Shown piece by piece: positions 1-59,606 of a stretch of DNA of 59,606 nucleotides. This stretch comes from Thermodesulfobacteriota bacterium (GTDB lineage: Bacteria; Desulfobacterota; BSN033; WVXP01; G020346125): NCBI GenBank assembly GCA_041862515.1, contig JBGVTJ010000194.1:1-59606 (forward strand). Reading direction: 5' to 3'. Under the pieces are notes generated by a model. The model made no database searches, was not told the DNA's origin, and saw only the letters and a program-made list of their open reading frames with translations. How positions within the stretch are numbered: position 1 is the stretch's first letter; each line of letters opens with the position of its first letter. Made by a program: the position numbers and the translations under genes.

Positions 1-165
1 CGAGGGTGAGCAGAGCTTGTCCTGAGTCTTCGACCCTGAGCCTTTCGGCAGTGAGCGACTCGACATGAGCCTTCGACCCGAGCTCAGGCCGAGGGGCTCG
101 TCGACATGTCTCAAGGCCGAACTGCTCGGACCGAAGGGCTCAGCCGAACGGAAGGGAAAGGCCAG
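1..165. repeat. Interspersed structured repeat R1, copy 1 (cut by window edge)
   Basis: nt 1-165 align to 19989-20153 with only a few mismatches (ctgag/ctggg, ctcgga/ctcaga, 3' end gaacggaaggg/gaaggggaggg). The element is built of short TCGAC..GAGCC and GGCTC..CGA units in both orientations. Confidence 0.9.
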
Positions 166-267
166 AACACATTGTTCCCATAACCTGTTTACTCCCTACT
201 CCCTAATCCCTCTTCAATCTCCGCTCTTCACTCTAAACTCTTAGCCATACCCTTAGCCTCTCTCCTC

Positions 268-660
268 CTACCTCTCAGCCTTGCCCTGCTGAGGGGTAAC
301 AGATCCCGAAGCATAGGGAGAAGGGTTTTCTCTGATGGAAATTCTCATTCTTCCGTAACAGAAATTCTCATTCTTCTTGTGAATGCGGTTGGCCTCTGAT
401 ATTATAGGAGCAATGAGGTGGTCCTCCTGATATCTTCGCTGCCAGGCGGACCGTAGAAGGTTGTGGAAGGGTTTTATGCGCTCTCTCTTTTGTTCATAAG
501 AGATCTTCTGCTTTGTTTTCGCTAAGGCACTAAATGCTATCATTCTGTCCTCAAGGTTGAATCGGACTTTGACCGTGATGCCAATCAGTTGCCAAAGATA
601 TTGAGGCAATTCAAAAAGGGGAACAGGTAAAATGGGGTTCCAAAAGACCTCTTTTGCCAA
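268..660 (-). CDS. hypothetical protein (possibly a degenerate Y1/RAYT-type transposase C-terminal remnant)
   Basis: 130-aa ORF. It shows only weak motif resemblance (AWQRRYQEDHLI, ISIRENP) to the WQRxYxDHxI / YIxxNP tail of COG1943 transposases. It is adjacent to an R1 repeat. Confidence 0.3.
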   Translation of the reverse strand: MAKEVFWNPILPVPLFELPQYLWQLIGITVKVRFNLEDRMIAFSALAKTKQKISYEQKRERIKPFHNLLRSAWQRRYQEDHLIAPIISEANRIHKKNENFCYGRMRISIRENPSPYASGSVTPQQGKAER

Positions 661-745
661 AAAAAGGGGCGGGCTTCAAGAAAACTATGGAGTTGAAGGA
701 TATTTGTCGAAGACGGCAACGGGAAAAAAGCAAAGGAATTCCAAA

Positions 746-1240
746 ATGCTATTTCCAACAATAACGATGGCACTCATTGCCGGTATTTTAATCCTGATCG
801 GCTACCTCAGGGGAGGAGGAGAACATATTATTGGATTGCGAAGGGCTGGGAATATGACGATCCAAATCCTCCCGCTTTTGGCATGTGCGTTCACGGTGGC
901 GGGTATGGTCCAGGTTCTCATCCCCCATGATATTTTGGTCAAATGGGTAGGAGTGAAGTCTGGGATACGGGGTATCATGATCGGCACCATAGCGGGCGGT
1001 TTTGCCCCTGGAGGACCCTACATAAGCCTCCCTATCGCAGCCGGCCTCCTGCGGGCAGGGGCCAGTGTAGGAACAATGGTGGCATTCTTGACCGGCTGGT
1101 CATTATGGGCGGTAGGCCGACTGCCAATGGAACTAGGCATCATGGGCTGGAAATTCACCCTTATCAGACTCGCATGTACCTTTTTTTTCCCTCCCATAGC
1201 AGGGATATTAGCGAACAGATTTTTCTCAGCTCTTATCTGA
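746..1240 (+). CDS. predicted permease (DUF318/UPF0718-like), about half the usual length
   Basis: Hydrophobic multi-TM sequence (GGFAPGGPYISLPIAAGLLRAGASVGTMVAFLTGW). The ATG at 746 begins the hydrophobic part. The upstream part of ORF 632..1240 is not protein-like. Confidence 0.55.
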   Translation: MLFPTITMALIAGILILIGYLRGGGEHIIGLRRAGNMTIQILPLLACAFTVAGMVQVLIPHDILVKWVGVKSGIRGIMIGTIAGGFAPGGPYISLPIAAGLLRAGASVGTMVAFLTGWSLWAVGRLPMELGIMGWKFTLIRLACTFFFPPIAGILANRFFSALI

Positions 1241-1397
1241 CCCCACTGGTACTTCCCGGAGAGGTGGGTTGAGAAAAGGGATGATTTTAACTGAATAGGA
1301 ATAATTTGATCTTGCTTTTTTGAATGAAAATAATATAATGGCAATTTTAAGGGTGTGCTTGCAGAAATAATTCATTATAGCCTCTATTGAAAAAGAG

Positions 1398-2072
1398 ATG
1401 CGAATCCTCGTAGTCGAAGACGAAAAGAAGGTTGCCAGCTTTATCAAGAAGGGCCTTCAGGAAGAACACTACGCCGTCGATATCGCTTATGACGGTGAAG
1501 AAGGTCTCGCTTTGGCTCAGATCAACGAGTATGATCTGATCCTCTTGGATATTATGCTTCCCAAATTAGATGGCATGGAGGTCTTGAGGCGAATCCGCCG
1601 CAACGGATTCGGTGTACCTATTCTAATCCTAACCGCAAAGGATTCCGTGGAAGATATCGTCACGGGATTGGACACTGGGTCAGATGATTACTTGACCAAA
1701 CCATTCTCCTTTGCGGAACTGGTGGCGAGGGTAAGGGCCCTGCTTCGAAGAAAGGCAAAGGAAAAGACGGATATCCTCACGATCGGGGATCTGAGCCTAT
1801 CGACATCCACCCATCGGGTGAAAAGGGGGACGAGGGAAATCGAATTGACCCCGAAGGAGTATGCCCTCTTGGAGTATTTCATGAGAAATCCCAATCGCAT
1901 ATTGACGAGGGCCCTCATCACCGAACACGTTTGGGATTATCATTTTGATCCCGAGACTAACGTGATCGACGTCTATGTAAACTATCTTCGCAAGAAAATC
2001 GACCAGGGATTCGAAAAGAAGCTGATTCACACCATTAGGGGTTCCGGCTACATGATGAAGGATGAACCATGA
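1398..2072 (+). CDS. OmpR-family two-component response regulator (CusR/CopR-like)
   Basis: REC domain (MRILVVEDE..LLDIMLPKLDG..LTAKD) plus a winged-helix Trans_reg_C tail (LTPKEYALLEYF..IHTIRGSGY). ATGA overlap with the downstream kinase gene. Confidence 0.95.
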   Translation: MRILVVEDEKKVASFIKKGLQEEHYAVDIAYDGEEGLALAQINEYDLILLDIMLPKLDGMEVLRRIRRNGFGVPILILTAKDSVEDIVTGLDTGSDDYLTKPFSFAELVARVRALLRRKAKEKTDILTIGDLSLSTSTHRVKRGTREIELTPKEYALLEYFMRNPNRILTRALITEHVWDYHFDPETNVIDVYVNYLRKKIDQGFEKKLIHTIRGSGYMMKDEP

Positions 2073-3520
2073 TTTTTGGGAATATCCGGTTTAAGCTGAC
2101 CCTCTGGTACATAATCATACTGGGAATTGTATTGACTTCCTTTAGCACATTTCTCTACCTCACCCTCACGAGGAGTCTATATAAAGGTATCGATACTAAG
2201 ATCCGATCCATTGCGGAAGTGATCGCCTCTTCCTCCACCAACCCCTATTCCCAATACAGTTTTAGTAATCTTGATCGGATGTTAAAGGAATCCTTCGGCG
2301 TGAAACCGCTGACGAAATTCATCCAGGTTTTGGATGAGTCGGGGGAGGTCGGCAGGAAATCGGATAATCTCCGACAATTTCAATTACCCATCTCCATCCG
2401 TGCCCTCAAAAACGCATCTCAGGGAAAGCTCACCTTCGAAACGACAAAGGCCTTGGGTGAATATCCCCTCAGGATGGTCACCGTGCCCGTCATTAGGCGC
2501 CGACATATCATCAATATCGTACAGGTAGCGACATCTTTGGAAGAGGTAGAGGAGGTCCTTAAGACGTTATTGCTCATCTTGTGGATCACCGTTCCCTCGG
2601 TGCTGCTTGTTGCCAGTTTGGGGGGGCTATTCTTGGCCAACAAGGCTTTAAGACCCGTCGATGAAATCACGAAAACAGCCCGGATGATCACTTCAAAGAG
2701 CTTCAATCAAAGGATCAAACTGAGGAAGACCCGAGATGAAATTGGACGATTGGCCGAAACCTTCAATGATATGATATCCAGGTTGGGCCGATCTTTTAAA
2801 CAAATCCGCCAGTTTACCGCCGATGCGTCTCATGAATTGAGGACTCCCTTGACCATCCTCAAGGGAGAAATAGAAGTGGGCCTGAGGAGAAGGAGGCGCC
2901 CCGAGGAATACAAGGAGATATTGGCCAGTAACTTGGAAGAGGTCAACCACATGTCCCAAATCGTCGATGATCTGCTTTTCCTCTCCAAGGCAGATATGGG
3001 GGAAGCCCATCTCGAGAAGCACCGGGTTAACCTAGCGAAACTCGTTTCCGAAGTCCACGCCCAGGCGCAAACCATTGCCATGACCAAGGATATCAGGATC
3101 CATATAAGCAAAGATGTAGATGGGGTGATGATAGGGGATCGGCTCAAGTTGAGGCAACTGCTCCTGAATTTGGTGGATAACGGGATTAAATACACCCCCG
3201 AAGGAGGTGAGATGAGAATCTCACTTGAGAAAGATGATGGCCGATTCAAACTCCGGATAATTGATAATGGAATCGGGATCGCCCCCGAGGATCAAGCTCA
3301 TATCTTTGACCGATTCTTCAGGGTAGATAAGGCCAGGTCGAGGGAGGCCGGGGGAAGCGGTTTGGGCCTGAGCATATGTAAATGGATTGTAGAGGCCCAC
3401 GGCGGGGAAATTACCGTCGAAAGCGACCTCGGCACGGGAAGCATATTTACGGTTACTCTTCCTCTAGCCCCTCCGGATGGGGGAATGACCGCAACTGAAA
3501 CCAGCCCGCCCAAGGGATAG
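2069..3520 (+). CDS. sensor histidine kinase (2 TM, HAMP, HisKA, HATPase_c; CusS-like)
   Basis: H-box FTADASHELRTPLT, N-box LVDNGIKYT, G-boxes DNGIGI and GGSGLGLSI. Confidence 0.95.
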   Translation: MIFGNIRFKLTLWYIIILGIVLTSFSTFLYLTLTRSLYKGIDTKIRSIAEVIASSSTNPYSQYSFSNLDRMLKESFGVKPLTKFIQVLDESGEVGRKSDNLRQFQLPISIRALKNASQGKLTFETTKALGEYPLRMVTVPVIRRRHIINIVQVATSLEEVEEVLKTLLLILWITVPSVLLVASLGGLFLANKALRPVDEITKTARMITSKSFNQRIKLRKTRDEIGRLAETFNDMISRLGRSFKQIRQFTADASHELRTPLTILKGEIEVGLRRRRRPEEYKEILASNLEEVNHMSQIVDDLLFLSKADMGEAHLEKHRVNLAKLVSEVHAQAQTIAMTKDIRIHISKDVDGVMIGDRLKLRQLLLNLVDNGIKYTPEGGEMRISLEKDDGRFKLRIIDNGIGIAPEDQAHIFDRFFRVDKARSREAGGSGLGLSICKWIVEAHGGEITVESDLGTGSIFTVTLPLAPPDGGMTATETSPPKG

Positions 3521-3625
3521 CCTTCACAAGATTAGAGGATTTTAATTTCGTTTTAATCCCTTTTTAATCTTCCCTCTATATAATTATGTATTATCGCATC
3601 AATGGTGAACCAAAGGAGGGAAGAG

Positions 3626-3913
3626 ATGTTTTTTAAACTGATCTTGGAGGGGGGACATCTAGGAGCGGGCAAGAGTTATGATATCGTGAAGTATTTGAAG
3701 GGGAGGGATATTCTAGCTGTCCTCACTTGGGCATTTAGTATTCCCAGAGCAAAGAAAAAAGAGAGCGGCAAGGGCGTTAAATTGATCAAGGAAATCAGCA
3801 AAAACGAGTATCTGTTGGGTAAGTTGAGAGAGAAGGGTGATCCTTATCTCAATCCCCCCAATCGACATCTCCATAACGGTCGAGAGTATAACGAACACGA
3901 GGAAAGGAGATGA
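3626..3913 (+). CDS. small hypothetical protein in the RR-HK-HtrA operon
   Basis: AGGAGGG Shine-Dalgarno 5 nt before the ATG at 3626. ATGA overlap with the htrA start. No family recognised. Confidence 0.5.
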   Translation: MFFKLILEGGHLGAGKSYDIVKYLKGRDILAVLTWAFSIPRAKKKESGKGVKLIKEISKNEYLLGKLREKGDPYLNPPNRHLHNGREYNEHEERR

Positions 3914-5382
3914 TAAAGGGGTTCATAGGTTTTCGGAGGAGATGGTTTTCCGTCCTCATGGCCATTGGCCTTGCGTTGGCTTTCATCGGCATCCATAAAG
4001 AGGCCAGGTCCCTTGAGCTGTTCAAAGGGAAAAAAGAGAAGGGCAGGATTGAGGCGGAACGCCCCAGCTCCTTTACCGATTTAGCAAAGAAGATGAAGCC
4101 CTCGGTGATCAATATCAGATCCACGAAAATAGTCAAACATCCGGGAGGCGGCTTCCAGGGTCCCTCCGGCCCAAAAAGCCCCTTTCGGGATTTTTTTGGG
4201 GATGAATTCTTCGAGCGTTTCTTCGGCGAAATCCCTCCGAGGGAATTTCCTCAGAACAGCCTTGGCTCGGGATTCATCATAGATGAACAAGGATATATCT
4301 TAACTAACAACCACGTCATCGAAAAGGCAGACAAGATCAAGGTCCGACTATCCGACGAGCAAGAGTTCGATGCCGAAGTTGTGGGGCGAGATCCAAAGAC
4401 AGATATCGCCCTGATAAAAATCGAATCGAGCACACCCCTTCAAGCAGTGACGATGGGCGATTCCGACAAACTGCAAGTAGGAGAGTGGCTCATAGCCATC
4501 GGGAATCCCTTCGGCCTTGAACATACGGTTACTGCCGGGATCGTCAGTGCGAAGGGTCGAGTGCTTGGTTCAGGACCCTACGATGACTTTATTCAAACGG
4601 ATGCCTCCATCAACCCCGGAAATAGCGGCGGCCCCCTGATTAATATGAGGGGAGAAGTTGTTGGCATTAATACCGCCATTATCGCAGGGGGGACCGGAAT
4701 CGGGTTTGCCATCCCCATCAATATGGTCAAAGAGATTCTCCCCCAATTGAAGGAAAAGGGGGAGGTTACGAGGGGATGGTTGGGGGTTATGATTCAGAAC
4801 GTAACGCCTGAGCTCGCGAAACAATTCGGCCTGGAGAAATCGGAGGGGGCGTTGGTAGCCCAGGTAATGGAAGATAGCCCGGCAGAAAAAGCCGGGATAA
4901 AACGCGAGGATATCATCATCGAATTCGACGAGGAGAAAATCCACAAAATGAGCGAACTCCCAAAGATCGTAGCAAATACCCCAGTTGGGAAGCAGGTTGA
5001 GGCAAAAGTCATCAGACAGGGGAAGGCGAAAAAACTGAAGATTGAGGTGGGGGAGCTGAAGGAGGAAAAAGTCACAAAGGCGGGGGAATTCACAATCGAA
5101 AAAGAGCTCGGACTCACCGTCCAAGACCTTACCCCTGAAATCGCGAAACACCTGGGAATATCCGAAAAAGCTGGAGTCTTAGTGTCACAGGTGAAGGTGG
5201 GCAGTCCAGCCCATGAAGCGGGTATCCGAAGGGGTGATATCATAAGGGAGATCGATCGTCAACCCATCGAGGATTTGAAGGGGTATAGACGGCAAATGGA
5301 CAAATTGAAGGAAAAAAAAGAGATCCTCATGTTGGTTCAAAGGGAGGAAAACACCTTCTTCGTCGTGCTGGAAAGGGGGTAA
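3910..5382 (+). CDS. htrA: periplasmic serine endoprotease DegP/HtrA family with two PDZ domains
   Basis: Catalytic motifs TNNHVI, D(I)ALIK and GNSGGPL. N-terminal signal/anchor. Two PDZ-like segments. Confidence 0.95.
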   Translation: MIKGFIGFRRRWFSVLMAIGLALAFIGIHKEARSLELFKGKKEKGRIEAERPSSFTDLAKKMKPSVINIRSTKIVKHPGGGFQGPSGPKSPFRDFFGDEFFERFFGEIPPREFPQNSLGSGFIIDEQGYILTNNHVIEKADKIKVRLSDEQEFDAEVVGRDPKTDIALIKIESSTPLQAVTMGDSDKLQVGEWLIAIGNPFGLEHTVTAGIVSAKGRVLGSGPYDDFIQTDASINPGNSGGPLINMRGEVVGINTAIIAGGTGIGFAIPINMVKEILPQLKEKGEVTRGWLGVMIQNVTPELAKQFGLEKSEGALVAQVMEDSPAEKAGIKREDIIIEFDEEKIHKMSELPKIVANTPVGKQVEAKVIRQGKAKKLKIEVGELKEEKVTKAGEFTIEKELGLTVQDLTPEIAKHLGISEKAGVLVSQVKVGSPAHEAGIRRGDIIREIDRQPIEDLKGYRRQMDKLKEKKEILMLVQREENTFFVVLERG

Positions 5383-5720
5383 TGCCCCGATGGGACGTAC
5401 GACGTACCAAGACATCTGGACGAAATCCGATCACCGGCTCAATTTCATCCAATTTACCACGGTTTCGAATCCCACCTAAGAGTATTCTGCATCCGTCCAA
5501 CTCCCGTGTGGATTTTCCTCAAAAAATCGATCCATTCAGGTTCACAGATTCTCTTTGGATAGCCCTTGGCGAAGAGGTATGCAAAAAGGTCACAATTGAC
5601 CGATTTTTATTCACTTTTTTCATCCCCTCTGAGACCTCTCTACCCTTCCAAGATTTCCCGTTTCTTAAATTTGACTATGATTTCACTGGCTTTTCGAGGG
5701 TACAAGTCCTTGACGAATTT

Positions 5721-5736
5721 TGGCATCTATTTTGCT
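5721..5736 (+). promoter_or_regulatory. sigma54 (-24/-12) promoter candidate upstream of pilB
   Basis: TGGCAT-ctatt-TTGCT matches TGGCAC-N5-TTGCW with exact GG-to-GC spacing of 12. It lies about 150 nt upstream of the pilB ATG, and a sigma54-dependent activator (pilR) is in the same cluster. Confidence 0.55.
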
Positions 5737-5780
5737 AGTTTTAGCACCTAACTTTCAAAGGACCCATTTCCCAAATTTTC

Positions 5781-5809
5781 TTGACAAATTTCGTCCTTCC
5801 CTCTATCTT
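5781..5809 (+). promoter_or_regulatory. sigma70-like promoter candidate upstream of pilB
   Basis: TTGACA (5781-5786), a 17-nt spacer, then TATCTT (5804-5809). Confidence 0.3.
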
Positions 5810-5887
5810 TTAGTTTTAGGTATTATGGTATCTTCTGGCTATGCAAGGCCAAAACCGAAAGAAAACCTCTTATTGCATGGTTAAATC

Positions 5888-7684
5888 ATGAGCGATAACG
5901 TAGCCCAGATAGCCCTTAAGGGAAATTTGATTAGCTCGGAGCAGTATCAAAAGGCGGTGGAAGAACAGAAGGTGAAGGGAGGCAGTATGGGGGCAAGCCT
6001 CATTCGGATGGGAGTAGTTAAGGAGGACGCCCTCCTCTCCTGCCTCAGTAGATATTATAAAGTCCCATCGGTCAAGATATCCAATATGCAAATAGATACG
6101 AAGATCACCGGTTTGGTCCCATCCAGCATGGCAAAGAAACATCTCATCATCCCTATCAACCGAGTAGGGGCTAAGCTGACCTTGGCCATGGCGGATCCGA
6201 ATAACTTCCTCGCCATCGACGAAATTAAATTCATCACGAGTTTCAATGTAGAACCTGTAGTAGCCTCGGATTACGATATCATCGATGGTATCAAGAAATA
6301 CTATGGGGGCGGTAGAGGTCTCGATGGGAAGGGCTCAGTTTCCATTGATGCCAGAGATTACACCCTGGGTGAGGATGAGCTAGGCACCCTTGAGGAATTC
6401 GATGATGCGGATCTGATCGACGTCGGCGATTTCGATGCCCTCGTCACGGGAGCGGTGGATAAGGTGGAGGTGGTGGAGGGAAGCGATGAAACCGACATGA
6501 AATCCGAAGATATCGATGCCCCGGTCATTAAACTCGTGAACGGGATTTTGATCAACGCCATTAAGGTCGGGGCGAGCGATATCCATTTCGAGCCGTATGA
6601 GAGAACATTCCGGGTTCGATTCCGCGTGGACGGCGTCATGAGGAAGGCGTTGGGATTGCCCGTTCAGATAAAGAATGCTACTGTTTCTCGATTAAAGATC
6701 ATGTCCAGGCTGGATATTGCGGAAAAGAGGCTTCCCCAAGACGGTCGTATTAAGTTGAGATTGGGAAGGCGGGAAATGGATTTCAGGGTCTCCGTTCTGC
6801 CAACCCTCTTCGGAGAAAAAGTAGTCCTTCGTCTCCTCGATAAATCGGCTCTCCAGTTGGATATGACGAAATTGGGCTTTGACGTTGAGGCCCTTGAACA
6901 GTTCAAAGAGGCCGTCCATAAACCTGTAGGCATGGTGTTGGTAACCGGGCCGACGGGAAGCGGGAAAACAACCACCCTTTACTCCGCGCTCTCGGAATTG
7001 AATAAGGAGACCGACAATATCACCACTGCTGAAGATCCCATCGAGTTCAACTTTATGGGGATTAATCAAGTTCAAATGCACGAGGAAATTGGCCTTACCT
7101 TCGCCTCGGCGTTACGCTCTTTCCTCCGACAAGACCCCGATATCATTATGGTGGGGGAGATTCGAGACTTCGAAACGGCCCAGATCGCCATCCAAGCAGC
7201 CCTTACGGGACATCTCGTGATGAGCACCGTCCACACCAACGACGCCCCTGGAACCATAACCAGGCTCATCGATATGGGGATTGAACCCTTCCTCATCACC
7301 TCATCCGTCCTGCTCATCCTGGCCCAAAGGTTGGCGAGGAAAATCTGCACAGAGTGCAAGGAACCCATCCAAATGAATCCAAAAGTGCTCATGGGGCTGG
7401 GTGTCCCTCGAGAGGAGATAGATGGTTTCACCGTCTATAAGGGGAAGGGATGCTCCATATGCAGCAATACCGGTTATAAGGGGAGGATCGGCCTTTATGA
7501 GGTAATGCCCTTATGGGATGAACTGAAAGAACTCGTCCTATCCCGGGCCTCTACCGTGGAGGTTAAAAAGGAAGCGAAAAGGTTTGGGATGAAAACCCTC
7601 AGGATGGCGGGCATTTCTAAAATCAAGGAGGGCATGACCACCATTGAGGAAGTCTTGAGGACCACTATGAATGATCAGAAATGA
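5888..7684 (+). CDS. pilB: type IV pilus assembly ATPase PilB (GspE family)
   Basis: N-terminal T2SSE_N/MshEN-like domain, Walker A GPTGSGKTTT, Asp/His boxes, and a tetracysteine motif CTEC..CSIC. Confidence 0.95.
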   Translation: MSDNVAQIALKGNLISSEQYQKAVEEQKVKGGSMGASLIRMGVVKEDALLSCLSRYYKVPSVKISNMQIDTKITGLVPSSMAKKHLIIPINRVGAKLTLAMADPNNFLAIDEIKFITSFNVEPVVASDYDIIDGIKKYYGGGRGLDGKGSVSIDARDYTLGEDELGTLEEFDDADLIDVGDFDALVTGAVDKVEVVEGSDETDMKSEDIDAPVIKLVNGILINAIKVGASDIHFEPYERTFRVRFRVDGVMRKALGLPVQIKNATVSRLKIMSRLDIAEKRLPQDGRIKLRLGRREMDFRVSVLPTLFGEKVVLRLLDKSALQLDMTKLGFDVEALEQFKEAVHKPVGMVLVTGPTGSGKTTTLYSALSELNKETDNITTAEDPIEFNFMGINQVQMHEEIGLTFASALRSFLRQDPDIIMVGEIRDFETAQIAIQAALTGHLVMSTVHTNDAPGTITRLIDMGIEPFLITSSVLLILAQRLARKICTECKEPIQMNPKVLMGLGVPREEIDGFTVYKGKGCSICSNTGYKGRIGLYEVMPLWDELKELVLSRASTVEVKKEAKRFGMKTLRMAGISKIKEGMTTIEEVLRTTMNDQK

Positions 7685-7718
7685 GCACGAGGGCTTGATT
7701 CAAGGGAAAGGGGATAAC

Positions 7719-8858
7719 ATGGCGGAACAACAGCAGTTACAACAACAGCATCTGGATCTACAGAAATTATTGCAAATGATGATCGAAAAGAAGGCATCGG
7801 ATTTACATATTACCACGGGAGCGCCACCTCAGTTTAGGATCGATGGAAAATTGGCTGCAGTAGGTTCAACCCCGCTTAACGCCTCCGATACGAAAGGGCT
7901 CTGTTATAGCGTCTTGACTGATGCCCAACGCCATCGATTCGAGGAGGAAAGTGAGTTGGACTTCTCCTTCGGCATTAAGGGACTGAGCCGCTTCAGGGGG
8001 AATGTGTTCGTCCAGCGAGGGGCAGTGGCTGGGGCTTTCAGGGCCATTCCTTACCAGATACTGAGCTTTGAAGAACTGGGAGTTCCGCCCATTGCTAATG
8101 AGATGCTCAAAAAGCCTAAAGGGCTCATCTTAATAACGGGACCAACGGGAACAGGGAAATCCACGACCCTGGCCTCGATGATCGATAAACTCAATAGCGA
8201 ACGAAGCGCCCATATCATCACCATAGAGGATCCCATCGAGTACCTCCATCGTCATAAGAAGTGCATTGTCAACCAGCGGGAGATCAACACCGATACCAAG
8301 AGTTTCAGTGGGGCCCTAAGACACATCCTGAGGCAGGATCCGGACATCATACTCATTGGCGAGATGAGGGATCTTGAGACCATCGAAACCGCCTTAGTCG
8401 TCGCTGAAACCGGCCACCTCACCTTTGCCACTTTGCATACGAACTCCTGTGTAGAGACTATCAATCGAGTTATCGATGTCTTCCCACCACATCAGCAACC
8501 CCAAGTCAGGGCCCAGCTCTCCTTTGTCATGGAGGGTGTGCTCACTCAACAGCTCCTTCCGAAGGCAAGGGAACCGGGGAGATGTTTGGCGGTTGAGATC
8601 ATGATCCCCAACCCCGCCATACGCAACCTTATCCGCGAGGATAAAATCCACCAAATATATTCCCAAATGCAGGTCGGCCAGGCAAAGTTCGGGATGCAGA
8701 CTATGAACCAATCCCTCTTCTCCCTCTACCAGAGGGGATTGATCACGTTACAGGATGCCATGGAACGGAGCCATAATTTGGACGAATTCATGAATATGTT
8801 GAAGGCCAGCGGACAGATGATTGACAAGCATGCGAGACAGGCCACGAGACCCCATTAA
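7719..8858 (+). CDS. pilT: twitching motility (pilus retraction) ATPase PilT
   Basis: ASDLHI, Walker A GPTGTGKSTT, and AIRNLIRE(D/G)K with HQIYS. The ATG at 7719 is preceded by GGGAAAGGGG. Confidence 0.93.
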   Translation: MAEQQQLQQQHLDLQKLLQMMIEKKASDLHITTGAPPQFRIDGKLAAVGSTPLNASDTKGLCYSVLTDAQRHRFEEESELDFSFGIKGLSRFRGNVFVQRGAVAGAFRAIPYQILSFEELGVPPIANEMLKKPKGLILITGPTGTGKSTTLASMIDKLNSERSAHIITIEDPIEYLHRHKKCIVNQREINTDTKSFSGALRHILRQDPDIILIGEMRDLETIETALVVAETGHLTFATLHTNSCVETINRVIDVFPPHQQPQVRAQLSFVMEGVLTQQLLPKAREPGRCLAVEIMIPNPAIRNLIREDKIHQIYSQMQVGQAKFGMQTMNQSLFSLYQRGLITLQDAMERSHNLDEFMNMLKASGQMIDKHARQATRPH

Positions 8859-8891
8859 GGATAAGACCAACTAATCTAACAGGAGCACATC

Positions 8892-10097
8892 ATGCCGAGA
8901 TATAAATGGGAGGGGAAGACGCTCAGGGGAGAGAAGAGGAAGGGTGAGATGGAGGCCCCTGATGAAGGGAGCGTCAGGACTCACCTCAGGCAACAGAACG
9001 TAGTTCCAACCAAAGTGGTGGCAAAGGGAAAGGAAGTCTCTTTCAGCTTTGGTAGGCAGAGAGTTAAGAAGAAAGACGTGGCCGTTTTCACCCGACAACT
9101 GGCCACCATGATAGATGCGGGCTTACCCCTCGTACAATCCCTCGATATTCTCGCCATGCAACAGGAAAACAAAGTCTTTAAGGAAGTCATCAAGAATATC
9201 AAGGAAAATGTGGAGGGTGGTTCCACATTTGCGGCGGCACTGGGAAGGCAGCCCAAAGTCTTCGATGACCTTTACGTCAACCTCGTTATCGCCGGTGAAG
9301 AGGGGGGGATTTTGGACAACGTCCTCAACAGGCTGGCCATATATATCGAGAAAGCCGAGGCCTTAAAGAAGAAGGTCAAGTCGGCTTTGGTTTACCCATC
9401 CACTATCGTGGGTGTAGCCATCATTGTGGTGGCTATCCTGATGATCTTCGTCATCCCCGTCTTTGCTAAGATCTTCTCCTCCATGGGGCATACCCTTCCC
9501 CTTCCCACGATCATCGTCATCGGTATCAGTAATCTGCTCAAGAAATATTTTTTGTTGATCATCGTTGCCCTAGCCGTCCTCCTCTTTCTGCTCAAAAGGT
9601 ATTACTCTACGGAGAAAGGCAAGTTTACCATCGACAGCTTCATTCTCAAAACCCCGGTATTCGGTATGCTGTTCCGAAAGGTGGCTGTTGCCCGATTCGC
9701 GAGAACACTCTCCACCTTGATCACAAGCGGGGTTCCTATCTTGGATGGTTTAACGATCACCTCAAAGACTGCGGGAAACAAACCGATCGAATACGCAATC
9801 ATGAAAGCTCGCACGAGTATCAGTGAGGGAGAAACCATTGCCGAACCGCTGGCGAGGAGCGAAATTTTTCCCCCCATGGTCACCCAGATGATCGCCGTTG
9901 GAGAATCCACGGGATCCCTCGATTCGATGTTAAGCAAGATCGCTGATTTCTATGAGGAGGAAGTCGATGTCGCTGTCGCTACCCTGACCTCCCTCCTAGA
10001 GCCATTGTTAATGGTCTTTCTGGGCGTGACGGTTGGTGGAGTCGTCATCGCCATGTATTTGCCAATATTCAAAATAGCAACGGTGGGGGTTGGTTAA
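8892..10097 (+). CDS. pilC: type IV pilus platform protein PilC (GspF family)
   Basis: Two T2SSF repeats and 3 TM segments. FTRQLATMIDAGLPLVQSL and the C-terminal LPIFK motif. Confidence 0.95.
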   Translation: MPRYKWEGKTLRGEKRKGEMEAPDEGSVRTHLRQQNVVPTKVVAKGKEVSFSFGRQRVKKKDVAVFTRQLATMIDAGLPLVQSLDILAMQQENKVFKEVIKNIKENVEGGSTFAAALGRQPKVFDDLYVNLVIAGEEGGILDNVLNRLAIYIEKAEALKKKVKSALVYPSTIVGVAIIVVAILMIFVIPVFAKIFSSMGHTLPLPTIIVIGISNLLKKYFLLIIVALAVLLFLLKRYYSTEKGKFTIDSFILKTPVFGMLFRKVAVARFARTLSTLITSGVPILDGLTITSKTAGNKPIEYAIMKARTSISEGETIAEPLARSEIFPPMVTQMIAVGESTGSLDSMLSKIADFYEEEVDVAVATLTSLLEPLLMVFLGVTVGGVVIAMYLPIFKIATVGVG

Positions 10098-10124
10098 GAA
10101 CCATCGGAGCGTCCCATAGCTATC

Positions 10125-11855
10125 ATGGAAAACCATCAACGCCTTTCCGAATCGTGGGAAGATAGCATTGAGAAGCTGAAGGTGTTGGTGATTTTCCGTG
10201 TGATCATCATCACCCTTCTTCTGAGCATCATCCTCTTCATCCAATTTAAAAAAGGGGGATCCTTTTTCATTACCCCCAATAACCTCGTCTACTACTTCAT
10301 CGGCCTGACCTATTTTATCACCCTCATTTATGTCCCCTTGCTGACCAGGACGAAGGACGTTAAGAGGTTCGCCTTCGTCCAACACATCGTGGATATCCTG
10401 CTGATCACCCTGTTGGTTTACTTAACGGGCGGGATAGAGAGCTTCTTCGTCATCCTTTACATCTTCTCCATCATCAGCGGAAGCATCATTCTCTATAAGA
10501 GGGGGGCTTATATCATTGCGTCCATTAGTGGTATTGCCTATGGGACTTTTCTGGATTTGGAGTATTACGGAATTATCCCACCCCTGTATGACAGCCTATC
10601 CAGTGGATATCACTATAGCAGTAGCTACGTGCTTTATCGAATTCTCGTATATGTCGTGGCCTTCTTCATCGTCGCCTTCTTAAGTAGCCATCTTGCAGAG
10701 GAACTCCGGAGAAAAAGGAGGGAGTTGATCAAAAAACAGGACGATTACGAGAAGCTGGAAGCTTTCAATCGGGATATTGTCCAATCCCTGGATAGCGGAC
10801 TGTTGACCATTGACTCCCATGGAAAGATTACCTCCTGCAATAAGACGGCCCAGAGAATTTTGGGTTTGGATTCCCATGAAATGGAACAGAACCATATCCA
10901 ACAGCTCTTTCCCGATATCGATGAAACCTTGTTCACCATGGAGGATAATTCCCCAAAGGTCAACCCGTATCAGCGATATGAGACTATCTTTGGCGATAAG
11001 ACGGGGAAAACCCTCTTTTTGGGTTTTTCCGTCTCCTCCCTGAGGGACAACAACGATCGAGTAACCGGCAAAACCTTTATCTTTCAGGACATCACCACAT
11101 TTAAGGAGATGGAGGAACAAATTAAGCGCTCTGATCGAATGGCAACCATTGGGCAGTTCGCGGCGGGCATAGCCCATGAAATCCGAAATCCCCTCACCTC
11201 ACTGAGTGGATCTATACAAGTCCTGAAAGGGGAATTGAACCTAAGGGGGACGAATCGCCATCTCATGGATATCATCCTGAGGGAATCGGAGAGGCTTAAT
11301 AATCTGATCACGGATTTCCTCCTTTTCGCCCAACCCTCCAAGATCAATAAGGAGAAGATGAATATTGGTCAGGTTATTGATGAAACACTTGAGTTATTCA
11401 AAAATTCGCCAGACCATAATCGAGCTATCAAGATTGTTAAGTATCTTAAGGACGAAATTTTTGTCTTGGGCGACCAGTATCAACTAAAGCAATTGTTTTG
11501 GAATCTGTTTATCAATGCCGCTCAAATAATGCCAAATGGAGGTGAATTGAGGGTTAAGCTTGAAACGGTCAACGCGGACGGGGCCACTGGTCGACTTCAA
11601 GGAGCGAAGCAAAAGGATATGACTCCCTTTGCAAAGATATCCGTCTCGGATACTGGCAATGGAATTAATCCAGATGAAAAGGAGAAAATCTTCGAGCCCT
11701 TTTTCACGACGAAGGAGGGTGGAACCGGATTGGGCCTCGCCATTGTCCATCGAATCGTGGAAAATCACGATGGATTCATTTCCGTCAATAGTCAACGGAA
11801 TAAGGGAACGACTTTTGACATTTTCCTGTCCATGGAAGGTGTTTTGAAATCTTAA
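10125..11855 (+). CDS. pilS: PilS-like sensor histidine kinase (multi-TM N-terminus, PAS, HisKA, HATPase_c)
   Basis: About 6 TM helices, a PAS segment, H-box AAGIAHEIRNPL, N-box, and G-box GGTGLGLAI. Its position between pilC and pilR supports the call. Confidence 0.85.
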   Translation: MENHQRLSESWEDSIEKLKVLVIFRVIIITLLLSIILFIQFKKGGSFFITPNNLVYYFIGLTYFITLIYVPLLTRTKDVKRFAFVQHIVDILLITLLVYLTGGIESFFVILYIFSIISGSIILYKRGAYIIASISGIAYGTFLDLEYYGIIPPLYDSLSSGYHYSSSYVLYRILVYVVAFFIVAFLSSHLAEELRRKRRELIKKQDDYEKLEAFNRDIVQSLDSGLLTIDSHGKITSCNKTAQRILGLDSHEMEQNHIQQLFPDIDETLFTMEDNSPKVNPYQRYETIFGDKTGKTLFLGFSVSSLRDNNDRVTGKTFIFQDITTFKEMEEQIKRSDRMATIGQFAAGIAHEIRNPLTSLSGSIQVLKGELNLRGTNRHLMDIILRESERLNNLITDFLLFAQPSKINKEKMNIGQVIDETLELFKNSPDHNRAIKIVKYLKDEIFVLGDQYQLKQLFWNLFINAAQIMPNGGELRVKLETVNADGATGRLQGAKQKDMTPFAKISVSDTGNGINPDEKEKIFEPFFTTKEGGTGLGLAIVHRIVENHDGFISVNSQRNKGTTFDIFLSMEGVLKS

Positions 11856-11871
11856 CCGGCGGGATATCGGC

Positions 11872-13260
11872 ATGGAAAAAAACAAAATTTTAGTGGTCGA
11901 TGATGAGCGGAGCATGAGGGAATTTCTTGGAATCATGCTTACCAAAGAGGGTTACATTGTGACTCAATGCCCCGATGGAGAGACGGCTTTGAGGCAGGTG
12001 GAGCAAGATATTTTCGATCTGGTCATCATGGATATCCGAATGCCTAAGATGGATGGAATCACCGTTTTGGAACGAATGAAGGAGATCACACCGGAAACCA
12101 TTGCCATCATGATAACGGCTTTCGCCTCCACTGATACCGCCGTTCGAGCGATGAAGAAAGGTGCCTATGACTATATCACAAAACCTTTCAAGATCGATGA
12201 AATTAAGCTCATCATCCGCAACGCACTGGAAAAGAAAGCCTTGGAAAAGGAAAACATCCTGTTAAAACGCCTTGTTGAAACCAAATACAGCTTTGATGAG
12301 ATAATCGGGCAAGGTCCCAAAATGTTAGCCCTTTACGAACTCATGGAAAAGATAGCACCAACCAAAACGAACATTCTCATTACCGGGGAAAGCGGAACGG
12401 GAAAGGAATTAGTGGCCAAGGCTATCCATTTCAATAGCCCCCGGAAGGACAAGGGCTTTGTTACATTGAACTGCGGCGCCATACCGGAAAATTTGCTGGA
12501 AAGCGAACTGTTTGGACACATGAAGGGAGCTTTTACTGGAGCGATGTACAATAAACGGGGTCTCTTCGAGGTGGCCGATGGCGGGTCCATCTTCCTCGAT
12601 GAAATCGGTGAATTGCCCCTCTCAATGCAGGTGAAGATCCTGAGGGTGATACAGGATAGGGAATTCACCCGTGTTGGGGGAACGGAACAGATCAAGGTCG
12701 ATGTTCGAATCATATCGGCCTCCAATAAGGATCTAGAGGAGGCCGTCAGGGAGAAAAAATTCAGGGAAGACCTTTACTACCGGCTCAATGTCATCCAGAT
12801 CAAATTGCCGTTGCTCCGAGAACGGAGGGAGGACATCCCGCTTTTGGCCGAACACTTTTTCAAGAAATACGCGCAAGAATTGAGCAAGGATATACGGGAA
12901 ATCTCCCCCGATGCCATGAAACTGCTCGTCAATTACGACTACCCCGGAAATGTCAGAGAACTTCAAAACATCATAGAGAGGGGGGTTGCCCTGGAGACCG
13001 GCAATACCCTGACGGTTGAAAATCTCAAATCGTATTTGGATGAACAGCAAGGAGTAAAGAGGATTGACGATGCCTTCTTCGACATTCCAACCGAGGGGAT
13101 CGATCTGGAAACGGTTGTGGGGGATCTGGAAAGGAGTTTATTGATAAAAGCATTGGAGAGAGCAAAGGGGGTTAAGAAGAAGGCGGCCGAATTGTTGAAT
13201 ATCAATTTTCGATCGATGCGATATCGTCTTGAGAAGTATGGCCTCAATACCAGGGACTAG
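11872..13260 (+). CDS. pilR: sigma54-dependent response regulator PilR (NtrC family)
   Basis: REC domain, an AAA+ domain with GESGTGKE and the GAFTGA loop (KGAFTGA), and a C-terminal Fis-type HTH. Confidence 0.92.
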   Translation: MEKNKILVVDDERSMREFLGIMLTKEGYIVTQCPDGETALRQVEQDIFDLVIMDIRMPKMDGITVLERMKEITPETIAIMITAFASTDTAVRAMKKGAYDYITKPFKIDEIKLIIRNALEKKALEKENILLKRLVETKYSFDEIIGQGPKMLALYELMEKIAPTKTNILITGESGTGKELVAKAIHFNSPRKDKGFVTLNCGAIPENLLESELFGHMKGAFTGAMYNKRGLFEVADGGSIFLDEIGELPLSMQVKILRVIQDREFTRVGGTEQIKVDVRIISASNKDLEEAVREKKFREDLYYRLNVIQIKLPLLRERREDIPLLAEHFFKKYAQELSKDIREISPDAMKLLVNYDYPGNVRELQNIIERGVALETGNTLTVENLKSYLDEQQGVKRIDDAFFDIPTEGIDLETVVGDLERSLLIKALERAKGVKKKAAELLNINFRSMRYRLEKYGLNTRD

Positions 13261-13334
13261 TGTCACCTCCCAAAAGTAATTTACAAAAATCACACCAAAA
13301 CTGATCGTACGTATTCAGAAGTCAAAATGTAAAA

Positions 13335-13454
13335 TTCGAAGTACGAAATTCGAAACAATAACAAAATTCAAATTTTCGAATTTTCTAAACATGTTTTCGA
13401 TTTTGGTCATTTGATATTTGGATTCGTTTGGCATTTCGATATTCGAATTTCGGA
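13335..13454. repeat. AT-rich degenerate array rich in TTCGA/TTCGAA motifs
   Basis: Seven exact TTCGA copies (starting 13335, 13349, 13375, 13396, 13435, 13442 and near variants) lie within about 112 bp. Some are palindromic (AAATTTTCGAATTTT). No ORF with protein-like sequence is present. Confidence 0.8.
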
Positions 13455-13541
13455 TTTGGAATGTTGTGTTTCTGGATGCTGTGCGATCGTGTAAATTATG
13501 CAAGTCATTACTGCAACACTACACTAGGGGCATTTCGCCTC

Positions 13542-14150
13542 TTACTCCCTTGAATACCCTACCGGAATCACATAGAGGGGCTTCAACTCGGAGGGAAGAT
13601 TGAGCACTCGGGATACATCTTCATCGCGAAAGGCGCCCACCATAACGGAGCAAAGCCCCAAGGCCTCCCCCTGCAAGGCCAAGTTCTGTCCGAGGTGACC
13701 CACCTCCATATGCACATATCTCACCCCTCGATCTCCATAGCTGCCAATTGTCCTGGAATACTCCGCACACACTACAAAGGATAGTGGAGCCCTCCTGATG
13801 AAATCCTGGCCCAGGCAGGCAGAGCATAACCTCTTTCTCAGGTCTCCGGGGAGATGATAGATTATGAAATGTTTCTCAGGCACGTACCGATAAATCCCTC
13901 CAGCCACGGATTCGACCCCAGCTTCACCCAGAAGCAAGTAGACTTCAAGGGGATAGGTCGCCCCAGCCGAGGGAACGGTTCTGTAATACCCCTCCGTTAT
14001 GCCCTGGCAAGCCCATAGGAGTTGAGAAAGCTGGCTCTCTGTAATGGTTCTGCTGGAAAATGCCCTGGTGCTCCTTCTTCGTAAAATGACCTCCTCGAGG
14101 GACAATCCTCCCTTGAACCTCGGCTTCGGAAGCGCGATCGCCTTCTCCAT
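13542..14150 (-). CDS. nitroreductase family protein (SagB/ThcOx-type dehydrogenase domain)
   Basis: RRSTR(A)F motif, PSAGATYPLE, and overall nitroreductase-fold similarity. Confidence 0.85.
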   Translation of the reverse strand: MEKAIALPKPRFKGGLSLEEVILRRRSTRAFSSRTITESQLSQLLWACQGITEGYYRTVPSAGATYPLEVYLLLGEAGVESVAGGIYRYVPEKHFIIYHLPGDLRKRLCSACLGQDFIRRAPLSFVVCAEYSRTIGSYGDRGVRYVHMEVGHLGQNLALQGEALGLCSVMVGAFRDEDVSRVLNLPSELKPLYVIPVGYSRE

Positions 14151-14180
14151 TTCGAAACCCCTTTGAGATCCCCAAAACGA

Positions 14181-14270
14181 GGAAAAGGAGCTCTGAGCGC
14201 GAATTGATCAAGTAGTTGGACTAAAATGTGACCCGCAAAACCGCATGACTGAAGCACTGCACAACCGCAA
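14181..14270 (+). repeat. composite of short interspersed repeats R2 (14181-14205) and R3 (14233-14270)
   Basis: R2 (GGAAAAGGAGCTCTGAGCGCGAAT) recurs at 19877-19901 and inverted at 16199-16217. R3 (CCGCA.AACCGCATGACTG.AGCACTGCA) recurs at 16152-16182. Confidence 0.85.
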
Positions 14271-14276
14271 TTCCGC

Positions 14277-16013
14277 CTATCTCCTCTTGAACAACTTATC
14301 AAGGTGTGGGTAATCGATCTCGGAAAAGATGGGCCTTCCGTGGGGACAGGTAGTAGCGAAGTCGATCCTCTCTAGATCACCAAGCAGGGTTTGCATCTCC
14401 TCATCCCTTAACGCCCGGTTTCCCCTGATTGCCCCATGGCAGGCTATGATCGTAAAAACCCTCTCCGTCATGGCCGCTCCCTGAAGAGACCTGCCTTCAG
14501 AGGCCAACTCTCCAATAATATCCTTGACCAGGGACTCAATGTCCTCTCCCGCCACAACCTGGGGAACCGTTTTGACCGCGAAAGTGGTACCACCGAAGGC
14601 CTCGATTTCCATGCCCAACTTCTCTAGTTCGTCCTTATAAACACCCAATACGTGCTCCTCAGCATGAGATAACTCCATCACGTGGGGAAAAAGGAGTACC
14701 TGGCGAACGACGGCGGCATTTCCAAGCTGGTGCTTTAACTTCTCGAAGAGGACCCTCTCGTGGGCCGCATGCTGGTCGATTATTACTAATCCCTGAGGCC
14801 CCTGACAAACGATATAGGTGCCGCCGATCTGACCCAACGGGAAAAGGGATGTATAGAAACCCCCTGGTTGGGCCTCACGGAAAAATTCCGGGAATACGAG
14901 ACTCCTTCCCCCCTCTTTTCCCTCTGTCGGCCCATATTCCCCTGTTTCCTCTCGAATTCCACCGTGAACCCCCTTTTCCTGCCAGTAGGTCTCTATGGCC
15001 CGAGAAATCCTCGCATCACCCGGGGCCGCCTTTAGCTGTGACTGGAGGGCCAGGCGGATCGAACGGTAAACCTTCTCCTGATCCCTGAACCTGATCTCCC
15101 TCTTGGTGGGATGCACGTTAACGTCTATACGATGGGGTGAAAGATCGATGAAGAGAATGGCAACGGGGTAGCGATCCCGAGGGATGAGAGTCCGGTAGGA
15201 GTCGAAAATAGAACGATTCACAGTCCTATCCCTTACGAAGCGCCCGTTTACATAAGCGAAGATGGACTTCGCCGTTGAAAGGGTCAACGTAGGCTTTCCG
15301 ATATACCCCGTAAGGGAAATAGTCTCATCTCGAAACTCCACCGGGGTTAACCCCTCATAGGTATCCCGTCCAAGGATCGCCTCTATGCGGATTGAAGGGT
15401 CATTGGTCTTAGGGACATTATAGATTTCCCTTCCGTCGTGAACCAACCGAAACTGGACTGTGGGCTTGGACAGGGCCATCTGGTTCACGACCCTATGGAT
15501 GTGAAAAAGTTCCGTGTTCACTGACTTCAAAAATCTTCGCCGAACAGGGGTATTGTAAAAGAGGTTTTTTACCTCCACGCTTGTTCCCACAGGGGAGCCG
15601 GCATCGCAAACACGCACCTCTATGCCGGCCTCTCTATATACCTCTATTCCAACCTGAGATGTGCCATCTCGGGTTATAAGCCTCATTTTGGAAACGGAGG
15701 CAATGCTTGGCAAGGCCTCTCCCCTAAACCCAAGAGTCTGAATGGCATAGAGATCCTCCTCCTTTTGCACCTTGCTGGTTGCATACCGCTCCGTTGCCAG
15801 AAGGGCATCCTCCCTGGACATACCACATCCGTTGTCCACCACCCGAATGGATTCCATTCCACCCGCCTTGATATCACAGAGGATCGAGGTGGCCCCCGCA
15901 TCGATGGAGTTCTCTATAAGCTCCTTTACGACCGAAGCGGGCCTCTCCACGACCTCCCCTGCCGCGATTTTAACGATCAAATCTTCCGAAAGGATTCTAA
16001 TCTTCGAGGACAT
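14277..16013 (-). CDS. mutL: DNA mismatch repair protein MutL
   Basis: GHKL ATPase N-terminus (IAAGEVVERPASVVKELIENSIDAG, DNGCGM) and a MutL C-terminal dimerisation domain. Confidence 0.97.
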   Translation of the reverse strand: MSSKIRILSEDLIVKIAAGEVVERPASVVKELIENSIDAGATSILCDIKAGGMESIRVVDNGCGMSREDALLATERYATSKVQKEEDLYAIQTLGFRGEALPSIASVSKMRLITRDGTSQVGIEVYREAGIEVRVCDAGSPVGTSVEVKNLFYNTPVRRRFLKSVNTELFHIHRVVNQMALSKPTVQFRLVHDGREIYNVPKTNDPSIRIEAILGRDTYEGLTPVEFRDETISLTGYIGKPTLTLSTAKSIFAYVNGRFVRDRTVNRSIFDSYRTLIPRDRYPVAILFIDLSPHRIDVNVHPTKREIRFRDQEKVYRSIRLALQSQLKAAPGDARISRAIETYWQEKGVHGGIREETGEYGPTEGKEGGRSLVFPEFFREAQPGGFYTSLFPLGQIGGTYIVCQGPQGLVIIDQHAAHERVLFEKLKHQLGNAAVVRQVLLFPHVMELSHAEEHVLGVYKDELEKLGMEIEAFGGTTFAVKTVPQVVAGEDIESLVKDIIGELASEGRSLQGAAMTERVFTIIACHGAIRGNRALRDEEMQTLLGDLERIDFATTCPHGRPIFSEIDYPHLDKLFKRR

Positions 16014-16056
16014 GCCTCCTCCGTCGAAGGAAGGAAATGTTTTAAGGATACGTCTG

Positions 16057-16217
16057 GAGTTCTCTCAAAAAGTCGCTCTTCGCCGCTCAAAATATTTTTC
16101 AGACCATTCTAAAGTTCGCTTCACTCCATACATAGTGAACAAAGAATGTACACCGCAGAACCGCATGACTGCAGCACTGCAATACTGTATGATTTTGTGC
16201 TCAGAGCTCCTTTTCCC
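16057..16217. repeat. mosaic of short repeats R4 (16057-16086), R5 (16089-16125), R3 (16152-16182) and inverted R2 (16199-16217)
   Basis: R4 is the reverse complement of 20264-20293 (28/30). The R5 core CATTCTAAAGTTYGCTTCACT recurs at 55750-55770. R3 and R2 match the elements at 14181-14270. Confidence 0.85.
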
Positions 16218-16237
16218 AAATCTTTCAGAGATCTCTT

Positions 16238-19200
16238 TTATTCAAATCGGACGATATGATATCCGAAGACCTCTTCGACCTCCTTCGCCATAGTATCGGA
16301 CGGAGTAACATTGAACGCGTCGGGAAGTGAGATCACCGTTTCGCTGCGATTCGGGATAATCATGTGGAGGAAAACCGGGCACTGCCCCCTCTCCGCCAAG
16401 AGGATGGACTTCAACCTCTCCAGGAGCTCCTTGGTCAACCCGGGTGTTGTGAGGTTAATATGGACCCGAGAGATAGACTTCTCCTTTACTCTGGAAATGG
16501 GTATCACCTCATTGGCCTTGATCTTGGTGGTATCTTCCCCCGTATCCAAGATTCCTCTCACCAAAATCGGCTCGTCTCCCTTCAGATAGGGCAGAGACGA
16601 GAGGAAGACATCCGGAAAGAGGATGACCTCGATGACTCCCTTCAGATCCTCCAACGTAGCAAAGGCCATTCGTTCCCCTTTTCTGGTAGTGATCTCCTTG
16701 TACGTGCTCACCACCCCGCACACTTTGACCTCTCTCCCGCTTTCAAATTGGGCTACACTCGCCGTATCCTCATTGGTGAACCGTTTGATATCCTCCTCAT
16801 ATCGGGCTAACGGATGGCTGGTGATATAGAAACCCAAGGTCTGCTTTTCGAAGCTCAACAACTGATTTTCGTGCCATTCCTCAATATCCGGTAATTGGTG
16901 ATGTTCCCTTGCAGTCGCTCCCCCTCCCCCATAGCCGGTAAACAAACTGACCTGTTTGTTTACCCTCTCCTTCTGTATCGTTTGAGCCATCTCGATGGCC
17001 TCATTCAGTGCAGCCATCATTTGTGAGCGATGGGCTCCGGTGAAATCGAATGCGCCGCATTTGATCAAACTCTCCAATACCCTCTTGTTCACCTTCCTAA
17101 GGTCAACCCTCTGGCAAAAATCGAAGATGTCTTTGAAGGGCCCATTTCTTTCCCTCTCCGAGATAATAGAATCCACTGCACCGCTTCCCACATTCTTAAC
17201 CGCTGCTAAACCGAACCGAATTTTATCCCCAATGACCGTGAAATCCTTAAAGCTCTCATTGACATCGGGGGGGATGATCTCGATTCCCATATCCTGACAC
17301 TCGCCGATATATTTGACAATCTTATCCGTGTTCTCCATTTCACAGGTAAGCAGTGCTGCCATGAATTCTAGTCGATAGTGGGCCTTGAGATAAGCCGTCT
17401 GGTAGGCGATGAGAGCATATGCTGCACTATGGGATTTGTTAAACCCGTATTCGGCGAATTTTGCCATGAGATCAAAGACCCTCTCTGCCTTATGGGAATC
17501 GATTCCCTTGCTCTTCGCACCTTCCAGGAATTTCTCCTTCTGTTTCTCCATCTCCTTGGGATTCTTTTTACTCATTGCCCTCCTGAGGACATCAGCGTCT
17601 CCAAGGGAAAAATTGGCCAGAGAACCCGCTATCTTCATAACCTGTTCCTGGTAGACGATAACTCCATAGGTCTCTCGAAGGATCTCCTCCATCTGGGGAA
17701 TTTCGTAGTGGATAGCCACGTTTCCGTGCTTCCGCTTAATAAAATCATCAACCATCCCGCTCCCCAGAGGACCTGGGCGATGGAGGGCCACCAAGGCAAT
17801 GATATCATCAAAGGACTCGGGTTTCAGTTTGACCAAAAGCTCTTTCATCCCCGAACTTTCCAACTGAAATATGCCCGTTGTTGCACCGGAACCCAAGAGC
17901 TCAAAGGTCTTCTTATCACCTAAATCCAGTTGATGGATATCGATCTTCCTATCCCCATCTCGATTGATCATCTCGACCGCCTTATCCAGTACGGTCAAGG
18001 TTTTGAGGCCCAGAAAATCGAACTTAATCAATCCGATCTTTTCCACATCCCCCATGGCATACTGAGTGATAATTTCGCCGTTCTGCCCGCGGTAAAGAGG
18101 AAGATATTCCATTAAGGGCTTATTGGATATGACCACACCAGCTGCATGCGTGGAGGAATGTCGGACCAAACCTTCCAGGGATTTGGCGGTTGTAATCAAA
18201 GACTTCACCCTCTCCTCAGACTCCATCAACTCCCGGAGCTTTGGCTCTTGGAGCAGTGCCTGATCCAGCGTGATATTCAGGGTGTTTGGGATGAGCTTTG
18301 CAATCCGATCTACTTCGTTATAGGGCATATCCAGGGCTCTCCCCACATCCCTGATCACCGCCTTTGCCTGCATCTTACCGAAGGTAATGATTTGCGCGAC
18401 GCTGTCATTTCCGTAGGTTTCCGTAACGTACCGAATTACCTCGTCCCTTCCCTTCATACAAAAATCGACATCGACGTCTGGCATGCTGATTCGCTCGGGA
18501 TTAAGGAACCTCTCAAATAAGAGTCCATAGCGAAGGGGGTCGAGATCGGTAATCCCCAGAGAATAGGCAACGAGGCTTCCAGCAGCAGATCCCCTTCCGG
18601 GGCCAACGGGAATTCCCCTCTTTTTCGCGTAATTGATGAAATCGGAGACGATGAGGAAATACCCGGAAAAACCCATGGATTTAATGGTTGCGAGCTCTTT
18701 CCCGAGCCTTGTAAAATATTCTTCGCGGCCTCGTGCGGCGGTTCCTCCGCCCGTTCCCATTTCGGATATCCTCTTTTCCAATCCCTCCTTTGCGAGATTT
18801 TCAAGGTAGGAATCTAACGACTCACCTGGCGGAACGACGAACCTGGGGAAATGGTATTCCCCGAATTTCAATTCCAAGTTGCACTGATCTGCGATCAGCA
18901 TAGTATTGGCAATCGCCTCTTCCCGACCAGCAAACAGGGTTTTCATCTCCTCGGGGGATCTGAAATAGAACTGATCCGTTGAGAACCTCATCCGACCCGC
19001 ATCATTGATAGTCTTTCCCGTCTGAATACACAATAAAACTTCGTGGGCCCTAGCATCCTCACGCCTCAGATAGTGGCAGTCGTTGGTGACTACCAAAGGT
19101 AGGGAAAGCTTGTCTGCCATGGCGCATAACTTCTCGTTTATCGCCCCTTGATTCTCCACCCCGTTCTCCTGAATCTCCAAGAAGAATCGATCAGGGGAGA

Positions 19201-19705
19201 ATATCTCCGAATATTCCAGGGCTATTCTTTTCGCTTCCTGATCTTCTCCTTTATCCAGTAAGAAGGCTATCTCTCCCTTTAAGCAACCGCTTAGTGCGAT
19301 CAACCCCTCGTTATATTGCCTCAAGAGGTCCTTATCAATCCGAGGCTTATAGTAGAATCCTTCAAGATGGGCCAGACTGATTAATTTGATTAAATTGTAG
19401 TATCCCGTTTTATTCTTAGCCAATAAGGTGATGTGAGAGGTCCCTTCGCTGGCATCCCTCGCCTTTTTTTCAAATCGGCTCTTGGGTGCCATATATATCT
19501 CGCATCCTATGATGGGCTTGATTCCATTCTTTATCGCCTTCTGGTAAAATTCTATAGCTCCGAACATATTGCCATGGTCCGTCAAGGCTACTGCCGGCAT
19601 GTCATATTTTTTAGCCAATGCGAAGAGTTCCTCGAATCGAATGGCTCCATCCAAAAGGCTATATTGGCTGTGAAGATGGAGATGAACAAATTGTCCTTTA
19701 TTCAT
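16238..19705 (-). CDS. dnaE: DNA polymerase III alpha subunit DnaE
   Basis: 1155 aa. PHP domain (HLHLHSQYSLLDG), polymerase core, HhH and OB-fold regions. Confidence 0.98.
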   Translation of the reverse strand: MNKGQFVHLHLHSQYSLLDGAIRFEELFALAKKYDMPAVALTDHGNMFGAIEFYQKAIKNGIKPIIGCEIYMAPKSRFEKKARDASEGTSHITLLAKNKTGYYNLIKLISLAHLEGFYYKPRIDKDLLRQYNEGLIALSGCLKGEIAFLLDKGEDQEAKRIALEYSEIFSPDRFFLEIQENGVENQGAINEKLCAMADKLSLPLVVTNDCHYLRREDARAHEVLLCIQTGKTINDAGRMRFSTDQFYFRSPEEMKTLFAGREEAIANTMLIADQCNLELKFGEYHFPRFVVPPGESLDSYLENLAKEGLEKRISEMGTGGGTAARGREEYFTRLGKELATIKSMGFSGYFLIVSDFINYAKKRGIPVGPGRGSAAGSLVAYSLGITDLDPLRYGLLFERFLNPERISMPDVDVDFCMKGRDEVIRYVTETYGNDSVAQIITFGKMQAKAVIRDVGRALDMPYNEVDRIAKLIPNTLNITLDQALLQEPKLRELMESEERVKSLITTAKSLEGLVRHSSTHAAGVVISNKPLMEYLPLYRGQNGEIITQYAMGDVEKIGLIKFDFLGLKTLTVLDKAVEMINRDGDRKIDIHQLDLGDKKTFELLGSGATTGIFQLESSGMKELLVKLKPESFDDIIALVALHRPGPLGSGMVDDFIKRKHGNVAIHYEIPQMEEILRETYGVIVYQEQVMKIAGSLANFSLGDADVLRRAMSKKNPKEMEKQKEKFLEGAKSKGIDSHKAERVFDLMAKFAEYGFNKSHSAAYALIAYQTAYLKAHYRLEFMAALLTCEMENTDKIVKYIGECQDMGIEIIPPDVNESFKDFTVIGDKIRFGLAAVKNVGSGAVDSIISERERNGPFKDIFDFCQRVDLRKVNKRVLESLIKCGAFDFTGAHRSQMMAALNEAIEMAQTIQKERVNKQVSLFTGYGGGGATAREHHQLPDIEEWHENQLLSFEKQTLGFYITSHPLARYEEDIKRFTNEDTASVAQFESGREVKVCGVVSTYKEITTRKGERMAFATLEDLKGVIEVILFPDVFLSSLPYLKGDEPILVRGILDTGEDTTKIKANEVIPISRVKEKSISRVHINLTTPGLTKELLERLKSILLAERGQCPVFLHMIIPNRSETVISLPDAFNVTPSDTMAKEVEEVFGYHIVRFE

Positions 19706-19798
19706 TCCTCCTCCTCATTGATACGTGGATAAACCACGAATTGACCTGTGTAGTCCCTCTTTCACGTCGCCGTATGTATGACTACAATCCGTTTTTGA

Positions 19799-19839
19799 CT
19801 ATATATTGTATTATTTGTTTTTAATAACACAATATATAG
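19799..19839. other. 41-bp AT-rich near-perfect palindrome upstream of dnaE
   Basis: Arms 19799-19815 and 19823-19839 are complementary at 16 of 17 positions, with a 7-nt loop TGTTTTT. Confidence 0.8.
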
Positions 19840-19876
19840 GATCTGTCAAGATAAAAAAAGGGATCTCTAAAAACCT

Positions 19877-19901
19877 GGGAAAAGGAGCTCTGAACGCGAA
19901 T
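19877..19901 (+). repeat. R2 repeat copy
   Basis: GGGAAAAGGAGCTCTGAACGCGAAT compared with 14181-14205. Confidence 0.8.
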
Positions 19902-19988
19902 CAAGATTTTTTCATTCTAAATTTTCCTTTGTTTCTGGAGAAAACCGTTGTCCCTGAGCGCAAGTTGCTGGAGAAGTGGGGTACTCAT

Positions 19989-20153
19989 CGAGGGTGAGCA
20001 GAGCTTGTCCTGAGTCTTCGACCCTGGGCCTTTCGGCAGTGAGCGACTCGACATGAGCCTTCGACCCGAGCTCAGGCCGAGGGGCTCGTCGACATGTCTC
20101 AAGGCCGAACTGCTCAGACCGAAGGGCTCAGCCGAAGGGGAGGGGAAAGCCAG
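19989..20153. repeat. R1 repeat, copy 2 (full alignable length)
   Basis: Near-identical to nt 1-165. Confidence 0.9.
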
Positions 20154-20263
20154 CCCGTCAGAGGCTGGAAGGGATAAGAATTCCCCGGAACCCCGAAAGC
20201 ATCACCTCACAAAACATTGGAGTAAAGGGACAGGGGTTTTCCCCTCACAAAATTTTTTTTCCA

Positions 20264-20293
20264 GGGGCGAAGAGCGACTTTTTCAGAGAACTC
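20264..20293 (-). repeat. R4 repeat, inverted copy
   Basis: GGGGCGAAGAGCGACTTTTTCAGAGAACTC is the reverse complement of 16057-16086 with 2 mismatches. Confidence 0.8.
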
Positions 20294-20366
20294 AAAATTA
20301 CCTGAGTTTCCACTTGAGAACGGCTCTCTCCCTGAAGATAACCTCCTTGAGAGGCAGGGTTCCATT

Positions 20367-20473
20367 CGAGGGTGAGTAGACTTCAGGATCTCCCTTCGAC
20401 CATGAGCCTTTTATTCGGATATCAGATGAAAAACATGGACCGGCGGACACAGCCGAACGGGATGGGAAAACCA
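20367..20473. repeat. R1 repeat, copy 3 (divergent, internally shortened)
   Basis: It shares the 5' end CGAGGGTGAG..TTCGACC.TGAGCC and the 3' end CAGCCGAACGG.A.GGGAAA.CC with R1. Confidence 0.65.
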
Positions 20474-20576
20474 TTTCTTCACGGACCGTTATGAGGTGAA
20501 TTTTTCACAATATTCATTATGGCAGGTTTAACCTGGATCCTGAATCATCATGAAACGGTCATTCCTTGGGAACAGG

Positions 20577-22142
20577 CTATTCCCATTCAATTGTACTGGG
20601 AGGTTTCGAACTGATATCGTAGACCACCCTGTTGATCCCCTTCACCTCATTGGTTACCCGGCTCGAAATTCTCTGGAGCACCTCATAGGGAATCCGAACC
20701 CAGTCAGCCGTCATTCCATCAGTGCTCTTGACCGCCCTGATAGCGAGGACGTTCTCATAAGTCCTCTCGTCTCCCATCACCCCCACTGTCTTTACTGGGA
20801 GCAAGACGGCAAAGGACTGCCAGATCTCTCGGTAAACTGGCGCACGGGATATCTCCTGGAGCAAAATATCATCCGCTTTCCTAATAAGGGAAAGCCTTTC
20901 CTGGGTTACTTCGCCGATAATCCGAACGGCTAACCCCGGTCCGGGAAACGGTTGGCGGCTGACGATCTTATCGGGGATACCTAACTCCTTCCCTACTAAT
21001 CTAACCTCATCCTTAAACAATTCTCGGAGGGGTTCAATCAGTTTGAGCCTCATCCTTTCCGGAAGCCCTCCCACATTATGGTGAGACTTAATCGTGGCGG
21101 AGGGTCCCTTAAAGGAAGTTGACTCTATGACATCGGGATAGAGGGTTCCTTGGGCGAGATACTTAATCTCGCCCAATTCCCGTGCCCACTGTTCGAAGAG
21201 ATAGACGAACTTATTTCCGATAACCCACCTCTTTTCCTCCGGGTCGACGACCCCCTCTAATTCTCTCAAGAAGTGCTCTTGAGCATCAACGCGGACCAAG
21301 TTGATCTTGAAATGGTCCTTGAACACCGCTTCAACCTCATCGGCTTCATCTTTCCTCAAAAGTCCATTATCGACGAAGAGGCAAATGGATCGTTCACCTA
21401 TGGCCTTATGCAAGAGGACGGCCACCACTGAAGAATCGACCCCCCCGCTCAGGGCACAGAGTACCCTCCCCCTCCGCACTTCCCTTTTAATGTCGCTAAC
21501 GGCCTCCCGAATAAAGGCTTTCATGGTCCATGAGGCCGAGCAGTAGCATATCTTATAGAGAAAATTCTTCAAAATTTCGATCCCTCTGGGAGTATGAACT
21601 ACTTCCGGGTGAAATTGAAGGCCAAAAAACGTTCCTCCTCTGCCCTTCATAGCAGCTATGGGAGAATTCTTGGAATGAGCTATTCTTTTAAATCCGTCGG
21701 GCAGGGCCTCTATCCGGTCTCCATGGCTCATCCACACGTGATGCCTTGTCCCCTTTTTCCCAAATCCCGCAAAAATGTCAGAAGGATCATCCACTACGAT
21801 CTGGGCCTTCCCAAATTCCCTTTTGGGGGCCCTGATCACCTCACCCCCCAAGAGATGGGCCATCAACTGCATTCCATAACATATTCCAAGGATTGGGATA
21901 CCCAAATCCAAGAGCTCGTGCTGAACTACAGGGGCATCATCGTCATGGACACTCGACGGACCGCCGGAGAATACGATTCCACGGGGATGGAATGCCTTTA
22001 TATCTTCCAAGGGCATATTGAAGGGGTGAATCTCACAATAGACCTGACACGTCCTGATCCGCCTTGCAATCAGCTGGGTGTACTGAGAGCCAAAGTCCAG
22101 TATGAGGATCTTCTCATGATGGATGTCCCCCATAGCGTTCAC
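20577..22142 (-). CDS. guaA: GMP synthase (glutamine-hydrolysing) GuaA
   Basis: GATase1 domain (ICYGMQ), ATP-PPase SGGVDSS motif, and a C-terminal dimerisation domain ending in PPSTIEWE. Confidence 0.98.
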
Positions 22143-22180
22143 CTTTCGGTGGGGGTAAATGATTCACTGGGGAAAGCAGT

Positions 22181-23305
22181 TCAAGGACTCAGCGATATCC
22201 GACCGTTGCCCCCCACCTTGTACAAATAGGGTCGGCCATCTTCAGAAAAGAGATCCCAATTAGCCAAGATCCCTGAAGAAACCAATTTTTGTAAGTCATC
22301 CGGATATTGTCCCTTTTCCAACCGGTAAATTTCCAGTGCCTTTAATATCTTTTTCCTCTGCGAGCTACCCGAATAGGCTCGTGGTAGATTCACCCCCGGC
22401 TTCTCTATGCGAGAGTTGATCAACACATCCTTGAGAAGGGGTTTAAAGGAGATGATCAAGACTAAGAATATTCCGAAAAGGACCCCGAAGCGCAGGAATA
22501 ATGACATATTTCTGAGGGCTTTCCCACTCACTAAATCTCTGAAGCTCGGCCTTTCCGTGCCTACCCTTCGGATGAGCCCGCCCTCCTCCAATTTTGCCAG
22601 GGTATCATGGACCTGAAATTTCCCCAAAAGGCTTCGATCTACGATCTCTTGAACGGTAAGATTCCCATCCACCAAACCTTGAACCACTTCGACTTCCGCG
22701 GACATCTTCTCCCCGTTAATCTCCCCCAACTTCCCCATACCGTATTGTTCTCCCATCTCGTCGGCGGGAACCTTTTCAAAGACAATATAGGATGAAGAGA
22801 CCTTCCTCTCGATTTCCGACCACTCGTCCAACATCCGGAGCACGTTGAGCAGAGCGTTCTCTGGACTCAAAGCCAATGGGAGCTTTCGATATTTCTCAAC
22901 GAGTCTTAGGTCAAATCGAAAATTCCCCTCTCCCCATTGGAAGAGATCATAAATGGTCTCATAGATTTGATTCTGGATAACCCTGAGAACCTCCTCCTTT
23001 TTCAGCCACTGTAAATCGATGAGGATTTCCCCCAAATACTGTAATGTCTCCTCCTGAATTTTGAGTGCCTGATCCAATTGCTGTTGGGTGATTACCTGGG
23101 CCTTAACGAGAATCTCCCCCAGGAGGTCTTTCCTGGCCCGATAGTTGGAGAAGACGTGGACGATCATCCCATCCACGAAGTAGATCTCAACCCTCTTCCT
23201 GCCATGCTGGACATTCAAAACACCGGTCTTAAACTGTTGACCGATGAGCTGAATGATCTCTGTAATGCTGAAATCCCTTAAATCACCTTGTAGGGCCATC
23301 CTCAC
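22181..23305 (-). CDS. DUF4388 domain protein with a TM segment and a GspG/pseudopilin-like C-terminal domain
   Basis: The N-terminus LQGDLRDFSITEIIQLIGQQFKTGVL is typical of DUF4388. The C-terminal ALEIYRLEKGQYPDDLQKLV resembles the globular domain of T2SS/T4P major pseudopilins. Confidence 0.7.
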   Translation of the reverse strand: MRMALQGDLRDFSITEIIQLIGQQFKTGVLNVQHGRKRVEIYFVDGMIVHVFSNYRARKDLLGEILVKAQVITQQQLDQALKIQEETLQYLGEILIDLQWLKKEEVLRVIQNQIYETIYDLFQWGEGNFRFDLRLVEKYRKLPLALSPENALLNVLRMLDEWSEIERKVSSSYIVFEKVPADEMGEQYGMGKLGEINGEKMSAEVEVVQGLVDGNLTVQEIVDRSLLGKFQVHDTLAKLEEGGLIRRVGTERPSFRDLVSGKALRNMSLFLRFGVLFGIFLVLIISFKPLLKDVLINSRIEKPGVNLPRAYSGSSQRKKILKALEIYRLEKGQYPDDLQKLVSSGILANWDLFSEDGRPYLYKVGGNGRISLSP

Positions 23306-23308
23306 TCC

Positions 23309-25252
23309 TCATAATGGGATTTTGATCTTTTCCAAGGCCTGTCTTTGTCTCTCGAAACGGGATATACTCCTGAGGGAAACGAAATAAAAGCAAGCGAAAA
23401 GGAGGATAAGAAAGGCCCAACTCGACACCGGTGAGGATGCCTGAATGATCTCAGAATTCCTGATAAACCCATGCCAGTGGACTATTCGTAGGATAAACAT
23501 GGAAAAGATAAAGAGAAGGACGACCCCCCTTATCGTGTAATTCCTCCATACGTGACCCCCTCCCAAGGAAAAAAGGGAAATGATTCTCGAGATGAACTCT
23601 TCTCTCTTCCGATATCCACTGACCTGAGCTATCTTCTTCACCTTTATCTTGGGGTTTAGGCCCTCTTTTTTCACGAAAAGACGATAGCAGCCCATACAGA
23701 TAGAATCGCCCTCCACCTTTCTTGGATAGACTCGACGGCTGGGACTGCCGCAAAGGGGACACTTTCTCATACTCCCCTTGCGTTTAGCCAGTATTGAGAA
23801 AATCACTACCATACATAAGAATAATAGAGGGGAAACGAATCTCCACCGCTCGCCCAGCGCCATTACCCATACTGAAACAAGCCTTCCGGGATCCATCCAT
23901 GTGTCCATGAGGTGATAAATGACACCCTTCCACAGGCTCAGAGCTGAGAGGGTCTCATCGATGACGAAACGATTCATATTGTCAGTTTCGATTTTCAAGT
24001 AGTATTGGATTAACTGGGGGTTCAGTTCAGTTGCCCTTTGTATGGACGGATCGGTCTTGACCAGGGTCGTGGACTTTTTCGAAATCGCCCGGTGGCGGTT
24101 AAAATAAAATGATGCCTTTCGAGGATTCAATTCGATGGCCTTGTCGTTCAACTCGATTGCTTCATCGATGTTGCCCATTGCCAGGTAAACGTTTGCCAAA
24201 TTTGTCATGGCTTCGGCAACCGAGGAATCATTGGAAATAACCCGCTTGAAATAACTTTCAGCCTTTGGATAGTTTCCCTCTCTCTTATTGATCAACCCTA
24301 ATGTGAAGAGGATCCTTGTATCCCGGGGGGTGGCCTCAAGTCGCCGGATCAAATCTTCCTTATGTCCATGGTTCCATGTTTCTTCGTTTGCCTCATAGAT
24401 GTTTAGATGGGTATTCGCCGAATGATCCAGGAAATTGGAGAAGATGCTCATCGTCCAGGGAATATAGATGAGCAGGATGAGGAAGACGCAGAGCATAATC
24501 CTTTCCCGCTTCTGCAGAGAAACCCAACAGAGAAGGGACCAATACATAAAGGCCCACGTCAGATTCAGTTGCAAGAAAAAGGGGAGGAGAATGACCGCTA
24601 TCTTTAGAACTACCAGGACAATCTGAAAAACCTGAGCTTTGAAATTCCTCGTTAAACCCTCAAGAAGGGACGGGAAGTATTTGAGGAACAAAATGAATGA
24701 AAAGAACAAGAAGGCCAAGAGAATCGACTGGCCAATGAGGAAAAAGAGATCCATAAACTTTATGAAGGTGAGCTTAAAATTCTCCATAAAGGTAAAGAAG
24801 CCTCTCAGGTATTCCACCAGAACTCGGTCTATCCGAAGTTTAGATCGACTCCAATATACCTTTGCAAGGGCAAAATACCCGTACGGTAATCCCGGAGCTA
24901 GCCTTTTCGCCGCGCTACAGAGCGCCACCGCTTCTTCGTAGCTCCCCCTATCCGAGGCCTCTAAACCTTCTCTAATCAGCAAAGTGGCGAAAATGGGCAA
25001 ATTGCGAATACCCCGATCCAATTGAACTCGATGAATCTCCTCCATTTCTTTCTTGCCGATAAGCGTCTTTCCCCTGTTGATGAGGTCTTTTCGGCGAAGC
25101 CAATATCGACGGATTTCCGGGGGACCAGCGTAGGTATTGATGGAGGTGCCCTTTTCGGACTGCCTGGAATCCCCTGATGGATAGATTTGACCACCATCCC
25201 AAAGGATGGAAAAGATTATGGAAAGAAACAGAACCTTGAATATCCACCTCAT
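23309..25252 (-). CDS. TPR-repeat multi-pass membrane protein with an internal zinc-ribbon (CPLC..CMGC)
   Basis: Signal/anchor, TPR-like segments (AMTNLANVYLAMGNIDEAIELNDKAIELNP), several TM helices, and a CxxC..CxxC motif. Confidence 0.65.
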   Translation of the reverse strand: MRWIFKVLFLSIIFSILWDGGQIYPSGDSRQSEKGTSINTYAGPPEIRRYWLRRKDLINRGKTLIGKKEMEEIHRVQLDRGIRNLPIFATLLIREGLEASDRGSYEEAVALCSAAKRLAPGLPYGYFALAKVYWSRSKLRIDRVLVEYLRGFFTFMENFKLTFIKFMDLFFLIGQSILLAFLFFSFILFLKYFPSLLEGLTRNFKAQVFQIVLVVLKIAVILLPFFLQLNLTWAFMYWSLLCWVSLQKRERIMLCVFLILLIYIPWTMSIFSNFLDHSANTHLNIYEANEETWNHGHKEDLIRRLEATPRDTRILFTLGLINKREGNYPKAESYFKRVISNDSSVAEAMTNLANVYLAMGNIDEAIELNDKAIELNPRKASFYFNRHRAISKKSTTLVKTDPSIQRATELNPQLIQYYLKIETDNMNRFVIDETLSALSLWKGVIYHLMDTWMDPGRLVSVWVMALGERWRFVSPLLFLCMVVIFSILAKRKGSMRKCPLCGSPSRRVYPRKVEGDSICMGCYRLFVKKEGLNPKIKVKKIAQVSGYRKREEFISRIISLFSLGGGHVWRNYTIRGVVLLFIFSMFILRIVHWHGFIRNSEIIQASSPVSSWAFLILLFACFYFVSLRSISRFERQRQALEKIKIPL

Positions 25253-25277
25253 CGATCAACCCACTCTTCTATCCCCT

Positions 25278-26750
<1,473 letters not shown>

Positions 26751-26893
26751 TCAATGAAATCGTATGAGATACGAAAATAAATTCCCCCCTTGGGGCCATT
26801 TCCGAGGAAACGGCTCTCTGATGACGATAGAAGATAAACGGAGACATGAGATGGAAGGATTTTGTTAGGTAATAGCAGAGCATTCTCCTTTTG

Positions 26894-28405
26894 TCAACTG
26901 GGAGTTTGAGCGCCGCCGATTTCCACCCCTCGGATTGGATTCGCATCCTTCCAGAGCATCCCCTCTATTCTTGATAAAAGCGTATCCAGATTTCTCCTCT
27001 TAAGGGCCGAAATGGAAATGGCATTGAATCGTCGGCAGGACTGGCGGATGACGCTTGAATTTACCTTATCCTCCTTATTGAAGACCAAGAGCCCGGGAAT
27101 TCTTTTCAGTTCCAGTTCACATAGGATCGTCTCAACGGCATGGATATGCTCTTCGAAGCCGGGATTACTGAGATCGGCCAGGTGTATAAGAAGATCGGAA
27201 TCTTTCAATTCATCGAGGGTGGCCCGAAAGGCCCCCATGAGATCCTTGGGCAAATCCCTTATGAATCCCACAGTATCCGAAATAATCACTTCCCGATCCC
27301 TTGGAAAACGAAGCCTCCGAGTCGCGGTGTCCAGGGTGGCAAAGAGCTTCTCCTCGACGTTTACGTGGCTTTTTGTCAGTGCATTAAAGAGGGTGGATTT
27401 CCCGGCATTTGTATAACCAACGATGGAGATGATGGGAATCCCTCGATTTATTCTCCTTTCCCTCCTCTGTTCCTTCTCCCTGCCCAAGTTTTTGAGTTCT
27501 TTCTCCAAACGGGTAATCCTATCCCTCACCCGTCTCCGGTTTATCTCGAGTTTTGTCTCTCCTGGACCACGACCCCCAATCCCCCCGGTCAAACGGGACA
27601 TGGCCGTATTTTTGGTCGTGAGCCTTGGTAATAGGTATCGCAGCTGAGCCAATTCAACCTGGACTTTCCCGTCCCGGCTATGGGCCCTTTGGGCAAATAT
27701 ATCCAAAATCAGCTGCGTCCGGTCGATCACCCTCAGCTCCGTAAAATCGCTAATAGAGGCCATCTGGGCGGGAGATAGATCCCTATCGAAGATGATGAGG
27801 TCCACTCCCAATTGCATGCATCGGACGGTGATCTGGGTAAGTTTACCCCTTCCGATAAGAAGTCTAGGATGTAATTTCTTTGGACGCTGAATTACGGAAT
27901 CCACCGTCACCCCACCGCTGGTCTTCACCAATTCCTTTAACTCCTGAATGGACTCCTCGATGTCCCCCTGATTTGAATCCGCCACGGTAACCAAAAGGGC
28001 ATTTTCCTTCCCATCTTTTAGGGCTTTAGACCGCTGAGTTCGCTCAAATTCATCTTCCAGGGATTGAATGTATTCGAGGAAATCGATATCCAACCCCCAT
28101 GGACGATGAGGCGAGAGGAGTTCCCATGTTTTCTCCGTTGTATTCTCCGGAAGCAGGTGTCCCAAGTAAATACGACCGGGTGATCCAGAACCATCAACGG
28201 ACAAAGCGCCCATCATGTCAAACCTCAAAAGGGCAAGGTCAGTTATGTCGTCTTGGGTAAGGGGTTCATCCCGTAGATGGGTATGGATGCACCTGAGTCC
28301 CCGAAGCCTCAATATCCCCCTCCTATACCTTGGCAGGGGTGGAATAACAATCCCTTGATGATCTCCTACAATGACGTATTCGATAATGCCCTTGCGGTTG
28401 ACCAA
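26894..28405 (-). CDS. hflX: GTPase HflX (coordinates from the first canonical start; the conserved N-terminus continues in frame to about 28573)
   Basis: HflX N-domain plus G-domain (GYTNAGKSTLFNAL, DTVGF, NKED). See the finding on the upstream in-frame extension. Confidence 0.93.
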   Translation of the reverse strand: MVNRKGIIEYVIVGDHQGIVIPPLPRYRRGILRLRGLRCIHTHLRDEPLTQDDITDLALLRFDMMGALSVDGSGSPGRIYLGHLLPENTTEKTWELLSPHRPWGLDIDFLEYIQSLEDEFERTQRSKALKDGKENALLVTVADSNQGDIEESIQELKELVKTSGGVTVDSVIQRPKKLHPRLLIGRGKLTQITVRCMQLGVDLIIFDRDLSPAQMASISDFTELRVIDRTQLILDIFAQRAHSRDGKVQVELAQLRYLLPRLTTKNTAMSRLTGGIGGRGPGETKLEINRRRVRDRITRLEKELKNLGREKEQRRERRINRGIPIISIVGYTNAGKSTLFNALTKSHVNVEEKLFATLDTATRRLRFPRDREVIISDTVGFIRDLPKDLMGAFRATLDELKDSDLLIHLADLSNPGFEEHIHAVETILCELELKRIPGLLVFNKEDKVNSSVIRQSCRRFNAISISALKRRNLDTLLSRIEGMLWKDANPIRGVEIGGAQTPS

Positions 28406-28707
28406 AATTCCTACTTGTCGTTTGATCTCTTGGGAAATCTCAGAGAGATACCGGGCTATTTCGGAGTTGATGACCTTTTGGGGGGGAATCCTTCTTCGAT
28501 ATATACGCTCTAATCTCTTTATCTGGCTGGACTTGAGGCCTGTTAAGTGACCGAAAACCCTTTTGATGGTAATCGCTCCCCAATTCCGTTTATGTCGATA
28601 GAATTATACCATAAAGGGAATATTAATCAAAAAAAACAATCTGGAATTTCTTGACTTTCCAGGGGACTCCCTTGTTCCTGAGCTTAATCTGCCGGAGCAA
28701 TCAATGC

Positions 28708-29810
28708 TAGGGGACGTAGTTCCGTACATTCCACTACGCAATTAGTTCTTTTACCCGCCATCCTTTTTCCCGCAATACACGCTCTCCCCTCTCCACACCT
28801 CGAAGAATGCTCTGTTTGGAGACCCCCAGTGCACGGGATACCTCGGTAAGAGACATCCCGTATTCACGAACCGCTACGTAGCTGATCAACGACCTCGCCT
28901 CAATGACTCGCCTCCAACGGCCGCCTCCAGTTACCTCAGTGCTGGATAAATGTAACCTGGATGCCAGCACTTCGATGAGAGAGTCAATCGCTCTTGAAGG
29001 CACCTTGTCCCGAAACCCTGTGCTGGCCTCTTTTGGCTTTGCCTCATCAAGAATCGATCGAACAAAATCGCCACTCCCCAAAATCCTCTCATCATATGAC
29101 CATTTCTCCCGCCCTCTCCTCAATGCTTTCACTTGCTTCCATCCACCCACGCTCCGCACCAAGCCACCTCCCACAAGGTCATCGCGTCGCCCTTGATCTA
29201 TCCCCGCTAGCACAAATTCCCAATACGCCCTGCGAGCCTGCTCCACACGCCTTGCGAACTGAGTTAGAATATATTCTGAATCCTGCCATGAATGATCCCC
29301 CTTCCCCATAAGCACCGCATGGCCACTCCACGGATAGGAATCCAACTCTTCGATCCCAGCCACCAATCCTGCCCGAAGCGGGTTAAGATGAATGTACCGG
29401 ACAAGCTCCAAAAGATACGGCTCCTCTTCCACGAGAATCGACTTGTACCGATTCTGAAACAGATGACCCAAGCGTTTGTGGCGGCTGTTAAAGGAAACGG
29501 CATAGCCTGTCAAAATCTTTCTCATTATGCTAGAAAGCCTCATACGGCCAGTTCGAACTAGCAAGTGAAAATGATTAGGCATAAGGCTCCAGGCATACAC
29601 ACGCGCCTCAGTCTCAGGAACCACTGAGGCAAACCTACCGACAAGATCCCTTCGATCCGTATTTGATGAGAAGATCTTTCGACCTTCCAGGCCACGGACC
29701 ATTATGTGGTGCAAGGCTCCTTCTGTATCCAGTCTTGGTCCACGGGGCATGTTGAAAAGAATAAACTACGTGCCCTAATCTGTCAACGGGATTTTCGGAA
29801 CTACGTCCCT
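28708..29810 (-). mobile_element. putative IS-like unit: Y1/HUH transposase-like gene bracketed by 14-bp perfect inverted repeats
   Basis: GGGACGTAGTTCCG at 28710-28723 and its exact reverse complement CGGAACTACGTCCC at 29796-29809. A degenerate extra copy AACTACGTGCCCT lies at 29764-29776. Confidence 0.55.
28734..29750 (-). CDS. IS200/RAYT-like HUH Y1 transposase domain protein with a C-terminal DnaA-C-like HTH (COG1943 type)
   Basis: HUH motif MPNHFHLLV, catalytic-Tyr region LVRYIHLNPLRAGL, and a C-terminal segment ARSLISYVAVREYGMSLTEVSRALGVS resembling Bac_DnaA_C. Confidence 0.85.
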   Translation of the reverse strand: MPRGPRLDTEGALHHIMVRGLEGRKIFSSNTDRRDLVGRFASVVPETEARVYAWSLMPNHFHLLVRTGRMRLSSIMRKILTGYAVSFNSRHKRLGHLFQNRYKSILVEEEPYLLELVRYIHLNPLRAGLVAGIEELDSYPWSGHAVLMGKGDHSWQDSEYILTQFARRVEQARRAYWEFVLAGIDQGRRDDLVGGGLVRSVGGWKQVKALRRGREKWSYDERILGSGDFVRSILDEAKPKEASTGFRDKVPSRAIDSLIEVLASRLHLSSTEVTGGGRWRRVIEARSLISYVAVREYGMSLTEVSRALGVSKQSILRGVERGERVLREKGWRVKELIA

Positions 29811-29920
29811 CTTTAGGGAATTAAGTGGCTTGAGAAAAAAGGGGACGGTTAGGAGTGAAAGAACGTAAAAGAATAAGAAGATTCTATGCCTGGCCCGCCT
29901 CGTGGGCATATCGTAGCAAA

Positions 29921-29971
29921 GAGGAACAAGGTTCACAAGAAAAAAGGGAAGGCCGTTGCTGACCCTGCCCT
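29921..29971 (-). repeat. about 50-bp repeat downstream of the lipoprotein gene (copy A); weak terminator-like hairpin plus T-run on the minus strand
   Basis: Aligns to 30450-30500 at about 44 of 48 positions. The minus strand reads GAAGG..CCTTC CCTTTTTT. Confidence 0.7.
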
Positions 29972-29993
29972 TCTCCATTTGCCCATCTAACCG

Positions 29994-30389
29994 TCAAATA
30001 TGTGTATGGATTGCCTCGAAAATTTTTTGCGTCCTGGATTTGTCACCAAACGTCCCTACCCGGACCATAATCCTGCTTGAAGATTCCGTAACCGCACGGA
30101 TACCTATGCAAACGTATTTTCCATCCGGGAATTGGGACTCGACTCTTGCTTTCAACCCTTCCTTCTTGTCCTTGTTGATGGGAAGTTCAAGGTCTTTCAG
30201 TGCCGCAAGAGTGGCTGTGTGAACTTTCGAGAGAGGGACATCGAGCCTCTCTTCCATTCTCCCTCTGGCCCACAGAGCCGCTCCCGCACCCCCGGCAGCC
30301 CCAACCCCTACTAAAACTGCTTCAGCACATCCGGAAATCTGCATTGCTAAAGCAAACAAAAGTACTGTCTGTTTCCATCTCTTAAGCAT
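29994..30389 (-). CDS. DUF3568-family lipoprotein
   Basis: Signal peptide with lipobox (ISGC), Gly/Ala-rich linker, and a VRVGTFGD motif typical of DUF3568. Confidence 0.75.
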   Translation of the reverse strand: MLKRWKQTVLLFALAMQISGCAEAVLVGVGAAGGAGAALWARGRMEERLDVPLSKVHTATLAALKDLELPINKDKKEGLKARVESQFPDGKYVCIGIRAVTESSSRIMVRVGTFGDKSRTQKIFEAIHTHI

Positions 30390-30449
30390 ATGTTACCTCC
30401 GTAAAGTAATGGAATATTTACTTCCGCCTCATGAGGTTATGGTACCAGA

Positions 30450-30500
30450 GTGGAACAAGATTCACAAGAAAAAAGGGAGGGCCATTGCTGACCCTGCCTC
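30450..30500 (-). repeat. about 50-bp repeat (copy B) downstream of the ABM-like gene
   Basis: See 29921-29971. Confidence 0.7.
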
Positions 30501-30504
30501 GTTA

Positions 30505-30801
30505 CTATGACAATTGGACACTAACCTCATATCCTTCGCGAACAGGCGATGCCGTAAAGAGGCCTTTGAACTTACCCCACTGTTCTTGGTAGTAGCCGCC
30601 TTGTTCATTGGCAATGGAATCCTCTTCACTATCCCAAAGGGCGATAGAAACGCCTTTGCCTGTTTTGCGATCGGTGAGAAGATAGATCCCACGATAGCCC
30701 TTCTGTCATCTGGCCGAAGGGACAACACTCTGCTCAAGGAGCTTTATAGTTTCATCGAGCCTCTCGGTATTTACTTGAAGTATGGTTAGACGTGCAAACA
30801 T
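30505..30801 (-). pseudogene. ABM/stress-responsive alpha-beta-barrel-like gene (98 codons) with in-frame TGA at codon 32
   Basis: GAGGGGGG SD then ATG at 30801. Translation is MFARLTILQVNTERLDETIKLLEQSVVPSAR-TGA(30708-30706)-QKGYRGIYLLTDRKTGKGVSIALWDSEEDSIANEQGGYYQEQWGKFKGLFTASPVREGYEVSVQLS. It is missed by the ORF track because both parts fall below the cutoff or lack a Met. Confidence 0.7.
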
Positions 30802-31639
30802 GGTGGATCCCCCCTCTTCTATTGTCACCTTACGCGGCACCCCTTGAGCATTCATTGTTTTCCTCTCTCGCTTCGCAGTTGAAACTTTTCGACAACCTCA
30901 CTAATGGAGATAAATAGTATTTGCTTCTGGTAACTCCTTTTCATAATTCGTCCCACAGGGTAGCTGATTTCTTGACATCAATGAAAAGCCGAGTCACCCA
31001 TTCACTTCGACAACCCGGCTTTCTTTAAAATTTCTCGATTATTTCGCTGATGCGATCCCGCTTATATACCAGCCAGCTTGGATACAAGCCACTCGCAGAG
31101 TCCAATAGAAACGCAAAGACCCGCGGCTTTCCGTCCTATCCTCTCGGAGAGTTTGGCTTTTCGGTTTAACTTCAAAGTACCCAAGTTGCGGGAGCCACAG
31201 CCCGCATTACGCAGGATGGCACACCGGGCGGTATAAATTTAGTAACTAAGGGACAAATCCCATCAATCTCCGGCTCTATTTTCTGACGGCTCCCGCTTCT
31301 TATAACTCCCTTGGTATCATATACGAACAAAAAATGAAAACCTTGTTTTAGATGATTACCGGATATTACGATCATGCGCACCATTTCCCTTTTTCGCTCA
31401 ATATGTTCAAATGCTTATAATTCCGTGCTTTTGCGATAAATTCCCTAACTACAAAATCTCGCTCAATCTAAGATTAGCTTTAAATTTCTCTCATTTTCTC
31501 ACATTTTTAAAAGATGTTTAGATTTAAAGGTGGGATGAAGTTGACCAGGAGGGGGTTGGGGGAACACGGAAACAAAGATTGATAAGACGAATAGGATACA
31601 AATTTGCCGTAAGATGGCTCTCTTTTGAAAATTAGACAA

Positions 31640-32059
31640 CTATTTTACCGTCACACAGGTGCAGTCAGCCAGGTGGCAGACTTTATGCGAAACGCTCCCG
31701 AGTATGAGCATTTCCGCCTTTCCCGCTCCATGAGTTCCCATAACAATCATATCTGCGCTATTTTTTCCGGCAAAATATGATCTCTCAGGCCGGATTTCCG
31801 TGAAGTATTGTCGTCCGATAACTCTCTACGCCTTTCTTCTTAATCTCCCTTTCGGCCTCCTCAATGATTTCCTTGGCAACCTTTTGCTGGCTATCTTCTA
31901 TTTTTGGACATCGTATCCCTCGAGCATACTGGGTAGTGGAAAGAACACATGGATGAGATAAACCATACCTTTGTACTTCGAGGCAATATCGGAAGCAAAC
32001 TCAATGGCCCTTTTACCATGGTCTGAACCATCCGTGGCAACAGGGATTTTTTTAAACAT
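31640..32059 (-). pseudogene. universal stress protein (UspA family) disrupted by two homopolymer frameshifts and one in-frame TGA
   Basis: Three reading segments are seen. First, MFKKIPVATDGSDHGKRAIEFASDIASKYKGMVYLIHV.. Second, after a frameshift in the run at 31901-31905, ..EDSQQKVAKEIIEEAEREIKKKGVESYRTTILHGNPA-TGA(31787-31785)-EIIF. Third, after a frameshift in the run at 31772-31775, ..AGKNSADMIVMGTHGAGKAEMLILGSVSHKVCHLADCTCVTVK. Confidence 0.8.
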
Positions 32060-32652
32060 GGATTATCTTCCTTTTCCAAAATTCTTGCCGCTTATGGTGG
32101 TAAACCTCACAGCAAGCCTGAAGCAGGGTTTCCAGCCAATTGAAACAAACCCTCAAGTTAAGTCAAGGAGATTGTGAGGTTGTGAGATTTTGATTGTTTT
32201 TTTGATTCAGGTGGTAGAATGAGAAAGATGGAGGGGTAAGGAGCGAAACCTCCTCAAGTATCTCTCCTGAATACCGTTTAGAAGCCGGTAGATACCTCTC
32301 ATTCATGAGCTTATGTACTCGCCTATGACGTTTTCCCTATGCTGATTTGCAGCCACCCATTTTCTAGCCATTTCAGGCCATATAGGGAAAGGTCATTTCC
32401 CCCCATCTTCCCAAGGGAATTTACCCATGTATTTATTGAAAAAGTCCAATGGCGAAGCCGTCAATTCTTGAACCATTTGCGGGTTCATGTACTTTCCGGA
32501 CCCAAATCAACAGAATACGCAGACTGTACGCCTAACTCAGTCAATGTTCGGATATTTTTTCGACCGGGAAAGGAGACATTTAAGCTCGACTTGCTAAGGG
32601 TAGTCATTTGAGATACCATGGAAACCCATTGATAAGAGGAAAGGAGGAGTGG

Positions 32653-32910
32653 ATGAGTTTGAGAAAGAGACTGAAGGAAACCAGAGAAAATTATCCCGAC
32701 GTGGATGTCTTTATCCGCCGGAACACCCTTTACATAGACGGGATCCCAGAGGAGGAATTCGCCGAAGAATCACTCAGTTCTCTTTATTTCCTGCCCAGAG
32801 ATGGGTTCGTCATCACCTATGCATTGGGAGACCCTCCTGAATTGATTCGGAAAAAGGGAATGGCGGACGTGGTCATCCCCGTCGAGGAGGAAAGACGAGA
32901 ACGGGGATAG
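32653..32910 (+). CDS. small acidic hypothetical protein upstream of the radical SAM gene
   Basis: AAGGAGG SD 5 nt before the ATG at 32653. 85 aa. No family recognised. Confidence 0.5.
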   Translation: MSLRKRLKETRENYPDVDVFIRRNTLYIDGIPEEEFAEESLSSLYFLPRDGFVITYALGDPPELIRKKGMADVVIPVEEERRERG

Positions 32911-32970
32911 GGAAATAGCATCTCGGACCTCGCCTGCCTCCTGATCCCGCCATCATGGTACCCGTGAGGA

Positions 32971-33735
32971 ATGCCGATGACGTATGATCCGGTTGCAAGA
33001 CATAAGACCATTGAAAAGAAGGTGGTCAGGGGGGACCTCCGAAAATACTATCGATTCCGAACGGATAGATGGTATGGAGGCATCGCCACTGGGGACTGTG
33101 TGGGGTGCGGTCTGCTATGTAAGTTTTGCTGGGTGAGGGATCCCATTCTCTTTGCGCCCCAAAGGGAAGGACATTTTTATCATCCCCATGAGGTCGCTCA
33201 GAAGCTTCTCTCAAAAGCTCGAAAGAAAGGGGTCAAGCAATTGAGGCTCAGCGGGGGGGAACCCACCATTGGAAAATCCCACCTCCTTCGATTACTCGAT
33301 AATCTCCGCTGGAAAGGGCATCTCTTCATCCTTGAGACGAACGGCATCTTGATTGGTGCCAACAAGAGCTATGCTCGAGATCTGTCTGCTTTCCCCTTTC
33401 TCCACATAAGGGTTTCCATTAAAGGTTGTGACCAGGATGAATTTACCTCGCTCACTAACTCCAAGGGTGAGGGATTTGAACTTCAACTGCGAGCCCTTGA
33501 GAACCTGTCCGATGCCGGTGTAAGCTGTAATCCCGCGGTTATGACGTCCTTCTCCTCCCCCAGAAAACTGGAAAGGCTGAGAAGGCGAATCTTTGCAATG
33601 ATGCCGTCTCTGATGGAGGAATTCGAAGAAGAGGAGCTGATCCTCTATCCCCATGTCTTGAAACGCTTAAACCGATTCAACCTAAGCTATCGGACAGCCT
33701 TCCAACCCGGCAGTCTACCAGCTGAAACCCAATGA
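32971..33735 (+). CDS. radical SAM protein (COG5014-like, function unknown)
   Basis: CX3CX2C cluster motif CGLLCKFCW preceded by YYRFRTDRWYGGIATGDC. SAM-binding GGEPT motif. Confidence 0.85.
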   Translation: MPMTYDPVARHKTIEKKVVRGDLRKYYRFRTDRWYGGIATGDCVGCGLLCKFCWVRDPILFAPQREGHFYHPHEVAQKLLSKARKKGVKQLRLSGGEPTIGKSHLLRLLDNLRWKGHLFILETNGILIGANKSYARDLSAFPFLHIRVSIKGCDQDEFTSLTNSKGEGFELQLRALENLSDAGVSCNPAVMTSFSSPRKLERLRRRIFAMMPSLMEEFEEEELILYPHVLKRLNRFNLSYRTAFQPGSLPAETQ

Positions 33736-33828
33736 GGAATTGGCCGCTTGCCAATCAGCACCGGAGCTTTCCCGGTTGACATGAATCCAGCCGGGGAATT
33801 TGGATGGAGAGCAACAAAGTCATTTCTT

Positions 33829-33844
33829 GCTGAAGACCTTCAGC
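33829..33844 (-). other. SECIS-like hairpin GCUGAA-GGUC-UUCAGC downstream of the DUF2892 UGA codons
   Basis: A perfect 6-bp stem with a GGUC tetraloop (as I recall, the same loop sequence as the E. coli fdhF SECIS apical loop). The loop lies 27-30 nt from the first UGA and 21-24 nt from the second. Confidence 0.4.
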
Positions 33845-33861
33845 AGAAATCCCTTTCAGGG

Positions 33862-34020
33862 TCAGTATCCGATGATAGCGGTTAGCGCCAATATACCGCC
33901 GACGACAATGGAAAGTGGCTTCCAGAATCCAGACAGAAAAAAACCGCAAAGGATGATAATAATGCCGAGGACAGCCCGGAGGATTCCCTCACCCCTACCC
34001 ACATTCTTCGCGAAAGCCAT
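33862..34020 (-). CDS. DUF2892 (YgaP-like TM domain) protein ending at a TGA that replaces the conserved Cys of the G-[WFY]-C-P motif; may extend to 33820 by UGA decoding
   Basis: AGGAGG SD 5 nt before the ATG at 34020. MAFAKNVGRGEGILRAVLG..LTAIIGY-TGA-CCC-TGA-KGFLLKVFSKK-TGA(33822-33820). Confidence 0.7.
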   Translation of the reverse strand: MAFAKNVGRGEGILRAVLGIIIILCGFFLSGFWKPLSIVVGGILALTAIIGY

Positions 34021-34043
34021 ATATCCCTCCTGACCAATCCAAG

Positions 34044-34880
34044 CTATGGGATAGTTTTCTGAGTCAGGATATTGAGCGTCGTCCACATTTCCTCAGAGGT
34101 TTTACAGGCCAGCAGTTTTTTGCGCGCGCTGTCTTCCCGAAATGCCCCAATCAAACCCGAAAGAAGTTGCAGGTAGAATACGCTGGCCGCCGACGGAATA
34201 ACGATGAAGAAGATAATGCGGGTTAACCTGGCCTTAGAACGATCAAACCTCAATCCTTCCTTCTTCAATCCCAGGGAAAAGGTTAATCCCCCGCCTTCTA
34301 CGCCACGAACGTGGGGAAATGCGAGGCCATGCTCCAAGGCGGTTGATATTATTGATTCTCGCCGAAGAGCGGCCCCTAACAAGTTCTCTGGATTTTCTAC
34401 GAATTCCTTGGCGGCCATCAATTGGATCAACCCGGAAATGGCATCATCCCGGTCTTCTGCCTCAATTCGGGGAAGCATCAGTTCTTTGGATGAGAATCGT
34501 GCAACGCCGACTTTTGGCCTTCCCGTCTTACCGAAATGTCTTCTCAGTTGTCGAGGTGCTCCCTCAAGGTGATACAGGACTCTTCGGCAACTTGGGCATT
34601 GTTGAATCCCCTTGCCGGTTTGAATTTCCGCCGCCAACGAAGTCGGCAAGGAGATACCGCAACCGGAACAGGTTCCATGAGCCTCGGGGACAACTGCTGC
34701 TTGATGACGCTTCTGCAATCCTCGATACAGGGCTGCGATTTCCTGGGGAAGGTTTTCCATCAATGCCGTAACGGAGCTTTCGAGATCCGTCAAACGGAAT
34801 TTGGGGACCAATGTACGCTGTTCTGCAAGGACGAAATTGAGTTCCTGCAACTGAATCAATTGATTCAAAATGCGATCCAT
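34044..34880 (-). CDS. fusion protein: coiled-coil/C4 zinc-ribbon (DUF164-type) N-terminus plus a PTS EIIA type-2 (PtsN-like) domain
   Basis: CSGCG..CPSCRRVLY zinc ribbon. The C-terminal EIIA_2 region has the GLAFPH active-site-like motif. Confidence 0.75.
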   Translation of the reverse strand: MDRILNQLIQLQELNFVLAEQRTLVPKFRLTDLESSVTALMENLPQEIAALYRGLQKRHQAAVVPEAHGTCSGCGISLPTSLAAEIQTGKGIQQCPSCRRVLYHLEGAPRQLRRHFGKTGRPKVGVARFSSKELMLPRIEAEDRDDAISGLIQLMAAKEFVENPENLLGAALRRESIISTALEHGLAFPHVRGVEGGGLTFSLGLKKEGLRFDRSKARLTRIIFFIVIPSAASVFYLQLLSGLIGAFREDSARKKLLACKTSEEMWTTLNILTQKTIP

Positions 34881-35233
34881 AAGGGCACTATATCCAATTT
34901 CCTACGATCATGAATATGATTTCTTAAGGACCAAAACCGCCTGGAAATCCAAACCTCCAGGATAAATCCCTTTCAACACTGATCTCCGTGCCCGCCTCCC
35001 CCTTGCCATATTCCTCCATTGCCAGAAGAAAGTCAAGCTTTTTCGAATCATATTGGGTGCTTATTCTCGGGTACTCATCCTGGAATGGCTCTGCACTGAA
35101 AAGCCGCTTGAGAAGGGAATGCAGGACATCTCCAGATAGGTGATTACTCCAGTAGCGGTTGGTAGAAGCCAGTTTTTAGAAGGATCCAAAGGCCTTTCCC
35201 GGAAACGCGAGGGAAATCGACCTGAGCCGGAGG

Positions 35234-35947
35234 TTAACTCAGTCCAATCTGGGTATCAAAATATCTATTGAGGGCCCGAAGATATACCTGTCTGGAAACT
35301 ATTTTTCGAGCCGCCTCCTGGCGCGTCTTCTCCGAAACGATACCATTTTCCACCAACTCCTTTCCGGCTTTTTCAATGGCCTCCATGACACTCCTAATGG
35401 CATCGATGCCCACTTTCTTCATATCCAAGCAATAAACCGCGGGGCGAAGGATCTCTCCCACATACTCCATTTTGAAGTTTTTTGCTACCCGCTTGACATG
35501 AAGGATCAGCGGGTCGAAGTTGTCCATCTCGTGGAAGGCGCATACGCTGACAAGAAAAATCCTCCCGCAGAACTTTTCCATCACCACATGGCGGAAGTGC
35601 CTATCACGAATCTCATAATGGGGATCCAACAAGGGAAGGAGGCGGTCAAGGAAATGCTTACACTGACCTGTCATCCCGTCCACATAAACCGGGGTCGCCA
35701 AGATCATGAGATCCGTCCTTTTGAGCTTCTCAATCAGTTCCGCCATATCATCTTTTTGAGCACATGTGCCCGGAGTCTTAATCCAACAGGTAAAACATCC
35801 GGCACATTCGCTGATCCTCTTCTCTTGGAGAAATACAACCTCCGTAATAGCCCCCGCTTTTCCGGCACCCTTCAAGAGTCTCTCCAATAGGAGATAGGTC
35901 TTTCCCCTTTTCATACTCGGGCTACCGTGAATAGCAAGGATATGCAT
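35234..35947 (-). CDS. flavodoxin-like / NADPH-dependent FMN reductase family protein (iron-sulfur flavoprotein-like)
   Basis: MHILAIHGSPSMKRGKT.. is a typical FMN_red N-terminus, followed by a Cys cluster ECAGCFTCW..PGTC. The start is ambiguous (TTG 35986, ATG 35959, ATG 35947 with a GGAG SD). Confidence 0.8.
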   Translation of the reverse strand: MHILAIHGSPSMKRGKTYLLLERLLKGAGKAGAITEVVFLQEKRISECAGCFTCWIKTPGTCAQKDDMAELIEKLKRTDLMILATPVYVDGMTGQCKHFLDRLLPLLDPHYEIRDRHFRHVVMEKFCGRIFLVSVCAFHEMDNFDPLILHVKRVAKNFKMEYVGEILRPAVYCLDMKKVGIDAIRSVMEAIEKAGKELVENGIVSEKTRQEAARKIVSRQVYLRALNRYFDTQIGLS

Positions 35948-36194
35948 CGGCTTCTCCATAACAGCAATATTTTTTTGGAAAACCAACCTTATGTTCGAAA
36001 ATCATCACAGAAAAAACCCTCAAGGCTCGGTAAGCCGCAAATTCGAAGAGTTAATCCTGAGGGCACTGACGTTCATAGAGAGCCGTCCTGGGAATATTGA
36101 GGAAGGAACCTTCCTCAAAGACGGAGATACTCCGCGTTTCCTTCTGTCCATTTTTTCACAATCCGATGGAAAAAAAATCTGAGGGCCAGCTGTC

Positions 36195-36614
36195 TTATTT
36201 CTTAAATTCATCCCACGGATAGTCGATAAGTTCTAAGAGTACCCCGTTGACATCTTTGGGATGAATAAACGCGAATTCGCAATTCCTGAACGGCCTTGCG
36301 CCGCCTATGAAAGTGTAACCGTTAGCCTTCAAATCTTCTATAGCCTCTCGGGTATTATCCACATTCAACCCGATGAGCATAATGCCCTCTCCCCTCTTTT
36401 CGATAAACTTTCCAACCTCACCATCAGGGCTTGTGGATTCCATCAACTCGAATCCTACATCGCCGAGCCAGTACCTCGCTACCCTGATTTTTTCGAGCTC
36501 ATCAACGTAGGGATCGTCGGGTTTGGATTTCCCCAGAATTGGTTCCCAGGTTTTCCTCGCTGCTTCAAGGTTCTTCACCGCAACGCAGATGTGGTCAATC
36601 TTATTCACCTTCAT
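36195..36614 (-). CDS. VOC family protein, methylmalonyl-CoA epimerase-like
   Basis: IDHICVAVKNLEAA.., FELMES.., and FIHPKDVNGVLLELI are typical of glyoxalase/MCE-fold proteins. Confidence 0.85.
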   Translation of the reverse strand: MKVNKIDHICVAVKNLEAARKTWEPILGKSKPDDPYVDELEKIRVARYWLGDVGFELMESTSPDGEVGKFIEKRGEGIMLIGLNVDNTREAIEDLKANGYTFIGGARPFRNCEFAFIHPKDVNGVLLELIDYPWDEFKK

Positions 36615-36841
36615 GGGACACCTCCTGTTTTTTTACAGCACCTCCGAGCTCCCCATTCATGATAAGCGGAATCCTTTTACACAAGCACCAACTCGAGGTG
36701 TCTCTGATTATATCGGTCGAGGAGTTCAAGTCAAGGGAAATCTGGCCTTTTAGTTCAAGAAGTCTGCGATGGGAATCACTGTTCAGCTGTGGACTGTAGA
36801 AAAAGGGCTCTGAGAAAAGGGGCCATGGTTACAACCTATAG

Positions 36842-37819
36842 TTACTGGCGGGTAGTCCAGGGCCACATGTTCTTCCTCAAAGGGAGTAGAATGGCAAGAC
36901 AGAGCGCACAGGCTGAGCCCACTACAAGGTAGCCACTCATAGTTACCATGTTGATCTGTTTCAAAAAAACAGAGACCGCCACAACCAAAACCAACAGGCC
37001 AAAAAGGGTCTTTATCCTCATCCCCGTCACATATCTGGTCGCGTAAACCCCCAATTGCACTCCGAAAAGTGAACCGGCAAGAATTATCGAAGCCGCTATC
37101 CATTCCACGCTTCCTGTAAGACCATAAACAGCAGTTCCATAACACGATACGAGAAGTACAATGATTAAAGAAGTCCCGACAGCAGTGACGGTTGGTACCC
37201 CGATCCCATAGATTAATAAAGGGAGACCTATGACACCACCCCCAATCCCCATAAAGCCCGAAAAAAAGCCGATAAGAATGCCGGAGGCAATGATCACCCA
37301 AATTGAAATGGAATGGATTTCGGAACGAGGGAGCGAAATCTTTGGAGGAATCCTTATCCGATGAACAGAGCCTGTCGGGACAGACCTTCTCTCCTTCGTT
37401 TTCGTCATTTCACCTTGTTGCTCACCTTGCTTCATTTTCCAATAGCGATAATATTCCTTCAGCATCAAAATGGAGATCAAAACGAGGAGCACGATATAGA
37501 CCACCCTCACATATGTTCCTGCAAGGCTCAGCTTCTCTAGATATAATACAAGTCTCTTTCCTAGCTCCACTCCTCCGCTGCTGAATAGCCCCACGGCGAT
37601 CCCCAATCTGAGATCCACGTTACCAAGTTTCTGGTGTCCCATGGCAGCGAAAAAGGTGTTGCCCACAAGGGTAAAAAACCCCGTCCCGATGGCATGGACC
37701 ATTGGAAAACCCAAAATATTCAGGGTAGGCGTCAGCAAGAAGCCGCCACCTACCCCAAAAAAACCTGTCAAGACTCCAAGGATTAAGCCCAAAAGAACCA
37801 ATACAAACGGATTAATCAT
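36842..37819 (-). CDS. TauE/SafE family sulfite/anion exporter (DUF81)
   Basis: Two internal repeats, each with G(F)FG(V/I)GGG motifs. About 8 TM helices. Confidence 0.88.
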   Translation of the reverse strand: MINPFVLVLLGLILGVLTGFFGVGGGFLLTPTLNILGFPMVHAIGTGFFTLVGNTFFAAMGHQKLGNVDLRLGIAVGLFSSGGVELGKRLVLYLEKLSLAGTYVRVVYIVLLVLISILMLKEYYRYWKMKQGEQQGEMTKTKERRSVPTGSVHRIRIPPKISLPRSEIHSISIWVIIASGILIGFFSGFMGIGGGVIGLPLLIYGIGVPTVTAVGTSLIIVLLVSCYGTAVYGLTGSVEWIAASIILAGSLFGVQLGVYATRYVTGMRIKTLFGLLVLVVAVSVFLKQINMVTMSGYLVVGSACALCLAILLPLRKNMWPWTTRQ

Positions 37820-38263
37820 AATTAGCCACAGTCCCGTCTACTCCCAATGCCAGGCGCACGTCGTGCCAGGCTTCTGTTATGCCTGGCTGGACGAGTACGT
37901 CCCTGATGGGAGTTAGCTGTAAGAATTACCGTGCGTTTCTTTCCCGTATCAAACTCGTGAGATTTTTGGCAACTTTGCTATTCTACAGAATTATTATACC
38001 CCCCCGCAAGCCGGGTATGACTCATCAGAGCCGGATGGCACGCATCTGGATGTAGCAGGTTCGGCGCCTTTTAGCAGGCCCACGGGCTATACCGAATAGG
38101 GGACTTGAATAGTAATTTTGGTTTCTCGCATGTCAAGAGGTTGACCACACTCGTCATGCATTACCTCAATATCCTTCAAAGAGACCCCCGGCCGATGATG
38201 CAGGATCTAGCTCGGGAGATCAAAGGCTCATGTGCACGGGGGTGACCCAATGCCTTCCCCCGA

Positions 38264-39499
38264 TTGACAACGAATGCCTTCACGGATATATTGGAAAAAT
38301 CGATTCGTCAGAGGGCCCAGCTCTTGGATTTCGTCTCGAAATTTTTGGTGCAGGTATTTCTCGGGAAGCCCATGGAACCACTCACCATGGATGTTAGGGC
38401 CCGGTATGGCATTTTTCAGGGCGCCGTGAGTATCATCGGGAATACTGCTCTGGCTCTTTTGAAATTACTTTTCGGGTGGATGACTAACAGCATCGCCTTG
38501 ATGGCGGACGCTTTTCATACAGGATCCGACGTCCTCACGTCAGCGGTTGTGGTGATCGGATTTTGGACGGCAAAAAAACCGGGCGATGTGGAGCACCCGT
38601 ATGGCCACGGCAGGATCGAGCCCATTGCGACTTTGATCATATCCCTTCTCCTCATCTGGGTAGGGATTGAGTTCGCCCATGCGTCATACGATCGACTCAG
38701 TGAGCCCCATATCGTCAAATGGAGCGTCGTGGCCTTCGGCCTGATGATATTTTCTGCAGTGGCAAAGGAATGGATGGCGCGACTCGCCCTGGCCATTGGC
38801 AAACTGGTCCAATCCGACATGCTGAAGGGCGATGCATGGCATCACAGAAGCGATGCGATTGCATCAGCTCTGGTGGCCTTTTCCATGATTACCACCTATT
38901 TTGGCTACAAGAGAATCGATTCATTTTTCGGGATTGGTGTCGCCGTTCTCATTATTTACACCGGATTTGACCTGCTCCGTTCCATGATTAGTGTTCTGGT
39001 GGGAAAAGCGCCGAGCCAGGATCTGATCAATCGCATTGTCAGGGCAGCCATATCTGTTGATGGTGTGCAGCAAATTCATGGTATCAATGTCCACGAATAC
39101 GGCAACCACAAGGTGATTTCACTGCACATTCGTATTCCAGGCGAAATGGATACCCTTCGTTCCCATCATCTTGCCCAGTTGGTCGAAAATGCCGTCTCTG
39201 ATTCCCTCAACGCTTCAACCGTTGTCCACGTGGATCCTTCTGCGTCAACTGAGCCTATACCAGAACGCCGAATAGCGGAAGATGAGTTGACGCGTATTGT
39301 CATCCGACATCCCTCCGTCAAAAGTTTTCACGGCCTGACGGTCTCCAATATTCAGGGAATGCCCGTCATTAACCTTCACCTCGTTATCGACGGCGACTTG
39401 ACATTGGAGGCGTCTCACGATATCGGACACCGCATTGTCGATGAATTGAAGGAACGCTTTGGAGGTTGTGAGGTCAACCTCCACATAGAGCCAAAATAG
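38264..39499 (+). CDS. cation diffusion facilitator (CDF) family metal efflux transporter
   Basis: ALMADAFHTGSDVLTS and HHRSDAIAS metal-site motifs, 6 TM helices, and a cytoplasmic C-terminal domain. The start is uncertain (TTG 38264 or ATG 38372). Confidence 0.88.
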   Translation: MTTNAFTDILEKSIRQRAQLLDFVSKFLVQVFLGKPMEPLTMDVRARYGIFQGAVSIIGNTALALLKLLFGWMTNSIALMADAFHTGSDVLTSAVVVIGFWTAKKPGDVEHPYGHGRIEPIATLIISLLLIWVGIEFAHASYDRLSEPHIVKWSVVAFGLMIFSAVAKEWMARLALAIGKLVQSDMLKGDAWHHRSDAIASALVAFSMITTYFGYKRIDSFFGIGVAVLIIYTGFDLLRSMISVLVGKAPSQDLINRIVRAAISVDGVQQIHGINVHEYGNHKVISLHIRIPGEMDTLRSHHLAQLVENAVSDSLNASTVVHVDPSASTEPIPERRIAEDELTRIVIRHPSVKSFHGLTVSNIQGMPVINLHLVIDGDLTLEASHDIGHRIVDELKERFGGCEVNLHIEPK

Positions 39500-39623
39500 A
39501 AGCATACAATGAAAAAACCTCTGCAAGAGGATATTCGTACGACATTATCATTAACTGATGTTTACGGGTACATGATCGTGAAGGGTATACTACGTTAATA
39601 AACAGTGAAGGTCATTCCTCATC

Positions 39624-40403
39624 ATGAAAGAAATCCATCCTCATTTTTCGAGCTTTGCACACCGATACAAAGACTTAAGAACAACAGATGTAGAACCAAT
39701 CTTATTTGTTAAAAAGAAACTGCAAGATTTGAATAAAATTGAAGTTGCAGATGTTGGTTGTGGGGTTGGGAGATATGCTACAAAGTTGTTCCATCATTTA
39801 GGCGAGAGGCTTCATCTCACTTGCATTGATCATAATAGGAGGATGTTGAAGGAACTTGCCAAGAATTTTCGAGAACACAGAATAGAGAGCTTTAAACAAT
39901 AAATGCATCGACAGTGGCTTTACCATTAGCAAACAATTTTGGGGACGCTATAATCACTTTCAATGCCATACATCATTTCAAATGCTTAGATTTTCTCAAA
40001 GAAACATCTCGAGTTTTAAGAGAAAAATGGATACTCGTTTATTTACAATCACCTACGAAGCCAAAACAAGAGAAATATTTGGGGAAGATTTTTTCCTGGA
40101 TTCCATGAAAAAGAAAAACGGCTCTATGAAATGAGCGAATTGAAAGAGATGGTAGGTAAAATACCACGTCTAAGGATAGAATTCATTGAATACTCCAAAT
40201 ATAAACGTATGGCTACATGAGAGTGGCTCATAAAACAAGCTACACATCATCATTATTCTACATTTTACCTCTATAATGAAATGGAATTTGAGGAAGCTTT
40301 GAAGAAATTTCAGGGAAATATTACTCACTATTTCAAGAACCCAAATAATATCATTTGGGATGATGAGAATATAATGCTCACCGTGAGGGAAAACATTCGA
40401 TGA
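39624..40403 (+). pseudogene. class I SAM-dependent methyltransferase disrupted by two A-run frameshifts and an in-frame TGA
   Basis: The VADVGCGVGRY SAM motif is in frame 0. A shift at A-run 39894-39896 moves reading to frame 2 (..NASTVALPLANNFGDAIITFNAIHHF..RVLRE). A shift at A-run 40023-40027 returns it to frame 0 (NGYSFIYNHLRSQNKRNIWGRFFPGFHEKEKRLY..MAT-TGA(40218-40220)-EWLIKQATHHHYSTF..IWDDENIMLTVRENIR). Confidence 0.8.
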
Positions 40404-40520
40404 ATTTTTTGTTCTACTTACCTGACGTAAGACATCATTCAACAGGGTTATCCGGTTACGCTTCGCAAAGCCCAACAAGTTTTTGCGACCTTCGGTACAA
40501 ACCTTACCAGAGGTTAAGAA

Positions 40521-41090
40521 ATGAAAATTTTTAATAGAAACTTCTTTATTGGATTGGTAGCAGGGCTAATCCTGACGATCTTAATTCTCATTGGTGGAGG
40601 CTACGTCCTTATGAGGTCATTCACATCAAGGACCGGTGAAAAACTTGAGTCAATACTTCAGCCCCCGCCCTTCCCCACTCAAACAAGAATGGACTACAAC
40701 TGGCGTATTCAAGGACTTGATGGCAAAGAACTCGATGTTGGCAAAAGCAAAGGAAAGGTTATCTTTCTCAATTTCTGGGCGACATGGTGTCCTCCCTGTG
40801 TGGCCGAAATGTCAAGCATCCAACGGCTCTATGACGAGATCAAGAGCGAAGGCATCGATTTCATTTGTGTATCAGACGAGAACAGAACAAAAGTGAGCAA
40901 ATTCATAAAGGAAAAGGGATTTACTTTCCCGATCTATACCCTTGTTGGTGATCAACCTCAAGTTCTCAGGACCCGGGGGATCCCGGCAACATTCATCATT
41001 TCTCAAGATGGTCAAATAGTTTTTAAACATGTAGGTGCCGCAAAGTGGGACCATAAGACGAGCATTGATTTTATGAAGAAGCTTATGTAG
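40521..41090 (+). CDS. TlpA-family membrane-anchored thiol:disulfide oxidoreductase
   Basis: N-terminal TM anchor and a thioredoxin fold with WATWCPPC. Confidence 0.9.
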   Translation: MKIFNRNFFIGLVAGLILTILILIGGGYVLMRSFTSRTGEKLESILQPPPFPTQTRMDYNWRIQGLDGKELDVGKSKGKVIFLNFWATWCPPCVAEMSSIQRLYDEIKSEGIDFICVSDENRTKVSKFIKEKGFTFPIYTLVGDQPQVLRTRGIPATFIISQDGQIVFKHVGAAKWDHKTSIDFMKKLM

Positions 41091-41210
41091 TCAAATCCTT
41101 AAGTGCCCCATAACACCAGAACGGCAGCTCATTGTCTTTGCGCGAGCTTCCTTCGGCGGCTTCATCAATCCGGGAAATATGAGGCGCTATATTACCATTA
41201 AAAGGAAGGG

Positions 41211-41876
41211 ATGAAGAAGATGCGTGAAGCGATAACGATAACAGCAGTATTAATTCTTACAACCCCTTTAGCTCTTTCCCAAGATTTGAAATCGCCCTAT
41301 GCGGGTCAAGAAAAAAGGGGGATAAAATCCCTCTCGAGAGAAAAGATTCAGGAATACTTATCAGGAGGGGGTATGGGCTTAGCGAAAGCAGGCGAACTGA
41401 ATCACTATCCAGGACCCAAGCATGTTTTGGATTTGGCGAAGGAATTGTATCTTTCAAAAAAACAGCTATTTGAGACGGAGGAGATTTATAACAGAATGCA
41501 TGGAGAAGCGGTTCGGCTCGGAAGATTAATTGTTGAGCAGGAAAAGATCCTGGACAGTCTCTTTGCCGAGCAAAAGATTGATGAAACGCAGCTTCAATCT
41601 CTCACTGCTGGGATCGCTAAGGATCAAGGCAAACTTCGTTTTATTCATTTGAGAGCTCATGTGGAGATGAAAAAGGTTCTTTCAGCAAAGCAGATTGACA
41701 AATATGATGCGCTACGGGGGTATAAATCGAGCGGAGGAAAAAATGACGGCCTCCCGGACATCAAGAGGATGAACCCGATCGTATTCTCCATGCACGACAA
41801 TAACTACTGGAAAGTCGGGGAACACCTCGCCCGAGCGTGGGACATTGGAAAGGAATTCAAAACGAAGAAGGAATAG
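41211..41876 (+). CDS. periplasmic Spy/CpxP/ZraP-like (LTxxQ-motif) protein
   Basis: Signal peptide, two LSxxQ motifs (LSKKQ, LSAKQ), and predicted helical content. Confidence 0.65.
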   Translation: MKKMREAITITAVLILTTPLALSQDLKSPYAGQEKRGIKSLSREKIQEYLSGGGMGLAKAGELNHYPGPKHVLDLAKELYLSKKQLFETEEIYNRMHGEAVRLGRLIVEQEKILDSLFAEQKIDETQLQSLTAGIAKDQGKLRFIHLRAHVEMKKVLSAKQIDKYDALRGYKSSGGKNDGLPDIKRMNPIVFSMHDNNYWKVGEHLARAWDIGKEFKTKKE

Positions 41877-41977
41877 AAAGGGCCTCTTCGGACAACAAGT
41901 GGTTCTGAATTCGCACTTCTTGAAGCTTGTTGCCTTCTCTGAAGGAACAAATCTCCTGACTGGACTGTCTTAGTTAG

Positions 41978-42586
41978 ATGAGGGAAACCGAGCAGAAAAC
42001 AACGGATGAAGACTATGAATTTGTCTCTTTATGTAAAGAGGGTGATGTCGATGCCTTTGAAGTCTTGGTAAGAAAGCACCAGAAAAGGATGCTTAATATT
42101 GCTTACAGGATGATTGGGAACTATGAAGAGGCATGCGATGTCGTACAGGATGCATTTATCTCCGCATATAGAAGTATCAAGGGTTTTAAGGGAAAGGCCA
42201 AATTCTCCACATGGCTTTATACGATAGTCATGAATCTTTCGAAAAACCGCCTCAAGCAGTTGAGGACACAACTCCATCGTGAGAAGTTTTCAATAGATGA
42301 CCCTGTTCTTACCAATAGTGGCCAGATAAGAGGAGAACTCGCCTCGATCGGACCTTCTGCCCTTGAAAGCCTTGAAAGAAGGGATGTCCAGCAAAAAGTG
42401 CAGGAATGTATAAACTCCCTCGATGAAGAATTCAGAGAAGTACTGATTCTGAGGGATATCCAAGGCTTCTCTTATGACGAGATTGGCGATGTTCTTACAG
42501 TACCGGAAGGTACCGTCAAATCAAGGCTTTTTAGGGCAAGGGAAGCTGTCAAGGATTGTTTGAAGAAAGTGATTGGAGATCTATGA
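41978..42586 (+). CDS. ECF-type RNA polymerase sigma-70 family factor
   Basis: Region 2 (DVVQDAFISAY..FSTWLYTIVMN) and region 4 (LILRDIQGFSYDEIGDVLTVPEGTVKSRLFRAR). Confidence 0.92.
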   Translation: MRETEQKTTDEDYEFVSLCKEGDVDAFEVLVRKHQKRMLNIAYRMIGNYEEACDVVQDAFISAYRSIKGFKGKAKFSTWLYTIVMNLSKNRLKQLRTQLHREKFSIDDPVLTNSGQIRGELASIGPSALESLERRDVQQKVQECINSLDEEFREVLILRDIQGFSYDEIGDVLTVPEGTVKSRLFRAREAVKDCLKKVIGDL

Positions 42587-42587
42587 T

Positions 42588-43508
42588 ATGGAGTGCAGTG
42601 ACATTCAAGAAAAGCTGTCCGCTTACATGGAGGGCATTATTTCTCACGGAGAGAAGGTGCTTATCGATGGACATCTAAAGGCCTGCCAGAAATGCAGCGG
42701 GTCTCTTGCTGACCTGAAGAAGACCCTTGAGTATGTGCAGAATCTCGAAGAGGTGGAGCCTCCTCCATGGTTGACAGGGAAGGTTATGGCGAGTCTGAGA
42801 TCAGAAGGCGCGCCAAAAAGGCAAATATTCCAGAGATTATTTTATCCACTCCATATAAAGCTGCCAATTGAGGCCCTTGCTACCATTTTCATAGCAGTGG
42901 CAACGATTTATGTCTTCAAAACAATGCAACCGGAGATGGAAGGTGCAAAAGCACCCCCGGCAGAGATCACATCACGAATCCCTTTACAAGAGAAAGAAAA
43001 AACCTCTCCTCTTGATGAGGGCAAACCCCTCCCCGCCAAACCCACAGAGAAATTCATGTTTTCAGAAGAACGAGAAATCTCACCAGGCAAATCCCTAGAG
43101 CCACCCAAAGCCCCTGCGAGAATTGCAAAACGGGACGAGGTTGAACCATTAGCAGACGCCATTGGAAAACGTGAATATAAACGCAAAGCCTTATCGCCCG
43201 AATTGAGAGCAGCACTGGTTGAAAGGGAACGGAAGGGTGTTAGCTTAACAATTGATGTCAAGGACATCGAGACTGCTGGGAGAGAAATTGAGAAGGCTTT
43301 TATCAAACTGGGGGGGAAAATAATCAAAAAAGAGTATTTTGACCAGAGAAACATCATTGCCGCTGAGCTTGATGCCAAAAAGGTGAAGGATCTATTTGAA
43401 AAACTAAACGTCCTTGGAGAAGTGAAAGAAAAGGCATTGACTTTAGAGACCCGGGAGGGTGATATAGAGATAAGGATAGAGATTACAAAGATACCAAGAG
43501 GGCCTTGA
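42588..43508 (+). CDS. anti-sigma factor with an N-terminal zf-HC2 domain and one TM helix
   Basis: The C..H..C..C pattern (CSDIQEKL..HLKACQKC) lies immediately after the sigma gene (overlap/adjacent). A single TM helix and an extracytoplasmic domain follow. Confidence 0.85.
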   Translation: MECSDIQEKLSAYMEGIISHGEKVLIDGHLKACQKCSGSLADLKKTLEYVQNLEEVEPPPWLTGKVMASLRSEGAPKRQIFQRLFYPLHIKLPIEALATIFIAVATIYVFKTMQPEMEGAKAPPAEITSRIPLQEKEKTSPLDEGKPLPAKPTEKFMFSEEREISPGKSLEPPKAPARIAKRDEVEPLADAIGKREYKRKALSPELRAALVERERKGVSLTIDVKDIETAGREIEKAFIKLGGKIIKKEYFDQRNIIAAELDAKKVKDLFEKLNVLGEVKEKALTLETREGDIEIRIEITKIPRGP

Positions 43509-43643
43509 TAATTCATTCGCGTAACAAAAGTGGACATATTACTCCAGGGAATTTGTTGGAGGCATAGAGCAAGGAATCTTTTCCGATATGAATGAGTTAT
43601 CCAACGTTCTCTTCGAGACGCTCCATGAAAAGGAGGTGCTATC

Positions 43644-43859
43644 ATGGCGGAAAAGACTATCATCTATGGCAAGGATGGCTGACCGTATACGAGCAGGGCC
43701 AGGGAGGCCTTTGGAAATACCGCAGAATACTTCGATGTCAAATCGGATAGCACGAAATTAGACGAGATGTTAACGTATTCCAATGGCGGTCGGGAAGTGC
43801 CGGTTATTGTAAAGGGAGATAAGGTGACCATCGGTTACGGGGGCACATGAGATGTGTGA
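43644..43859 (+). CDS. glutaredoxin-fold small protein with two in-frame UGA codons (candidate selenoprotein, UPYT motif and C-terminal U-D-V-stop)
   Basis: AGGAGG (43631-43636) lies 7 nt before the ATG at 43644. Translation is MAEKTIIYGKDG-TGA(43680)-PYTSRAREAFGNTAEYFDVKSDSTKLDEMLTYSNGGREVPVIVKGDKVTIGYGGT-TGA(43848)-DV-TGA(43857). A Grx-like VPVI..G motif is present. Hairpins start about 12 nt after each UGA. Confidence 0.7.
43695..43711 (+). other. SECIS-like hairpin after the first UGA of the Grx-like gene
   Basis: AGGGCC-AGGGA-GGCCUU: a 6-bp stem (one G-U pair). The loop occupies nt 22-26 counted from the U of UGA, with G at position 23. Confidence 0.4.
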
Positions 43860-43860
43860 T

Positions 43861-43897
43861 TACCGGTAGTCTATCGGTACCTTTCTCCTTTGTACCG
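43861..43897 (+). other. two overlapping hairpins after the second UGA / 3' end of the Grx-like gene
   Basis: UACCG-GUAGUCUAU-CGGUA (43861-43879, loop starts with GU) and CGGUAC-CUUUCUCCUUU-GUACCG (43875-43897). Confidence 0.4.
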
Positions 43898-44173
43898 TAA
43901 TCGAGATAGTTATTTCACCCCAGGGGACGTTTTGGTATCTTCCGTTAAATCCTTGCCTCTTTTCCGTCATCAAAATTCTCCAAGCTGACAAGAATCACAC
44001 CCTGAAGGTGTAATGAGGAACCCTTTCGTGGGTTAAAATAACCTCTCAATTCCAGTACCTTCCAATCCCTCCTGAGTATTCGTAACAAAAATTAACGATA
44101 TTCGGGAACTTTTTGCGAACCTCCTTTGTCTTATGAACCAAGATCGATCAAAAAACATCAAAGGAGGTTTAAG

Positions 44174-45631
44174 ATGAGAAGGACATATCATTACAGTATT
44201 TTGTTGGTTATATTCTTCATAGGAATTGCCAGTAGTGGATTGGCGGTTACGGAAAGAGACGACGAAAAACCTCGAGTCCTTTCCACGACATTGGAAGACC
44301 AAAGAGGAGTTGCAGTAACAATTTACAACGTCAACCTCGGACTGGTAAAAGACCAGAGGGAGATAAGACTTCCCCAGGGGACCGGGGAGTTGAGGTTCAT
44401 GGATGTGGCCTCCAAGATAATACCTACAAGCGTCTATATCAGATCCCTCACAGACCCTCAAAGCCTCCAGATCCTTGAACAGAACTACGAATATGACCTG
44501 CTCAACCCCCAAAAGCTCCTCGACAAATATGTGGGTAAAGAGGTGAAACTTTACTATAGAAATCCCTACACGGAGAGGGAGGAGATTGTAACGGCCATAC
44601 TTCTCGCCAATAACGGAGGGCCAATATTTAAGATCGGTGACGAGATAACCTTCGGGTATCCCGGAAGGATTATATTCCCTGAGGTTCCGGATAGCCTTAT
44701 CTCAAAACCCACCCTTGTTTGGCTCGTCGAGAACAATCTCCCAACATCTCAGAAGATTGAGACGTCGTATCTCACAAATGACATCAACTGGAGGGCCGAC
44801 TATGTGGTAACATTGAACGAGGAGGACGACAGGGCAGACCTTTCTGGATGGGTGACCATCAAGAATACGAGTGGGGCAACATACCGAAATGCAAGGCTCA
44901 AACTCGTCGCAGGGGATGTAAATAGGGTGAGGAACGAATGGGAATATAAAGATAAGATGCTTCGGGCAGCCATGAAAGAGGCAAGACCAGCCGAACCGCA
45001 GTTTCAGCAGGAAGAGTTCTTTGAGTATCACATATATACCCTGCAGAGGCCGGCAACGATTAAACAAAATCAGACGAAACAGATCGGTCTTGTAACTGCT
45101 GATAACATTCCGGTTAAAAAAGAGCTCCTCTACTATGGAGCAAGATTTTACTACCGCAACCGACAGGGTGGGGTGATATCGAACCAGAAGGTTAGTGTGT
45201 TCGTGGAGATAGAAAATAAGAAGGAGAATAACCTCGGTATTCCCCTCCCAAAAGGCACGATCAGGGTCTACAAACATGACAGAGAAAGAAGCTTACAATT
45301 TGTCGGGGAGGATTCCATAGACCATACACCGAAGGATGAGAAGGTCAGGATAAAACTCGGTGATGCCTTTGATGTGGTTGGAAGCAGAAAACAGATGAAC
45401 TGGAGAAAGATTGCCTATGATACGTACGAAGCGAGCTTTGAAATCTCGCTGAGAAATCACAAGAAGGAGGACGTCTTCGTGAAGGTTGTTGAGCCGATAC
45501 CTGGAGACTGGGTGATGCTCAGTTCATCGCATGAATATTCAAAGACAGAGGCTTTCACTGCTGAGTTTACCGTTCGAGTCCCGAAGGATAAGGAGACAAA
45601 GTTGACATACAGTGTGAGGATGAGATTCTAG
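44174..45631 (+). CDS. DUF4139 domain-containing protein (secreted/anchored)
   Basis: AGGAGG SD before the ATG at 44174. Signal-like N-terminus. A TIYN..LGLV.. beta-rich architecture typical of DUF4140/DUF4139 proteins. Confidence 0.75.
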   Translation: MRRTYHYSILLVIFFIGIASSGLAVTERDDEKPRVLSTTLEDQRGVAVTIYNVNLGLVKDQREIRLPQGTGELRFMDVASKIIPTSVYIRSLTDPQSLQILEQNYEYDLLNPQKLLDKYVGKEVKLYYRNPYTEREEIVTAILLANNGGPIFKIGDEITFGYPGRIIFPEVPDSLISKPTLVWLVENNLPTSQKIETSYLTNDINWRADYVVTLNEEDDRADLSGWVTIKNTSGATYRNARLKLVAGDVNRVRNEWEYKDKMLRAAMKEARPAEPQFQQEEFFEYHIYTLQRPATIKQNQTKQIGLVTADNIPVKKELLYYGARFYYRNRQGGVISNQKVSVFVEIENKKENNLGIPLPKGTIRVYKHDRERSLQFVGEDSIDHTPKDEKVRIKLGDAFDVVGSRKQMNWRKIAYDTYEASFEISLRNHKKEDVFVKVVEPIPGDWVMLSSSHEYSKTEAFTAEFTVRVPKDKETKLTYSVRMRF

Positions 45632-45640
45632 GTGGTCGAC

Positions 45641-45674
45641 GGGGAACGGACCATAAGGATCAAGGCCGTTCCCC
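45641..45674 (+). terminator. 9-bp perfect-stem hairpin just after the DUF4139 stop (no U-tract)
   Basis: GGGGAACGG (45641-45649), a 16-nt loop, then CCGTTCCCC (45666-45674). Confidence 0.3.
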
Positions 45675-45940
45675 GCGCCCTCGTGACAAGAGAGATAAGT
45701 AGGATATCAAGAGAACTCGGCACTCAACCACTGAAGCATAGCCCATATGGCCTCAAGGTCTTTCGGGTTATATTACTTTCTTTCTCTCATCGAAATCTTT
45801 GGCGCGAACCCCTAAAGCTGGACACTCTACGGGAGCATATCTCCCATGCCAGCTCCCTTTCTTGGCCTACTAGACTCAGGGGGTGGAAGTGACAGTAATA
45901 CGTGGGCGGACCCCAACCCCGGTGCGCCATAAGGTTTAAT

Positions 45941-46240
45941 TTAGAATACGTCCTTAAGAGCGTGGGCGGCTGTGTACACGCTCCCTACCCCACTAATGTA
46001 ATGGGCGACTCTTAAGGTTTCCGTGATCTCCTCTTTTGTAGCACCAGCCCCTATCGCTGCCTGAGCTAAGGCCCTCACACCCTCAATAGTTCCGTGAGAT
46101 GCATCCAAAGCCATCGCGATGAGAAGCTTAAACTTCTTGGGCAAGGCACCTTCTGTAAGAGCGAGCTCACGGGTATTTCCAACGAGTTTGAGAAGTTCCG
46201 GATCGAGCATCTCAAAAATCTTCAAGGGATTTCCAACCAT
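45941..46240 (-). CDS. carboxymuconolactone decarboxylase (AhpD-like) family protein
   Basis: GGGAGGGGGG SD before the ATG at 46240. CMD-fold sequence (LPKKFKLLIAMALDASHG..EEITETLRVAHYISG). Confidence 0.8.
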   Translation of the reverse strand: MVGNPLKIFEMLDPELLKLVGNTRELALTEGALPKKFKLLIAMALDASHGTIEGVRALAQAAIGAGATKEEITETLRVAHYISGVGSVYTAAHALKDVF

Positions 46241-46533
46241 TTCATCACCCCCCTCCCTCACTATTGCGTTCGGGATTGTATTATCATTCCACCTGAATTC
46301 CATGTTATGTACAATAGCAAAGTCAGGAAAGAAGTCAATTGGTGATGTTTGCAAATTCTCAGGGATTCTCGGTTATCGAGAATTTTCTTTTTCAAATCTG
46401 CTGATGTTCCGGTTCCACGGGATACCCAATGAGTATCCATGGTATAATCCAGTATGGTCGATCAAGAAATTGACCTCTTCCCATTTAGCTCAATTCCGTT
46501 ACACTATCTATAGGAGCTATGGAAGGCCTAAAA

Positions 46534-47307
46534 ATGAAGAAAGAGATAACTGCCTTGATCATTTCAATTCCGATGATGTTTTCGGCAATTCACGCGGCGT
46601 CATCAGCTCCTTTTGATCATTCTCAATTTGACCTAGTACTTAAACAGTACGTTGATGAGGAGGGGCTGGTAGATTACAATGGAATCGCTCAAGACCGGCG
46701 TTTCTCAGAGTATATGAAATCACTCGAGTGGGCAAAGGTCGAGGAGCTGTCGCGGGATGGTCAACTCGCCTTCTGAATCAATGCGTACAATGCGGTCACC
46801 ATTGACAAGGTGATCAAGAAGAAGCCGAAAGAGAGTGTTCGGGAGACCATCATTCCGGGCGTCTGGACTTCCACCAAATTCTTTCGCTCTCGTGAACATA
46901 CCGTGGCCAACAGGCTTTTGAGCCAGGACGACATTGAAAATGAGATCTTGCGGAAGAATTTCAAAGACCCACGGATCCATTTTGCCATCATCTGTGCCTC
47001 CTCGAGTTGCCCCAAGCTACCGAAAAATGCTTATACGGAAGCGAACGTTCAGGCCCGCCTGGAAGAAGAGACGCGAGAATATTTGAATTCAGAACGGGGC
47101 GTCCGGATAGACCGTACGAGAAATACCCTTTATCTGTCCCGAATATTCGACTGGTCCGGGGAAGATTTTGTCGAACAATCCGGTTCTGTTGCGAACTTTA
47201 TACGGCCCTACCTGAAAAGAGAAGTTGTTTCCTTTCTCGATCAGAAGCCAAAGGTGAAATTTCTGGGATACAACTGGGCTTTGAATGCCCAGAAACCCCT
47301 GAGATAA
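46534..47307 (+). pseudogene. DUF547 family gene with a single in-frame TGA at the conserved Trp of the AFWINAYN motif
   Basis: ORFs 46519..46776 and 46810..47307 are in the same frame. The sequence reads ..DGQLAF-TGA(46774-46776)-INAYNAVTI.., where DUF547 proteins have LAFWIN(A/L)YN as recalled. Confidence 0.75.
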
Positions 47308-47563
47308 AGGATGAGCCAATTTCGCTTTATCAAGAGGCTCGTTCGGAGAAAATTGAATAAATGGGCGACAATGGCAAGCTTGATTAGGAAAAAAGATCCC
47401 ACGGGTCAAAATTAGTTGTTGGCTCTCTGGAAATCCTCTTTCTGATGGGTTCTCCAAAGCAGGGAGCTTTCACCGTTCCTTGAATGTTGCCGCCTGCGTG
47501 ACCCGTTATCATGTCTGACATTCAACTCGTGTCCCGGCTATTCATACCTCTTGGAGATAAATC

Positions 47564-48493
47564 ATGCTCCCCAAGATTCGGATGCCAGGGAAAAGCTACC
47601 GGGGACCAATACTGCCTTTGACTGCGCAGGAGATCGAGCTCCGGGATGCGCTCCGGCGGGACGTAGAGAAACTTGCAGGTGAAATCGGAGAGCGAAACGT
47701 CTGGCGATACCGAGCCCTCGCCGCTGCGGCTGATTTCCTCGAGGTCTCCCTCGCAAAGTCCGGTTACGAAGCTTGCCGCCAGGGATACGAGGCAGCGGGA
47801 GTGACCTGCTACAACATCGAAGTGGAGATTCAAGGAGCGGACCGAGCGGATGAGATCGTCATCATCGGTGCTCACTATGATTCCGTGGAGGGGTCCCCGG
47901 GCGCAAATGACAATGCCACCGGGGCCGCTGCGGTGATTGCATTGGCCCGGCTCCTCACCGGGGAAAAGAGGTCACGAACCTTGCGCTTTGTTGAGTTTGT
48001 GAACGAGGAGCCGCCACATTTCAGATCTTCCCAGATGGGGAGCGTAGTCTATGCGAAGCATTGCCGCAAACGCGGCGAGAAGATCGTCGCGATGTTCAGC
48101 CTTGAGACCATCGGCTACTACTGCGACGAGAAAGGGAGTCAGAAGTACCCATTTCCCTTCGGCCTGATCTATCCCTCCACCGGGAACTTCATCGGATTCG
48201 TTGGGAACACCCTCTCAGGAGGTTTGGTCCGTGATGTGGTCGCCTCATTCCGCTGCCATACGAAGTTTCCTTCCGAGGGTGGAGCGCTACCGTCCATCAT
48301 TCCGGGAATAGGCCTTTCGGACCAGTGGGCTTTTTGGCAGGAGGGTTATCCAGGGGTGATGGTAACGGATACCGCCCTGTTCCGCTACCCCTATTATCAT
48401 GCCCAGGGGGACACACCCGACAAGGTTCAATACGACCGCTTGGCGAGGGTGGTAGCTGGTCTGGGCAGGGCCATCGCTGACATCGCAGGCTGA
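47564..48493 (+). CDS. M28 family metallopeptidase (aminopeptidase)
   Basis: GAHYDSV, GANDNATGAA and FVNEEPPH zinc-ligand motifs. Confidence 0.88.
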   Translation: MLPKIRMPGKSYRGPILPLTAQEIELRDALRRDVEKLAGEIGERNVWRYRALAAAADFLEVSLAKSGYEACRQGYEAAGVTCYNIEVEIQGADRADEIVIIGAHYDSVEGSPGANDNATGAAAVIALARLLTGEKRSRTLRFVEFVNEEPPHFRSSQMGSVVYAKHCRKRGEKIVAMFSLETIGYYCDEKGSQKYPFPFGLIYPSTGNFIGFVGNTLSGGLVRDVVASFRCHTKFPSEGGALPSIIPGIGLSDQWAFWQEGYPGVMVTDTALFRYPYYHAQGDTPDKVQYDRLARVVAGLGRAIADIAG

Positions 48494-48697
48494 TCCCGAA
48501 CAACAATGAAATTCTACCTGGCGGGACTGCGGCTCGGAGAGCAGATTCTCATGAACCCCCACGACTTCGAGAATAAAGGAAAAAAATATCCTGCGTGGTC
48601 AGCAGCGCTGACGCAAGCCGCGATGGAATAGCTGGCGAAAGTTCCTTCGTGGGAACACCTACGCCATCTTACTGTCGAAACCCCACTCCTGGTAACT

Positions 48698-50704
48698 TCA
48701 CTTTTTCTTCTTTGAAGGGAGCAACCCTGGAATCAGCTGCTCCAAGGCACCCTCCTTTTCTTCTCCCTTTTCCTTGGTGATTTCCTGCAAGAGTTTTGAG
48801 GCTTCCTCTTTTAACTGATCGCCTTTGACAATTCCGCTCAGATCAGGCCGGAATTTGGGATCCGAGAGGGTTCCGGAAATCATCACCGGCACCATCAAAC
48901 CGGATCTCAGCTTGGCGTCGCCCTGCCCCTCCAAGGTGCCCACAAACTTCGGTTCCACTCGGTAATCGATGGTCTCCCTTGGGAGGTTCACCTTCCCCTT
49001 TCCGACCACCCTCAGGAGGGGCGAGCTCATATAGGTGGTCGGATTGTCCAGGAGGCCATTCTTGATGGTAAAATTGCCCTTAATCTCTGAGAATTCCGTC
49101 CTGGGTTTTTCCCTTTGAGAAAGCTTCAAGGCAGCTCCCACGTTTCGAACCATTTGGGCGATATCGAATCCCACAATAGCCCCATCGGTAAACGCAAACT
49201 CTCCGGATCCGTTGAGAGTCTTCTTGACTTCTTCTGGCCCGGTCCCCTGCGCCCAGATGTCGGCCTTAAAATTTATAACCCCTTCAAATTTATCCGTGTA
49301 CCCGAGGTCTTTGAGGAGAGGGCCTGCCTGTACCTTACTCAGACGCTGTGAGGTTTTGATTGTGGGTATATCCTTTTGAACATTCAAGGTGATGTTACCC
49401 GAAACGGCGCCTTCATAGAGATTCATGGAGAAGGGATCCACGTGGATGATGCCATTCCTCGCATTTATTTTGAGGTTCACATCGGACACGTCGGCTCCGT
49501 GGACCTTCAAGCGCCCGATTCGAACCGTCCCATCCATCACGAGTTTCCGAAGGGGCGTGTAGCCCGGTTTCTCTTCCCGCTTCTGTTGGGGACCAATGGC
49601 TGGTTTCCCTTTTTCTTGAGCTTCTGCCGGGGGAGGAAGGTATCGGTCCAGATCGATCCTATCCAAGCCAAGGTTAAAGGAGAGGACCGGTTTTTCAAAC
49701 TGCTTGGCACCAACGTTAAAAGTCAAGGTGGAGTCATCCAGCTTAAGGAGTCCGTCTTTCATTGCTACGGCCTCGGTCGTTCCAGTAAGGGTTGTTTTCA
49801 GTGACAGCTCCTCGAGCGCATCGGGATCCCCGACCGTTTTCGAAAGATCTAACCCAGCCGCCTTAGCCAACTTCCGGGGGGAAAAAGGCTGGACTTCCAT
49901 GGTCAGATTGAATCGAGGTTGCCGACCAATGTCGGCAACGAACCCCTGAAGTTTGGCTACGAAGGAACCCAGTGCCTTAGCATTGATGAGGATTGGAACC
50001 TTTCCCTCTCCTGGAGGGGTACCCAGGGGACCCACCTTCCCTTTAATCTCCAGAGGCTGGCCGTCCAGACGCGCAGAGAGCTCAAGACCGATCGGTTGGT
50101 CGAGAGAAATCGTGTCAAGGGAAAGGCTTACGTCCGTAAGACGCTTTTCGGTCCCTTTTTGGTGATCAATCCATACAAGCTCGCCCGAGGTAATGGCAAA
50201 CTCCCCCACCATGAGGTTTTTGATGGTGAAAGGGGACTCTTTTTCAGGGACTGGCCTCTCTTTGGGGGTAGGCTTCTCTTCAGCCTTCTTCTTTTCCCGG
50301 GGTTTGACAAGATCTTCCCAATTTCCTCGACCACTCCTGCTTTTTTCCAGAGCAATCCGAGGCCCTTTCAGGATAAATCGCTTGACCTGAAAATCCTTCG
50401 AAATCAGGGGAATGAGCTTCACTCTGACCGCAAAATGTTCCACCGAAACAAAGTCCTTTTCCTTAAATCCCTTGGCGTTGCCGAAATGCACATCGGACAA
50501 GGAAACCCCAATCCACGGGAAGAGGGAAAGGTCAATATCCCCACCAATGGAGAAGGCTCTGCCCGTGGATTCGCTCACCATACCTTCAATTCTTGGTTTG
50601 TATTTATTGATATCCAAAAACCGGGGAATGATGAGGAGCAGAGCGACGATCAGAACAATCAATGCCCCTACTACAATCCCAACCCATTTTATGATCCTAG
50701 CCAT
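48698..50704 (-). CDS. AsmA family outer-membrane assembly protein
   Basis: N-terminal anchor MARIIKWVGIVVGALIVLIV plus the characteristic AsmA N- and C-terminal regions. Confidence 0.88.
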   Translation of the reverse strand: MARIIKWVGIVVGALIVLIVALLLIIPRFLDINKYKPRIEGMVSESTGRAFSIGGDIDLSLFPWIGVSLSDVHFGNAKGFKEKDFVSVEHFAVRVKLIPLISKDFQVKRFILKGPRIALEKSRSGRGNWEDLVKPREKKKAEEKPTPKERPVPEKESPFTIKNLMVGEFAITSGELVWIDHQKGTEKRLTDVSLSLDTISLDQPIGLELSARLDGQPLEIKGKVGPLGTPPGEGKVPILINAKALGSFVAKLQGFVADIGRQPRFNLTMEVQPFSPRKLAKAAGLDLSKTVGDPDALEELSLKTTLTGTTEAVAMKDGLLKLDDSTLTFNVGAKQFEKPVLSFNLGLDRIDLDRYLPPPAEAQEKGKPAIGPQQKREEKPGYTPLRKLVMDGTVRIGRLKVHGADVSDVNLKINARNGIIHVDPFSMNLYEGAVSGNITLNVQKDIPTIKTSQRLSKVQAGPLLKDLGYTDKFEGVINFKADIWAQGTGPEEVKKTLNGSGEFAFTDGAIVGFDIAQMVRNVGAALKLSQREKPRTEFSEIKGNFTIKNGLLDNPTTYMSSPLLRVVGKGKVNLPRETIDYRVEPKFVGTLEGQGDAKLRSGLMVPVMISGTLSDPKFRPDLSGIVKGDQLKEEASKLLQEITKEKGEEKEGALEQLIPGLLPSKKKK

Positions 50705-50847
50705 GATTTCCTCCTCCTTATATTGAAAAATATCCCTTCTCTTTAAAGCTTAATATCTTGCTTAAGATTTTGCAACGGGGGCTTCATTTTCAGTTCCCGG
50801 AGTATTTGACCGCATGGGGTTCTTTTGGGCTTTTTGCTATTTGGATT

Positions 50848-50856
50848 TGTTATAAT
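50848..50856 (+). promoter_or_regulatory. extended -10 promoter candidate (TGTTATAAT) upstream of the dehydrogenase gene
   Basis: TGnTATAAT at 50848-50856. No good -35 element. Confidence 0.3.
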
Positions 50857-50948
50857 GAGATTAACAACCGGAAAGGTGTGTATCTCCTGGAGAACAAAGG
50901 AAAGCTGAACAGAGGATCATATTCCTCTGAGGAAAAGGGGAAGAGGAT

Positions 50949-52088
50949 ATGAATAAGATGAGGCAATCCATGGGAGGATCTCCAATCGTATTCACTCAAT
51001 TGGTCTTCTTGGTTTTTTTGCTCTCTTGGTGGCCTGCAAAGGATAGTCAAGCACTGCCTATCAATAAGATCAAGCTGCCTCCGGGATTTAAACTGAGCCT
51101 TTTCGCGCGCAACGTGCCCAATGCCCGTTCCATGGCCCTGAGCCCCAATGGCACGCTCTTTGTCGGCACTCGAGAGAAAGGACGAGTGTACGCCCTGTTG
51201 GACTACAACGACGACAACCAAGCCGACGAGCTCATTACCATTGCCCGTGGATTGAACATGCCGAACGGGGTGGCATTTTGGAACGGATCGCTCTTCGTGG
51301 CCGAAGTGAGCCGCGTACTGCGGTTTGACGAGATTGAGACCCATCTCCACGATCCTCCAGCGCCTGTGGTGGTCTACGATGGTTTTCCTCGAGACAAGCA
51401 TCATGGCTGGAAGTTCATTCGGTTTGGGCCGGACGAAATGCTCTATATCCCGGTGGGAGCCCCGTGTAATGTGTGTGAAAAGGATGACGAACGCTACGCT
51501 ACGATCACGCGGATGAAACCCGAGGGGACAGGATTGGAGATCTTTGCTCATGGCGTTCGAAATTCGGTTGGTTTTGATTGGCATCCTACGACGAAAGAAC
51601 TGTGGTTCACCGACAATGGGCGGGATTGGTTGGGCGACGACCTGCCGCCGGACGAATTGAATCACGCGCCACGAAAAGGCTTGCACTTCGGCTTTCCTTA
51701 TTGTCATGGGAAGAACATTCCAGATCCCAAGTTCGGCGATAAACGACAATGCGGGAAATTCGTTCCGCCGGCGATAGAGCTCGGCCCCCATGTTGCCGCA
51801 CTCGGCATACGCTTTTACACGGGAAAGATGTTTCCCCATGAGTATCGAAACCAGATTTTCATAGCAGAACATGGATCATGGAATCGGAACACGCCCATTG
51901 GTTATCGCATCACGCTCGTAAGGATTCAAAACAATCGAGCGGTGAAATACGAAGTTTTCGCTGAAGGTTGGCTGCAGGGAAGCCGGGCCTGGGGGCGTCC
52001 TGTAGATGTGCTCGTTCTGCCTGACGGCGCCCTCTTGGTCTCGGACGATCGGGCCAATGCGATCTATCGGATCGGTTATCAGAAGTAG
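50949..52088 (+). CDS. PQQ-dependent sugar (sorbosone/glucose) dehydrogenase family beta-propeller protein
   Basis: Signal peptide. GVRNSVGFDWHP..LWFTDNGRDWLGDDLPPDELN and the FGFPYCHG motif. Confidence 0.85.
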   Translation: MNKMRQSMGGSPIVFTQLVFLVFLLSWWPAKDSQALPINKIKLPPGFKLSLFARNVPNARSMALSPNGTLFVGTREKGRVYALLDYNDDNQADELITIARGLNMPNGVAFWNGSLFVAEVSRVLRFDEIETHLHDPPAPVVVYDGFPRDKHHGWKFIRFGPDEMLYIPVGAPCNVCEKDDERYATITRMKPEGTGLEIFAHGVRNSVGFDWHPTTKELWFTDNGRDWLGDDLPPDELNHAPRKGLHFGFPYCHGKNIPDPKFGDKRQCGKFVPPAIELGPHVAALGIRFYTGKMFPHEYRNQIFIAEHGSWNRNTPIGYRITLVRIQNNRAVKYEVFAEGWLQGSRAWGRPVDVLVLPDGALLVSDDRANAIYRIGYQK

Positions 52089-52294
52089 GGTCATATTCAC
52101 TTGGATTGGCGGCATCTCATCCGGCAGGCGACGATAAAACCAGAGGGGCTGCCTACGATGAAAAAGCGGCCAGACGCTCTTGGAAACACATGCAGATGTT
52201 CTTCGAGGAAATCTTCTAGAATGGTCTGAGGTCAGCCGAAAAAAGGGATACTGATACTGACGCGGAACAAAGTTACCCGGAATGTCGAAACAGG

Positions 52295-52690
52295 TTGAGG
52301 CGGTTTGTGAAAAAGCTCGTACTTTCAGCGTTACCAGAGCGGTTAGCTATTTGCCGGCTTGGCCCGGATGAGGCGGTTCCCGATTGGGTTTTTTCGACGC
52401 CGTTCTGGTCAATCACGCGAACTGATGAGGAACTTTCATTAATCTTGCTAGAAGAGTTTGTTCCATCGAGTTGGAAATCAGAAAAAGGTTGGCGTTGCCT
52501 TAAAGTTCTTGGACCTCTCGATCTGTCCCTCACTGGCGTTCTCGCATCGCTCAGCGTTCCGCTTGCTCAGGCCGGAGTGAGTATCTTCGCGATCTCAACA
52601 CACGATACGGATTATCTTCTTGTGCGGAATGTCGATTTTGACAAGGCACGGGAGGTATTGGTCGGGCATGGACATCGATTCGGTCCATAG
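52295..52690 (+). CDS. ACT domain-containing protein (ACT_7/CASTOR-like)
   Basis: LAICRL..PFWSITRTDEELSLI..GVLASLSVPLAQAGVSIFAISTHDTDYLLV. Confidence 0.75.
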   Translation: MRRFVKKLVLSALPERLAICRLGPDEAVPDWVFSTPFWSITRTDEELSLILLEEFVPSSWKSEKGWRCLKVLGPLDLSLTGVLASLSVPLAQAGVSIFAISTHDTDYLLVRNVDFDKAREVLVGHGHRFGP

Positions 52691-52867
52691 ATGCGACGTG
52701 AAGGATCGAGCGCCCAGGGGCCGGAGAAAAAAGCCTACGAATCGTGCCTGGGACCGAATTTCTCTACCTTTCTCTGGGAAATTTCGAAGAACAATACTCG
52801 CCGAAGCCGCGGGGAGAAAAACCCGAGGCTTTCCCGCCACCCAAGAGAACAGCGCCTTGATCCCGCC

Positions 52868-53233
52868 TTAGTAATCGCGGTAACGGTAGCGATAGTATCC
52901 TCCCCGGTAACGATGGTCTCGATAGTAGGGTCGAAAGTAATACTTGTAACGGTAGGGGTATCTGTAATAGTATCCGTAGCGGTTGTGCCGATGATTGTAG
53001 TGGCGCCCGTGGTGATATCTTTTATACCCAAAAGAGTATCCGTGACCGTGATGGCTCCCTATTCCGAATCCAAAGGACAAATGCGTTGAGCCTACCAGCT
53101 GGACGTTGGATGATGAAACTGCTGGCTGGGCAGCCTTTCTCTCGAAATCAACCTGAGCTGTATGTCCTCGAGTTCCGGTCAATAAAACCCCAACCGTCAG
53201 TAGAAAGAGGAAAAGGTATTTATGCGAATTCAT
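52868..53233 (-). CDS. secreted low-complexity Tyr/Arg/His/Gly-rich protein
   Basis: A signal-peptide-like N-terminus (MNSHKYLFLFLLTVGVLLTG) is followed by ..GSHHGHGYSFGYKRYHHGRHYNHRHNRYGYYYRYPYRYKYYFRPYYRDHRYRGGYYRYRYRDY. Confidence 0.55.
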   Translation of the reverse strand: MNSHKYLFLFLLTVGVLLTGTRGHTAQVDFERKAAQPAVSSSNVQLVGSTHLSFGFGIGSHHGHGYSFGYKRYHHGRHYNHRHNRYGYYYRYPYRYKYYFRPYYRDHRYRGGYYRYRYRDY

Positions 53234-53333
53234 GACTTAACCCCTTTTTATGTTTTAGACATTTACATACCTCTCATTAAATTATATAAAAATGCATGAA
53301 AAGGATTCAATCGAAAGGGGAGGATAAATCCCC

Positions 53334-54035
53334 GTGCTCAATCCCCCATTTTCAGGCTCGATTCCCATCTACATTGCCTTGGGGCTCCTTATCATTAGCC
53401 TGGCGCTCCTCATCGGCTTCATCTACAGAAGGGTATATCGCCTCATTTGTCGTCTGCGGCGTAGACCCATCGCCCGGGTTGGTATCGTTACCAGTACGCT
53501 CCGGCTGCTCCTGATTCTGCTGGCGGTTGCTGTCTCGGCCGCCATTTTATTCCTGTTCGCCTTCATCCAGTCTTACACCGCCTTCACTCACCGAGAACTG
53601 GCCGCCGAGGTGTATTGTACACCGGTGTCCGGGGAGAAGGATAAGATGACCCTTTGGCTCGTGACATTTGAGTCACCATCCCTCGGCTACCTTAGTCAAT
53701 ATAGGCTGGATGGCCAACAATGGGCCATCGAAGGGCATATTTTGAAGTGGGACGAGTGGCTCAATTTTTTCGGCCTTCGCACGATGTACAAGCTCTCACG
53801 CTTGAGGGGTCGCTACTTGCGGGCCGAAGACGAAAGGAGCAAACCTGTTACGGCATACGGTTTGGCCATGGACGAAGAGGATCCACACTGGCGCTGGCTG
53901 TACAAATACGGTGCACGTCTCCCTTTTGTAAGTGCCGTTTACGGCAACACGGTATTCACCTTCCCCTCCGAAACGAAGACCTATCGAATCTACATAACAA
54001 CATCGGGCTTTATGATTGAGGAAGTGGAGAAGTAG
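53334..54035 (+). CDS. hypothetical membrane protein (2 TM, conserved-looking soluble C-domain)
   Basis: 233-aa ORF with a GTG start, in the GC-rich block. No family recognised. Confidence 0.5.
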   Translation: MLNPPFSGSIPIYIALGLLIISLALLIGFIYRRVYRLICRLRRRPIARVGIVTSTLRLLLILLAVAVSAAILFLFAFIQSYTAFTHRELAAEVYCTPVSGEKDKMTLWLVTFESPSLGYLSQYRLDGQQWAIEGHILKWDEWLNFFGLRTMYKLSRLRGRYLRAEDERSKPVTAYGLAMDEEDPHWRWLYKYGARLPFVSAVYGNTVFTFPSETKTYRIYITTSGFMIEEVEK

Positions 54036-54137
54036 CCGGTGAAACCTATGAAGCAAATCTTCTCCCATGATTTGACTTCTCCTAAGGCCTCTAATGCCCT
54101 TCCCGGATGGCGGGGGACCCGTAGAACTCCCTGTACG

Positions 54138-55484
54138 TTACTGATTCCCTGGCCCTTCCGGGATGTCCGGGGCCGCTTCTGCTCCGCCGATCCGCACCTT
54201 GAGTTCTCCGCTCCGCACGTGCAGGTCACGTTGTGGGAAGGGAATCTCGATACCAGCGCCTTTGAGCTTGTACCAGATAGAGTAGTAGAGGGCACTGCTC
54301 ACCTGGGGTGCCTGCCATGGGTCGTCAATCCAGGCCCGCAGTTCGAAATCGATAGAGCTATCGCCGTAACCCTTGAACAACACGTCGGATCGGGGAGAAT
54401 CCAGCACCCGTTCATCTTCCCCCGCCGCCTGAAGCAGTAGATCCCGGACCTGGTTGGGATCGGCCGAGTAGCTCACCCCTACCGGAACATCCACCCTGAT
54501 GAGCCGGTCCCGGTAGCTGAAATTGGTCACCTGGGAGGTCACCAGGTCGCTGTTGGGAACGATGATCTCATGCCCCGCGCGGGTGCGTACCACACTGCTC
54601 CGCATTCCGATGCTGATCACCCGGCCGTCGGTTCCCCCCACGGTGACGATGTCTCCCTTCTTCACCGTGCGCTCGACGAGTATGATGAGCCCGCTCACGA
54701 AATTGTTCACCACGTTCTGTAGGCCGAACCCGATACCGACGCCCAGGGCTCCGAAGGCGATTTTGAGGGCACTGAGGTCGAAGCCCAGGGTGTCCACGGC
54801 AACAAAGATGCCGAGGCCCACCAGGCCATACCGTATAAGCGTGGCCAGGCTTTCGCTGAGGGTCCGGTCAACCCCAAGTCCAGGCAGGAAGCGCGAACCC
54901 AGGAATGCCGCCACGAGACGTGCTAAGAGTACGAAGACCGCCACCAAGGCAATGGCGATCAGGAAGGAGAGCGCCGAGATCCTCGTCTGGCCGATGCTAA
55001 GGAACGGACGCCCCAGCCATCCAACGATTGTCCCGAGAACGTCAAGCTGCTGGAGAGTTGCCAGAAGGAAGACGAGGGGAATCGCTCCCCTTCGAATCCT
55101 CCGCCGTCGATCCCCGGGAGGGAGGACATCCTTCGCCAGCACACTCAGGACCCGGTAGAGGAGGAAAAACCAGAGGATGGGAAGGACCCGAAAGGGATCG
55201 CCAGCGGATTCTGGCGCAACGCGAACCCAGATCCTGAACCCCAAGTAGACCAGTACGAGGGCCCAGAGGGGCCAAAGCGATACCTCAAACAGCTCCAGCG
55301 CAATGCGCAGAGCCCGCGATCGAACAACCCGTGGAGATTTTCGCCGCCTGCGAACGACGCGCATACTGATCCATCCCGGAAAATAGGCCATGACTGAGAC
55401 GGCCACAAGGAGTGCCAGGTGGCGCAACCACAGTTGGTTGGCCAGAGCCTGCAGTTGTTCGAGGGTGGTGTCCAGAAGATTCAT
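54138..55484 (-). CDS. mechanosensitive ion channel (MscS family)
   Basis: Multi-TM N-terminus plus the MscS beta-domain motif GDIVTVGGTDGRVISIGMRSSVVRT..G..IIVPNS. ATG at 55484 with a GGAGGG SD. Confidence 0.88.
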   Translation of the reverse strand: MNLLDTTLEQLQALANQLWLRHLALLVAVSVMAYFPGWISMRVVRRRRKSPRVVRSRALRIALELFEVSLWPLWALVLVYLGFRIWVRVAPESAGDPFRVLPILWFFLLYRVLSVLAKDVLPPGDRRRRIRRGAIPLVFLLATLQQLDVLGTIVGWLGRPFLSIGQTRISALSFLIAIALVAVFVLLARLVAAFLGSRFLPGLGVDRTLSESLATLIRYGLVGLGIFVAVDTLGFDLSALKIAFGALGVGIGFGLQNVVNNFVSGLIILVERTVKKGDIVTVGGTDGRVISIGMRSSVVRTRAGHEIIVPNSDLVTSQVTNFSYRDRLIRVDVPVGVSYSADPNQVRDLLLQAAGEDERVLDSPRSDVLFKGYGDSSIDFELRAWIDDPWQAPQVSSALYYSIWYKLKGAGIEIPFPQRDLHVRSGELKVRIGGAEAAPDIPEGPGNQ

Positions 55485-55734
55485 AAGCCCTCCGGGGAGA
55501 GAGGTTCCGCCTCGGATGTTACCGACAGGCCGCAGGAAAACGCCGGGATGTATTTCAATACCTGACCCGTTTGACCCTTTTCGAACGACCCGGCAACTCC
55601 TAACGGTCCTACCACGAACCTCTTCTCCCTGAAATATCATGTTTCCAGGGTTAGCCCAAAAATCTCTTTACTTTTATGATCTCTATGGTATCACGTCTCT
55701 AGGGGCTGTTGCTAAAATCCCCTTTCGCTGTCTG

Positions 55735-55770
55735 AAAAGAATTTTTGATCATTCTAAAGTTTGCTTCACT
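55735..55770 (+). repeat. R5 repeat copy, with a partial second copy near 55818-55832
   Basis: The CATTCTAAAGTTTGCTTCACT core matches 16105-16125. Confidence 0.75.
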
Positions 55771-56263
55771 GCAAACCTAAAACTCGCCCTTTGGGCTCAA
55801 ACATTAGGTTTGCGGCCGTTTCGCTTCACTAAGAATCGTTACCAAAAATTCTTTAATGTTCGCTCCAGGAGATTTGGGCAACAGCCCGTCAAGATTTTAC
55901 CCCGACATATCGACATTCCCCATTCAATACTCTTTGAGCTCTTTGTGAAAACCTTCCCTTCACGACAATTGCAGTCGGTGCTCAAGGCGAGATTCTGCCC
56001 GGTTGGTTGTATGCTAACAAAAAGTATACGGGAAATCGACTCAAAACTCGACTCTGAGAGAGTGGCCTATCGTTTTGGTGAACTGCGAAAACCTTTCTTA
56101 GTTGAAGATTTCTTGTGGAAAATAGAGCGTGCGGGTTATTTAATAGGCGATTAAGTAACTGATAAATTCGATGGAGGGACACGTAATGCCGTTGGAGTTC
56201 CGGCCCTTGAAACAGTGAAAGCATGGCTTTCCATCAAGTTGCTGAGGACAAAAAGGAGACATA

Positions 56264-57145
56264 CTAGGCTTTCGCCTCTTCTCTGAGTCTGAGTTCAGCC
56301 AGGGCCACGCCAATCACAATGAGAATGCCCCCAGCCAGAGAAACCGCTGAAAGCATTTCCCCTCCATAGAATCGGGCAGAGACCGCGCAGAAGAGAGACT
56401 CCGTCAATAGAATCAGGGCCGCCCTGGCCGGGGGGGTGACTCGCTGGGCCCTCGTCTGCGCCACAAAGGCAAAAACCGTGGCAAAAAGTCCGGTAAAAAT
56501 CACGCTCTTCCAGACGGAAAGAGAGATGCCAGATGGGAGAGACGAGAGAGAAGAGATCGCGAAGGGAAAGCTTAATAGGGCCACCACACCAATCTGGACC
56601 GTTGCTAGAAGATAGACATCCATGATCGGCGCATATTTCCCCGTACAAAGGATGTGCAGGGCGACAAAAATGGCACAGAGCACAACCAACACGTCGCCTC
56701 GGTTGAATCCTTCCCAGTGCCCACCAGTCAGGAGAAAAAGGCCTACCGTAGCAAGGACGATCCCGAGGACCGTGAGAGGTTTGGGCATGTGCTTGAAAAT
56801 CACGATGGAGAGAGTTGGAACAAAGATTCCATTGAGCCCGGTGATAAAACCGGCATTGGAGGCTGAAGTATGGGCAAGGCCCGTGGTTTGAAAGGCATAG
56901 GCTAAGAATAAGAAAACTCCCAGGACACTGCCAGCGAAAACGATGAACTTATCGACTCTGGGAAGTCTTTTAGCAAAGATCAGGATCATGAGGAGAAAGG
57001 AGAGGGTAAACCGAAAGAAGAGGAAAGGATAGACTCCCACCTCGGCGATGGCCTCCTTCACCATGATGAACGTGAACCCCCAAAAAAAAGCCACCAGCAG
57101 CAGCACAAAATCAGCAATTATGGATGCATCTTTTGTTAATCCCAT
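56264..57145 (-). CDS. DMT superfamily transporter (EamA family)
   Basis: Ten-TM pattern with two EamA repeats. GGAGGAAATAC precedes the ATG at 57145. Confidence 0.85.
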   Translation of the reverse strand: MGLTKDASIIADFVLLLVAFFWGFTFIMVKEAIAEVGVYPFLFFRFTLSFLLMILIFAKRLPRVDKFIVFAGSVLGVFLFLAYAFQTTGLAHTSASNAGFITGLNGIFVPTLSIVIFKHMPKPLTVLGIVLATVGLFLLTGGHWEGFNRGDVLVVLCAIFVALHILCTGKYAPIMDVYLLATVQIGVVALLSFPFAISSLSSLPSGISLSVWKSVIFTGLFATVFAFVAQTRAQRVTPPARAALILLTESLFCAVSARFYGGEMLSAVSLAGGILIVIGVALAELRLREEAKA

Positions 57146-57381
57146 GTATTTCCTCCAATGGTTCGTACACAATACCAATCAGCTGTCCGCTTCGTCAAGA
57201 TCCTCAATCCCCTCAACAAATCTATTGACATTATGTGAAAATCCTTTATAAAGGGAGAGTGCAAAGTTTTGGTTTTGTAGAGAGGGGGGGTGATTGAGCA
57301 AGAGGTTCGTAAAAGGTGGGGGGCACGGCGCCCAGAGTGTTTTTCGGATTTTCTATCCACAAAAAATAGAGGAGGTTAAAA

Positions 57382-58230
57382 ATGAGGAAAATACTGATCG
57401 TATTCTTGACTTTGTTATTTGTTGGTTCGTATTTTGTGGGCCCTGCCATGGCGGTCTCAACAGAAGAAATCACCAAGGCTTCTGCTCTTGAGGAAATCAT
57501 AAAGAGGGGAGAGCTTTGGGTCGGCCTGGAAGCCGGTTATCAGCCCTTTGAGATGCAGGATGAGAAAGGAAATATCGTAGGCTTCGATGTGGACATGGCC
57601 TATGAGATGGGCAAGGCCCTTTTCGGCGAGGGGGGGGAGAAAAAGGTTAAGCTTATCAATACGGCCTGGGAGGGAATCATCCCGGCCCTCATGACACACA
57701 AGTTCGACATCATCATGTCGGGCATGACGATTCTCCAGAGCCGAAACCTCAAGGTCAACTTCTGTGAGCCCTATTACTATATCGGACAGTGCCTGCTGAT
57801 CCACAAGAAGGACAAGGACAAATACACGCACTACAGAGATCTCAACAAGAAAGGCGTGATTGTCACCAGCAAGCTGGGGGTCACGGGTGCGTTTACTGCC
57901 GAAAAGGTGATGCCCAATGCCACCCTTCGACTGTTCAAGACAGAGGCGGAAGGGGCCTTGCAGGTGGCCAACGGGGTAGCGGATGCTTTTATCTACGATG
58001 AACCCCAGGTTCGGGTCTTTGCAGCCATGTATAGGGACAAAACCGTGGGGATCTTTGAGCCCATCACCTATGAACCTCTGGCATGGGCCATTAGGAAGGG
58101 AGACGTGGACTGGCTCAACTGGCTCAATAATTTCCTGGCGCAGGTTCGTGGCGATGGCCGCTGGGAGAAATGCAAACAAAAGTGGTTCGTAGACTACATA
58201 ATAGAAGTGGCCGGGAAAGAGAAAAAGTAG
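57382..58230 (+). CDS. amino-acid ABC transporter substrate-binding protein (family 3 SBP)
   Basis: Signal peptide. GFDVDMA..ALMTHKFDIIMSGMT motifs. Confidence 0.9.
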   Translation: MRKILIVFLTLLFVGSYFVGPAMAVSTEEITKASALEEIIKRGELWVGLEAGYQPFEMQDEKGNIVGFDVDMAYEMGKALFGEGGEKKVKLINTAWEGIIPALMTHKFDIIMSGMTILQSRNLKVNFCEPYYYIGQCLLIHKKDKDKYTHYRDLNKKGVIVTSKLGVTGAFTAEKVMPNATLRLFKTEAEGALQVANGVADAFIYDEPQVRVFAAMYRDKTVGIFEPITYEPLAWAIRKGDVDWLNWLNNFLAQVRGDGRWEKCKQKWFVDYIIEVAGKEKK

Positions 58231-58296
58231 ATGAAACAGACAAAGGGGGGAGACACGTCAGCATCCCCCCTTTCGCCTGTTTAGAGGAGGCTACGT

Positions 58297-59094
58297 GTGA
58301 CTTTCAATAAAAGATCACTGATTACCCTCGGCATACTCGTCATCATTATGGGATATATCTATTACTTCTTCACGGAGAAGGGTATTACCTACATATGGCA
58401 TTGGGAAAGAATTCCCGAGATGCTCTTCTACCATGGCCCCAAGTCTGCCGATGACCCGGCGCCCCGGCTCCGGATGGGCATCCTGATGATCGGCTTCGTG
58501 TTGACGTTGAAAATCTCCCTCTTTTCGATCGTCTTCGGCATCTTCATCGGAACCGTCGTGGGCATCGCCAGGCTCTCCCACGAACCGGTAACCCGGAGGC
58601 TTGCACATGCGTACGTGGAACTCATCCGGAACACACCGCTCCTCGTCCAGATATACATCATCTACTTCTTTGTGGGATCCATGTTGAGACTTTCCGCCTT
58701 TGCTGCCGGCACGGCCGCTCTGTCGATCTTTGCAGGTGCCTACGTGGCGGAAATCGTCCGGGCGGGCATACAATCGATCCACAAGGGACAGATGGAGGCG
58801 GCACGATCCCTTGGCATGAACTATGCCCAGGCCATGCGCTATGTTATTCTCCCTCAGGCTTTCAAGCGGATCATACCGCCCCTGGCAGGCCAGTTCATCT
58901 CCTTGATAAAGGACTCCTCCCTGGTCTCGGTCATTGCCTTGGCCGACCTGATGTTTCAGGGTCAACAAGCCGTGGCACGGACCTACCATGCCTTTGAAAT
59001 ATACTTTACCGTGGCCTTCCTGTATCTCGTCATGACCTTTACGCTTTCCATGGCTACACAATACTTAGAAATGAGGCTGGCAATCAGTGATTGA
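58297..59094 (+). CDS. amino-acid ABC transporter permease (His/Glu/Gln/Arg/opine family)
   Basis: EAA-loop region MEAARSLGMNYAQAMRYVILPQA. Confidence 0.9.
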   Translation: MTFNKRSLITLGILVIIMGYIYYFFTEKGITYIWHWERIPEMLFYHGPKSADDPAPRLRMGILMIGFVLTLKISLFSIVFGIFIGTVVGIARLSHEPVTRRLAHAYVELIRNTPLLVQIYIIYFFVGSMLRLSAFAAGTAALSIFAGAYVAEIVRAGIQSIHKGQMEAARSLGMNYAQAMRYVILPQAFKRIIPPLAGQFISLIKDSSLVSVIALADLMFQGQQAVARTYHAFEIYFTVAFLYLVMTFTLSMATQYLEMRLAISD

Positions 59095-59606
59095 CGTTCG
59101 AAATGTAAACAAAACCTTCAGGACCCCGGACAGGAAAGAAGTGAGGGCCCTGGTCGACTTCTCGACCCGTATTAACAAGGGCGAAGTGGTCGTCATCATC
59201 GGCCCCAGCGGCTCGGGGAAGAGCACGTTACTCCGGTGCCTCAATCGTCTCGAGGAGATAGATAGCGGGGAGATCATCATCGACGGCGTCAATATTTACG
59301 ACAAGAACGTGAACATCAACGAGATTCGTGAAGAGATCGGCATGGTTTTCCAGCTCTTTAACCTCTTCCCCCACAAGACGGTTCTGGAAAATGTGACCCT
59401 TGCCCAGCAGGTGGTCCGCAAACGAACCCGGGAGGAAGCCGTCGAAATCGCCCGGCAGCTTCTCCACAAGGTTGGAATCCCAGAAAAGGAGAACGTTTAT
59501 CAGTCCCAGCTTTCAGGGGGCCAACAGCAGCGGGTTGCCATTGCCCGGGCCCTGGCGATGCGGCCCAAGATTATGATGTTTGATGAGGCCACATCGGCGC
59601 TCGACC
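59087..59606 (+). CDS. amino-acid ABC transporter ATP-binding protein (3' end beyond the window)
   Basis: A GTG at 59087 overlaps the permease stop. Walker [11 protein letters not shown]-loop, signature LSGGQQQR, and Walker B MMFDE. Confidence 0.9.

What the first reader, a model, noticed from the sequence alone, without database searches (positions are those of the whole stretch)
43631..43897. Hidden glutaredoxin-fold gene with two in-frame UGA codons (U-P-Y-T redox motif and C-terminal U-x-x-stop): candidate selenoprotein
**Seen in sequence**
- A strong SD (AGGAGG) lies 7 nt before the ATG at 43644.
- After 12 codons a TGA (43680-43682) sits exactly where glutaredoxin/YruB-type proteins have the first Cys of CPYC (..IIYGKDG-U-PYT..).
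- The same frame stays open for 55 more codons with Grx-fold hallmarks (..GGREVPVIVKGDKVTIGY..).
- A second TGA (43848) is followed by GAT GTG TGA, which reads as U-D-V-stop.
- Each UGA is followed about 12 nt later by a hairpin with G in the first loop positions.
- The ORF track misses the gene entirely.

**Established knowledge**
Bacterial Sec insertion needs a hairpin just 3' of the UGA, and Sec normally aligns with a redox Cys. I recall a curated family called 'Uxx-star family glutaredoxin-like (seleno)protein' that ends in U-x-x-stop. That name must be verified.

**Inference**
This is a two-Sec or one-Sec selenoprotein.
Basis: partly seen in the sequence, partly recalled or inferred. Interest (0 to 1): 0.8.

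Follow-up and report, generated by a model that had tools for sequence, protein, structure and literature searches.

The report
Known two-selenocysteine glutaredoxin-like gene

Summary
AGGAGG lies 7 nt before the ATG at 43644. TGA is codon 13, in a U-P-Y-T motif. A second TGA at 43848 is followed by GAT GTG TGA. With U read as C, the product scores 109.7 bits against NCBIfam NF041114 "UXX-star selenoprotein family 1" (cut-off 72).

In 80 related genome loci from several phyla:
- The first position is TGA in 73 and Cys in 5.
- The second position is TGA in all 80.
- U-x-x-stop is kept in 78, with Gly and Val each spelled by all four codons and all three terminators in use.

Both UGAs are followed by a hairpin whose loop starts 18 nt downstream. 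Both hairpins show compensatory changes (0 of 500 shuffles reach the observed values). The first decays in the Cys forms. The second has an invariant loop G and rarely a U-tail.

A second in-frame TGA in the window (DUF547 gene, 46774) sits on a conserved Trp codon and is a plain G→A change, which gives a useful negative control.

The family was already described in 2008 and is listed in a 2026 review as having two Sec residues. Its function is untested. No Sec machinery lies in the window. Verdict: real, correctly interpreted, already known; modest interest.

The parts
43631..43636 (+). Shine-Dalgarno sequence AGGAGG, 7 nt upstream of the start codon
   Evidence: Read directly from the sequence.
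43644..43859 (+). Coding sequence of the UXX-star family 1 selenoprotein: 71 residues, MAEKTIIYGKDG-U-PYT...GYGGT-U-DV, plus the TGA terminator
   Evidence: Translation. NF041114 scores 109.7 bits against a cut-off of 72. Pfam Glutaredoxin scores 32 bits. The frame stays open between the two UGAs in all 80 loci.
43680..43682 (+). UGA-1, Sec codon 13, the first residue of the U-P-Y-T active-site motif
   Evidence: Aligns with the first Cys of CPYC/CPHC in solved glutaredoxins. TGA in 73 and TGT/TGC in 5 of 80 related loci.
43695..43711 (+). SECIS-1 hairpin inside the coding sequence: stem AGGGCC/GGCCUU, loop AGGGA at 43701-43705, conserved 4-bp core 43697-43700 with 43706-43709
   Evidence: Fold. 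In 74 Sec forms, 95.9% of cells are paired against 83.4% in shuffles (0/500). The pair at columns 21/27 is CG 59, UA 12, AU 3 and is never broken. All four pairs form in 63/74 Sec forms and 0/6 Cys/Tyr forms.
43848..43850 (+). UGA-2, Sec codon 69, three codons before the end (U-D-V-stop)
   Evidence: TGA in 81/81 sequences. U-x-x-stop in 79/81. x1 is Gly spelled by GGC/GGG/GGT/GGA and x2 is Val by all four GTN codons.
43857..43859 (+). True terminator (TGA), 1 nt before the SECIS-2 stem
   Evidence: Across the family the fourth codon is TGA 36, TAA 32, TAG 11. The terminator lies a median of 2 nt from the stem, while the Sec-UGA lies a median of 11 nt from it.
43861..43879 (+). SECIS-2 hairpin in the 3' untranslated region: 8-bp stem, loop GUC at 43869-43871
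   Evidence: Fold. Across 79 sequences, all 6 pairs show compensatory changes, with 86.7% paired against 61.2% in shuffles (0/500) and 24-44% when slid. The loop G is invariant 79/79. There are 17-21 nt from UGA to that G in 73/79.

Best explanation
[quoted passage not shown] It has two selenocysteines.

**Shown by sequence and comparison**
- Both UGA codons are conserved.
- The reading frame is kept through them.
- Each UGA is followed by a conserved, covarying hairpin whose apical loop starts 18 nt after the codon and carries a conserved G.

**Inferred from established knowledge of bacterial Sec decoding**
- SelB-GTP-Sec-tRNA(Sec) binds each hairpin while the UGA is in the ribosomal A site and inserts Sec.
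- SECIS-1 is written into the codons for A-R-E/S-A.
- SECIS-2 lies just past the stop codon, in the 3' UTR.
- Spacing decides which UGA is read as Sec. The Sec-UGA is about 10-11 nt from the stem, while the terminator is only 1-2 nt away and so is read by the release factor.

**Inferred function (weakest step)**
- Sec13 is the attacking residue of a U-P-Y-T monothiol-type active site.
- The protein ends right after the GG loop that borders the active site in glutaredoxins.
- Sec69 on the short tail could therefore act as the resolving partner (a diselenide), or the two Sec residues could together bind a metal or metalloid.
For: - **Gene anatomy:**
- **Family score above the curated cut-offs:**
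- **Grx fold:** Pfam; PDB sequence hits 2klx and 3ic4 with U13 aligned to the first active-site Cys; AF2 model of a Cys-form homologue with pLDDT 86 and topology b-a-b-a-b-b, no C-terminal helix; Foldseek TM-score 0.80 to 3ic4, with NrdH and cGrx1 next.
- **UGA conservation:** position 1 is TGA 74, Cys 5; position 2 is TGA 81/81; U-x-x-stop in 79/81, with synonymous Gly and Val codons and all three terminators. There are no extra stops between the two positions.
- **Database 'W' residues are TGA:** shown on DNA.
- **SECIS covariation and controls:**. SECIS-1 is lost in the Cys forms. The loop G is invariant and the spacing tight.
- **Decoding machinery in relatives:** tRNA-Sec lies next to the gene in two related genomes.
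- **Literature:** the family is listed with motif UxxT and 2 Sec (PMC13188914).
Against: - No selA, selB, selD or tRNA-Sec lies in the 59.6-kb window, so Sec decoding in this genome is not demonstrated.
- No Cys homologue exists at the C-terminal position in 81 sequences, so UGA-2 lacks the classical Sec/Cys pair.
- Single-sequence folding energies are not better than shuffles, and Rfam has no matching SECIS model.
- The window's SECIS-2 is followed by a U-rich tail and is flagged as terminator-like by a lenient scan.
- dN/dS against the closest relative is 0.54, higher than most neighbours at 0.14-0.32.
- The gene neighbourhood is not conserved, so it gives no functional clue.
- The redox or metal function is pure inference. 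No biochemical work on this family was found.
Confidence: 0.87

Rival explanations
1. One-Sec protein. Only UGA-1 encodes Sec. UGA-2 is the real stop codon, the protein ends at Thr68, and the downstream hairpin is a transcription terminator or an mRNA-stabilising stem.
For: No homologue has Cys at the second position. The window's hairpin is followed by CCUUUCUCCU and is flagged as terminator-like. Gene callers using the standard code end the protein at GGT (P0009, P0012-P0016).
Against: - An in-frame terminator sits exactly two codons after UGA-2 in 79/81 sequences, using TGA, TAA and TAG.
- The two codons vary mainly at third positions (Gly by 4 codons, Val by 4 codons), and replacements are conservative (A/D/T; I/L). 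Neither feature would be selected after a true stop.
- Only 3/79 hairpins have a U4 run, and 9/79 have even a lenient U-rich tail.
- The loop G is invariant in 79/79, and the UGA-to-loop distance equals that of SECIS-1.
- The published family entry lists 2 Sec.
Confidence: 0.06
2. Relic gene. The gene belongs to the family but is no longer expressed as a selenoprotein in this organism, because the Sec machinery was lost or the gene is decaying.
For: There is no Sec machinery in the window. dN/dS against L003 is 0.54. The orthologue in the closest relative, L003, has ACG where the window has ATG. A nearby gene (DUF547) carries a nonsense change. No second selenoprotein gene was found in the window.
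Against: The Shine-Dalgarno sequence, ATG, both UGAs, both hairpins and the terminator are all intact. The only stem change against L003 is G-U to G-C. dN/dS is still below 1. 59.6 kb is a small sample of the genome, so absence of sel genes from it means little.
Confidence: 0.05
3. Artefact or recoding. The TGAs are either sequencing or nonsense errors in a Cys-type glutaredoxin gene, or TGA is a sense codon (Trp or Gly) in this organism, as some gene callers assumed.
For: Ten database homologues are stored with W at both positions. The window does contain one genuine TGG-to-TGA change (DUF547).
Against: TGA is kept at the same two codons in independent assemblies from several phyla. TGA also terminates this same gene in 36/81 cases and many neighbouring genes. 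The sense alternative at position 1 is Cys, never Trp. The 'W' entries are TGA read with the wrong code and run on through the real terminator.
Confidence: 0.02

Closest known systems
UXX-star selenoprotein family 1 (NCBIfam NF041114), also called 'Distant Grx-like protein 1' (attributed to Zhang & Gladyshev 2008; listed in PMC13188914)
   Same: It matches in every feature: about 70 residues, a glutaredoxin-like fold, a UxxT motif near the N-terminus, a second Sec three codons before the end, two SECIS hairpins, and a score well above the curated cut-off.
   Different: Only minor details differ. The SECIS-1 loop is AGGGA where the family majority is AGGUC or CGUGA. The tail is U-D-V (3/81) where most have U-G-V (60/81).
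Other Uxx-star families (NF041211 family 2, NF047338 family 3, NF045501 HUGP/GUXX-star fusion)
   Same: They share the small Grx-like domain ending in Sec-x-x-stop, and all fall under the umbrella model NF041212, which this protein passes.
   Different: This protein scores far below their cut-offs: 42.8 vs 100, 40 vs 97 and 44.8 vs 325. Loci L063 and L069, with CPFC/YPFC motifs and multi-Sec tails (U-x-L-S-U-x-x-U), show what a different subfamily looks like.
Clostridial selenoprotein glutaredoxin (UxxC; Kim et al. 2011; structures of the Cys form, cGrx1 7c10)
   Same: It has Sec at the first position of the Grx active site and the same core fold (Foldseek TM-score 0.72-0.76).
   Different: The clostridial protein has UxxC with a resolving Cys in the motif, a C-terminal helix and one Sec. 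Here the motif is UxxT, the C-terminal helix is missing and a second Sec sits on the tail.
NrdH-redoxin and YruB-type small glutaredoxin-like proteins
   Same: They have a similar size and fold (4hs1, 1h75 at TM-score 0.67-0.77).
   Different: HMM scores are far below the cut-offs: TIGR02194 13.1 vs 85.75 and TIGR02196 30.8 vs 88.55. These proteins have CxxC and no Sec.
Animal thioredoxin reductase C-terminal Gly-Cys-Sec-Gly tail (own knowledge, an analogy only)
   Same: A Sec sits a few residues from the C-terminus on a flexible tail that shuttles redox equivalents, and its SECIS lies beyond the stop codon.
   Different: It is an unrelated fold with the eukaryotic SECIS/SBP2 system. Here the 3'-UTR SECIS is a bacterial-type hairpin immediately after the stop.

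Membership tests
[quoted passage not shown] | HMM score at or above the curated cut-off (72 bits) | tested here: met
   109.7 bits, E = 6.1e-32, covering profile positions 2-70 of 70.
[quoted passage not shown] | UGA (Sec) at the first position of the N-terminal U-x-x-T motif | tested here: met
   TGA at 43680-43682 in U-P-Y-T. UPYT/UPFT/UPHT/UPFS occurs in 73 of the 81 sequences (80 loci plus the window), and Cys in 5.
[quoted passage not shown] | C-terminal Sec followed by exactly two residues and a stop (U-x-x-star) | tested here: met
   TGA GAT GTG TGA at 43848-43859. The pattern is kept in 79/81 sequences.
[quoted passage not shown] | A bacterial SECIS hairpin downstream of each UGA | tested here: met
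   Both hairpins are present. They covary across 74 and 79 sequences, with 0/500 shuffles reaching the observed values. There is a conserved loop G and an 18-nt spacing. Rfam has no matching SECIS model.
[quoted passage not shown] | Glutaredoxin/thioredoxin-type fold | tested here: met
   PF00462 scores 32 bits against 22.9. PDB hits are 2klx and 3ic4. The AF2 model of homologue P0009 has pLDDT 86, and Foldseek gives TM-score 0.80 to 3ic4.
Any bacterial selenoprotein | selA, selB, selC (tRNA-Sec) and selD present in the same genome | not testable with these tools
   None lies in the window, and the rest of the genome is not available. tRNA-Sec lies beside the gene in related loci L004 and L057.
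Any bacterial selenoprotein | Selenium actually incorporated at the UGA positions | not testable with these tools
   This needs 75Se labelling or mass spectrometry.
Classical dithiol glutaredoxin (e.g. TIGR02181 Grx3) | C-P-Y-C active site and a score above the family cut-off | tested here: not met
   The motif is U-P-Y-T. TIGR02181 scores 29.4 against 90. The C-terminal helix is absent in the model.
YruB-family glutaredoxin-like protein (TIGR02196) | Score above the cut-off of 88.55 | tested here: not met
   30.8 bits.

The most novel reading that the evidence does not exclude
The two selenocysteines form an intramolecular diselenide that replaces the CxxC disulfide of glutaredoxins, giving a very low-potential redox centre on a truncated Grx fold. 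In addition, the terminal Sec is inserted by a SECIS lying wholly in the 3' UTR, and the ribosome tells the Sec-UGA from a terminator UGA only 6 nt downstream purely by distance to the hairpin. Neither point has been tested experimentally for this family, as far as the searched literature shows.
Probability: 0.3. Interest if true: 0.5.

Novelty: already known. Interest (0 to 1): 0.25.

Why it matters
For annotation, this is a real gene that plain ORF finding misses. Some pipelines also mistranslate it: database copies carry Trp at the UGA sites and run on past the true stop.

For biology, it is one more instance of a small, widespread but rare two-Sec protein whose function is unknown. The family is a clean natural test case for how bacterial ribosomes choose between Sec insertion and termination at UGA codons only 6 nt apart. 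That question belongs to the family as a whole, not to this window.

Tried and rejected
- **Single-sequence folding:** energies of both hairpins were no better than shuffles. This is uninformative for short stems.
- **Rfam:** neither the gathering nor the permissive threshold gave a SECIS match.
- **Gene neighbourhood across 81 loci:** the only large cluster was the antisense shadow of the gene itself, and real neighbours recur in at most 8 loci. This gives no functional clue.
- **Second selenoprotein (DUF547, TGA at 46774):** rejected. Homologues have Trp in 117 of 120, and a 98.3%-identical contig and the syntenic relative both have TGG.
- **ORF 632-1240:** it resembles a SO_0444/SaoE permease fragment, but what follows its stop is AT-rich intergenic sequence with several stops.
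- **Window-wide sweep** for in-frame TGA with a redox motif and a SECIS-like hairpin: one hit, antisense inside another ORF. The scan was crude and would not have found the target gene itself.
- **Structure prediction of the U-to-C window protein:** A Cys-form database homologue was modelled instead. Coordinates are not returned, so the Sec13-Sec69 distance could not be measured.
- **Haft & Tolstoy 2025 (PMC12013261):** not held in the library.
- **Flanks of tRNA-Sec in L004 and L057:** they hold uvrB, mutS2 and fabK-like genes, with no selA or selB.

Full report
**Observation.** The sequence is as described.
- AGGAGG at 43631-43636 is followed by a 7-nt spacer and ATG at 43644.
- The frame reads MAEKTIIYGKDG-TGA-PYTSRAREAFGNTAEYFDVKSDSTKLDEMLTYSNGGREVPVIVKGDKVTIGYGGT-TGA-DV-TGA.
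- The TGAs are at 43680, 43848 and 43857.
- The mechanical ORF list has nothing in this frame at 30 aa or more.
- A hairpin with stem AGGGCC/GGCCUU and loop AGGGA begins 12 nt after UGA-1.
- An 8-bp hairpin with loop GUC begins 10 nt after UGA-2, 1 nt after the final TGA.
- Taken alone, these hairpins fold no better than shuffled sequence (z = 0.05-0.96). The single-sequence structure claim is therefore weak, and comparison is needed.

**Family.** With U replaced by C, the protein matches NCBIfam NF041114 'UXX-star selenoprotein family 1' (an equivalog model) at 109.7 bits against a cut-off of 72. Families 2 and 3, the HUGP fusion, YruB, NrdH and classical glutaredoxins all score far below their cut-offs. 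Pfam sees a Glutaredoxin domain.

**Conservation of the UGA codons.** A protein search returned 16 relatives.
- Ten carry 'W' at both positions and often run on past the end.
- Three have Cys at the first position and stop at the second.
- Three start after the first position and end at the second.

Reading the DNA of the closest relative showed that every 'W' is TGA, so those entries were called with a TGA=Trp code.

A scan of one genome per species found 136 relatives and kept 80 loci. They come from Thermodesulfobacteriota, Nitrospirota, Acidobacteriota, Myxococcota, Fervidibacter and others. At the DNA level, counting the 80 loci plus the window:
- Position 1 is TGA in 74, TGT/TGC in 5 and TAT in 1. 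One locus is not alignable.
- Position 2 is TGA in 81 of 81.
- The tail is U-x-x-stop in 79 of 81.
- x1 is Gly spelled GGC 26, GGG 23, GGT 12, GGA 6.
- x2 is Val spelled by all four GTN codons.
- Replacements are conservative (A, D, T; I, L).
- The terminator is TGA 36, TAA 32, TAG 11.
- No locus has another stop between the two positions.

Third-position variation, and a terminator kept exactly two codons later, are signatures of translation through UGA-2.

**SECIS elements.**
- *UGA-1 (74 Sec forms).* A 4-bp helix is written into the codons for Ala-Arg-Ser/Glu-Ala. It is 95.9% paired, against 83.4% in shuffles (0/500) and 17-64% when the partner is slid. One pair, formed by two third-codon positions, is C-G 59, U-A 12, A-U 3 and is never broken. 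All four pairs form in 63/74 Sec forms and in 0/6 Cys or Tyr forms. So the hairpin is kept only where UGA is kept.
- *UGA-2 (79 sequences).* All 6 predicted pairs show double changes. 86.7% of cells are paired, against 61.2% in shuffles. There are 155 double-change cells against 40.5 expected (0/500). Slid controls give 24-44%.
- *Loop and spacing.* The first loop base is G in 79/79, followed by U or G in 77. The distance from UGA-2 to that G is 18 nt in 46 sequences and 17-21 nt in 73. In the window, both loops start 18 nt after their UGA.
- *Not a terminator.* Only 3/79 hairpins are followed by a U4 run, and 9/79 (including the window) by a lenient U-rich tail.

**Internal negative control.** The window holds another gene interrupted by one TGA: DUF547 at 46519-47307, with TGA at 46774-46776 in LAF-TGA-INAYNA. 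Here 117 of 120 homologues have Trp. A 98.3%-identical contig (L081) and the syntenic relative L003 both have TGG, so the only difference is G to A at 46776. This is what a nonsense change or assembly error looks like, and the target gene looks nothing like it.

**Fold.**
- Sequence search of the PDB finds glutaredoxins 2klx and 3ic4, with U13 aligned to the first active-site Cys.
- An AlphaFold2 model of the Cys-form homologue P0009 (pLDDT 86) has topology b-a-b-a-b-b and ends just after strand 4, with no C-terminal helix.
- Foldseek places it with A. fulgidus Grx-1 (TM-score 0.80), NrdH-redoxins and Clostridium cGrx1.

**Context and machinery.**
- The window is ordinary chromosome: dnaE, mutL, guaA, guaB, hflX, pilB/T/C and two-component systems.
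- The gene follows an ECF sigma factor and its zf-HC2 anti-sigma factor, and it precedes a DUF4139 protein. A ResA-like thiol-disulfide oxidoreductase and a CMD-family protein are nearby.
- This arrangement is shared with L003, an uncultured Syntrophobacterales MAG at 89-95% nucleotide identity, but not across the family.
- No tRNA-Sec, selA, selB or selD lies in the window.
- tRNA-Sec lies about 430 nt downstream of the gene in L057 and about 5.4 kb downstream in L004.

**Mechanism.**
- *Shown:* two conserved UGAs, each with a conserved hairpin at the same distance.
- *Inferred from the established bacterial mechanism:* SelB-GTP-Sec-tRNA(Sec) binds each hairpin and decodes the UGA. The terminator, only 1-2 nt from the SECIS-2 stem, is too close to be decoded this way and is read by the release factor. 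That would explain how a UGA terminator can sit 6 nt after a UGA Sec codon in 36 of 81 genes.
- *Inferred function:* Sec13 is the nucleophile of a monothiol-type U-P-Y-T site. The protein stops right after the GG loop that borders the active site in glutaredoxins. Sec69 is therefore well placed to act as resolving partner (a diselenide), or to bind a metal together with Sec13, as the 2026 review suggests for UXX-star proteins.

**Caveats.**
- There is no Cys variant at position 69.
- dN/dS against L003 is 0.54, against 0.14-0.32 for most neighbours.
- The L003 orthologue has ACG in place of the ATG.
- The rest of the genome is unseen.

[quoted passage not shown] It attributes the related UXX-star families to Haft & Tolstoy 2025. 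In the main text of the 2008 paper, the phrase 'distant Grx' does not occur and only a generic 'Grx-like' family (UxxC) appears. The attribution therefore rests on the review. This gene matches the published description in every feature. It is a correct call on an already known family, so interest is modest.

Noticed in passing
window 46519-47307 (+), TGA at 46774-46776: A DUF547 gene is interrupted by one in-frame TGA on a conserved Trp codon (LAF-W-INAYNA). A 98.3%-identical contig (L081) and the syntenic relative L003 both have TGG. This is a G-to-A nonsense change, strain variant or assembly error, not Sec.
   Followed up: yes
window 31006-31167 (-): A c-di-GMP-I riboswitch aptamer (RF01051, 50.7 bits against a gathering score of 35) lies in a roughly 2.6-kb stretch without long ORFs. 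The gene it controls was not identified.
   Followed up: no
P0001-P0008, P0010, P0011; L082:399-692: Public protein collections hold copies of this selenoprotein with Trp at both Sec positions, extended past the real terminator, because the contigs were gene-called with a TGA=Trp code. This was verified on DNA for P0001.
   Followed up: yes
L003:5995-5997 (orthologue in the closest relative): The orthologue in the syntenic Syntrophobacterales MAG has ACG where the window has the ATG start, while both UGAs and both hairpins are intact. dN/dS between the two copies is 0.54, higher than most neighbouring genes.
   Followed up: partly
L057:6001-6253 and 6634-6731; L004:11640-11737: tRNA-Sec lies about 430 nt downstream of the UXX-star gene in L057, where the N-terminal half of the gene is out of frame. 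It lies about 5.4 kb downstream in L004. No selA or selB was found in those flanks.
   Followed up: partly
L063:3483-3560 and L069:325-400: Two relatives have CPFC or YPFC active-site motifs and a longer tail with three in-frame TGAs (U-R/S-L-S-U-G/S-S/C-U). They presumably belong to a different Uxx-star subfamily with several C-terminal Sec residues.
   Followed up: no
window 40521-43508 and 44126-46354: The local context is redox- and stress-flavoured: a ResA/TlpA-like CPPC thiol-disulfide oxidoreductase, an ECF sigma factor with a zf-HC2/DUF2275 anti-sigma factor directly upstream, and DUF4139 and a Cys-less CMD-family protein downstream. It is shared with L003 but not with the wider family.
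   Followed up: partly
window 632-1240 (+): A 202-aa ORF matches only the first third of the SO_0444/SaoE efflux-permease models, a family the review lists among selenoproteins. Nothing coding follows its TGA.
   Followed up: yes
window 28734-29750 (-): The N-terminal 141 residues of this ORF resemble a REP-associated tyrosine transposase (73.2 bits, just under the cut-off of 80).
   Followed up: no
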